NCBI GenBank assembly: GCA_030167145.1
Contig: CP126532.1
Span: 4,950,001-4,982,000, forward strand
DNA from: Ktedonobacterales bacterium
GTDB taxonomy: Bacteria > Chloroflexota > Ktedonobacteria > Ktedonobacterales > JADMIN01
Reading direction: 5' to 3'
DNA length: 32,000 nucleotides
In this document: one piece after another, positions 1 through 32,000 of the stretch
Layout of the letters: each line of letters starts with the position of its first letter
Position numbering within the stretch: position 1 is the first letter of the stretch
The notes under the pieces: model-generated
What the model was told of the DNA's origin: nothing
The model's database searches: none
What the model saw: the letters and a program-made list of their open reading frames with translations, nothing else
Made by a program: the position numbers and the translations under genes

Positions 1-1394
1 AAGACTTCGTGCTCACCGACGAAAAACGCTTCAGCGGCTTCGACCGCGAGCCGCGCATTATCTGCTCGCTGCCGCAGTTCGTGCGCTCCTTCGATCACAT
101 CGCCATACGCTCCTGGGACATGGTGATTGTAGACGAGGCGCACCTGCTCGCCAATCCGGAGTCGAAGCGACGCCGCTGTGCCGGGCTGCTGCGCGCGCGC
201 TGGCGGCTGTTGCTCACCGCCACACCGGTCGCCAACAAAGTCACCGACCTGTATAGCCTCATAGACCTCGTTGCACCCGGAAAACTCGGCACACGCCGCG
301 AATTTGAGAATGAATTCGTCGCCGATGCTGCCACCTGTCGTATTGTGCGGCCCGACCGCCTTGCCGAACTACGCGCCATCGTCGCCCAGGTAAGCTGTCG
401 TACCCGCCGCGCCGACGCCGAGATTCCATTCGCCGGTCGCACAGTCTATACCCGCGATATTGCTCCCACGTCCGCCGAAGACGCGCTCATCAGCGACGTC
501 ACCAATTATCTGCGTGCGCTCTACCGCCGTCTGCCAGCACCAGCCCGCAACCAGCGTGGGCGCACGTCGGCGCCTGCCGCGGAGCGCAGCGGCCCACGTA
601 TCAACCGTGGGGCGGTGATCCGCGAGATTATGGCGTTGCAACAATCGCTCAGCAGCCATCCACGCGCCATCGAACAATCGCTACGCCGCCGAGCCGAAAG
701 CCATGCCGATGAGCGCGATATCCTGCTCGCGCTCGCGGACCGCTGCCAGACGGCGGCCAGCGCAAAAGAGCGATTGCTGCATGAGGTGCTTGCCGACCTC
801 AAGGGCGAGCCAGCGCTTATTTTCACCCTGCGGCTCGAAACCGCCGCACATCTGCGTGAGGCCATCCGTGCCCGTGGCAGTACCGCCGAATGCTACATCG
901 GCGCGCTGAGCCGCCTGGAACGCGAAGCGCTGGTGGCGCGCTTCAACGCCGGTGAAATCAGCGCGTTGATCGCCACCGACGCGGGCGCGGAAGGGTTGAA
1001 CTTGCAGCAGCGCTGCCATGTCGTCGTGAACTATGACCTGCACTGGAACCCAATGCGCATCGAGCAGCGCATCGGGCGTGTTCACCGCCTGGGGCAATCG
1101 CGCGATGTCTCGGTCTACAATTTCGCGCTCAGCGACACCATTGACGACTACGTGCTGCGACTGCTCTATCAGAAGATCAATCTCTTCACCATGACCGTCG
1201 GCGCGCTGGAGACGGTGCTCTCTGAAGTGCAGGAAGGCGAGCTTGACCTCGAAGAGCGCATCCTCGACGCGCTGCTGCGCGCCGACTCGCCAGACGCTAT
1301 ACGTCGCGAAGTAGAGGCCCTCGGCGACGAGCTAGTCGGTGCGGACCAGCGGCAACACGAAGCCATATCGTTCACCGAGAGGGTACTCGCATGA
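1..1394 (+). CDS. SNF2/Swi2-family ATPase-helicase, C-terminal portion (5'-partial; N-terminus lies upstream of the window)
   Basis: The frame is open from the window edge, so the GTG at 9 is only the ORF-finder start. SF2 motif II 'VIVDEAHLLAN', 'LLLTATPVANK', and the helicase-C block 'LIATDAGAEGLNLQQRCHVVVNYDLHWNPMRIEQRIGRVHRLGQSRDVSVYNF' (motifs V-VI typical of SNF2). Stop TGA at 1392-1394. Confidence 0.9.
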   Translation, partial: DFVLTDEKRFSGFDREPRIICSLPQFVRSFDHIAIRSWDMVIVDEAHLLANPESKRRRCAGLLRARWRLLLTATPVANKVTDLYSLIDLVAPGKLGTRREFENEFVADAATCRIVRPDRLAELRAIVAQVSCRTRRADAEIPFAGRTVYTRDIAPTSAEDALISDVTNYLRALYRRLPAPARNQRGRTSAPAAERSGPRINRGAVIREIMALQQSLSSHPRAIEQSLRRRAESHADERDILLALADRCQTAASAKERLLHEVLADLKGEPALIFTLRLETAAHLREAIRARGSTAECYIGALSRLEREALVARFNAGEISALIATDAGAEGLNLQQRCHVVVNYDLHWNPMRIEQRIGRVHRLGQSRDVSVYNFALSDTIDDYVLRLLYQKINLFTMTVGALETVLSEVQEGELDLEERILDALLRADSPDAIRREVEALGDELVGADQRQHEAISFTERVLA

Positions 1395-3676
1395 AGTGGC
1401 TGTTCAAGTGGCGTAAGAAAGACGCACGCGAGCCAGATACACCCAGGAGCGCCGCTCCCAGCTCTTCGGCGGCAAAGCGCTCAAGTGAACGGTCCGGCGG
1501 CATCAGCGCCGCCAGCCCACTACTCCAATTCGCTGGTGAGGCTCTCATCTTGCGTGGCGCACGTGTGCGTGTCGAAGATGCCGATCTGCTCTTCGCCGTG
1601 CTGCCCGACGGAGCCACCCTGCGCTACACCGACTTCGCTCCACGGGCGCGCGAGAGCCAAGATATACAGCTCCTCGCCCCTGGCAGCGCCGCGCTCGCCG
1701 ACCTGCTCGCCGAGACCGCACGACACGGCGCGTTGGGCGCATTCGAGCTTCCCGCCTCGGCTGACCCTATTGAGCGCGCCCGCACTGGCTGCGGCGACAT
1801 CCCCACTGCCTGTGGCCGCTGTGTCGCGAAGAACGCCGAAGACGCCATTCCGCCCGCCCTCTGCGAAGTCTGTCCATTGCGTGCGGGTCGCCTCGGTGTT
1901 CTCGGGCTGGGACGTATCCGCGACGTGCGCGAAGTGCGGCGCTGGCAGGCTCAGAGCGTTGAGTTGACGTTTCGCGTGACCTACCGTGACCGCCACGGAC
2001 GCTATGACGAGTGGCTGCGCTTTGGCTGGGATCCCATGACTGGCCAGCCATTGCCTCCCATCGCGCTCGCTTCGCTGGCGCACGCGCGTGTACTTCCCCT
2101 GCCACCCACTGCGCGCGACTTGCTTGCGCCCGCGCTTGCCGAGGCCGAACGCGCCCTTCAACCCCGGCAGGAAGCTGCGGCGGTGTTTTTCGCTCAGCGT
2201 GATAACGCCGAATACCAGCGCCAGCGCGACGACCTGCTGACGACCGCTGAACGTCTGCGCCGCGAATCTGACCAAGCGCCAGACGAGATCGAACGTTCGC
2301 TCGCCATGGAACTGACACGGCTTGGCGATGTATTTGCCGTCGGTGTGGATGCCGAGCTAGAGAGCGCCGTCTTCATTACCACGCCAATGGCTGAAGTCAC
2401 GGTGCGCGGTGGCTCTGGTTCGCTCACGCTGCACCTCGATCTGGGTCGGGATGTCGTTGCGCCGCTGGCATGCGCCCACTGCGGGCAGTTCACCCAGGCA
2501 GCGGTCCTTTGCCGTCAAGGGCACCTGCTCTGCCCACGCTGCGCGCCTGCGCGCACGACATCCGCAGCCGCTACCGTTTCTTGCCCTGTCTGCGAAGGCA
2601 TCCCCGCCACGCCTGGCAGTAGCGCATCGCCCAGGTCACGCCGTGGCAAGGCGCGCACAGAGCCAGACGCGCTGACGGTGACGCATCTCGATGCGATGAC
2701 CGATGAGACTTGGCGCCGCTTTGTCGGCTGGTATCTCGAACAGCAGCAATGCGCTATTGACCGAGTTGAGGAACGCGAGAGCGCGCCCATATGGCGGCTC
2801 CGCGCCGCCGGTGAGCCGCTCATAGCCCTTGCGCCGCGTCCCGGCATTGACCGCGCCCTCGGCGACGTAGAGGTGCGCGCCGCCGCCGCGTCCGCCCGCG
2901 GTTCGGCGCTCTGGCTGATCACGTCTTCTCCCGCCGCGCCAGAGGCCCATGCCACCGCCAAGCAATTTGGCGTGCGCATCATAGATCGTGCTGAGATGGC
3001 GCGCTTCCTTGCCACTGCCTCGCAGGCGCACACGCAACAGCGTATCGAAGCCGAACGCGACACTTTGGCGCGCATCGCAGCGGCGACCGCGCTTCATACG
3101 ACGCTGCTGGATACATTTTCCGCGTTGGAGCATATGCTGGCGACCGCCGAAAATGCTGATCGCGTGGGCAGTCGGTCGGCCCTGGTTGCCGCCGCGACCC
3201 GCATTGAAGCGGACTGCCAGACAGCAGAGCGCGCATTCCTCGCGTGGGATACGATCCTGGCGGAGTGGATTGCCGCCTTTGGCGAACGCGAGGCGCGTGA
3301 CGGCAGCCTGGCGGTGCTGCTCACGCCATCCGCGTTTGACACACTTGGCGCGCGGATCGCTCATTTGCGCGAAGCCACCCTTGCCGCATTTGCGTCCATT
3401 GCCGCCACCCCTGGCGACGGCGAAGCGGGGTATGCCGTCTGGCGCAAAGCCGTCCTCGAAGCATTCACCGCCCGCTGCGAGTCGTTGCGCTGGCGCACCC
3501 AGATCATCACGCCCGCGCAGTGGCGCGACTTCAGCGCGGCCCACGATACCCAGGCCGCCGCGCAGTCCGAGAGCAGCGCCACCAGCGCCCGCTATGCCGC
3601 TGGCCGCGCCGCCAAAGCCTACGACGACTTCGCCCCGCGCATCCGCACAGGTAAAGCCATCGCCCGCCACGGATAG
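1391..3676 (+). CDS. Hypothetical 761-aa Cys-rich protein: zinc ribbon, RING-spaced Cys/His cluster, degenerate Mrr-like segment, Ala-rich helical tail
   Basis: ATG 1391 overlaps the SNF2 stop (ATGA at 1391-1394). CGRC-x14-CEVC at 1811-1873. C-x2-C-x9-C-x3-H-x2-C-x2-C-x13-C-x2-C at 2471-2593, verified codon by codon. The segment 2672-3013 ('MTDETWRRFVGWYLEQ...ALWLITSS...FGVRIIDRAEMARFL') has the order and spacing of an Mrr_cat restriction-endonuclease domain but no obvious catalytic D/E-x-K. I recognise no named family. Confidence 0.8.
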   Translation: MKWLFKWRKKDAREPDTPRSAAPSSSAAKRSSERSGGISAASPLLQFAGEALILRGARVRVEDADLLFAVLPDGATLRYTDFAPRARESQDIQLLAPGSAALADLLAETARHGALGAFELPASADPIERARTGCGDIPTACGRCVAKNAEDAIPPALCEVCPLRAGRLGVLGLGRIRDVREVRRWQAQSVELTFRVTYRDRHGRYDEWLRFGWDPMTGQPLPPIALASLAHARVLPLPPTARDLLAPALAEAERALQPRQEAAAVFFAQRDNAEYQRQRDDLLTTAERLRRESDQAPDEIERSLAMELTRLGDVFAVGVDAELESAVFITTPMAEVTVRGGSGSLTLHLDLGRDVVAPLACAHCGQFTQAAVLCRQGHLLCPRCAPARTTSAAATVSCPVCEGIPATPGSSASPRSRRGKARTEPDALTVTHLDAMTDETWRRFVGWYLEQQQCAIDRVEERESAPIWRLRAAGEPLIALAPRPGIDRALGDVEVRAAAASARGSALWLITSSPAAPEAHATAKQFGVRIIDRAEMARFLATASQAHTQQRIEAERDTLARIAAATALHTTLLDTFSALEHMLATAENADRVGSRSALVAAATRIEADCQTAERAFLAWDTILAEWIAAFGEREARDGSLAVLLTPSAFDTLGARIAHLREATLAAFASIAATPGDGEAGYAVWRKAVLEAFTARCESLRWRTQIITPAQWRDFSAAHDTQAAAQSESSATSARYAAGRAAKAYDDFAPRIRTGKAIARHG

Positions 3677-3795
3677 CCGTACCAGTCGCCTCGCCGCGCG
3701 GGTACATCTTGCCCCGTAAGTTGCCATCCGCCTGAGCGCATTGGCTATACTGGCGTGGAGAGCCGCATTCGACACAGAGATCGGGCAGAGAGGTG

Positions 3796-5088
3796 ATGTC
3801 CCTGATTGCCACGCGCGCCGATGCCGTGCGCCAGCCGTTCCGCGAGCGTCTGCGCCGCTTCTATCCGATGGACAACGGCCCCCACGAGATTCGAGCGATG
3901 GATGGTCTGCGCGCCATTGCCGCGCTGAGCGTGCTCGTCTTCCACACCGCCTCTTCGCTCAAAACCGAAGTCGTGGTTGGCCCCGTGAATCTCTCATTTG
4001 TCGTCAGCTATCTGGCGTCGGGTGTGCATCTCTTCTTCATTCTCTCCGGTTTCCTGCTATTCCTCCCCTACGCGCGGGCGATGCTTGCCGCGCGCCCACT
4101 GCCGCAGGCCCGCAACTTCTACCGGCGGCGCGCGTTGCGTATTCTCCCCGCATATCTCGTCTGCCTGGCAGCCTTTACCATCATCGGCCTGCTCTTTCCC
4201 ACCAAGCCGATTGATCTCGCCGATGTGCTGACCCATCTGGCGCTGATTCATGATGACGTGCCCGCCTATAATCGCAGCATCGTCGGCGTCTTCTGGACGT
4301 TAGCCATCGAGGTGCAGTTCTATGTGCTGCTGCCGCTCATCGCCTGGCTCATGGCCCGCCTGATGAGTAAGTCGCGGTCGGCGCTTCGGCTTATCGCGCT
4401 CGTGCTCGGCATGCTGGCCCTCGCGCTGGCGATACGCCAGGTGGTCGCGTTCGCCGTTGTCAACTTATCCTCGCTCCAACATAGCCCATCCGGCGCGCTC
4501 CTTAACATTGCGCTGCTGATCTTGAATGGCAGCCAGGGCAAATACCTCGAAGTCTTTGCCGCGGGCATGCTCTGCGCCACGCTCTATGTCGCGCTCAAAA
4601 ATACTCCGCGCGACCTGCGCTGGGTGGGCGCTGCGCTCTTTTGCGCCGGGCTGGTATCGGCTTATCTTCTTGCCCAGGCCAACTTCGCCGCGCCAGTGAA
4701 AATCCTGGACGCCTTCTATCTTTTCCTGACGCCCAATGATCTGCTGGCGATCTACGGGCCAGGGTTGATCGGTCTCAGCTATGGCGCGATCCTACTCGGC
4801 GTGCTCTGGGGCGGCAGCCTGCTGCGTGCGCCATTCGAGACCTCAGCACTGCGCTTCGTTGGGCTGATCTCCTATAGCCTGTATCTCTGGCATTCACCGC
4901 TGGTCATCGGTATGGCCAACCTCACGGCCAGCCTACACTGGGGACCACAAGCACGCTATGCCACGAACTTCGCCTTTGCCGCGTTGATCGTAATTCCTTT
5001 CGCCTACCTGCTCTACCAAGCCATTGAGCGGCCGTTCCTGAACCGGCGCTATCGCTCGCAAATGAGCGCGCTCAGCACAGCGGCATGA
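3796..5088 (+). CDS. Acyltransferase family 3 (OafA/YrhL-like) integral membrane protein
   Basis: N-terminal signature 'MDGLRAIAALSVLVFH', multiple hydrophobic spans, and 'SYSLYLWHSPL' near the C-terminus. Start is ambiguous (GTG 3793, ATG 3796, ATG 3868). Confidence 0.85.
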   Translation: MSLIATRADAVRQPFRERLRRFYPMDNGPHEIRAMDGLRAIAALSVLVFHTASSLKTEVVVGPVNLSFVVSYLASGVHLFFILSGFLLFLPYARAMLAARPLPQARNFYRRRALRILPAYLVCLAAFTIIGLLFPTKPIDLADVLTHLALIHDDVPAYNRSIVGVFWTLAIEVQFYVLLPLIAWLMARLMSKSRSALRLIALVLGMLALALAIRQVVAFAVVNLSSLQHSPSGALLNIALLILNGSQGKYLEVFAAGMLCATLYVALKNTPRDLRWVGAALFCAGLVSAYLLAQANFAAPVKILDAFYLFLTPNDLLAIYGPGLIGLSYGAILLGVLWGGSLLRAPFETSALRFVGLISYSLYLWHSPLVIGMANLTASLHWGPQARYATNFAFAALIVIPFAYLLYQAIERPFLNRRYRSQMSALSTAA

Positions 5089-5216
5089 CGAAAGACCGCT
5101 CTGTGTGTTATAATGCGCCGCGCCATGCGCCCGAAGAGACGAGTGGACGCGACCGTTGGCGTGAAGCGCCGCACCCTGCCGGGCAGGTATCCCATTCCAG
5201 GAGGACGCTCGCTGCG

Positions 5217-5933
5217 ATGATGAATAGTAATCAAACATTGGACAACCTCTGGCTTGCCCGCGCGCTTTACGACCTGGGTGCGGTCTCGTTCGGTGACTTC
5301 ACCCTTGGCGGTACAACCGTCAACTCCCCCGTCTTCATCAATCCTAAGCTGCTCATCAGCAATCCAACGGCGCTGCGGGTCGCGGCCAAGCTGATGTACC
5401 AGGAAATTACCCTGGCGCAGTCGCTGCGCCGCTCCAAGGTCGCACAGTACGATGTGGTCGCGGGCGTACCAGTCGGGGGGCTGCTGCTGGCCACGGCGTA
5501 TTCGCTCGAATCCACTACACCATTGATCTATCCGCGCATTCGCCCCGAAGGGACCGGTGGGCGTGGCGTGGAGGGGCGCTTTTCGTCTGGCACACGCGCG
5601 TTGCTCGTGGACGACCTGATCACCGGCGGCAGAAGCGTGTTAGAGGCGGCGCAATTCCTGGGCGAACACGGTATCGTCGTCAAAGACGCCGTCGTGCTGA
5701 TTGACCGCGACCAGGGTGCGCATGTCCGTCTCAAGCATGCCGGCATCAACCTTATCAGCATCCTCAAGCTTGATGTCATGATGAACCTGTACGCCCTCAA
5801 CGGCCTGATTGACGCCGAGCAGAATCAGCGCTATCTCGAATACGTCCGTACCTTCCGCCCTGCCACGGAACACGGCGTTGAGCCACCCGACTCCGACGAC
5901 CAGCCCCTGAGCGATGAGACCGGCGACGCATAA
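5217..5933 (+). CDS. pyrE: Orotate phosphoribosyltransferase-like type I PRTase
   Basis: PRPP-binding loop 'ALLVDDLITGGRSVLEA' and N-terminal 'LGAVSFGDFTLGGTTVNSPVFINPK', as in PyrE. ATG 5217 follows AGGAGGA at 5199-5205. The ORF-track start at 5085 (ATGA overlap with the acyltransferase stop) adds a 44-aa Arg-rich extension that looks non-native. The acidic C-terminal tail is unusual for PyrE. Confidence 0.7.
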   Translation: MMNSNQTLDNLWLARALYDLGAVSFGDFTLGGTTVNSPVFINPKLLISNPTALRVAAKLMYQEITLAQSLRRSKVAQYDVVAGVPVGGLLLATAYSLESTTPLIYPRIRPEGTGGRGVEGRFSSGTRALLVDDLITGGRSVLEAAQFLGEHGIVVKDAVVLIDRDQGAHVRLKHAGINLISILKLDVMMNLYALNGLIDAEQNQRYLEYVRTFRPATEHGVEPPDSDDQPLSDETGDA

Positions 5934-6024
5934 CGTGGTGTCGGCCTGACCCTGATCTTCGGGCTAGCACCCCACCCTGCCAGCATCCATTTCTTGCCAA
6001 GCGGGATAGCCGGCGTTCTTGCCC

Positions 6025-6056
6025 TTGACAAACTAATATATGTAGTTTATAAACTA
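6025..6056 (+). promoter_or_regulatory. Sigma-70-type promoter with overlapping palindromic operator (probable TetR autoregulatory site)
   Basis: TTGACA (6025-6030), 17-nt spacer, TATAAA (6048-6053), about 80 nt upstream of ATG 6132. Perfect 14-bp palindrome TAGTTTATAAACTA (6043-6056). A third AAACTA half-site at 6030-6035 forms a second inverted repeat with TAGTTT (6043-6048). Sharp AT-rich island in a GC-rich background. Confidence 0.55.
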
Positions 6057-6131
6057 AGTGCATTCTTCGTTGCGAAGTGAGCGTCACGCGCATATCGCTC
6101 TTGCCCAACGCAGCTTGATAGGGAGACGACC

Positions 6132-6860
6132 ATGAAAGTGGCCACCCACGGCGAGCATCTTGTTCAGCTTACCCAGCGCACTCCACTCTTTCCGGTGAAT
6201 TGCTACCTCGTGCGTGAAGATGACGGATTGACCGTCGTAGACACTGGACTCTCCGGCATCGCCCCTGCGATGCTCAGCACAGTGCGCGCACTCGGCGCCC
6301 CCATCCTCCGTATCGCACTGACCCATTCCCACATAGACCACGTTGGTTCGCTAGACGCGCTTCACGCGGCGCTGCCAGGGGCCGAGGTCATCATTTCAAC
6401 ACGGGAAGCGCCCTTGCTTGCTGGCAACATGGCGCTTGAGGCTGGTGAGCCGGGAACCAAGGTACGCGGCGGCTTCACGAAGGTGACGACGCGGCCCACA
6501 CGCCTGGTCACGCCGGGGGAGCGTATCGGGTCGCTGTGCGTCATCGCCTCGCCAGGGCATACGCCGGGGCACATCGCCTTCCTCGATGAACGTGATGGCG
6601 CGCTGCTCGCGGGCGACGCCTTCGCAACCTTCACCAGCACTATCGTCTCGGGAACGTGGCGCATGCGCTTCCCCTTCTCAGCTATTGCCACCTGGGATAA
6701 GCCGACCGCCCTCGCCACCGCGCGGGCACTGCGCGCGCTCAATCCTTCTCGGCTCGCCGTTGGCCATGGGCCGGTGCTGACCAATCCGGGAACGGCGATG
6801 GACGCCGCCATTGCTGAGGCCGCTCGCCGTCTGCGGGAGGGGAGCGCCCATGCCGCTTAG
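6132..6860 (+). CDS. MBL-fold metallo-hydrolase
   Basis: 'LTHSHIDHVGSLD' (HxHxDH metal motif) and 'SPGHTPGHIAF'. RBS GGGAG upstream of ATG 6132. Confidence 0.9.
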   Translation: MKVATHGEHLVQLTQRTPLFPVNCYLVREDDGLTVVDTGLSGIAPAMLSTVRALGAPILRIALTHSHIDHVGSLDALHAALPGAEVIISTREAPLLAGNMALEAGEPGTKVRGGFTKVTTRPTRLVTPGERIGSLCVIASPGHTPGHIAFLDERDGALLAGDAFATFTSTIVSGTWRMRFPFSAIATWDKPTALATARALRALNPSRLAVGHGPVLTNPGTAMDAAIAEAARRLREGSAHAA

Positions 6861-7431
6861 AGCCGGACTTACCACCGCCACGGTCACACGCGCCGCCGTT
6901 GAACTGCTCGACTCCGAAGGCGCGGACGCGCTCACCCTTGCCCGTGTCGCGGAGAAATTGGGAGTGCGTATCCCCTCGCTCTATAACCACGTCTCCGGAC
7001 TGGATGGCCTGCGCCGGGAGCTAGCGCTCTACGCCGTCGAACAACTCAACGCTGTACTGACTGCCGCCGCGATTGGCAAAGCTGGCGACGATGCGGTATA
7101 TGCGCTTGCCAACGCCTATCGCGCCTTCGTCAGAGCGCATCCCGCGCTCTATCCGTTCTCGCAGCGTATCCCCAACGATGATCCAGCGCTTCAGGCCGCC
7201 GCTTCTGGCCCGGTGGATGTTGTGGTTGCGGTGCTGGCGGGGTATGGTCTGCGCGCCGATGACGCGCTGCACGCCGTGCGCGGCTTTCGCAGCGCGCTCC
7301 ACGGTTTCACCGCATTGGAGGCCATGGGTGGCTTTGGTCTGCCGCTGGACCTGGACGAAAGTTTCCGACGCTTGATCCAGTCGCAGATCGCTGGGTTGCG
7401 CGCTCAGGCACACGGCGCTCAATCTGGATAG
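6850..7431 (+). CDS. TetR/AcrR-family transcriptional regulator
   Basis: N-terminal HTH 'ALTLARVAEKLGVRIPSLYNHVSGLDGL' with a helical C-terminal ligand domain. ATG 6850 overlaps the MBL gene end by 11 nt, which implies an operon. Confidence 0.85.
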   Translation: MPLRAGLTTATVTRAAVELLDSEGADALTLARVAEKLGVRIPSLYNHVSGLDGLRRELALYAVEQLNAVLTAAAIGKAGDDAVYALANAYRAFVRAHPALYPFSQRIPNDDPALQAAASGPVDVVVAVLAGYGLRADDALHAVRGFRSALHGFTALEAMGGFGLPLDLDESFRRLIQSQIAGLRAQAHGAQSG

Positions 7432-7446
7432 TCATTCGCCTTGCGC

Positions 7447-7917
7447 TCAGGCGTCCCGCGCCATCTCCAGATGTTCGTATGGGCGGCCATTGGTCCAGCG
7501 TGTGAAGGTCCGCACGGGAGTAAACCCGGCGCGCTGATACACCTTGCGCGCCCGCTCGTTGAACGTCACCACATTCAGCCGGAACCCGCGTGGATTGAAC
7601 CGCTGCCGCGCGAACTCCAGTCCCGCGAGCACAAATGCCAGCCCTTCGCCGTGGCCGGTGCGGTCCGGCCGCATCCCCAGGCCGACTTCAAGCGTGTCGC
7701 TATGTCGCACGAAGCTAAAGATACCGGCAAGCGCGCCATCCGCCTCAAGCACAGAGAAATAGAACGCGCTGCCAAAAAGCCGTAGCGCCTGCTGCGTGAG
7801 CATCACCACCAGCAGCGAGACGAATCCCACGTTGTAGAAGGCATAGATCCCATCGTAGCGCCAGCGTGCGACGGCCCGCGCATCTCGCCAGCGCATCGGG
7901 ATAAATGTATATCGCAT
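7447..7917 (-). CDS. GNAT-family N-acetyltransferase
   Basis: 'LEVGLGMRPDRTGHGEGLAFVLAGLEFARQRF...NVVTFNERARKVYQRAGF' is a GNAT acetyl-CoA-binding core. Start is ambiguous (7917, 7956 or 7968). Confidence 0.8.
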   Translation of the reverse strand: MRYTFIPMRWRDARAVARWRYDGIYAFYNVGFVSLLVVMLTQQALRLFGSAFYFSVLEADGALAGIFSFVRHSDTLEVGLGMRPDRTGHGEGLAFVLAGLEFARQRFNPRGFRLNVVTFNERARKVYQRAGFTPVRTFTRWTNGRPYEHLEMARDA

Positions 7918-8144
7918 ACTCCAGTTTCTGTGACTTTGCTGTGTACCGCGCGACATAGCATGTGGCATACATCACCGCATTGCTCTCGATACTACTCCGC
8001 AAACGAATGCCGTGTATACCGCCGTGTTGCGTATTTTGTCCGTCGCTGTCACACTTGTGCCAATGGCGCGACTACTCTACTGTAGAGTCACCAGTCAGCG
8101 CCGATCCAAGGCGGAATGTTGGGAGGGGAAAGAGGTTGTTGTTC

Positions 8145-8822
8145 ATGCCTCACAGTGCAGTATCGTCGCTTGACATCGGCGCGCCGCCGTCCTGGCCGGG
8201 CGTGCGTGTACTTGAAGCACTGCGGCGCTGGATTGTCGCGCTCGCGTCGCCAGAGAATCCGCCCTCCACGGTAGTCTCGCCTTCAGATGCGTCTGCCTCG
8301 AATGCGACGGCTCCGACGTCACCATCGGCGCCACATGAACGAGCAGACGCGCTCTATCAACAGCATGCGCGTGCGGTGCTTGGCTACCTCTGCGCCCGCC
8401 TCCCCACCCTCGCGGACGCTGAAGACGCGCTCGCCGAGGTCTTTCTTGCCGCCTTGCGTGCTTGCGCCACTGGCGAACAACCTGGCATCGGTTGGCTGAT
8501 ACAGGTCGCGCGCCGTCGCGTCGCGGACTTTTACCGTGGGCGTGAGCGCGCCGCGGTGATTATCGTACATGACGAGCGGCTGGCCACCCTCCCCGACGAT
8601 ACCACTGGCCCCGAACAGGCTGTGTTGCAAGCCGAAACGATGCACGAAGTGCTGGCGCTGGTGGCCGCGCTCCCCGATGAGCAGCGTGAGGCGCTCGTGC
8701 TACGCTTCGCCTCTGGGCTGCGCTCACCGCAAATCGCCGCGATACTGGGCAAGTCCGACGAAGCCACCCGCGCGCTGCTCTCGCGCGCGCTGCGCCGTCT
8801 GCGGAAGGAGCTAAGCCGATGA
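8145..8822 (+). CDS. ECF-type sigma-70 family RNA polymerase sigma factor
   Basis: Region 2 'LYQQHARAVLGYLCARLPTLADAEDALAEVFLAAL' and region 4 'LPDEQREALVLRFASGLRSPQIAAILGKSDEATRALLSRALRRLRKEL'. Start is uncertain. ATG 8145 gives an N-terminal extension of about 65 aa that is Ser/Pro-rich. Confidence 0.85.
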   Translation: MPHSAVSSLDIGAPPSWPGVRVLEALRRWIVALASPENPPSTVVSPSDASASNATAPTSPSAPHERADALYQQHARAVLGYLCARLPTLADAEDALAEVFLAALRACATGEQPGIGWLIQVARRRVADFYRGRERAAVIIVHDERLATLPDDTTGPEQAVLQAETMHEVLALVAALPDEQREALVLRFASGLRSPQIAAILGKSDEATRALLSRALRRLRKELSR

Positions 8823-10993
8823 CTCCCCGCGATTCACAACCCAATCACACGGATGATATGCACGATGAGTTCACGCTCGACATTGAAGCGATGGACGCTC
8901 TCGCGCCGGCCAATCTCGACGCCAGCATCGAATCGCTACGCCAATCGCAAGTGGATACTGCCGACGCCCGGCTGGTGCGCGCGTTGGCCAGCGTTTATAC
9001 CCTACCAAGCGGCGCGGATGCCGTGTTAGAGCGCGTGCGCGCCTGTATCACCGCCGCTCCGCTGCCTGACCTTGACAGCGGCTCCGACGACGCCATTGGC
9101 GCGGATGCGGGCCATCCATCGCGGCCCGCGCCCCGCCCCGCACCTACGCGGCCAGGTAGCCGTGCGGGCGCGGCGTTCCGCGCCATCGCGGCGATGCTGA
9201 CGGTGGCGCTCATCGCGGGGAGCTTTCTCACAGTACTGCGCCTTCATCAGCGCGCGGGCACATCCACTCCCACCTGGCAAGATGTCAGCATCACCCGCGC
9301 CCACACCACCCAGCCGCTCAACTTCGATCCCAAGAACGGCATCACGTATGCCGTCAGCCAGACGAGCGCCAACATCTACGCCTGTGGAAGCGGCCACCTC
9401 TGGTACAGCGCCGACGGCGGCGCGACCTACCAGCCTTTCACCCCCGCCGAGCCTTCCTTGCCTCCTAACGTGACGAGCACATGTATACTCGCTACCGCAT
9501 CCGGTTTGCCAGGAGTGTTCGTCTTTTATCGCGATGTGAACACACCAGGCCAGCCGCTTACACCTATCGGCTATGCGGCTCCTGGCGCACTCCACTGGCA
9601 GCCATTGCCGGTGCCTGCCGCCACGCCATATACCGTGAACCTCACTCCTACCAATACCCGACTACCTGCCGACATTGTTGGAGGCGTGCTTCCCTACGCG
9701 GCGCTGGCGGGTAATGTGCGCTTTTCTGACGGCTGGCTTTTCGCACTGCTGCCCATCCAGGGCCAAACGAACGTGTTAGCTGGCTCACCAGACTTTGGCG
9801 CATCCTGGATCTGGCTCGACGCGACTTTGCAGCAATCTCAGGGCCATACATGTGAGAACTTCGCCGTCAGTTCGACCGATTCCCAGCGTCTTTACTGCAA
9901 TATTCCGGCAGGAAATCCTCAAATCTGGGAGACAATGGACCGTGGACAGACGTGGGAGCCTTACAAAGATGGCACTGGTTGGGAAACGATCGTGGGCGCG
10001 AGTAACAATGCCGCTTTTGCCGCAAGCAACCCCAAACCCACTGCTGACAGCGGCATATTGATGCGCCAGACATCCTTTGGCGGAAGTTGGCTCTTTGTCG
10101 CGCCACTGCCCTCACCTGATGCCAACAATGCCAAATTCACACAGGGGGGGCAGCGGATTTTCGAGGTAACGCCTTCCGGTGGGATCTATGAAGCGCAATA
10201 CGTCTCGGATGAGACCGGCACGACAGTACAGGTGGATAGCCTCGCACCCAACGCCACCAAGTTTGTATCAGTCGCGCACCCCCAACAATTCTCAGGTCTG
10301 TTTGGACTAGCGTTCGGCGGTACCATGCATGGCGACCGACCGGCACTATACCTGGGGGCAGGTTCTTCGGGCAAGGGCGATACCACTACCTCGCTTTACC
10401 GGCTCGCTCTCATCCCAACGAACACCCCCTCCATCATCAATACGCCTCTGCCAACCCTGACACCCGCTGAGACTGCGACACCCGTTTCGACAGTGCCCGC
10501 CTGGGCACCCAATCCAGCTTGCGCGCATGATCCAGAGATACTCGCACCGATTCAGTGGGGTGGTCTCGGCGCGAAGGCAAGTACATTTGTTCAGCGTTGG
10601 GGGCCAGCCAATGTGACCTCTGGCACGACCTATTATGGGCATTACTCTGACACGGGCACACCTGTCGTAGGGGTTGGCACTGGTCCATACACTCCGTCTA
10701 ATGGGCGTGTGGACAACATGACTTATCACGTGGACAAAACCGCTCATCTGACGCTGAAACAGGCCGAAGCGCTGGTGACGACGATCATCCCGAAAGATGC
10801 GCGCCATATCTATATTGGCGCTCCCACATCCACGCACAGCCCGATCACGCTCGGATATTGCAGCGCTGCATTCTGGGCGGCTTTCCCGCCTGGTGTAACC
10901 GAGGCAGGTCCAGGTGAAATAGCCGTTACCTACTGGCTTCGGGCAGATGGAACTGTAGACTACATGAGCATTAGTGCGGCCATGTTTGGCTGA
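8819..10993 (+). CDS. Single-pass membrane protein with Asp-box (BNR) beta-propeller-like ectodomain; positional anti-sigma factor candidate
   Basis: ATGA overlap with the sigma-factor stop. TM segment 'AAFRAIAAMLTVALIAGSFLTVLRL'. Asp-box-like repeats 'SADGGATY', 'SPDFGASW', 'MDRGQTW', 'TSFGGSW'. No HxxxCxxC zinc anti-sigma motif. The anti-sigma role is inferred from position only. Confidence 0.7.
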   Translation: MTPRDSQPNHTDDMHDEFTLDIEAMDALAPANLDASIESLRQSQVDTADARLVRALASVYTLPSGADAVLERVRACITAAPLPDLDSGSDDAIGADAGHPSRPAPRPAPTRPGSRAGAAFRAIAAMLTVALIAGSFLTVLRLHQRAGTSTPTWQDVSITRAHTTQPLNFDPKNGITYAVSQTSANIYACGSGHLWYSADGGATYQPFTPAEPSLPPNVTSTCILATASGLPGVFVFYRDVNTPGQPLTPIGYAAPGALHWQPLPVPAATPYTVNLTPTNTRLPADIVGGVLPYAALAGNVRFSDGWLFALLPIQGQTNVLAGSPDFGASWIWLDATLQQSQGHTCENFAVSSTDSQRLYCNIPAGNPQIWETMDRGQTWEPYKDGTGWETIVGASNNAAFAASNPKPTADSGILMRQTSFGGSWLFVAPLPSPDANNAKFTQGGQRIFEVTPSGGIYEAQYVSDETGTTVQVDSLAPNATKFVSVAHPQQFSGLFGLAFGGTMHGDRPALYLGAGSSGKGDTTTSLYRLALIPTNTPSIINTPLPTLTPAETATPVSTVPAWAPNPACAHDPEILAPIQWGGLGAKASTFVQRWGPANVTSGTTYYGHYSDTGTPVVGVGTGPYTPSNGRVDNMTYHVDKTAHLTLKQAEALVTTIIPKDARHIYIGAPTSTHSPITLGYCSAAFWAAFPPGVTEAGPGEIAVTYWLRADGTVDYMSISAAMFG

Positions 10994-11097
10994 TAGTGTG
11001 CCATTTTGCGGCACCAGTTTGCGGCCATAGGCTACACTATCCTGTGGCGCATCGCGCCACCAACCATACTGAACACGTCACATAAGGAGCAGAACCC

Positions 11098-11544
11098 TTG
11101 GAGCGCACGCTCATCATTGTCAAGCCCGACGGCGTCCAGCGCGGCCTCGTCGGCGAAATCCTCAGCCGCTTCGAGAAGCGCGGCCTCAAGCTCGCCGGCC
11201 TCAAGTTGATGCGCATCTCCCCAGAGCTTGCCGCACGCCACTATGCCGAACACCAGGGCAAGCCCTTCTATCCAGGGCTGGTCGAGTTCATCACCTCCGG
11301 GCCGGTCGTCGTCGGCGCGGTCGAAGGGCTGGGCGCGATTGCCATGGTCCGCGCGATGATGGGCGCGACCAATCCCGCCAATTCAGCGCCGGGCACCATT
11401 CGCGGCGACTATGCCGTCGCTATGAGCTACAACATCATCCACGGCTCCGATGGCGCCGAATCTGCCCAGCGCGAGGTCAGCCTCTACTTCGCCCCCGACG
11501 AACTCCTCAGCTATGAGCGCGCCACCGACAAGTGGTCAGAATAG
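11098..11544 (+). CDS. ndk: Nucleoside-diphosphate kinase
   Basis: '[31 protein letters not shown]' and the active-site 'NIIHGSD'. TTG start at 11098 preceded by AAGGAG. Confidence 0.95.
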
Positions 11545-11561
11545 CGCCAACCTGGAAAGTG

Positions 11562-11598
11562 CCGTGTGCTGTGGTGTCAGGGACACCACAGCACACGG
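11562..11598. terminator. Bidirectional hairpin between convergent ndk and GT39 genes
   Basis: Perfect 17-bp stem CCGTGTGCTGTGGTGTC / GACACCACAGCACACGG with a 3-nt loop, 18 nt after the ndk stop and 22 nt before the GT39 stop. There is no clear U-tract on either side. Confidence 0.6.
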
Positions 11599-11619
11599 TC
11601 ATCTCATGCGGATAGCACC

Positions 11620-13872
11620 TCAATTGCCACTCGTTGCACCGCCGCAAGCGTAGACTTGCGCGCCCGCGCCCGAACTACCAAACTCGCTCGCCGGTATCGT
11701 CGCGCAATTGGCTTCTACCCACTGCACCAGCGTCGCATTGCCTGCGCCTCCTTGGCCGCCACCTCCGCCGAAGCCACCACCGGAGAGCAGGAAGTAGCGA
11801 ATCTGCCCCTCGCGAATCATCGCTTGCAGCGCGCTCAGCGAGAGGATCTGGTCCGACCCTGTGAATCCCCCCAGTGTCAGTACCGGCTGGCCAGTGACGA
11901 TGATATACGGCGCGGCGGTCTGCGAGCTGAGTGTCGCGAAGAGGTACGAAGTAGAGCCGCGATGCGCCTCTAAGTAAGCCACCAGTTGCGTGTCAACGGA
12001 GATATCCTGCCCATTCCCAGTCGGCCCTGCTGCCGGCCCACCGCCAGCGAAGTCGGACGGTGGCGACCGGAATGCGCCAGATGGTGGTGGCCCGAAGTCG
12101 CCGAAACCTCCGAAAGCTCCTGGTCGCGCTCCGCCCGGAAAGCCGCCCGCGATGCGCACGCCAACCTGCGCGGAAGCGGCGGTTGGCCCTGCTGTTGGCA
12201 ACGTTCCGCCCGCGCCACTGGCGAGCGAGACGCCCGACCACGTGACCGGCCCTACCAGCAACACCAGCATGCCGAGCGCGGCGGCGAACATTGGCACACC
12301 CGCCCAGCGCATTATCCGCGAGAGCAGCGGTTGCAATACGCCATGCCATTGCGCTGCGCCATCTGAACGCTGTGGCGTATCCCGGCCAGATGCTACCAGT
12401 TCGATCCGATACCACACGAGCGCGCCAGCGGCGATCAGCGAGACCACCACGATGAGCGGTGTCATCCAGCTATTCCACTCAGCATATCCGGCGAGGATGA
12501 TTGCTTGTGTGATCGCAGTCAGCACCAGGGCCGCTGGCAACAGCCAGCCACGCCAGTTCACTGTACGATAATCGCGCCAGAGCAGCACGACGCCAGTGCC
12601 CGCGAGCGCGGCGACGCTGGGCGCGAGCATCGAAAGATAGTAGGTGTGGAAGAACCCCGCCACGCTGAAGAAGATCGCTTGAGTCAGCAGCCAACCGCCC
12701 CACAGCACCAGCGCCGATTGTTGCGGCGTCAGATGCGCCACCGCTTGTGCCGTGCCCGCGCGTTGTTCGCCACGCATGCGTGCGATGAGCGTACTCGCCC
12801 ACTGTCTGGGACGCATCCCCCACCCGCTGGCCAGTATGCCCACGAACGCCAGCGCCAGCAGCCAGCTTACCTGTCCGCCAAGCTGCTGATTCAGCAGCCG
12901 GAAAAGGCCGGGCGCGCCGTTTTCGCTCACGCCCCCAGGCCCGCCTAGCGACGCCCCCGCAGGCGCGCCACTCGCCGCCCCAGCGCGAGCGCCAAAGAGC
13001 GCGCCGGTCAGGCGTTGCAGCCCGTTGTAACCAAGGGCAAGTTCTAACTCGGAGTTCGTGGTGCTCGAACCGACATACGGCCGCGCGGAAGCTGGCGTCA
13101 GATCTACCGCCACCACCCAACTCAGCGAGATCACCAGCAGCACCACGCCCGCCAGCGCCAGATGCCATAGCCGTGTACGCCAGCGCAATGGCGCCCCAAA
13201 CAAGTAGACCGCCGCGAACGCTGGCACGACTAGATAGGCTTCCAGCATCTTGATGTTGAATCCCAGCCCTACCAGCAGCGCGCACAGCAGCAGCCACCGC
13301 AGGCTCCCTTGTTCAGCCGCCCGGCTCACCGCATATGCGCCCAACAGCACCGTCAATACGAGCAGGCTGTCAATGGTGTTGTTGCGGTTGGTGACGACGC
13401 TGATCGGGGTAATTGTCAAAAGCAGCGCAGCGAGCAATCCCGCTGGCGCTCCAAATATCCTCCGTATTAGCAGATACAGTACGCCTACCGATGCCACGCC
13501 CGCCAGCGCCTCTGGCAAGAGGATGCTGAAGCCGCTGAAACCCAGTAGTTTGGCGCTTGCCGCCTGAATCCAGAATCCCAGCGGTGGTTTATCCACGCTG
13601 ACGAAGCCACCTGGATCGAACGACACGAAGAAGAAGTTGTGCCAGTTCTCCAACATACTGCGGATGGCCGCCGCATAGTAGAGATTTGCGTACCCATTGC
13701 GCTGCAATTCGTAGAAGTCACAGAACGCCGCCAGCAACAAAATCAGCGACAACACTCTGCGGCGTCGCGGCGCAAAATACTCTCGTGGCCAGTGGGCAAT
13801 CTGCGCGGCGCGCGAGTGAAAGCTCTGCGCGTGTGACTCAGCGTATACCTCCGGCACGGCGCTAGCTGGCAT
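11620..13872 (-). CDS. Glycosyltransferase family 39 (ArnT/PMT-like) membrane protein with Gly-rich C-terminal domain
   Basis: N-terminal 'YANLYYAAAIRSMLENWHNFFFVSFDPGGFVSVDKPPLGFW', many TM spans, and a Gly/Pro-rich linker followed by a soluble C-terminal domain. ATG 13872 with GGAGG 6 nt upstream. Confidence 0.85.
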   Translation of the reverse strand: MPASAVPEVYAESHAQSFHSRAAQIAHWPREYFAPRRRRVLSLILLLAAFCDFYELQRNGYANLYYAAAIRSMLENWHNFFFVSFDPGGFVSVDKPPLGFWIQAASAKLLGFSGFSILLPEALAGVASVGVLYLLIRRIFGAPAGLLAALLLTITPISVVTNRNNTIDSLLVLTVLLGAYAVSRAAEQGSLRWLLLCALLVGLGFNIKMLEAYLVVPAFAAVYLFGAPLRWRTRLWHLALAGVVLLVISLSWVVAVDLTPASARPYVGSSTTNSELELALGYNGLQRLTGALFGARAGAASGAPAGASLGGPGGVSENGAPGLFRLLNQQLGGQVSWLLALAFVGILASGWGMRPRQWASTLIARMRGEQRAGTAQAVAHLTPQQSALVLWGGWLLTQAIFFSVAGFFHTYYLSMLAPSVAALAGTGVVLLWRDYRTVNWRGWLLPAALVLTAITQAIILAGYAEWNSWMTPLIVVVSLIAAGALVWYRIELVASGRDTPQRSDGAAQWHGVLQPLLSRIMRWAGVPMFAAALGMLVLLVGPVTWSGVSLASGAGGTLPTAGPTAASAQVGVRIAGGFPGGARPGAFGGFGDFGPPPSGAFRSPPSDFAGGGPAAGPTGNGQDISVDTQLVAYLEAHRGSTSYLFATLSSQTAAPYIIVTGQPVLTLGGFTGSDQILSLSALQAMIREGQIRYFLLSGGGFGGGGGQGGAGNATLVQWVEANCATIPASEFGSSGAGAQVYACGGATSGN

Positions 13873-14110
13873 AGTATCCTCCGTAGTTTGCTGTCAGTCC
13901 GTCTTGTGGATGGAGTATGAAGCGTGTGTTCGCTTCAGCCCCCGGCGAACCTAGCATAGGGCAGCAGTGTGGGAGAACACTTAAAGCGTGATGTGAGATT
14001 CCTCATGTTGACACTAGGCGGCGCATCTATGTTTGCTAGCGCGCATGGCAAGGCGAGCCTACACAGGCTATTTGACCAGTGCAGGCGCTCATGACATCGG
14101 GGGACACATG

Positions 14111-14653
14111 CTACCGTGCTGAACTGGGAATCCTTCCAGACTCTAACCTGTGTGGTGTCTCGAATCTCGCATCTTGCGTCTCATTTAGACTAACCAATGC
14201 TAGTACATCGTCCACCTGATCGAGAAGATGTTGTGTGCTGGCGAAACCGTAATTGACTGCGTGTGCGTGTCCAGTCACATCCAGCACAACCGTCGTGGGC
14301 AGTGTCAGCACACGATAGCGGCTGGTCAGGTCAGGTGTGCTCGGCGCGTCAACGCGGATCACCGAGACCCTATCGCCGCGAGCCGCCACCACCCGCGCAA
14401 GCGCGGGATCTTGCAAGCGATGGCACTGGGCGCAGTCATCGCTGCTGAAAGCCAGAATGCGAATCGGCGCAGGGTCTCGCGGTTCATGATGCGGACCCGT
14501 TGCGGCGCTGAAGTGCTCTAGAGCGAGCGGCGGCGCTGTGGCAAGAACCTGCTCACGGCGATGCGCGACGAGTCGCCGCGCCACCGCAATCATGAGCCAC
14601 GTGCTGAGCGCCACCACAGCAATAATCGCAAGTCGGTTCACCGTTGCGTTCAT
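14111..14653 (-). CDS. Membrane-anchored thioredoxin-like protein (CxxC = CAQC)
   Basis: N-terminal TM 'LAIIAVVALSTWLMIAV', then 'ILAFSSDDCAQCHRL...YRVLTLPTTVVLD' (thioredoxin fold with cis-Pro). ATG 14653 preceded by GGTGGAG. The longer ORF-track start at 14761 overlaps the upstream gene. Confidence 0.75.
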   Translation of the reverse strand: MNATVNRLAIIAVVALSTWLMIAVARRLVAHRREQVLATAPPLALEHFSAATGPHHEPRDPAPIRILAFSSDDCAQCHRLQDPALARVVAARGDRVSVIRVDAPSTPDLTSRYRVLTLPTTVVLDVTGHAHAVNYGFASTQHLLDQVDDVLALVSLNETQDARFETPHRLESGRIPSSAR

Positions 14654-14667
14654 ACCAGTAGCTCCAC

Positions 14668-15165
14668 CTACACCCCGCGCCAGTGGAAGCCACCCGCATA
14701 GCGGACGCGCGGCAACAGGCCGAGACGGCCAAGGTGATAGTAGACAAAGCACCCGGCGCAAAAGCCGACCGCAAAGTTGAGGGAAGAGAGCGCGAAAACG
14801 ATCAAATCAAGAGTCCAGCCCACCGCCGCCGCTGGTGTAAAGAACAGCACGAGGCTCGATGCGATAAGGAATGTAGTGCCGACGCCCTGCGCGAAGCGAT
14901 GCGGCGCGGGATCATCCTCAACAACGCGCGGTGTAAGCAGACCAGTGGGCACTGCGACACTCCTGTAGAGTATGCGGAACGGGCTAATACCAGGCGCAAC
15001 CGCGCTGACCGCCAGCGCCACTGCAGCGATGACCACCACCACTGGCGCTTGAAGGATGAACGCCAGTGCGGTTAGGCCGAGCGTCCAGGCTTGCGAGAAC
15101 TTCAACAGATGCCGATCAACATATGGCACATTCGACGCGCCAATCTTTGCCTCTCCCATTACCAT
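14668..15165 (-). CDS. DUF4395-like small membrane protein
   Basis: Four hydrophobic spans, 'PHRFAQGVG' and a C-terminal 'GFCAGCFVYY' motif, which I remember as DUF4395 (needs an HMM check). Start is ambiguous (15189 GTG, 15165 ATG, 15159 ATG; the last has GTGAGG 6 nt upstream). Confidence 0.65.
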   Translation of the reverse strand: MVMGEAKIGASNVPYVDRHLLKFSQAWTLGLTALAFILQAPVVVVIAAVALAVSAVAPGISPFRILYRSVAVPTGLLTPRVVEDDPAPHRFAQGVGTTFLIASSLVLFFTPAAAVGWTLDLIVFALSSLNFAVGFCAGCFVYYHLGRLGLLPRVRYAGGFHWRGV

Positions 15166-15360
15166 CCTCACATTCTTGCCACGGTCCACCGCATCATGGC
15201 GAACATGCGTGCATGACGCCTATCCACGTCATTGTGCAGTAAGTTGATGAATATAGTGAACTTCACGAAATGAAGTGTAGTCTGTGACATGCCCATCCGT
15301 CAAGGTCGAGCGCTTCGTGGCGACTTCGGATGGCGCATGCGGAAGACGCTTGAAGAAGCG

Positions 15361-15391
15361 ACTTCCCTCCCGCTACATCCGGGAGGGAAGT
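15361..15391 (-). terminator. Hairpin downstream of the rhodanese gene
   Basis: 12-bp perfect stem ACTTCCCTCCCG / CGGGAGGGAAGT with a 7-nt loop, 36 nt after the rhodanese stop (15427). On the minus strand it is followed by CGCTTCTTC, only a moderately T-rich tail. Confidence 0.55.
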
Positions 15392-15426
15392 TGCCATGGC
15401 CGCTGTATTGTTGCGCGGTGTCCTTA

Positions 15427-16314
15427 CTACACATCCTTCTCAATGGGCGCATTCACCAGATTGCCCCACTCGGTCCAAGAGCCATCGTAGTTGCGCACGT
15501 TTGGATAGCCGAGCAGTTGCGTCAGTACGAACCATGTATGCGCCGACCGCTCGCCGATGCGGCAATAGGCGATCACGTCGCGTTCAGGCACGATGCCCTT
15601 CCCACCGTAAATCTGGCGTAGCTCTTCAGCGGACTTGAAGGTGCCATCGGAGTTGGCTGCGGTCGCCCAGGGGATATTCTGTGCGCCGGGAATATGCCCG
15701 CCACGCTGCGCCCCCTCCTGCGGATAGTTGATCATGTGCAGCAATTTGCCCGTGTACTCATCGGGCGAACGCACATCCACCAGCGCCGCGCTTCCGTGCT
15801 CCAGCACATCCTCCACCTGGCGGCGGAACGCGCGCAACGAGAGGTCTGGCTCCTTGGCCGTATAGGTGGTCGGGGCGAAGTTGGGCACGTCTTTGGTGTA
15901 CTCGCGCTGCTCCGCCTCCCACTTCGTGCGCCCGCCGTTCATGATGCGCGCGTCGCCGTGGCCGTAGAGCTTGAAGAGCCAGTAGCTGTAGGCGGCATAC
16001 CAGTTGTTCTTGTCGCCATAGAACACGACCGTCGTGTCGTTGGCGATACCATAGCGGCGCATCAGCGTCTCGAAATCCGCCTTGTTCACGAAATCCCGGC
16101 GGACAGGATCCTGCACATCCACATGCCAGTCCAGCTTGACTGCGTTCCGAATGTGGCCAAGCGCGTCATAGAGCAGCGGATCTTCATCGGCCTCGACGAT
16201 TCGTACATTCGCATCGTCGAGATGCTGCGCCACCCACTCCGTGTCAACCAGAACTTCGGGGTGGATATAGCCCGTTGAGGTTGGCGGAGTCGTCATTGCG
16301 GTTCCGGTTCCCAT
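15427..16314 (-). CDS. Thiosulfate/3-mercaptopyruvate sulfurtransferase (tandem rhodanese, CysA/SseA-like)
   Basis: '[35 protein letters not shown]' (active-site CRxGxR loop) and an N-terminal inactive rhodanese domain '[11 protein letters not shown]'. ATG 16314 with GAGGTG 5 nt upstream. Confidence 0.9.
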
Positions 16315-16362
16315 TTGTATCACCTCGCTATTTCAGAATGAAGAACATCTTTCCATGCCAGT

Positions 16363-16392
16363 ACTGTAACACTTCCGCACTAAGTGTATCAA
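16363..16392 (-). promoter_or_regulatory. Candidate sigma-70-type promoter for the rhodanese gene
   Basis: Minus strand reads TTGATA (16392-16387), 18-nt spacer, TACAGT (16368-16363), about 45 nt upstream of the start codon. Sequence match only. Confidence 0.3.
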
Positions 16393-16410
16393 TGAAGTCA
16401 ACATCGTCCG

Positions 16411-18630
16411 TTATGCTGATTCGCGCGGCTCCAACGCCGCCAATGGCGAGCCACGAAGCCGCTCGGCGAGGCCAGTGTTGCGCGCCGCGAGCGCATTGTT
16501 CTCAACCGCGCGCCGCAACGCACGTGGATCGCCCACAACGACGCACAACCGCCGTGCGCGGGTAATCGCCGTGTAGAGCAGATTGCGCTGCAAGAGTAGA
16601 TAATGCTGGTTCACCAGCGGCAGCACCACACAGGGATACTCACTGCCCTGGGCGCGGTGAATGCTGCATGCGTAAGCCAGAGCCAATTCGTCTAGTTCGT
16701 GCGGCTCATAGGTGACGGTGACACCACCCGCCTCATCAGCAAAGTGGACGGCCACCTGACTGGTGTCGCGCGCAATCTCCACGATCCGCCCCACATCGCC
16801 ATTGAAAATGCCGGTTGGGCCTTTGTCGTAGTTGTTGCGCACTTGCATCACCTTGTCGCCGGGGCGCAAGGTATGCTCGCCATAGGCGACTGAGACCTCA
16901 GCATGCGGATTCAGCCGTGCCTGAAGCGCGCTATTGAGCGCAATGACGCCCGCGTGGCCGCGATACATCGGCGCGAGCACCTGGATGTCCCGCACCGGGT
17001 CGAAGCCATAGCGTGCGGGCAGGCGCCGCCCTACGAGGTCCACGATCAAGCGCTGCGCGGCAGCGGGATCGTCAGCGCGCAGAAAGAAGAAGTCACCCGT
17101 TGGATCCGGCTGAAGCGACGGCACACGCCCCTCGTTGACACCGTGCGCTGTGACGATGATTGCGCTCTCGCGTGCCTGGCGGAAGAGTTCAGTCAGCCGC
17201 ACCGCAGGTACGGCTTCGCTCGCCAGAATGTCGGCGAACACGCTCCCCGGCCCCACAGATGGCAATTGATCGGCGTCGCCCACCAGCAGCACGTGCGCTT
17301 CAGCGCGCAGCGCCTTCACCAAGCGGTACGCAAGCAGCAGATCGAGCATCGAGACTTCGTCCACGATGATGAAACTCTGTGGCAGGGGACGGTGCTCGTT
17401 ATAGGCGAAGTCATTGGCGCTCGGCAAGAACTCCAGCAGGCGGTGCAGCGTCTTTGCCGGGCGGCCCGTCGCCTCGGTCATGCGTTTGGCGGCGCGGCCC
17501 GTAGGTGCGGCCAGCGCATAGGCGACGCCCTGGCGGTCGAGCGTGTCAAGCAGCGCGCGGATCGCGGTGGTCTTGCCGACGCCTGGGCCGCCGGTCAGCA
17601 CCGATACCTTCGCGCAGTACGCCACGCGCACCGCTTCTTTCTGGCGCTCAGCCAGGTGCAGGTTCAGGTCATGCTCCAGTGCGGTGAACGTGTCATTCCA
17701 GGCGCGTTCGGCGATGGACGGCAGGTCGCTTGGTGCTTTCAACATCACGCGCAGGCGGCGCGCAGTGCCGCTCTCCGCATAGAAGAATGGTGCGAGATAG
17801 ACATGATCCTCTTCGACAAATGCCTCTTTCTCTGCCACCAACTGCATCAGCGCTGATTCCAGGGCATCGGCCGGCGCATCCAGCAGCGCGGCGGCGCGAA
17901 TGAACAACTCCTCGCGCGGCAGATAGCAATGGCCATCGCTATTTGCGACTTCGGAGAGCACATGCTTGATGCCAGTCATGTAGCGCGGCTGCGAGTCGCG
18001 TGGCAGGCCCAGTTTGACGGCGAGCGCATCGGCGGTCCTGAAGCCGATACCATGTACGTCGCGTTCCAGGGTGTAGGGTGTCTCGCGTACTACTTTGATC
18101 GAGTCTTTGCCATACTGGCGGTAAATCTTGGTGGCCAGCGCAGGCGAAACCTCGTGCTCCTGCAGAAAGATCATCAGATCGCGGACGCCTTGCTGCTCTG
18201 CCCAGCCCCGCACGATCAACTCACGTTTGGCGACGCTGATTCCTTTCACCTCGGCCAGCCGCTCAGGCTCCAACTCGATCACCGCCAACGTCTGTTCACC
18301 GAAATGCTCGACGATGCGCTCAGCAGTCTTCGGCCCGACCCCCTTGATGACGCCGGAACCGAGATACCGCCGCAATCCAGTGGCTGTGACGGGCGCATGC
18401 GACGTGAACGATTTCACGCGGAGATGCCGCCCATGCTGCGGATGCAGTTCCCATTCGCCAGTGACTTCGATCAGTTCGCCCGCGCTTACCCCAGGCAATG
18501 CGCCAACCAGCGTCACGAGGTCATCACGAAAGAGCCGCCCGCTATCATTCAGTCGCAGGCGGGCAACCGTAAACTGCGTCTCCTGGTTGCGGAAGACGAT
18601 GCGCTCAAGCGTGCCGGGAAGTGTGGGCAT
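16411..18630 (-). CDS. recD2: RecD2-like SF1 ATP-dependent DNA helicase (RecD/TraA family)
   Basis: Walker A 'TGGPGVGKTT', Walker B 'IIVDEVSMLD', 'LLVGDADQLPSVGPG', C-terminal 'AYACSIHRAQGSEYPCVV', and N-terminal OB plus HhH region 'IKGVGPKTAERIVEHFG'. Start is ATG 18630 or TTG 18645. Confidence 0.9.
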   Translation of the reverse strand: MPTLPGTLERIVFRNQETQFTVARLRLNDSGRLFRDDLVTLVGALPGVSAGELIEVTGEWELHPQHGRHLRVKSFTSHAPVTATGLRRYLGSGVIKGVGPKTAERIVEHFGEQTLAVIELEPERLAEVKGISVAKRELIVRGWAEQQGVRDLMIFLQEHEVSPALATKIYRQYGKDSIKVVRETPYTLERDVHGIGFRTADALAVKLGLPRDSQPRYMTGIKHVLSEVANSDGHCYLPREELFIRAAALLDAPADALESALMQLVAEKEAFVEEDHVYLAPFFYAESGTARRLRVMLKAPSDLPSIAERAWNDTFTALEHDLNLHLAERQKEAVRVAYCAKVSVLTGGPGVGKTTAIRALLDTLDRQGVAYALAAPTGRAAKRMTEATGRPAKTLHRLLEFLPSANDFAYNEHRPLPQSFIIVDEVSMLDLLLAYRLVKALRAEAHVLLVGDADQLPSVGPGSVFADILASEAVPAVRLTELFRQARESAIIVTAHGVNEGRVPSLQPDPTGDFFFLRADDPAAAQRLIVDLVGRRLPARYGFDPVRDIQVLAPMYRGHAGVIALNSALQARLNPHAEVSVAYGEHTLRPGDKVMQVRNNYDKGPTGIFNGDVGRIVEIARDTSQVAVHFADEAGGVTVTYEPHELDELALAYACSIHRAQGSEYPCVVLPLVNQHYLLLQRNLLYTAITRARRLCVVVGDPRALRRAVENNALAARNTGLAERLRGSPLAALEPRESA

Positions 18631-18706
18631 GGGAAAATCTGGCAAGAAAGCAAACGCGACATGAACCTAACAGCATTGTACCACCGCCTCCGACGGGCAT
18701 GTGCTG

Positions 18707-19783
18707 CTAGCAGATCCAGTCCCGCGTCACAGCCTTCTTGCGGTTGCGTCGCTTGGGCGCCGCGCTGTTGAGGTAGGTGGAAGGCTGAGGCGCACGGGAC
18801 GGCGCTGCCGTATCGACCCCCACATCATCTCCTGCGCTGGCGTCATCTTCACGCGCCCAGGCTTCGAGCGCGGCACGCATCTCATCGGTAAGCTGCTTCT
18901 TCACTGAGCGCGCCGATGAGCGCTTGCGGTTGCGTCCCCGACCCTGCGCCGCCGCCCCCACGAGCACCAGTTCTGGCTTTGCGGCGGGCGTTCCCGCTGG
19001 CGGCGTGGGTGGCTGTCCTCGCGCCGGGCCAGCCGATGGCCGCGCTTGTGGCGGCATCGTTGGGCGCACCGGACCACCCGGACTCGCCGGTCCAGCCGTT
19101 GGCCTGGGCTGTGGCGCGAGAGTCGCGCGCACCGGCGCTTCGGCCACCGCAATCTCATCCGGCGCTCGCACCGCGCGCAATGAGGCCAACGTTGCCGGGC
19201 CAGGGGCGGCCAGCGCGATAGGCGCATATCCGCTGGTGATCCGCTGCCGCTGCTCCGCCGCTGTCAGCGCTGCGGCACTGATGGAATCCGCGCCACCGAG
19301 CGCCAGCGCTGCCTGCCGTGCTTGTTCCACCACCTCAACCGCGTGACGGCTCTTGCTCCATGCGAAGATCTGTGTCACTACACCAGCGATCAATATACTG
19401 GCGAGCGCCCCGCCCACAATGCTCAAAATCTCCGTGCCAAGCCAACCAAAGCGGCTCACCAGCCTCACCAGCCCACTGAGGCTAACCCCTGGCAATGCGG
19501 ATGCACCCGTGAGCGCCGCCACATTGCGTGGCCCGCTACTCAGCAGCATGGCAAGCGCCGCAGCACCCGCCAGCCCTGCAGACAGCGCGCCCGCCGCCAG
19601 CCCTGCCTGGAACTGCCGCCCGTACCAGCCGCGTGCCAGCCATTTTGCTGCCCCCAGGCCCGCAGCCGCACCTGCCAGCAACATGACCGCAACCACGCCA
19701 AGCGCAAGGTGAGGGGTGAGCGCCACCGCGAGTCCACCGGCGCAGACCCCGACTACACTCCCGACACGCACCACCGTCCGCAT
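18707..19783 (-). CDS. Hypothetical membrane protein with Pro/Ala-rich, basic C-terminal region
   Basis: ATG 19783 preceded by AAGGGGAGGGG. About four Gly/Ala-rich hydrophobic spans, then a low-complexity stretch containing two similar segments 'PQPRPTAGPA' and 'PQARPSAGPA', and a Lys/Arg-rich tail. No family recognised. Confidence 0.6.
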   Translation of the reverse strand: MRTVVRVGSVVGVCAGGLAVALTPHLALGVVAVMLLAGAAAGLGAAKWLARGWYGRQFQAGLAAGALSAGLAGAAALAMLLSSGPRNVAALTGASALPGVSLSGLVRLVSRFGWLGTEILSIVGGALASILIAGVVTQIFAWSKSRHAVEVVEQARQAALALGGADSISAAALTAAEQRQRITSGYAPIALAAPGPATLASLRAVRAPDEIAVAEAPVRATLAPQPRPTAGPASPGGPVRPTMPPQARPSAGPARGQPPTPPAGTPAAKPELVLVGAAAQGRGRNRKRSSARSVKKQLTDEMRAALEAWAREDDASAGDDVGVDTAAPSRAPQPSTYLNSAAPKRRNRKKAVTRDWIC

Positions 19784-19834
19784 GCCGCCCCTCCCCTTCT
19801 TGTGTGTCATGACCGGCGCGCGACCACCAGCGTG

Positions 19835-20977
19835 TTAGAGTTGCTTGGCGATGAGCATCCGCTGCACCTCGCTGGTGCCCTCGCCGATCTCATGCACCTT
19901 GACATTTCGCCAGTAGCGCGACACCGGATACTCGTCCATAAAGCCGTAGCCGCCGTGAATCTGCACCGCCTGGTCCGCCGCGCGCTTCGCCGTCTCAGAA
20001 GCGAACAATTTGGCCATCGAAGCTTCTTTGCCGAAAGGCTGGCCCTGCATGTGTAGCCATCCTGCTTTGTAATACATCAGGCGTGCGAGTTCAACCTCCA
20101 TAGCCATATCGGCCAGCTTGAACTGAATCGCTTGGAATGCGGCGATAGGCTTGCCAAATTGCCGTCGCTCGCGCGAATAGGCCAGCGCCTCGTCGTAACA
20201 TGCCTGCGCCAGGCCCACGCTCAGCGCGGCAATCGCCACTCGTCCCAGGTCGAGAATGTGCATGAACTGGCGGAAACCCTCGCCACGAGCGCCCAGCATA
20301 TTCTCCACTGGCACTTCGCAATCTTCGAAGGCCAGCGGGCGCGTATCGGAGGCGCGCCAGCCCATCTTATGGTAGGGATTGCCGATACTGTAACCGGGTG
20401 TGCCTTGCGGCACAATCAAGTTGGTAATCTCTTTATGCCCATCCGCCTGCCTGCCCGTGACAGCGGTAATCGTCACCCCGCCCGTCATCTCCGTGCCCGC
20501 ATTGGTGATGAAGTTCTTCGCGCCGTTGATGCGCCATGTGCCATCGTGCAGTTCCGCATGCGTCTCCGTCCCAGCGGAATCAGAACCCGCGCCCGGTTCA
20601 GTCAGGCCGAACGCCCACAATTGCTCGCCTGTGGCCAGCTTCGTCAAATATCGTTGCTTCTGCGCTTCACTGCCGAAGAGATGAAACGGTGTCGCGCCAA
20701 GTGAGGTGTGCGCTTCCATCGTAATGCCAACGGCAGCATCACCCCGCCCGATCTCCTCAAGGGCCAGGCAATACGAGAGAAAATCCGCACCCGCTCCACC
20801 ATATTCCTCTGGAAACGGCAGACCAAGCAAACCGAGGTTGCCCATCTTCCTGATGATCGCATAGGGAAACGCGCTGGTGCGGTCCATCTCTTCGGCGTGC
20901 GGTTTGATCTCATTCTCGGCGAAATCACGACACAAATCGCGTATCATTTGCTGCTCGGCGCTGAGCGTAAAGTCCAT
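19835..20977 (-). CDS. Acyl-CoA dehydrogenase (short/medium-chain type)
   Basis: 'FGLTEPGAGSDSAG', 'AKNFITNAG', 'QIHGGYGFMDEYPVSRYWRNVKVHEIGEGTSEVQR'. ATG 20977 with AAGGAG 7 nt upstream. Confidence 0.92.
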   Translation of the reverse strand: MDFTLSAEQQMIRDLCRDFAENEIKPHAEEMDRTSAFPYAIIRKMGNLGLLGLPFPEEYGGAGADFLSYCLALEEIGRGDAAVGITMEAHTSLGATPFHLFGSEAQKQRYLTKLATGEQLWAFGLTEPGAGSDSAGTETHAELHDGTWRINGAKNFITNAGTEMTGGVTITAVTGRQADGHKEITNLIVPQGTPGYSIGNPYHKMGWRASDTRPLAFEDCEVPVENMLGARGEGFRQFMHILDLGRVAIAALSVGLAQACYDEALAYSRERRQFGKPIAAFQAIQFKLADMAMEVELARLMYYKAGWLHMQGQPFGKEASMAKLFASETAKRAADQAVQIHGGYGFMDEYPVSRYWRNVKVHEIGEGTSEVQRMLIAKQL

Positions 20978-21013
20978 GGAGGCGCTCCTTAACATTGGCA
21001 AGATCAGGGCGCG

Positions 21014-21055
21014 CGTGAGCTACATTGCTCACGGCTGCTACGCCACAGCATTATA
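21014..21055 (-). promoter_or_regulatory. Candidate -10 element (TATAAT) and 5'-leader hairpin for the acyl-CoA dehydrogenase gene
   Basis: Minus strand carries a perfect TATAAT (21055-21050) about 70 nt upstream of ATG 20977, with no good -35. A 7-bp stem CGTGAGC / GCTCACG (21014-21033) lies in the predicted leader. Confidence 0.3.
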
Positions 21056-21186
21056 GCCTATCAGAGGGGTATAGGGCATTCGGGGGACTCACCGCCGCGT
21101 GATGCCAGTGCCATGCGTATACTGCAATGGTTGCTGAGCGAGCCACGTTGGCGATATCCAGCGCGCCGGGGAGGGAACAATCACCA

Positions 21187-22422
21187 ATGCAAACACTTAG
21201 TGACATCCAGGTTCTACCGCTCGACCTCCATGCGACACCCGCCGCCCATATCCTGGTAGCCGAGGCCGACGAGAGCATCGCCGGCACACTTGCCGCCATC
21301 CTCCGACACGATGGTTATGATGTGACCGTCGCGCACTCACTGGCCAGCGCGCTGGAACTCCTTCACAACGAGTCGTTTGCCCTGGTGCTGGCAGATGCAC
21401 AGTTGGAGGCGCATACCCAGAACACGACATCTCTGGCGAGCGCTATTTCGACCGATACCATGCTCATCACTCTTGCCCGGTTCTCAGCCCTGGACCGCGC
21501 ACTGCAAGCGCTGCGCTCTGGCGCGTATGCCTATCTCGTCAAACCGGTGGATGTCGAAGAACTGCGGCTGACCGTGCGCCGCGCGCTGGAACATCGCCGC
21601 CTCGAAGGTGACTTGGGTGCGCGTCAGCGTGAACTTGAAGATGCGCAAGATCAACTTCGCGGGCTGGACGAAGCGAACCAACGCTTACTCTATGCCCAGG
21701 AAGAACATGAACGCTTCGTGGCAATGGTGGCCCATGAGATGCGCGGCCCACTAAACCCTATTATCAATTATGCTCAACTGGCCAAGCGGTCTACTGTCAC
21801 GCAGCAGGCCCGCGACCACTATATGGATGTCATCGTCGAGCATGCCTTCCGCTTGAACCGTCTGGTAGACGACCTGCAAACGGCGACTCGACTCAGCACC
21901 GGTCACTTTACCCTCAAGCGCGAATTGTGCGATATAGCGGCTGCTGTGAGCGAAGAGGTAGATAATTTCAGCGCTACCGTCATGGAGCGTCACTTCCTGC
22001 TCGAACGCCCATCTGAGCCGATTTTGGCAGAGGTGGATCGTGATCGCATCGCCCAGGCCGTGCGCAACCTCGTAGACAATGCAGTGAAATATTCCTCCGA
22101 TGGCTCAGCCGTCGAACTCTCCGTCGGGTGCGATGACATGAATGTCTACATTCGCGTCCGCGACTACGGCGCCGGTATTCCCGAATCCGAGATGCGTCGC
22201 ATCTTCGAGGCCTTCACTCGTCTGAACAAAGCGACAGAAGTGCAGGGAAGCGGCCTCGGCCTCTTTATCACTCGTGGTATCGCTACCGCGCATGGTGGCC
22301 AGCTTACCGTCGAAAACGGGGTTGGCTCCGAACGTGCGCGGGGCGCGATCTTCACCCTCGTCTTGCCTTTGCGTATACCAGAAACCGAGTCGCAGACCGA
22401 GCCATCTGACGTTCACCTCTAG
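21187..22422 (+). CDS. Cytoplasmic hybrid sensor kinase: N-terminal receiver, HisKA, HATPase_c
   Basis: REC 'ILVAEADES...FALVLADAQL...YLVKP'. H-box 'VAHEMRGPLNPI', N-box 'VRNLVDNAVKYS', G1 'VRDYGAGIP', G2 'GSGLGLFITRGI'. No TM or recognisable sensory domain. ATG 21187 preceded by GGGAGGGA. Confidence 0.88.
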   Translation: MQTLSDIQVLPLDLHATPAAHILVAEADESIAGTLAAILRHDGYDVTVAHSLASALELLHNESFALVLADAQLEAHTQNTTSLASAISTDTMLITLARFSALDRALQALRSGAYAYLVKPVDVEELRLTVRRALEHRRLEGDLGARQRELEDAQDQLRGLDEANQRLLYAQEEHERFVAMVAHEMRGPLNPIINYAQLAKRSTVTQQARDHYMDVIVEHAFRLNRLVDDLQTATRLSTGHFTLKRELCDIAAAVSEEVDNFSATVMERHFLLERPSEPILAEVDRDRIAQAVRNLVDNAVKYSSDGSAVELSVGCDDMNVYIRVRDYGAGIPESEMRRIFEAFTRLNKATEVQGSGLGLFITRGIATAHGGQLTVENGVGSERARGAIFTLVLPLRIPETESQTEPSDVHL

Positions 22423-22464
22423 CACGTCAGCTCAGCACTACCGCACTCCATCAAGCGCCCAAAC

Positions 22465-22480
22465 TGGCACAAAAGTTGCT
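22465..22480 (+). promoter_or_regulatory. Sigma-54 (-24/-12) promoter upstream of the REC-only regulator gene
   Basis: CTGGCACA-AAAG-TTGCT: TGGCAC at 22465-22470 and TTGCT at 22476-22480, with exactly the consensus spacing TGGCAC-N5-TTGCW. It lies in the 130-nt gap between the kinase stop and ATG 22553. Predicted start is near 22491. Confidence 0.6.
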
Positions 22481-22552
22481 TCGCTCCCGCTGACTCCGCA
22501 GGGCGCGGAGTCAGCGACCGTGTAGCGTGGCACGCCTGCCAAATGGGAACAG

Positions 22553-22999
22553 ATGAAGATGAGTGAACGCATTGTAATCGTAGATGACGATACCGCCATC
22601 CTCGACACGCTGGCCGACTTTCTCAGCGGTGAAGGTCTCAGTCCCGTCACATTTCACGATGCGACCACAGCGTTGCGCTCCATCCTGGAGCTTCCGCCAC
22701 GGCTCGTGATTACTGACCTCTATATGCCGGCTAGCATCTCTGGTATGGAATTGATCACGCATCTTCGCGAAGCCTTTGGGATGGACTTGCCCATTTTTGC
22801 GATGAGCGCATCGCTCGGCAGAGACGCAATTGACGTCACCCTTATTCAGGAATACATCGCCAAACCGTTTGACCTGAAGGACCTTCTTGAGACTATCTAT
22901 AGGTGGGTGCGCCCAGACGCGACAGTCGGCGCACACAGCGCTGGCGCACAGGCCACCGCCAGGATGGGGAGGAAACGCTATGCAAGGCTGGGAGTATAG
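22553..22999 (+). CDS. Single-domain response regulator (receiver only)
   Basis: 'RIVIVDDDTAILDTL...RLVITDLYMP...IFAMSA...YIAKPF' contains all the conserved receiver residues. There is no output domain, only a basic tail of about 30 aa. Confidence 0.88.
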   Translation: MKMSERIVIVDDDTAILDTLADFLSGEGLSPVTFHDATTALRSILELPPRLVITDLYMPASISGMELITHLREAFGMDLPIFAMSASLGRDAIDVTLIQEYIAKPFDLKDLLETIYRWVRPDATVGAHSAGAQATARMGRKRYARLGV

Positions 23000-23213
23000 A
23001 GTCGCCTATGTGGATTTCCACGGCAGAGTGTCGGTAGAGGGGCAAGAAACGACCATCGGCGATGAGCGTAAGACGGCATTTGTACGGCGGACCCTGGATG
23101 ATCTTGGTCGTGAAGGATGGGAGTTGGCAGGCGTACAGCCCGTCAGCCCACACGGGGCATACTACGTATTTAAGCGCCCAACAACGGCGTCAAGCAGCGG
23201 TTCCACACCATAA
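22980..23213 (+). CDS. DUF4177-like small protein
   Basis: 'MQGWEYRVAYVDF...LDDLGREGWELAGVQP...YYVFKRP' matches my memory of the DUF4177 pattern (WEYK...GWELV...FKR). ATG 22980 is preceded by GGGGAGG and overlaps the regulator gene by 20 nt. Needs HMM confirmation. Confidence 0.6.
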   Translation: MQGWEYRVAYVDFHGRVSVEGQETTIGDERKTAFVRRTLDDLGREGWELAGVQPVSPHGAYYVFKRPTTASSSGSTP

Positions 23214-23443
23214 GGCTGGCAGTGCGATGGACGTGTGAATGGTTGCTCACGAGCCACCTGCGTGCAAGCGTCTGCTATCGGCATGCATCATCGTGGTAGA
23301 GTGAACACACATGTACGTCATCGCATGGTCGCTCATACGAAAAAAGCTACACAAGTGAAGGTGAAGACTGTTGACGCACGCGGGTCTTGCCCTTTATGTG
23401 GCGGGATGTGGTCGCGGCCAGTGCGATAGGGAAGGCGACAGCG

Positions 23444-24937
23444 ATGAAGAATATGGCACGAGACACCAACAGCGGGAAGGTGAATGGGCACGAAATCAGC
23501 AAACAAGGCACAACTAGCCACAGTGAGCGCCAACTCGTACTCGTCGGCGACGATGAGCAGGCGATTCGCGAGCCAATCGTCCAGTATCTTACCGATGTCG
23601 GATACGATGTAGTCGAGGCATCCAATGGCCAGGAGGCCCTCAAGCTCCTGACAAGCCCCGAAGATCAGCGGCCAGACATCGCCCTGCTCGATATCAGGAT
23701 GCCTGAGCCTGATGGTACACAGATCTTGCAGCGTATGCGCGATCAAGGCATCGAGACCCCGGTCATTATGATTACTAACCTGAAATCCAGCTCCACTACG
23801 ATCAAGGTGTCGGAACTTGGCGCCGTAGACTACATTCCCAAACCAGTGGAATTTGAATATCTGACTTCCGCGATTGAAAAGGCGCTCAGCTATGAAGCAT
23901 TGAAACGTGGTGAGGGGCCAGTTCTCGCCGTGCTGCCGAAGATAGACCCCTCGGAACGTATCGTCGGCAGTGATCTGGCAATGATCGAGATCTTCAAGAC
24001 CATCGGCCTCGTTGCCCGGAAACCTGAAACCGTGCTGGTCACTGGTGAGACTGGCACTGGCAAAGAGCTTTTGGCCGAAGCCATTCACACTAACTCACGA
24101 CGGACCGGTCCATTCGTGAAAGTGAACTGTGTCGGCATAGCCGAGACCCTCATCGAGGATGCGCTATTCGGCCATGAGAAAGGCGCATATACCAACGCGC
24201 TCACCATGCGCAAGGGCATGTTCGAACTTGCCAATAAAGGCACAATCTTCCTGGATGAAATAGGCAGCATGACGCCCAATTTACAAGTCAAACTGTTGCG
24301 CGTCTTGCAAGAGCGAGAATTTTATCGTGTCGGCGGGACCGAGCCGATCAAAGTAGACGTGCGTGTAGTGGCGGCAACCGATGCAAACCTGGCCGAAGAT
24401 ATGCCATCTGGCCGTTTTCTGCAACAACTGTATCACCGCCTCAACGTCGTCCGGCTACATCTTTCGCCACTACGCGAGCGCATGGACGATGTACCGGAGT
24501 TGGTGAGCCACTTCCTTGACAAGCATCGCGCCTCCCCAGTATCGCCTCCCGCGCGTATCACCCAGGAGGCAATGGACAAGTTGCTGAGCTATGACTGGCC
24601 GGGCAACGTCCGCGAGTTGGAGAGTTGCATCCAGCAGGCCATCGTCTACTGCCGTGGCAACATTATCACAGTTGACCAAATCGTCTTCTCCAAAGAACTG
24701 CGCCATCATGTGGTCAATGTGGAAAAGAAAGTTCGCGCACGCACCCCATTGGATGAGCTGTTGCGCGACATCAAGCGCGAAGCGATCCAGGTGGCGCTAC
24801 GGCTCACCCACAACGACATCGCGAAGGCGGCCACCCAGCTTGGTCTCACCGACGAGCAACTACGCGACGACCTTGCCGAGCTGCATCTGCGCTCCGAGGC
24901 CGAGCCAGTGGCGAGCCATAGCTACAGCCACCTGTAA
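23444..24937 (+). CDS. NtrC-type enhancer-binding protein: receiver, AAA+ sigma-54 interaction domain, Fis-type HTH
   Basis: REC 'LVLVGDDEQ...IALLDIRMP...YIPKP'. Walker A 'GETGTGKE', Walker B 'IFLDEIG', 'LQVKLLRVLQEREFYRVGG', 'WPGNVRELE'. C-terminal HTH 'NDIAKAATQLGLTDEQL'. The L1 loop reads GAYTNA instead of GAFTGA. Confidence 0.9.
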   Translation: MKNMARDTNSGKVNGHEISKQGTTSHSERQLVLVGDDEQAIREPIVQYLTDVGYDVVEASNGQEALKLLTSPEDQRPDIALLDIRMPEPDGTQILQRMRDQGIETPVIMITNLKSSSTTIKVSELGAVDYIPKPVEFEYLTSAIEKALSYEALKRGEGPVLAVLPKIDPSERIVGSDLAMIEIFKTIGLVARKPETVLVTGETGTGKELLAEAIHTNSRRTGPFVKVNCVGIAETLIEDALFGHEKGAYTNALTMRKGMFELANKGTIFLDEIGSMTPNLQVKLLRVLQEREFYRVGGTEPIKVDVRVVAATDANLAEDMPSGRFLQQLYHRLNVVRLHLSPLRERMDDVPELVSHFLDKHRASPVSPPARITQEAMDKLLSYDWPGNVRELESCIQQAIVYCRGNIITVDQIVFSKELRHHVVNVEKKVRARTPLDELLRDIKREAIQVALRLTHNDIAKAATQLGLTDEQLRDDLAELHLRSEAEPVASHSYSHL

Positions 24938-24956
24938 GAGTCGCTCCCCACTCCCA

Positions 24957-24988
24957 AAGAAGCGGCGCAGGCTACTGCGCCGCTTCTT
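24957..24988. terminator. Bidirectional hairpin between convergent genes
   Basis: 14-bp perfect stem AAGAAGCGGCGCAG / CTGCGCCGCTTCTT with loop GCTA, 20 nt after the activator stop. The loop contains the stop codon of the minus-strand small gene. No strong U-tract. Confidence 0.55.
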
Positions 24989-25214
24989 GCTGCTCCAAAA
25001 AGAGTTTGCCGACCAGCGCGCACGAGATCACATACTCATCGCCTGCGAACTCCATATCAATCAGCCCCTCTTCGGCCATCTCGCGGTAATCATCCGTCAC
25101 AAGGAAGAACGGGCGCACCATCCGACTCAGATCGCTCTCTGGCAATGGCCCCCACTCGCGCAGCTTCCGCAGCACGGCCAGCCTGACCGGCGTATCGTCA
25201 TCAATCGCGCGCAT
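24972..25214 (-). CDS. Hypothetical small protein (about 80 aa)
   Basis: ORF immediately downstream of the lipoprotein gene on the same strand: 'MRAIDDDTPVRLAVLRKLREWGPLPESDLSRMV...'. It could be winged-helix-like, but no motif is recognised. Start is uncertain (25214 or 25256). Confidence 0.45.
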   Translation of the reverse strand: MRAIDDDTPVRLAVLRKLREWGPLPESDLSRMVRPFFLVTDDYREMAEEGLIDMEFAGDEYVISCALVGKLFLEQQEAAQ

Positions 25215-25239
25215 ATCGTTCCGCTCTTCCTGCTGGCTG

Positions 25240-26607
25240 CTATTTCCAGGCGACATTCTCCGCGCCCGCGATGAGTGTTGTGGCCTGGCTGCCATCATAT
25301 GCGATGACCTCAGTCTGTGGCCGCAACACGCCCGCCGCGTCAGTCTTCGCGCTGATCAGATTCGTCGCCAGCACCGTCTTATTATCCGGCGCCCAGGCCG
25401 GCGCGGTATTCCAAATGGTCAGCGCCGTCTTGGCGGGCGTGCCACCACTGATGCTCTGTGTGTAGAGCGCGTCGGTAGCAGCGGCGGCGCGCGTGGCATT
25501 GCGCGAGAGCGCCATCTCGGCCCGTGTCGTGCTCGGATACTTGCCCGCGCCAGAGAGGATGCCCTGGCAGCCCGAATACCCATTGATGGGATCGCCCTGC
25601 TGTGCGCAGAAATGCGACGAGACCGTGCCTTTGCCCGTATCCACGCCGTCAACCTGTTGCGTCACCAGCACTGAGCCGCCCGCCGAGAGTTCCCAGGCCC
25701 CCGCGACGAAATCGCCCGTCGGGTCCGTATATGCTTTGCCCAGCGAAACACTGTAAAAGTATGGGCCCACACTTTGTGCAATATTCTGTGTTGCGGTCGC
25801 AAGTTGGACGGCTAAATTCGGGTCATCGCTCGCATACGAGCCGAAGACGTTGGCTAGTTGACTCAAATTTAGCCCGCGAAGTTGCGCGGAGCCAACCACT
25901 CCCTTCGCGCCGATTGACCCGGGGTTGACGCTGATCGCTGTGTAGACCACCGTACCCCCATCTCTGGTCACAGCAAGGTCTCCATAGATGCCAGCGCTGG
26001 TATACGAATAATTGTCGTCGGAGGTCAGCGCGCTCCGCAGCAGCCACACGCGCGGATCGCTATCGCCCACATCATAGAGCATCAGCCCGTTGCGGTCGCT
26101 ATAGATCAGCGCGCGGCTTGTATACCATGCGTAGGTATGTCCGTAGACGCTGCCGGTGGCGGGCGTGACGGCGGTCGTCCCGAAGCCATCTGAGCCAACC
26201 GTCACGTAATAGATCGAGCCGTAGCTCCGTCCCGGTGTGCCTGGTGTCAGATTCTCCACAAGCGCAAAGGCGATGGAGTTGCCATCTGGCGACCACACGA
26301 GCGGCCCCCACAAGATGTTCGCTCCATTCGAGAGCACGAGATGCGTGGCCTGTTTCGGACCCTGCGCGGTTTGCAGCCAGATCTGGTTATCGTAGACAAA
26401 CGCATACGTGCCGTTGGGGCCGGTTGCCGCCACCTGCGGCGGCTGCGTCGGGTGGTCCACCGTCGAGCCAGCAAGCCCCCCGGTCAGCGAGCCACCACTG
26501 GTCGAACACCCCGCTAATGCCAGCGTTCCCAGCAGCGCCAGCGCTAGCAGTGCGGCGCACATCCACCCGCGCGACAATGATAGACCGCGTCCATACTGCC
26601 TCAGCAC
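25240..26607 (-). CDS. Secreted lipoprotein with PD40/TolB-like beta-propeller repeats
   Basis: GTG 26607 with AGGAGG 5 nt upstream. Signal peptide plus lipobox 'LALAGC'. Repeats 'VWSPDGNSIAFAL' and 'AWAPDNKTVLAT' are typical of WD40-like (PD40) propellers. Confidence 0.7.
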   Translation of the reverse strand: MLRQYGRGLSLSRGWMCAALLALALLGTLALAGCSTSGGSLTGGLAGSTVDHPTQPPQVAATGPNGTYAFVYDNQIWLQTAQGPKQATHLVLSNGANILWGPLVWSPDGNSIAFALVENLTPGTPGRSYGSIYYVTVGSDGFGTTAVTPATGSVYGHTYAWYTSRALIYSDRNGLMLYDVGDSDPRVWLLRSALTSDDNYSYTSAGIYGDLAVTRDGGTVVYTAISVNPGSIGAKGVVGSAQLRGLNLSQLANVFGSYASDDPNLAVQLATATQNIAQSVGPYFYSVSLGKAYTDPTGDFVAGAWELSAGGSVLVTQQVDGVDTGKGTVSSHFCAQQGDPINGYSGCQGILSGAGKYPSTTRAEMALSRNATRAAAATDALYTQSISGGTPAKTALTIWNTAPAWAPDNKTVLATNLISAKTDAAGVLRPQTEVIAYDGSQATTLIAGAENVAWK

Positions 26608-27174
26608 GGCAACCTCCTACAACCCGGCTATCCACACACAAACGATGCGCTATACTGTAGCGAAATGTGAATCGGGACTCCCATCACGTATCCTGGCCAG
26701 TATACGCGAAAAGGACGGCTGGCGATAAGTCTCGCATGACCTCTTGCCATGACGATAGTGGCATTCCGACACATGTCTTCGCAACTCTTGCACCCACTTC
26801 GTCTAAGCGGTATCATCCTACCCGGAGGTGACACGTGAAGCTTGCCTGAATCACCGGCTGACGACGAGCGCAACGAATGCGACATGACTCTATATAAGAC
26901 GCGCATCACATTCCCTGCGGTTCCCCGCGTCTCGCATTCTCTATCCTCATCTCTCTGCCGGTACACCGACCACAACTGAGTCGGGGCCACCCGCCCGGAC
27001 CGTACCGGCGCTGCACTGACGCTCTCACCCCTCGCGAGCCATCCACCGAGCTGCCACATCCATGTCATGCCTCGTAAGCCTCACCTCAGCCAACGCACTC
27101 AGCGTCATGCCTGCCCACCATCCAGGCATTTCCCCCCGCAGTCCTTACCTCCCAGCTTCGTACAGGAGGCGCAT

Positions 27175-28833
27175 ATGCTGCTTCACATCACCAATCTCTC
27201 CAAGTCCTTTGGCGCGGTGGATATCCTGCGCGACATCACCTTCACACTCAATGCTGGGGATCGTGCGGGGTTGGTCGGCGCAAACGGCGCGGGTAAGACC
27301 ACGCTGCTCCGCGTTCTCGTGGGCGCGGAAGTCGCCGATAGTGGCGCCGTCACGATTGGCGCTTCGGTCACGCTTGGCTACCTGCCCCAGTCCACGCCCA
27401 ACTTCGCGGGCGAAACCATTGACGACCTCATCCATGAGTCCGTTGGCGAACTGCGTCAACTCGAAGCGCGCATGCGTGTGCTCGAAGCGGCCCTCGCCAG
27501 CGCGGAGGCCGTCGCGGATGCCACAACTTCATCCGCCTTGCTCGAGGAGTACGGCCAGTTGGCCATGCGCTTTCAAGATCGCGGCGGTTATGATCTAGAC
27601 TTTCGCATCGGCGCAGTGCTCGATGGTCTTGGACTTGCCTATCTTCCCCGCGACCAGGCGGTGCGAACGCTGTCCGGTGGCGAGCAAACACGCGTGGGAT
27701 TGGCGGCGCTGCTGCTACGTGCGCCTGACGTTCTGCTGCTCGACGAGCCAACCAATCATCTCGATGGCGCGTCGCTCGCGTGGCTAGAAACCTACCTCGC
27801 AAGCTACTCTGGCGCAGTGCTTGCCGTCTCGCACGACCGCTGGTTTCTTAATCGCACGGTCAACACGATCTTCGCCATAGACGACCGTACCCATCATCTG
27901 CAACGCTACGCGGGCAATTACGACATCTTTGCCCAGGCGCGTGCCGCTGAGATAGCGAAATGGCACGAAGACTATGAGCGACAGCAGATCGAGATCGCAA
28001 ACTTGCGTCTGCGCATGAAGGAGACCGGTCGCCAGGTGGCGCACAACCGCGCGCCAACCGACAAGGATAAGAACATCTACAACGCCAAGGGCGAAAACGT
28101 TGCCCGTGCCATCTCGCGCAACGTCCGCGCCGCGCAAGAGCGGCTTGAGCGCATTGAAGCCGACTCCATCGAAAAGCCACCCAAGCCGATGCGCTTTCAG
28201 CCCCAGTTCCGCGACCAATCGCTTGAATCGCGTACCGTGCTCACGGCCTCCGGCCTGACGAAACGCTACGGCGGCCGCACGGTGTTGCATGAAGTGAGTT
28301 TCGTTGTGCGGCCCGCAGCACGCATCGCGCTGGTGGGGCCGAACGGCGCGGGCAAAACGACGCTGCTGCGCATCCTGCTCGGACTGGAGAAGCCGGACGA
28401 CGGGCAGGTGCGTCTTGTCCGCGGCGCGCGTATTGGCTATCTGCCCCAGGCCCCCACGCCCACGAATCCTGCCGCGACCTTGCTTGCAGCCTATCGCGAT
28501 GGACTGGTGGGACCAGAGGGAACCATTGTCGCCAGCATCCTGGGCAATGGCCTCTTCCAGCTCGACGATCTGCCTAAAACGATGGGCCAGCTCAGTCTGG
28601 GCCAGCGGCGCAAGCTGGAGATTGCCCGCCTCATTGCCGAGCGCCCGAACATCCTGCTGCTCGATGAGCCGGCCAATTACCTCAGCTTTGATGTACTTGA
28701 ATCCTTCGAGACAGCAATACTGGCCTTCCCTGGACCCGCCATCATCGTCTCGCATGACCGCTGGTTCATTCAGCACTTTGGCGGCGAAGTCTGGACGCTT
28801 ACAGATGGCGTGTTGACCACACAAACGTCATGA
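27175..28833 (+). CDS. ABC-F family ATPase (two ABC cassettes, no membrane domain)
   Basis: Walker A 'GANGAGKTT' and 'GPNGAGKTT'. Signatures 'LSGGEQTRV' and 'LSLGQRRKL'. Walker B 'LLLDEPTNHLD' and 'LLLDEPANYLS'. Charged inter-cassette linker 'EIAKWHEDYERQQIEIANLRLRMKE...'. ATG 27175 preceded by AGGAGG. Confidence 0.9.
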   Translation: MLLHITNLSKSFGAVDILRDITFTLNAGDRAGLVGANGAGKTTLLRVLVGAEVADSGAVTIGASVTLGYLPQSTPNFAGETIDDLIHESVGELRQLEARMRVLEAALASAEAVADATTSSALLEEYGQLAMRFQDRGGYDLDFRIGAVLDGLGLAYLPRDQAVRTLSGGEQTRVGLAALLLRAPDVLLLDEPTNHLDGASLAWLETYLASYSGAVLAVSHDRWFLNRTVNTIFAIDDRTHHLQRYAGNYDIFAQARAAEIAKWHEDYERQQIEIANLRLRMKETGRQVAHNRAPTDKDKNIYNAKGENVARAISRNVRAAQERLERIEADSIEKPPKPMRFQPQFRDQSLESRTVLTASGLTKRYGGRTVLHEVSFVVRPAARIALVGPNGAGKTTLLRILLGLEKPDDGQVRLVRGARIGYLPQAPTPTNPAATLLAAYRDGLVGPEGTIVASILGNGLFQLDDLPKTMGQLSLGQRRKLEIARLIAERPNILLLDEPANYLSFDVLESFETAILAFPGPAIIVSHDRWFIQHFGGEVWTLTDGVLTTQTS

Positions 28834-28856
28834 GCATTCTCTCACCTAGTGCGAGA

Positions 28857-29486
28857 TCAGGCTACCTTGTCGGGAATCGTGAGGTGCGGTTCATGGGAGC
28901 AACCCACGTAGGCACAGACGCGGTCGGCCACCTCCTGAGCGCTAAGCAGGCGGGTGGGTTCGACGATACTCCGCTTGCCGTGCACCCATGTGGGTTCGAT
29001 GGGATTGAGCCACGGACTCTTGACGGGCAGGTAGCACAACAGGATACGCACGCCCTGCCCACGCTGCTTGACCTGCCGGTTGTGGGCGCGAATCCAGGCC
29101 CGCACCCGTTTACTGACATGCCAGGAGGCGTTGTCCCAGATCAGCGCCCAGACGCGGATGCCCGCTGCGTGCAGCTGGGTGCAGCACCACGCCAAGAACT
29201 GCTCGGTGATGGCGCTCACCGGTCGCCCCGTCACGAAGCGCAGCCAGACCCGTTCCCGCTGCCCAACCTGCCGCAGCAGTACGCCATAGCAGGCCAACGC
29301 CTTCGGGTCAGGATCGGCTGTGGGAATCTCCTGCTCAATCAGGCGGAGCGGCCCGTCGGTGGCCGCAGTCCAACTGTGCATCTGCGGACGGGCCAGCCGA
29401 CTCCACCAGGTCTCGTCGGCGAATCCGAGTACCCAATCGGGATGCTGCTGGGCACGAGCGATCAGGCGGTCACGCTGCCCTTTTTT
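28857..29486 (-). CDS. IS630 transposase OrfB (DDE catalytic part), expressed as an OrfAB fusion by -1 frameshift
   Basis: The -1 frame continues from the slippery heptamer as 'KKGQRDRLIARAQQHPDW'. Catalytic residues sit in 'GFADETWW', 'LIWDNASWH' and 'SPWLNPIEPTW'. Stop is 8 nt inside the left inverted repeat. Confidence 0.8.
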   Translation of the reverse strand, partial: KKGQRDRLIARAQQHPDWVLGFADETWWSRLARPQMHSWTAATDGPLRLIEQEIPTADPDPKALACYGVLLRQVGQRERVWLRFVTGRPVSAITEQFLAWCCTQLHAAGIRVWALIWDNASWHVSKRVRAWIRAHNRQVKQRGQGVRILLCYLPVKSPWLNPIEPTWVHGKRSIVEPTRLLSAQEVADRVCAYVGCSHEPHLTIPDKVA

Positions 29487-29980
29487 CGGGTATATGCCAG
29501 GTCGGGGCTGGTAATCCAGTGTTTGGCCCGCTCCCACCTGACGCCGCGCCGCAGCAGCGTCTGCCGGATGGTCTCCCCACTCACCCGCGTGGCGATCAGG
29601 CCCTCGGCAACACTGACTTCGGCTACCAAATCCAGCGTCCAGACACTGGTCGGTTTGCCAAAGTCGCGGGGACTGCGGTGCACGAGGCCGCGCAGCCGCT
29701 CGGCCTGCTCTGGGCCAATGGCCAAGCGCGTGCGTTTGGGCCGTGAGGAGCCTTTGACGAGCGCCTGGAGCCCGGTCGCGTTGAAGGCATGCAGGGCATC
29801 GAGTACCGTCTGGTCGTCGATACCCAAATACCCGGCGATGCGGGGGGCACGCTCCCCGCGGGCGCTGGCCAAGAGGATCTGGCAGCGCCGCAAGACAAAG
29901 GCGTCTGTCGAGTGCAGCCCCTTCTCGAGCGCCGTCCGCTCCTCCTCGCTCAGCGGCCGAACAAAGATCGGTGGTCTCAT
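29462..29980 (-). CDS. IS630 transposase OrfA (HTH DNA-binding part)
   Basis: 'LSEEERTALEKGLHSTDAFVLRRCQILLASARGERAPRIAGYLGIDDQTVLDALHAFNATGLQAL' is a helix-turn-helix typical of IS630/Tc1 N-termini. The zero-frame A AAA AAG (minus-strand 29486-29480) lies 6 codons before the stop. Confidence 0.8.
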   Translation of the reverse strand: MRPPIFVRPLSEEERTALEKGLHSTDAFVLRRCQILLASARGERAPRIAGYLGIDDQTVLDALHAFNATGLQALVKGSSRPKRTRLAIGPEQAERLRGLVHRSPRDFGKPTSVWTLDLVAEVSVAEGLIATRVSGETIRQTLLRRGVRWERAKHWITSPDLAYTRKKGSVTA

Positions 29981-30355
29981 GCTCACCAGCGTACCACATT
30001 CTCGTTCACCTATCTTGGACACGCACTAGGGCTGCCTTCTCATGTGCTTTGGCGAGTCTGGCAGGGTATAGATAAGCTGGCCATTTAGCTAGCGTATAGA
30101 TATAGGTGTACAGAAATGCAATGCTAGGTGATGCCATGTAGTACCCACCCTATGGCATCGTTCTCTAGCTTCTCGCATGGGGGCGTGTAGCCCCTGCAAC
30201 GGGCTTCCCCACCGTGCCCGCTCATGCATCTTTGCTTGCTCTTCGTATCTACTTGCACCCCACCCCCTCGCTAGTCCGTTGCTCACCCCTCGCTCACCCC
30301 CACAGCCGCACCCCCAGCAGCGCCCGCTACCACCCCACCTGCTCCACCTGAGCGC

Positions 30356-31237
30356 TCAAAGGCGCTTTTCGAACCAATGATGGGCGTAGGGCTCGGCGTT
30401 AAAGGCCGCGACCTCTTCGTATCCGGCCCGCCGATAGAGCGCGATAGCCTCGGTGAGCGCACGATTGGTCTCCAGGCGCAGCACGCTGACCCCAGCCTCG
30501 CGCGCAGCATGCTCCAATGCAGCGAGGAGGCGCTGTCCCAGCCCGAGGCCGCGCACCTGTGGCGCCACCCACATCCGCTTCAGCTCTGCCGGGGCATGCG
30601 CGTGGAACTTCACGGCGCCACACCCCACCGGCGCCTCGCGCATGTGGGCCACGAGGAGGATCCCGGCGGGCGGCGTGAGTTCGTGCGGCTGGGCAGAGAT
30701 GCTGCGGGCCGGATCCCACCCCGCGTCGAAGCGCTCGTTGAGTTCCGCGGCGTACTGCTCCAAGCACCACCGGGCATCCGCACTGGTCGGATCGCTGACG
30801 GCGATGCGCACCAGCGAGGCCAGCAGCAGCCGTTCCACCTCCGCCATCGCCGCAGCCAGCCGGACCTGTTGGCGCACGCTCAGCGGCTCGAGCAGGGCCT
30901 GGGCGAACGCGTCGGCGCGCTGATCCAACTCGGCACGCTCCGCCAGCCCCGCCGCAGTGAGCCGCACCCGCCGCACCCGCCGATCCTCCCGGCTCGCCTC
31001 GACCACCACCAAGCCCTGCCGCTGCAACGACCGCAGCAGGCGGCTGACATAGGCGGAATCGAGCGCCAGGCGGCCACGCACCTCGCGAATCTCGGCCCCC
31101 ACGCCCCCAATCTCCCAGAGCAGCCGCGCTTCGCCCAGCGCATGCGCACGGCCCAGGAAATGGTCATGCAACGCGCCGACCCGCTCGGTGACGGTGCGGT
31201 TGAAGCTGCGGACGCGCTCAACCAGGGTCCTCTCCAT
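30356..31237 (-). CDS. MarR-family HTH / GNAT acetyltransferase fusion protein
   Basis: N-terminal winged helix 'LGEARLLWEIG..GAEIREVRGRLALDSAYVSRLLRSLQRQGLVVVEASREDRRVRRVRLTAAG'. C-terminal GNAT 'LKRMWVAPQVRGLGLGQRLLAALEHAAREAGVSVLRLETN...AIALYRRAGYEEV'. ATG 31237 with AGGAGG upstream. Confidence 0.85.
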   Translation of the reverse strand: MERTLVERVRSFNRTVTERVGALHDHFLGRAHALGEARLLWEIGGVGAEIREVRGRLALDSAYVSRLLRSLQRQGLVVVEASREDRRVRRVRLTAAGLAERAELDQRADAFAQALLEPLSVRQQVRLAAAMAEVERLLLASLVRIAVSDPTSADARWCLEQYAAELNERFDAGWDPARSISAQPHELTPPAGILLVAHMREAPVGCGAVKFHAHAPAELKRMWVAPQVRGLGLGQRLLAALEHAAREAGVSVLRLETNRALTEAIALYRRAGYEEVAAFNAEPYAHHWFEKRL

Positions 31238-31252
31238 CGTGAGACCTCCTTC

Positions 31253-31308
31253 GTCGCTCTATCGCTCTATCGCTCTATCGCTCTCTCGCCCTATCGCACG
31301 ATCGATCA
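31253..31308. repeat. 8-bp tandem array (ATCGCTCT): 3 perfect units plus degenerate flanking units
   Basis: GTCGCTCT ATCGCTCT ATCGCTCT ATCGCTCT CTCGCCCT ATCGCACG ATCGATCA. It sits between the candidate promoter and the RBS of the MarR-GNAT gene. Confidence 0.9.
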
Positions 31309-31338
31309 GGTCGGCGCGACGCACCTCGCCACGCATTC

Positions 31339-31372
31339 TCTGACTATAGTCAGACAATGCGCTCTGCGACAA
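31339..31372 (-). promoter_or_regulatory. Candidate promoter with overlapping 16-bp perfect palindrome (possible MarR operator)
   Basis: Palindrome TCTGACTATAGTCAGA at 31339-31354. The minus strand reads TTGTCG (31372-31367), 18-nt spacer, TATAGT (31348-31343), so the palindrome covers the -10. It lies about 100 nt upstream of ATG 31237. Confidence 0.4.
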
Positions 31373-31401
31373 GGGCACATCCCGCATGCCTGGTGCTGCC
31401 C

Positions 31402-31444
31402 GCACATGCCGTATGCACATGCCGTATGCACATGCCGTATGCAC
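31402..31444. repeat. 13-bp tandem array (GCACATGCCGTAT) x3.3
   Basis: Three perfect units at 31402-31440 plus a partial GCAC. Confidence 0.95.
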
Positions 31445-31485
31445 CGCAGAACAGCAGCTGGGCCACCCCTGCGCTGGTGAAGACG

Positions 31486-31518
31486 CACCACCAGCACACC
31501 ACCAGCACACCACCAGCA
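31486..31518. repeat. 11-bp tandem array (CACCACCAGCA) x3
   Basis: Three perfect units read directly from the sequence. Confidence 0.95.
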
Positions 31519-31558
31519 GATACCGTGCGTCTCCTAACGCTGCGGCCAGTTCTCCTCA

Positions 31559-31597
31559 CACCCCTTGCTCGCACCCCTTGCTCGCACCCCTTGCTCA
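31559..31597. repeat. 13-bp tandem array (CACCCCTTGCTCG) x3
   Basis: Three units; the last base of the third unit differs. Confidence 0.95.
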
Positions 31598-31618
31598 CAT
31601 CATTCCCGATGCGCCCGG

Positions 31619-31688
31619 CCCCACATCAGCCCCACATCAGCCCCACATCAGCCCCACATCAGCCCCACATCAGCCCCACATCAGCCAC
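31619..31688. repeat. 11-bp tandem array (CCCCACATCAG) x6.4
   Basis: Six perfect units at 31619-31684 plus a partial CCAC. The minus strand reads (CTGATGTGGGG)n. Confidence 0.97.
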
Positions 31689-31728
31689 GCCCGCTCCACC
31701 CGCCCCAGCACCTCCACCACCCGCGCCC

Positions 31729-32000
31729 TCAGTCATAGACCGTATCCAGCACCCACACCTCCCGCGCCGCATCCTCATACACGTCGCAAATCAACCCCTC
31801 CACCCCACCTCCGTACCCCTCGCACCGCACCCGCCAGTACGTCCGCTCGCTCGCACCCCAGCTCGCCCCACCGAGCCGTCGTCCTTGCCTGTGTCCTTGT
31901 CCTGGTCCTGGCTGCGGTTGTTCCCCTGGCAACAGCGCATCCGAAAGTGGCGGCAATTCCTCCCACCACAGATCCCGCAGCCGCCACGTGCTCAGCACCT
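31729..32000 (-). CDS. Hypothetical protein, C-terminal fragment (5'-partial, continues beyond the window); possibly DUF6504/ImuB-C-terminal-like
   Basis: The frame is open to the window edge, with stop TGA at 31729-31731. The pattern 'W..RDLWWEE...RTYWRVRCEG...DVYED...VWVLDTVYD' resembles my memory of the small domain found at or next to the C-terminus of ImuB-type Y-family polymerases. This is a low-confidence recollection. Confidence 0.45.
   Translation of the reverse strand, partial: VLSTWRLRDLWWEELPPLSDALLPGEQPQPGPGQGHRQGRRLGGASWGASERTYWRVRCEGYGGGVEGLICDVYEDAAREVWVLDTVYD

Follow-up and report, generated by a model that had tools for sequence, protein, structure and literature searches.

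The gene pair at the left edge of the window, a stretch of 32,000 nucleotides from a Ktedonobacterales bacterium, probably encodes a two-subunit Swi2/Snf2 DNA translocase or remodeller of the YqhH-YqhG type (we put this at roughly 60%). The enzyme would be RapA-like, split at the linker behind the ATPase core, with a partner protein that docks on the motor, zinc and dead-nuclease modules for recognition, and an ATPase for remodelling. Most relatives have three subunits. As the partner unites a RapA C-terminal domain, a RING-like finger, and a dead restriction-endonuclease (REase) fold, it would seem to serve in targeting or regulation and not as an anti-phage nuclease.

The Gene Pair and Its Junction

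The SNF2 gene (1..1394; all features given here lie on the + strand) is cut by the window edge, as the earlier note had recognized. The window holds the 3' 462 codons of a YqhH-type, core-only ATPase of 616 aa, and the 5' 152 codons fall outside. The complete gene was recovered in the upstream contig extension (L001 7980..9830, 616 aa), which revealed none of the further components suspected there, only a divergent Ser/Thr kinase gene before SNF2. Pfam detects SNF2-rel_dom (E=4.6e-20) and Helicase_C (E=1.1e-21) in the windowed ORF; motifs I, II, III, and VI are intact, and the protein comprises the motor core only.

The stop codon of SNF2 and the start codon of the 761-aa partner (1391..3676; defined by the ORF, homologues, and an AF2 model) share ATGA at 1391..1394, just as first read from the sequence, an overlap that couples their translation. 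It is not due to chance, since ATGA or GTGA occupies the same site in 14/14 related Ktedonobacterales loci. The JGI annotation places the start such that the partner is 58 aa shorter. The start at 1391 is preferable, because the N-terminal motif MKWLFKWRKK is kept across homologues and helix 43-54 belongs to the folded domain. The AF2 model of the partner reaches a pLDDT of 85 overall and a pTM of 0.73, with the first 40 residues disordered, resembling the RapA linker.

Conservation of the Pairing

The pairing is conserved from Ktedonobacterales through Firmicutes-like lineages. SNF2 lies immediately upstream of the partner in all 20 Ktedonobacterales loci (20/20; SNF2 identity 67-74%), and of the five distant relatives, which come from other lineages, four (P0170, P0133, P0173, and P0174) sit downstream of a core-only SNF2 of 577-602 aa; the fifth, P0171, has no adjoining SNF2. 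In P0161, the tail of the YqhG-like module is fused to SNF2. This consistent adjacency supports the co-expression proposed in the earlier note and marks the two genes as an obligate pair. The partner diverges much faster than the motor (identity ~38% vs ~70%).

First regarded as one 761-aa unit, the partner is instead a fusion protein in which a YqhG/RapA_C-like subunit is joined to an inactive-REase/helical one: its C-terminal half (Mrr-fold domain and helical tail) is encoded by a third gene of its own in most relatives, designated type-B loci.

A Module Resembling YqhG and the RapA C-Terminal Region

Residues 41-355 of the partner (1511..2455) form a module that was delimited by Foldseek and hhalign and consists of an alpha/beta subdomain, a long antiparallel beta-sheet, and an antiparallel coiled-coil hairpin (aa 241-314, 2111..2332). 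The hairpin, modelled by AF2 as helices 241-292 and 297-314 with pLDDT ~90, aligns with the C-terminal helices of RapA. As judged from profile comparisons and predicted structure, the conserved module is a member of the YqhG (PF11079) superfamily, and its structural equivalent is the RapA C-terminal region. Foldseek matches its model to RapA over ~322 columns (8t0l_F, 3.8e-6; 8so8, 2.1e-5; 6bog_A, 2.5e-5). RapA is the only PDB structure matched, the following match having E=0.43, and the superposition reaches a TM score of only 0.34 with an rmsd of ~9.5 Å. By hhalign, the profile A4 aligns to RapA 712-964 (E=6.7e-4), and the Ktedonobacterales module (A2) to the PF11079-positive group A5 (profile-profile score 98.7%, E=4.4e-16, 315 columns). 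P0133, whose group aligns to the Ktedonobacterales module, passes PF11079 with 36.2 bits (cut-off 25). The window partner itself stays under the PF11079 threshold, matching neither this family nor RapA_C at E<=1 in Pfam, and its YqhG/RapA homology is based on an intermediate profile and predicted structure. This placement supersedes the earlier note, which could not assign the partner to a named family by eye, and the partner's separation from SWIM-type and DrmB proteins is upheld. Pfam lists PF11079 as a 'protein of unknown function', so that the placement amounts to a family name.

The motor aligns collinearly with RapA: residues 84-609 correspond to RapA 156-678 (E=1e-41, 27% identity). With SNF2 on RapA 156-678 and the partner on RapA ~712-964, the pair represents a split RapA-like enzyme. 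The window SNF2 is nearer to SNF2s partnered with YqhG-like proteins (E ~1e-94) than to RapA, a sign of co-evolution, and its full-length identity to such SNF2s in other phyla amounts to 33-36%.

Bacillus YqhH-YqhG shows the same order, an SNF2 core of 577-620 aa followed by the partner, and the SNF2s are mutually closest. B. subtilis YqhG comprises only ~264 aa and is not known to carry the Zn ribbon, RING-like finger, Mrr fold, or helical tail; the window partner has all four, as additions made in the Ktedonobacterales, with the Mrr fold predicted to be inactive. In B. subtilis, yqhH and yqhG are likewise adjacent (PMC6123443).

Zinc Modules

A CxxC-x13-CxxC Zn ribbon (aa 141-161, 1811..1873), recognized by its cysteine pattern, is inserted within the YqhG-like module. 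The ribbon proposed earlier is present, with a spacing of x13 rather than x14, and its four cysteines (C141, C144, C158, and C161) are invariant across the partner family. It falls in a gap of the RapA alignment, RapA having no counterpart; it is missing from most of the distant relatives, and the nearest outgroups carry a Cys-rich insert there.

The cluster of seven cysteines and one histidine noted before was confirmed as C361, C364, C374, H378, C381, C384, C398, and C401. It constitutes a RING-like binuclear Zn finger (aa 358-404, 2462..2602), assigned by ligand spacing and PDB profile matches, with the pattern C-x2-C-x9-C-x3-H-x2-C-x2-C-x13-C-x2-C, which is the exact C3HC4 spacing in the window protein. 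In orthologues, ligands 6 and 7 are separated by a loop of only 2-3 residues, and in most relatives the finger continues into an array of ~10 CxxC-x4-CxxH repeats. The short loop together with this array suggests a generic structural Zn scaffold.

The Mrr-Fold Domain and the Helical Tail

Residues 425-531 (2663..2983) form an Mrr_cat-fold domain of the PD-(D/E)xK type, based on Pfam and Foldseek. Pfam recognizes the domain only weakly in the window protein (E=0.04, 14.5 bits vs a cut-off of 21) and significantly in the orthologues P0003 (9.6e-8) and P0087 (4.5e-13); Foldseek backs the fold with matches to MspJI (0.011), AF1548 (0.059), and AspBHI. No member retains the catalytic D…(E/Q)xK signature: A-x-R stands in place of QxK, and the Asp motif has disappeared. 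On these residues, the domain is predicted to be catalytically inactive, so that of the Mrr_cat-like segment described in the earlier note the fold has stood and the nuclease has not. NA-iREase1 (PF22722), a PD-(D/E)xK fold without catalytic residues presumably used for binding, offers a parallel; its matches in P0003 and P0087 are weak and sub-threshold, and here the domain occurs in an SNF2 operon, not with NACHT/STAND NTPases. The residue at the catalytic Lys position is an arginine, which formally leaves room for an unusual nuclease chemistry.

The long Ala-rich helical tail (aa 533-751, 2987..3643) appears in the AF2 model as helices with pLDDT >90, as had been anticipated. Its sequence is shared with the third genes of type-B loci, at 35-41% identity by tblastn, and neither Pfam nor Foldseek gives a significant family or fold match.

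Relation to Known SNF2 Systems

Three other readings of the locus were weighed. If the finger is a genuine E3 or E3-like module, the pair would be a Rad5/HLTF-like arrangement in trans, in which the finger links SNF2 to protein modification, ubiquitin-like or other, where forks stall or DNA is damaged, and the dead REase fold serves as a HIRAN-like sensor of DNA structure. Rad5, HLTF, SHPRH, and Rad16 likewise join to the SNF2 motor both a RING-like finger of the C3HC4 type and an additional domain of DNA-recognition type, and the exact ligand spacing in the window protein fits. The top 11 PDB matches of the finger profile are all RING E3s (best TRIM21, 1e-4; further TRIM56, BRE1, SIAH1, RNF125, and CBL), RING families recur in Pfam (Sina_RING 3e-4, Prok-RING_4 0.028, zf-C3HC4_3 0.045), and the knockout of Bt yqhH is UV-sensitive (PMC10054049). 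However, these Pfam matches are sub-threshold, no RING model attaining its gathering score, and the double-zinc-ribbon model DZR_2 competes at 0.002. AF2 gives the second half of the finger a pLDDT of 56-73 only, the short loop and repeat array of the relatives point to a scaffold, and no E1, E2, Ubl, or JAB gene occurs in any examined neighbourhood. In addition, the finger is located on a separate subunit and not inserted between the helicase lobes, and a ubiquitin-system context is absent. The resemblance to Rad5/HLTF factors raised at the outset gains some support from the finger, a candidate RING, and the Rad5/HLTF-like reading as a whole is unlikely. That the pair is a true RapA orthologue, an RNA polymerase (RNAP) recycling factor merely split into two genes, is improbable. 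The collinearity of both proteins with RapA 156-678 and 712-964 speaks for it, but the Tudor-like N-terminal RNAP-binding domain is absent, SNF2 scores 85 with the NCBIfam RapA equivalog (cut-off 576) and is much nearer to YqhH-type proteins, and the Zn ribbon, RING-like, REase-fold, and helical domains have no counterpart in RapA (HepA; 6BOG, 8SO8, 8T0L), itself a single polypeptide.

A restriction-like anti-phage module, as the earlier note considered, would pair the SNF2 motor with an Mrr-type nuclease effector, comparable to Zorya ZorD ('SNF2 + Mrr-like nuclease'), DISARM DrmD, BREX BrxH (BrxHI/II), or Dpd DpdE. The vocabulary of SNF2 and Mrr-fold domain is shared with these systems; the SNF2 fragment matches the PADLOC models of DrmD, BrxHI, ZorD, and DpdE (E=1e-46 to 1e-20), the partner evolves faster than the motor, and the flanks vary between genomes. 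Yet the PADLOC matches are limited to the generic helicase core, NCBIfam scores stay far under the equivalog cut-offs (DrmD 154 vs 610, ZorD 69 vs 1500, DpdE 113 vs 500), and PADLOC matches neither the partner nor its third-gene version. The catalytic residues are gone in every member, and the vicinity holds neither a methyltransferase gene nor ZorABC, BREX, or DISARM partners. No defence island was found at the examined loci, where neighbours are of housekeeping type and PADLOC picks out nothing beyond a generic Hanks-type kinase in one genome. The pair occurs singly, has been conserved by vertical descent, and is associated with a stress-protein gene, and the Firmicute homologue yqhH belongs to the sporulation regulon (PMC4703394). 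A defence role is very improbable on these grounds, and the module appears to be neither a nuclease nor a restriction-like system.

Proposed Function and Genomic Context

For the preferred YqhH-YqhG-type remodeller, the following course can be envisaged. The partner would dock on the motor via its RapA_C/YqhG-like module, and the Zn modules and dead-nuclease fold would recognize, or dock onto, either a DNA structure or a protein bound to DNA. Stalled nucleoprotein complexes might then be remodelled or evicted by the ATPase, probably under stress, upon DNA damage, or in dormancy transitions. RNAP is the paradigm, as it is evicted by RapA, whose Spacer domain pushes like a wedge into the cleft of RNAP (bioRxiv 10.1101/2024.09.28.614012; PMC8666675). 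As a substrate here it would be a pure analogy, because the SNF2 protein is devoid of the N-terminal RNAP-binding domain of RapA.

Several observations point to stress or dormancy. B. subtilis yqhH is transcribed by sigma-F, and its loss delays sporulation (PMC4703394); the Bt protein, whose knockout causes the UV sensitivity mentioned above, shows ATPase activity (PMC10054049). The flanking genes of the pair are of housekeeping type and differ between genomes. A KGG/LEA stress gene is the conserved divergent upstream neighbour in 16 loci and is absent from this position in the window's own genome; in one Firmicute, the KGG-equivalent position is occupied by a SASP gene.

Organisation and conservation of the gene pair

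In the locus analyzed here, an SNF2 ATPase that consists of the core only and has intact motifs forms an obligate pair with a subunit, and the conserved domain of this subunit is the counterpart of the post-core region of RapA. The SNF2-family gene enters the window from the left edge, with its 5' part outside, and stops at 1394 (Pfam SNF2-rel_dom 4.6e-20, Helicase_C 1.1e-21). The ORF of the partner protein (1391..3676, +; 761 aa) follows directly, its ATG and the SNF2 stop codon both lying within one ATGA. This shared stop/start, on which the earlier note had based co-expression of the two genes, is seen in the window and kept as ATGA or GTGA at all 14 related SNF2-partner junctions inspected. 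Since a protein identical to the partner is present on a 5.07-Mb JGI contig (P0001; locus L001 of the same genome), the SNF2 gene could be extended upstream of the window edge. The complete protein comprises 616 aa (L001 7980..9830) and consists of the helicase core alone, with no Pfam domain in its N-terminal 83 aa. The earlier note had surmised additional components upstream of the truncated helicase; the extended contig contains none, as the next gene is a divergent Ser/Thr kinase gene.

The JGI call for the partner (P0001, 703 aa) begins at Val59, 58 codons after 1391, and thereby omits window positions 1391-1564 (codons 1-58), which encode a motif conserved at the N-terminus as well as the folded domain's first helix. 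Position 1391 is the better start, since the N-terminal MKWLFKWRKK is conserved among homologues and helix 43-54 is part of the folded domain in an AlphaFold2 model, in which residues 1-40 are disordered. The two genes also harbor numerous ORFs of 100-380 aa, antisense or out of frame, e.g. 1520-2275(-) with 251 aa, 2636-3775(-) with 379 aa, and 2988-3719(+). These overlapping ORFs inside 1-3676 look like the shadow ORFs typical of 65% GC DNA; the + strand frames of the two genes have conserved homologues.

Homologues of the partner are few, with 23 clusters retrieved by a word-indexed search and 64 representatives at E<1e-30 by an exhaustive one, and all named homologues originate from metagenome-assembled genomes of uncultured Ktedonobacterales/Chloroflexota. 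In 20/20 Ktedonobacterales loci fetched, the SNF2 gene is located directly 5' of the partner gene. Across these loci, the SNF2 proteins are 67-74% identical to that of the window, and the partners 35-43%.

Similarity of the N-terminal module to RapA

Pfam, NCBIfam, and PADLOC scans of the whole partner returned nothing significant, and a match to Pfam RapA_C was likewise not obtained by sequence. An AlphaFold2 model was built from a 23-sequence alignment (pLDDT 85, pTM 0.73) and compared with the PDB by Foldseek, with E. coli RapA as the top match (E=8e-4, ~320 columns), followed by restriction-endonuclease folds (MspJI, AF1548, then Cdn1, VC1899, and AspBHI). When residues 40-406, which cover the N-terminal module (N-module, aa ~41-355), were modeled separately (pLDDT 86.8), the model was significantly similar only to three RapA entries (8t0l_F 3.8e-6, 8so8 2.1e-5, 6bog_A 2.5e-5), each over 320-324 columns, with the next match at E=0.43. 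One of these entries does not contain the RapA N-domain, so the match of the N-module lies outside that domain.

Profile comparison by hhalign placed the module collinear with RapA 712-964 (E=6.7e-4 with the broader alignment), the result being only suggestive with a single sequence or a narrow alignment (E=0.08-0.26). SNF2 residues 84-609 align to RapA 156-678 (E=1e-41), and the split between SNF2 and partner is positioned at the RapA linker. The equivalent of the RapA C-terminal region (~712-968) exists, but on a separate partner polypeptide; a CxxC-x13-CxxC ribbon forms an insertion in the module and has no counterpart in RapA. In contrast to RapA, whose residues 1-109 form an N-terminal Tudor-like RNA polymerase (RNAP)-binding domain (PMC8666675), the SNF2 protein does not possess this domain, its alignment starting at RapA 156. 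The window fragment of the SNF2 protein scored 85.4 bits with the NCBIfam equivalog for RapA (NF003426), the cut-off of which is 576.

Relationship to the YqhH/YqhG pair

PF11079, the YqhG family, has a wide distribution and carries the label 'unknown function' to this day. In B. subtilis, yqhG adjoins the SNF2 helicase gene yqhH (PMC6123443). The window protein has no PF11079 match at E<=1 and does not reach the family's gathering threshold of 25 bits. Beyond the close homologues, the exhaustive profile search yielded more distant relatives of both high-GC and low-GC lineages that are collinear with the module, and YqhG was the sole recurring Pfam family among 74 of them (4/74 at E<=0.01, best E 4.1e-9). 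One relative, P0133, exceeds the curated PF11079 threshold (36.2 bits vs 25, residues 47-247). When the Ktedonobacterales module alignment (A2) was compared with that of the P0133 group (A5) by hhalign, a probability of 98.7% and E=4.4e-16 were obtained over 315 columns, covering the entire module including the Zn finger. On the basis of these profiles, homology of the N-module to bona fide YqhG family members is demonstrable, and the partner, which the earlier note could not place by eye in any named family, can be related to one.

The genomic context of the distant relatives bears out an ancient pairing of SNF2 and partner. P0170, P0133, P0173, and P0174 are each encoded downstream of a core-only SNF2 gene (577-602 aa), and in P0161 the module end is fused to an SNF2. 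The question raised in the earlier note, whether partner homologues are consistently linked to SNF2 genes, can thus be answered positively for these four relatives as well as for the 20 Ktedonobacterales loci; P0171 is the only distant relative examined without this linkage. The window SNF2 shares 33-36% identity over the full length (E ~1e-94) with the partner-linked SNF2 proteins and only 27% with RapA, which indicates that motor and partner co-evolved as a YqhH/YqhG-type pair. The gene pair is of the YqhH/YqhG kind, known but essentially uncharacterised, of which the Ktedonobacterales version represents a variant with a new architecture.

Two partner architectures

The family alignment divides the partners into 6 type-A sequences (window included) and 17 type-B sequences. 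Type-A proteins consist of a conserved ~400-aa N-module, an Mrr-like segment, and a helical tail. In type-B proteins, the same N-module is followed by ~10 15-residue CxxC-x4-CxxH-x3 repeats and a small C-terminal domain. The Mrr-like and helical parts are encoded in type-B loci by a third gene of their own (~449 aa) just downstream, the product of which shares 35-41% identity with residues 421-761 of the window protein. From this separate third gene, and judged on sequence, it follows that the 761-aa partner is a fusion of two subunits that has lost the Cys-repeat array.

The type-B array resembles tandem Zn knuckles (P0008 ~404-572, P0018 ~399-567; e.g. L003 10001-11917), and the conserved small domain behind it comprises ~60 aa (...INLKRKWQVG...KGWLAR). 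Neither the array nor this domain has a Pfam match, and both are lost from the window protein.

Zinc-binding clusters and the Mrr-like domain

Both Cys clusters described in the earlier note are real, although the ribbon has the spacing CxxC-x13-CxxC instead of x14; its ligands C141, C144, C158, and C161 are invariant across the family. The second cluster, C361-x2-C364-x9-C374-x3-H378-x2-C381-x2-C384-x13-C398-x2-C401, shows exact C3HC4 RING spacing (C-x2-C-x(9-39)-C-x(1-3)-H-x(2-3)-C-x2-C-x(4-48)-C-x2-C). Searched against the PDB, the whole-family profile found RING E3 ligases only, weakly, and for a finger-only profile of the wider family the first 11 matches were all RING E3s, headed by TRIM21 (1e-4, 25 bits) and followed by TRIM56, BRE1, SIAH1, ML-IAP, and RNF125. 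Of the eight ligands, 1, 2, and 4-8 coincide with those of TRIM21, and ligand 3 is off by 2 residues. No Pfam RING family reaches its gathering score in the window finger (Sina_RING as the best 21.3 bits vs 29.3, Prok-RING_4 14.8 vs 27, zf-C3HC4_3 14 vs 27), double-zinc-ribbon models compete for it, and its second half is modeled with pLDDT 56-73. The last finger loop has just 2-3 residues in several orthologues, in most relatives the finger leads on into the Cys-repeat array, and E1, E2, Ubl, or JAB genes were found in none of the neighborhoods examined. Because of the sub-threshold Pfam scores, the short loop, the continuation into the array, and the missing ubiquitin-system genes, the cluster is designated here as RING-like and is not called an E3.

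For the following segment, the earlier note had described a layout like that of an Mrr_cat restriction-endonuclease domain. Its PD-(D/E)xK fold is borne out by structural matches to MspJI (0.011), AF1548 (0.059), and AspBHI (0.30) with probabilities of 0.9-1.0 in a region modeled with pLDDT ~90, and by Mrr_cat (PF04471), for which the window protein scores 14.5 bits vs a gathering score of 21 and the orthologues P0003 and P0087 32.6 and 49.8 bits; the fold is thus supported at the level of models and orthologues. An active enzyme is not. In an alignment of 14 sequences (P0087, six fused proteins, and the products of seven third genes), A-x-R is found at the position of (E/Q)xK in 14/14, and the upstream Asp motif is missing from all except P0087. 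The loss of catalytic residues, together with weak matches of the orthologues P0003 and P0087 to an 'inactive REase' family (NA-iREase1), predicts a binding module instead of a nuclease.

Defence versus stress and dormancy

The combination of an SNF2 motor with an Mrr-like fold had led the earlier note to consider a restriction-like anti-phage module. PADLOC matched only the generic helicase core of SNF2, leaving partner and third gene unmatched, and the scores of SNF2 with NCBIfam equivalogs for DISARM DrmD (154 bits vs a cut-off of 610), Zorya ZorD (69 vs 1500), and Dpd DpdE (113 vs 500) are far too low. Companion genes of these three systems were not found near the pair, and the residues for nuclease activity are lost, so the anti-phage reading is not upheld. 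A location in a defence island was rejected as well: the genes flanking the pair are metabolic or housekeeping genes that differ between genomes, and PADLOC on nine flanking proteins gave a single match, a generic Hanks-type Ser/Thr kinase hitting PD-T4-6, in one genome. An 'SNF2 + Mrr-fold' combination should therefore not automatically be annotated as defence; in the present case, nuclease chemistry has been lost in a setting of stress or dormancy.

In 16 Ktedonobacterales loci, a divergent gene for a KGG-repeat/LEA_5-type stress protein (~100 aa) is located 250-520 bp upstream of SNF2 (L002 7605-7901(-), L003 7606-7908(-), and the equivalent position in L004, L005, L007, L008, L010, L011, and L013-L020); it is absent from the window's genome (L001) and from L006. 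The divergent placement suggests a common stress-responsive control region with the SNF2 gene. In the spore-forming Firmicute encoding P0133, a gene for a small acid-soluble spore protein (SASP) is found divergently upstream of SNF2 (L024 3481-3681(-); also L025 and L026), in parallel to the KGG/LEA neighbor of Ktedonobacterales. Published work on yqhH fits this picture. In B. subtilis, the gene is transcribed from sigma-F, with sporulation delayed by insertions in it (PMC4703394); in B. thuringiensis, its knockout causes UV sensitivity, and the YqhH protein hydrolyses ATP (PMC10054049).

Proposed function

By analogy, the partner subunit would dock on the SNF2 motor like the equivalent region in RapA. 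The Zn ribbon, the RING-like finger, the dead restriction-endonuclease fold, and the helical bundle would serve to recognise either a DNA structure or a protein bound to DNA, and the complex might then remodel or evict stalled nucleoprotein complexes under stress, upon damage, or in dormancy transitions. The Spacer domain of RapA wedges into the opened RNAP cleft as the enzyme dislodges post-termination complexes (bioRxiv 10.1101/2024.09.28.614012). RNAP as substrate of the pair is suggested by analogy only, since the RNAP-binding N-domain of RapA (PMC8666675) is absent.

A further-reaching reading takes the finger as a genuine RING that works in trans with a motor of the RapA/YqhH type and the degenerate Mrr fold as a sensor of DNA lesions or structures. 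The pair would then be a bacterial multi-subunit counterpart, and possible evolutionary forerunner, of the eukaryotic Rad5/HLTF/SHPRH-type RING-SNF2 enzymes, and would serve to maintain the genome of Ktedonobacteria and Firmicutes in desiccation or spore-related states. The RING spacing and the E3 matches speak for this reading, the features that led to the name RING-like against it, and we regard it as highly improbable.

The RapA match suggests that YqhG represents, in detached form, the C-terminal domain of an Swi2/Snf2 enzyme like RapA, giving the family a structural rationale; no paper connecting the two was found in the literature searched. The sigma-F-controlled YqhH-YqhG sporulation pair of Bacillus becomes testable as a two-subunit remodeller. 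The Ktedonobacterales variant presents this subunit as a platform gathering recognition modules, namely the Zn ribbon, the RING-like finger, Cys-repeat arrays, and the dead restriction-enzyme fold. A RING-like finger in obligate linkage with a bacterial SNF2 motor is unusual, and its presence on such a subunit, like the split-RapA interpretation, remains worth testing.

Additional observations on neighboring genes

Two small UPF0150 genes (HicB-like antitoxin fold) lie between SNF2 and the YqhG-like partner in one lineage (L029 2901-3455, L030 2656-3210), and in L028 a RadC gene is located immediately 3' of the partner. P0171 (433 aa, L022/L023 6001-7302), the distant YqhG-like, RING-like relative without an SNF2 neighbor, is encoded convergently with a UvrD-family helicase gene, followed by a Fic gene; this context may reflect a switch of the partner to another helicase. 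The divergent Hanks-type Ser/Thr kinase gene upstream of the window (L001 5748-7145(-)) matches PADLOC PD-T4-6 models with up to 2.8e-58, probably through generic kinase-domain similarity, and its position next to the operon is not conserved in other genomes. Within the window, an ECF-type sigma-70 gene (Sigma70_r4) overlaps by 4 bp with a downstream 724-aa ORF (7962-10993(+) for both); this ORF, with neither a Pfam nor a PADLOC match, possibly encodes a large anti-sigma or associated factor.

Follow-up and report, generated by a model that had tools for sequence, protein, structure and literature searches.

The window considered here, i.e., the entire 32-kb stretch of Ktedonobacterales DNA that was analyzed, opens within a gene for a SNF2-family ATPase, whose retained portion carries the DEAH box and motif VI, and continues into a gene for a 761-residue protein with a Cys/His cluster at residues 361–401 (Table 1). 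The full-length gene is found at L001:7980-9830, and the SNF2 protein has only ~60–80 residues ahead of its ATPase region. The stop codon of the first gene and the start codon of the second overlap, and the identical 4-nt overlap is called in three other loci (L002, L003, and L012) and in the P0022 contig. The SNF2 gene lies directly upstream of the gene for the zinc protein in 12 of 12 loci, including those from distant low-GC lineages; thus, both the SNF2 neighbor and the translational coupling proposed in a preliminary description of this DNA hold beyond the window. We take the ATG at 1391 as the true start of the second gene because the resulting N-terminus, MKWLFKWRKK, matches the MRWFWQRRKK of its homologs, which rules out the JGI gene call, a version shorter by 58 codons.

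The operon occurs in Ktedonobacterales as well as in unrelated low-GC bacteria, with the order SNF2 ATPase, zinc-array protein, and restriction-endonuclease (REase)-fold protein. Across the family, the cluster is the fixed head of an array of CxxC/CxxH knuckles, which range in number from 4 to 37 and alternate at 3- and 4-residue gaps. In the genome of the window, nothing of the array but the head remains, its place in the alignments being taken by a basic linker, and the third gene has been joined to the second: the two halves of the 761-residue protein are separate genes in related operons, with residues 420–719 matching a separate third gene (L003:9902-11251; E=3e-48). The neighborhoods of the 12 loci are composed of housekeeping genes rather than defense islands. 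In several of them, a stress-protein gene (KGG/LEA_5) is found divergently upstream.

Table 1. Genes, domains, and sites of the SNF2 operon in the 32-kb window
Feature	Position	Strand	Evidence or remarks
SNF2-family ATPase gene truncated at the window start, encoding the last 461 of 616 aa	9..1394	+	Pfam SNF2-rel_dom, Helicase_C
ATGA start/stop overlap of the SNF2 and zinc-protein genes (translational coupling)	1391..1394	+	Sequence ...gcATGAagtgg
761-aa accessory protein: zinc-array protein (aa 1–~405) fused to REase-fold protein (aa ~420–761)	1391..3676	+	Homologs; alignments A1, A2, A4
N-terminal α/β domain, aa ~40–356, with long β-hairpins and a helical hairpin	1508..2458	+	pLDDT mostly 80–96; invariant residues
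Separate four-Cys site C141-x2-C144 ... C158-x2-C161-P in the N-terminal domain	1811..1873	+	Alignments
Eight-ligand C3HC4 cluster: K1 CAHC, K2 C-x3-H, K3 CPRC, K4 CPVC	2471..2593	+	Putative two-zinc cross-braced RING-like module
Disordered basic Ser/Arg/Pro-rich linker, aa 402–425	2594..2665	+	pLDDT <50 for aa 405–424
REase-fold (Mrr_cat-like) domain, aa ~426–545, degenerate catalytic residues	2666..3025	+	Pfam Mrr_cat (weak); Foldseek
C-terminal all-helical domain, aa ~546–755	3026..3655	+	Long helices in AF2 model, pLDDT 87–98

The 761-residue protein shows no above-threshold match in Pfam or NCBIfam, and none in PADLOC, which has no model for the zinc-array protein. Its AF2 model has a mean pLDDT of 85.2 and a pTM of 0.73. 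The N-terminal α/β domain is the conserved core common to all family members; all four Cys of the separate four-Cys site within it are invariant in alignments A1 and A2. The all-helical domain at the other end yields weak talin-rod-like matches in Foldseek searches; in the B-type loci, it is preserved in the product of the stand-alone third gene.

The cluster, which is read in frame 2 of the plus strand, takes the form C361-A-H-C364, x9, C374, x3, H378, x2, C381-P-R-C384, x13, C398-P-V-C401. Re-reading returned the same residues at the same coordinates as the preliminary description, along with the exact fit that it had claimed to the RING consensus C-x2-C-x(9-39)-C-x(1-3)-H-x(2-3)-C-x2-C-x(4-48)-C-x2-C. 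A regular expression for this full consensus has a single match across the six translated frames of the window and 0 matches in 200 dinucleotide-preserving shuffles; the motif is non-random. When 85 family matches were surveyed without bias, with the domain preceding the cluster as the anchor, Cys or His occupies all eight positions in 68, ligands 1, 2, 5, and 6 alone are retained in three, and the cluster is absent in ~10 (about 10% of the relatives). Wherever it is present, H378 and the preceding G377 are nearly invariant. This conservation, His included, supports the assignment of these residues as an eight-ligand metal site, with the metal presumably being zinc. It is highly improbable that the knuckles instead bind an iron–sulfur cluster or another redox-active metal, making the module a redox sensor: the very high Cys density of certain relatives (up to 72 Cys) and the aforementioned stress-protein gene would suit such a role, but the spacing is unlike that of ferredoxin-type CxxCxxCxxxCP or radical-SAM motifs, the His ligand with the G-H and CPxC signatures is typical of zinc sites, and every similarity retrieved from the databases involves zinc fingers.

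The manner in which the eight ligands are paired can be approached through the lineages that have lost some of them. In P0040, the pair P0042/P0044, and P0151, the ligands C3 and H4 are replaced by non-ligands and K4 is missing, while C1, C2, C5, and C6 are retained at identical spacing with the flanking glycines in register. The nearest relatives of these proteins are eight-ligand proteins, which implies at least three independent losses of K2 together with K4. Since independent lineages thus lost knuckles 2 and 4 jointly and kept 1 and 3, the pattern favors a cross-brace (1+3, 2+4) over the sequential zinc ribbons that the preliminary description had weighed against it. In a sequential arrangement, K1 and K2 would hold one zinc and K3 and K4 the other, as in IBR/Rcat domains or double zinc ribbons, and the RING-like spacing would be coincidental. 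Sub-threshold matches to Pfam DZR_2 (21 of 78 members) and DZR (3 of 78), the presence of eL37 zinc ribbons and small zinc-ribbon RNA-binding proteins among the weak PDB matches, the regular, closely spaced knuckles of the downstream array, which could pair sequentially, and the short 3-residue K3–K4 gap, comparable to that of compact knuckle units, all point in this direction. However, sequential pairing would mean that each loss of K2 and K4 left two half-sites conserved for no reason, at unchanged spacing and in at least three independent lineages, and RINGs are what the module matches best over its full length, both by profile and by fold. We accordingly consider two independent ribbons unlikely. 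The same loss pattern would also arise, without a treble-clef RING, from a zinc ribbon whose hairpin and tail were bridged by a second site.

Profile searches bear on the same question. A search of the entire PDB sequence set with the A3 profile, which comprises 78 sequences, has RINGs as its top 12 matches, with all ligands aligned, namely RNF125 (4e-4), arenavirus Z (1.2e-3), and AMFR (1.5e-3), followed by BIRC7, RNF4, and BRE1, among others, although such E-values (4e-4 to 1e-2) are borderline and in part driven by the Cys/His spacing. With the A1 profile, RINGs account for 19 of 19 PDB matches. The sub-threshold Pfam matches are likewise mostly to RING models (Sina_RING, zf-C3HC4_3 [best 2.7e-5], zf-RING_5, and Prok-RING_4), the last of these in 10 of 78 members with a best E-value of 9e-5. 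None reaches the gathering threshold of its RING-clan model, the window protein scoring 13.7–16 bits with Sina_RING, Prok-RING_4, and zf-RING_5 against cutoffs of 27–29. An AF2 model of the 57-residue cluster domain is confident (pLDDT 84.8), and its closest PDB folds, aligned over 44–49 of the 57 residues, are those of PML (TM 0.58/0.70), TRIM31, TRIM2, TRIM32, RNF146, SIAH1, and TFIIH p44; the nearest neighbors are therefore RINGs, but the Foldseek similarity is statistically non-significant (best E 0.37). DSSP assigns no helix between ligands 6 and 7 in either AF2 model, be it of the full protein or the domain. The profile matches, the nearest folds of the model, and the ligand-loss pattern indirectly support a RING-like fold as the most likely one for the cluster, with a predicted cross-braced ligand geometry.

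This likeness extends to particular residues of RING-HC domains, such as those of TRIM proteins, RNF125, BRE1, AMFR, and PML: the eight Cys/His ligands come in the same order, the signature C-x2-C ... C-x-x-G-H-x2-C-x2-C ... C-P-x-C is common to both, and the cross-brace pairing would be shared. The differences are nonetheless considerable. Ligands 6 and 7 are separated by 13 residues in the window protein, but by only 3 in 52 of the 77 motif-bearing relatives; this loop is never conserved and has no predicted central helix. In RINGs, this loop is longer than 3 residues (x4-48 in the consensus), and 3 residues are too short for the E2-binding helix. Furthermore, the consensus around C2 and C8 is C-x-H-C-G, with A/V/I/G/S before C2 and G/A after C8, i.e., there is neither a conserved hydrophobic residue before C2 nor a basic linchpin after C8 of the kind used in E2 contacts. 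In relatives, moreover, the module runs directly into the long knuckle array. The Prok-RING_1 to Prok-RING_4 families are also bacterial binuclear treble-clef RING-like domains, but the window protein attains just 14.5 bits with Prok-RING_4 against a gathering threshold of 27. The cluster family is a compact, helix-less one without an entry in Pfam, NCBIfam, or PADLOC.

These features bear directly on function. The genuine RING considered in the preliminary description is not supported; the cluster is better described as an eight-ligand RING-like module, and a ubiquitin-type E3 ligase role is unlikely. Were the cluster a true RING E3 recruiting an E2-like enzyme, the operon would be a bacterial functional analog, or a precursor, of the eukaryotic Rad5/Rad16/HLTF/SHPRH proteins. 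The full C3HC4 consensus in the window protein, the resemblance of the G-H, C-P-x-C, and hydrophobic positions to RING-HC, and the position of RINGs at the top of the PDB and Pfam-type matches (with Prok-RING_4 reaching 9e-5 in one member) are consistent with this, as is the precedent of prokaryotic RING E3s, which the citing source places in operons with genes for E1, E2, Ubl, and JAB proteins (PMC7159879, citing Burroughs, Iyer and Aravind 2011). The operon studied here differs from those in coupling the module to a SNF2 ATPase and a REase-fold protein, and the 12 loci, inspected over 6–10 kb, contain no E1 (ThiF), E2 (UBC), Ubl, or JAB gene. Added to the short helix-less loop of most members, the unconserved E2-contact and linchpin positions, the failure of every RING model to reach its Pfam threshold, the outright loss of the cluster in about a tenth of the relatives, and a SNF2 partner that is not Rad5/16-like, this makes an E3 very improbable, and a SNF2-linked ubiquitin ligase in bacteria is not supported.

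The nature of the SNF2 partner also speaks against the proposal that a Rad5/HLTF-like SNF2–RING protein had been split over two coupled genes. Rad5, Rad16, HLTF, and SHPRH resemble the present system in the functional coupling of a RING-like zinc module to a SNF2 ATPase, but there the RING is embedded in the ATPase (in lobe 2), whereas here the module sits on a separate polypeptide as the head of a knuckle array rather than as an ATPase insert. The relatives of the ATPase are likewise of other types. Its best solved sequence relative is RapA (HepA), the RNA-polymerase-recycling SNF2 protein (E=5e-39; RapA residues ~148–642), with the Sulfolobus SsoRad54-like protein, ISWI, DDM1, and INO80 as the further top PDB sequence matches, and DrmD, BrxH, and HmaA as the nearest profile matches, all far below their cutoffs; none of these is of the Rad5/16 type. 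In fold searches with the accessory protein, RapA again ranks first (6bog/8so8; E=8e-4 over ~320 columns), a match to which the N-terminal α/β domain may give rise. Because RapA tops both the sequence matches of the ATPase and the fold matches of the accessory protein, the two genes together may mimic a split RapA-like protein. Against a closer relationship, the window ATPase scores 85 with the NCBIfam RapA model (cutoff 576), the ~107-residue N-terminal RNAP-binding domain of RapA has no counterpart here, RapA itself lacks zinc modules and a REase-fold domain, and hhalign profile–profile comparisons found no similarity to RapA or RapA_C.

The REase-fold domain retrieves MspJI, AF1548, AspBHI, VC1899, Cdn1, and Can2, among others, in Foldseek searches, and Pfam Mrr_cat is matched weakly in the window protein (E=0.04) and significantly by the third gene of the low-GC loci. 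Although it shares the fold of Mrr_cat/PD-(D/E)xK nucleases, it departs from their catalytic D ... (D/E/Q)-x-K pattern: across 106 sequences, neither a catalytic D nor an (E/Q)xK motif is conserved, β2 carries no conserved acidic residue, and A-x-R stands in place of (E/Q)-x-K, with Ala in 71% at the A481 position and Arg in 78% at the R483 position. The low-GC versions retain the D and the K, with Ala at the E/Q position. Judging from these substitutions, the domain is probably non-catalytic.

The combination of a SNF2 ATPase and a REase-fold domain is shared with Zorya ZorD, DISARM DrmD, BREX BrxH, and the CglI-type restriction helicases, and the third gene of the low-GC loci matches the C-terminal Mrr-like region of ZorD (1.8e-8). 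Bacterial SNF2 ATPases have diversified mainly in R-M-like systems (PMC3417536). Membership in the DISARM, BREX, Zorya, Dpd, or Hma systems was considered and rejected: the ATPase scores 154 with DrmD (cutoff 610), 113 with DpdE (cutoff 500), and 69 with ZorD (cutoff 1500), and no methyltransferase, DrmA/B/C, Brx, ZorA/B/C, or Dpd genes are found nearby in the 12 loci. In contrast to the known SNF2-based conflict systems, the PD-(D/E)xK residues here are degenerate and the loci lie among housekeeping genes. The operon could be either a remodeler or a conflict system.

We propose, with somewhat better than even confidence, that residues 361–401 form a two-metal, cross-braced RING-like module with a connector or docking role, and not that of an E3, beside a SNF2 motor in a translocase or remodeler complex. 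In such a module, K1 (C361, C364) and K3 (C381, C384) would hold the first ion at the ancestral, indispensable site, and K2 (C374, H378) and K4 (C398, C401) would hold the second. The accessory protein, which is co-translated with a compact SNF2 ATPase, carries the module where its N-terminal domain ends; there, the module would most likely act as a rigid zinc-stabilized connector or docking surface between that domain and the REase-fold plus helical module. The complex would most likely be an ATP-driven DNA translocase or remodeler, to which the fast-evolving accessory subunit would lend target specificity.

Alternatively, the same fold might be a nucleic-acid-binding one, with the head (and the array) contacting DNA or RNA and setting the substrate specificity of the ATPase in the manner of GATA-type or other treble-clef fingers. 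The partial fold matches of the cluster domain to the GATA and AreA DNA-binding fingers, the basic linker that follows the head, and the context of a SNF2 translocase with a REase-fold domain are compatible with this, as is the difference in evolutionary rates expected of a specificity subunit: identity among the Ktedonobacterales loci is 72–73% for the ATPase and 36–40% for the accessory protein. On the other hand, no basic or aromatic residue on the surface of the head is conserved besides the ligands and glycines, the variation from 0 to 37 knuckles is hard to square with a defined recognition site, and there is no significant match to any DNA-binding zinc-finger family. We regard direct nucleic-acid recognition as rather unlikely, and retain the connector or docking role as the preferred one.

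More speculatively, the operon might represent an undescribed class of nucleic-acid-targeting systems, in which a split RapA-like motor works with a novel type of poly-zinc structure: a RING-like head, possibly a helix-less bacterial RING, would nucleate a continuous chain with as many as ~18 zinc sites, serving as a rigid ruler or scaffold to position a non-catalytic nuclease-fold sensor. To our knowledge, RING-like domains are rare in bacteria. If this scenario is correct, the recruitment of a helix-less form of the RING to SNF2 ATPases may have been separate from that in the eukaryotic Rad5/16 lineage, or may have preceded it. The operon is in any event an uncharacterized SNF2 accessory system and a candidate for a role in defense, transcription, or DNA maintenance. 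The cluster family passes gradually into exceptionally long zinc-knuckle arrays, and offers a natural series for the gain and loss of binuclear treble-clef modules, running from proteins with no cluster through putative one-zinc and two-zinc RING-like forms to those with ~18 predicted zinc sites.

The cluster CAHC-x9-C-x3-H-x2-CPRC-x13-CPVC, termed here the head, is a conserved eight-ligand Cys/His site with two halves that are separable in evolution, and it belongs to a protein (hereinafter the accessory protein) that is co-translated with a SNF2 ATPase. Our reading of it matches the preliminary description exactly, and the RING spacing recognized there is confirmed: translated in all six frames, the window contains a single match to the full RING pattern, and 200 dinucleotide-preserving shuffles contain none. 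This control and the conservation of the cluster together exclude that a GC-rich frame produced the motif by chance. The coupling to the SNF2 gene likewise stands, with the ATG of the accessory protein overlapping the TGA of the upstream ORF as ATGA. The long start is the right one, since the resulting N-terminus (MKWLFKWRKK) fits that of the homologs (MRWFWQRRKK); the identical protein in the JGI annotation, P0001, has its start placed 58 codons too far downstream, so that both the conserved N-terminal end and the coupling by ATGA are missed. Rfam gave no match anywhere in the window. Within the N-terminal domain, four further cysteines (CGRC ... CxxCP) form a separate site that probably holds a structural zinc; they are invariant across family alignments A1 and A2 (29 sequences in all).

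A word-indexed search recovered only 23 relatives, those with a named source being Ktedonobacterales MAGs, and an exhaustive search with an HMM built from six sequences extended the family to 303 proteins at E ≤ 1e-3, of which 100 reached E ≤ 1e-30. A pattern-based scan of genome contigs found two loci only, both from Ktedonobacterales, and the phyletic breadth is thus poorly sampled. We anchored the ligand census on the conserved strand and 'VDLGR' motif just N-terminal of the cluster, which avoids selection for the motif itself. Cys or His occupies all eight positions in 68 of the 85 anchor hits; three hits have ligands 1, 2, 5, and 6 only, about 10 have no cluster, and the rest are irregular. 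Among motif-bearing members G377-H378 is almost invariant, and His replaces Cys as ligand 6 in 13 and as ligand 5 in two; conservation of the eight ligands, including the His, is thus borne out. The window protein is peculiar in its x13 loop between ligands 6 and 7; this loop is three residues long in 52 of 77 relatives, and 4–14 residues and unconserved in the rest. Two small stand-alone proteins of about 205 aa (P0158 and P0161) display C-x2-C-x16-C-x2-C, the spacing of ligands 1, 2, 5, and 6, with His at the positions of ligands 3 and 4, and in both the Cys site is joined directly to an Mrr-like domain; the combination of the head with a restriction endonuclease (REase)-fold domain could have its minimal or ancestral form in these proteins.

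The four knuckles (C361/C364, C374/H378, C381/C384, and C398/C401) would be paired 1+3 and 2+4 in a RING-like cross-brace, and 1+2 and 3+4 in sequential zinc ribbons. The pairing was judged by three indirect tests, viz., natural variants, sequence profiles, and structure prediction with Foldseek neighbors. In three variants (P0040, P0042, and P0044), C3 and H4 are replaced by V/T, L/G, and A/G, respectively, and the fourth knuckle is missing; all three retain C1-x2-C2-x16-C5-x2-C6 with identical spacing and the flanking glycines in register. A distant low-GC protein, P0151, shows the same losses and likewise retains ligands 1, 2, 5, and 6. In BLASTP searches the nearest relatives of P0040 are the eight-ligand P0005 and P0031, P0042 and P0044 are nearest each other and next the eight-ligand P0027, and P0151 is nearest the eight-ligand P0132; ligand pairs 2 and 4, and no others, were therefore lost independently at least three times. 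Such joint loss with pairs 1 and 3 kept is what a cross-brace predicts, and is hard to explain by 1+2 and 3+4 sites.

The profile searches point the same way. All 19 matches at E ≤ 1 of a 23-sequence full-length profile to PDB sequences are RING domains, as are the first 12 places with the domain profile (alignment A3, 78 sequences), in the order RNF125 (4e-4), arenavirus Z (1.2e-3), and AMFR (1.5e-3), followed by BIRC7, RNF4, BRE1, and TRIM39. All eight ligands are aligned to these RINGs, which have a 7–8-residue insertion at their helix. Zinc ribbons (small RNA-binding proteins and eL37) appear among the PDB matches at lower ranks or over a part of the motif only. The Pfam matches of the 78 members, all sub-threshold, are mostly to RING models (Sina_RING in 24, zf-C3HC4_3 in 12, zf-RING_5 in 11, and Prok-RING_4 in 10), with DZR_2 matched in 21. 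The full-protein model (pLDDT 85.2, pTM 0.73) has values of about 90 over ligands 1–4 and 66–73 over the long loop, and the isolated-domain model, built from the 78-sequence input, has a pLDDT of 84.8. Foldseek searches with the latter, which served only as a ranking since all matches fell short of significance (best E 0.37), place RINGs, viz., PML (TM 0.58/0.70), TRIM31, TRIM2, TRIM32, RNF146, SIAH1, and TFIIH p44, as the matches covering 44–49 of the 57 residues; GATA, AN1, FYVE, and PHD fingers match over the first half of the domain only. Taken together, the loss variants, profiles, and fold ranking make it probable that the head adopts a cross-braced, RING-like binuclear fold, and leave the pair of sequential ribbons, raised earlier as giving a similar string of residues, quite unlikely.

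Beyond the RING-like fold, a 'genuine RING' E3 of the ubiquitin type is not supported. Neither model has a predicted helix between ligands 6 and 7, and most relatives have no room for one. The E2-contact positions are unconserved (the residue before C2 is A, V, I, G, or S, and that after C8 is Gly or Ala, not basic), no Pfam RING model reaches its gathering score, and the head has been lost altogether, about ten times or from about ten family representatives. Further, no E1, E2, Ubl, or JAB gene lies within 6–10 kb at any of 12 loci. We hence regard a true E3 as very unlikely. Prokaryotic RING-like domains are already known from the Pfam Prok-RING families and from Burroughs et al. (2011, as cited in PMC7159879), and therefore the kind of domain is not new. 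The present family lies outside every profile library tested (Pfam, NCBIfam, and PADLOC, none of which gave a match above threshold to the full window protein), has a domain that appears in the models atypically compact and helix-less and heads an unusual poly-zinc array, and has a fixed SNF2 partnership for which no description was found in the literature searched. That literature, from which the 2011 prokaryotic-RING paper was absent, contained nothing relevant on a SNF2-linked prokaryotic RING or on the operon.

The accessory proteins come in two architectures. A-type proteins, including that of the window, combine the N-terminal domain and zinc head with a disordered basic linker, a REase-fold domain, and a helical domain (alignment A1). 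In B-type proteins the same N-terminal domain and head lead into a long run of CxxC/CxxH knuckles, with a small beta domain at the end. At the B-type loci an overlapping third gene comes next, whose product matches the window protein over residues 420–719 (E 3e-48). The window protein therefore corresponds to genes two and three fused into one, with only the head left of the array. Intermediate fused forms have 6–7 knuckles. After the head gaps of 9, 2, and 3 residues, the array gaps alternate between 4 and 3, so that the pattern repeats about every 15 aa, and the arrays reach 23–37 knuckles, with 46–72 Cys per protein, and have no Pfam match. Array-bearing B-type relatives include P0007–P0023, P0132, P0145, P0148, and P0157.

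Foldseek matches to MspJI, AF1548, AspBHI, Cdn1, and Can2 back the REase fold. Across 106 sequences this domain has no conserved Asp, and Ala-x-Arg stands in place of (E/Q)-x-Lys; with the PD-(D/E)xK catalytic residues missing, the domain of the high-GC lineage is probably not a nuclease, and an active Mrr-type restriction enzyme was rejected on the same ground. In the low-GC lineages (loci L007–L010) the third gene is a Pfam-positive Mrr_cat, and the L007 version keeps the Asp and Lys with Ala at the E/Q position.

A SNF2 gene of 555–620 codons lies directly upstream at 12 of 12 loci, including the distant low-GC lineages. Among the Ktedonobacterales loci the ATPase is 72–73% identical, and the zinc protein only 36–40%. 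The best profile matches of the ATPase, DrmD, BrxH, HmaA, and ZorD, all score far under their cutoffs (DrmD 154 bits vs 610), and a known defense system was rejected on account of these scores and the lack of companion genes. A functional analogy to Rad5 and HLTF is not supported: among solved structures the SNF2 partner is closest in sequence to RapA (5e-39), then to a Sulfolobus Rad54-like protein and ISWI, with Rad5/HLTF-type enzymes not near the top. RapA is also the top Foldseek match of the accessory protein (PDB 6bog_A and 8so8; E 8e-4 over about 320 columns, with a RapA truncated at its N-terminus among the matched structures), and, going by the models, the two genes possibly resemble a split RapA. 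Alignments with hhalign of family alignments A2 and A4 to E. coli RapA, and of A4 to a 20-sequence RapA C-terminal alignment, gave nothing, and a PDB profile search with A4 returned no RapA; the RapA likeness therefore stays a fold-level lead.

By established comparative genomics, bacterial SNF2 proteins diversified mostly within restriction-like conflict systems (PMC3417536), in keeping with a REase-fold partner and an accessory subunit that evolves fast. The degenerate catalytic site, housekeeping neighborhoods, and strongly conserved ATPase fit a remodeler role at least as well. We propose that the head would bind two zinc ions in a cross-brace, Fe-S in their stead being extremely improbable, with the first site (knuckles 1 and 3) as the structural core. 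Its role would be to link the N-terminal domain rigidly to the REase-fold and helical module, or to offer a docking surface between them, and in the relatives the knuckle array would lengthen this connector; nucleic acid binding by these fingers is the unlikely alternative. The complex would be an ATP-driven translocase, to which the accessory subunit supplies specificity. As a whole, we consider this combination of cross-brace, connector, and translocase moderately probable.

Coordinates of the features discussed, in nt of the window or of the locus named
Feature	Location	Strand	Detail
SNF2 ORF	window 9-1394		upstream of accessory protein
Accessory (zinc) protein ORF	window 1391-3676		761 aa
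Four-Cys site	window 1811-1873		aa 141-161
Cys/His cluster (head)	window 2471-2593	+	frame 2; aa 361-401
REase-fold domain	window 2666-3025		
Sigma-70 gene and 724-aa protein	window 7962-10993		
P0001 (JGI call)	L001:10001		window's own genome
Array-bearing B-type protein	L003:8001-9917		
Array-bearing B-type protein	L007:8001-9998		
Low-GC third gene	L007:10003-11025		Mrr_cat
KGG/LEA_5 gene	L003:5606-5923	-	
KGG/LEA_5 gene	L002:5617-5907		
KGG/LEA_5 gene	L006:3534-3794		
KGG/LEA_5 gene	P0006 contig		
HNH endonuclease gene	L003:11849-12349	-	
HNH endonuclease gene	L012:9904-10668	-	

The neighbors at the 12 loci are ordinary metabolic or housekeeping genes, with no methyltransferase gene. At several Ktedonobacterales loci, with the exception of L001 and L005, a divergent gene for a KGG/LEA_5 repeat stress protein of about 100 aa lies just upstream of the SNF2 gene. 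An HNH endonuclease gene in the opposite orientation follows about 2 kb downstream at two syntenic B-type loci; being unseen at other loci, it is probably unrelated. Farther along the window, an ECF-type sigma-70 gene (Sigma70_r4 matches in L001) is followed, with start/stop overlap, by one for a 724-aa protein without domain matches; these are possibly a sigma/anti-sigma pair and are unrelated to the zinc head.
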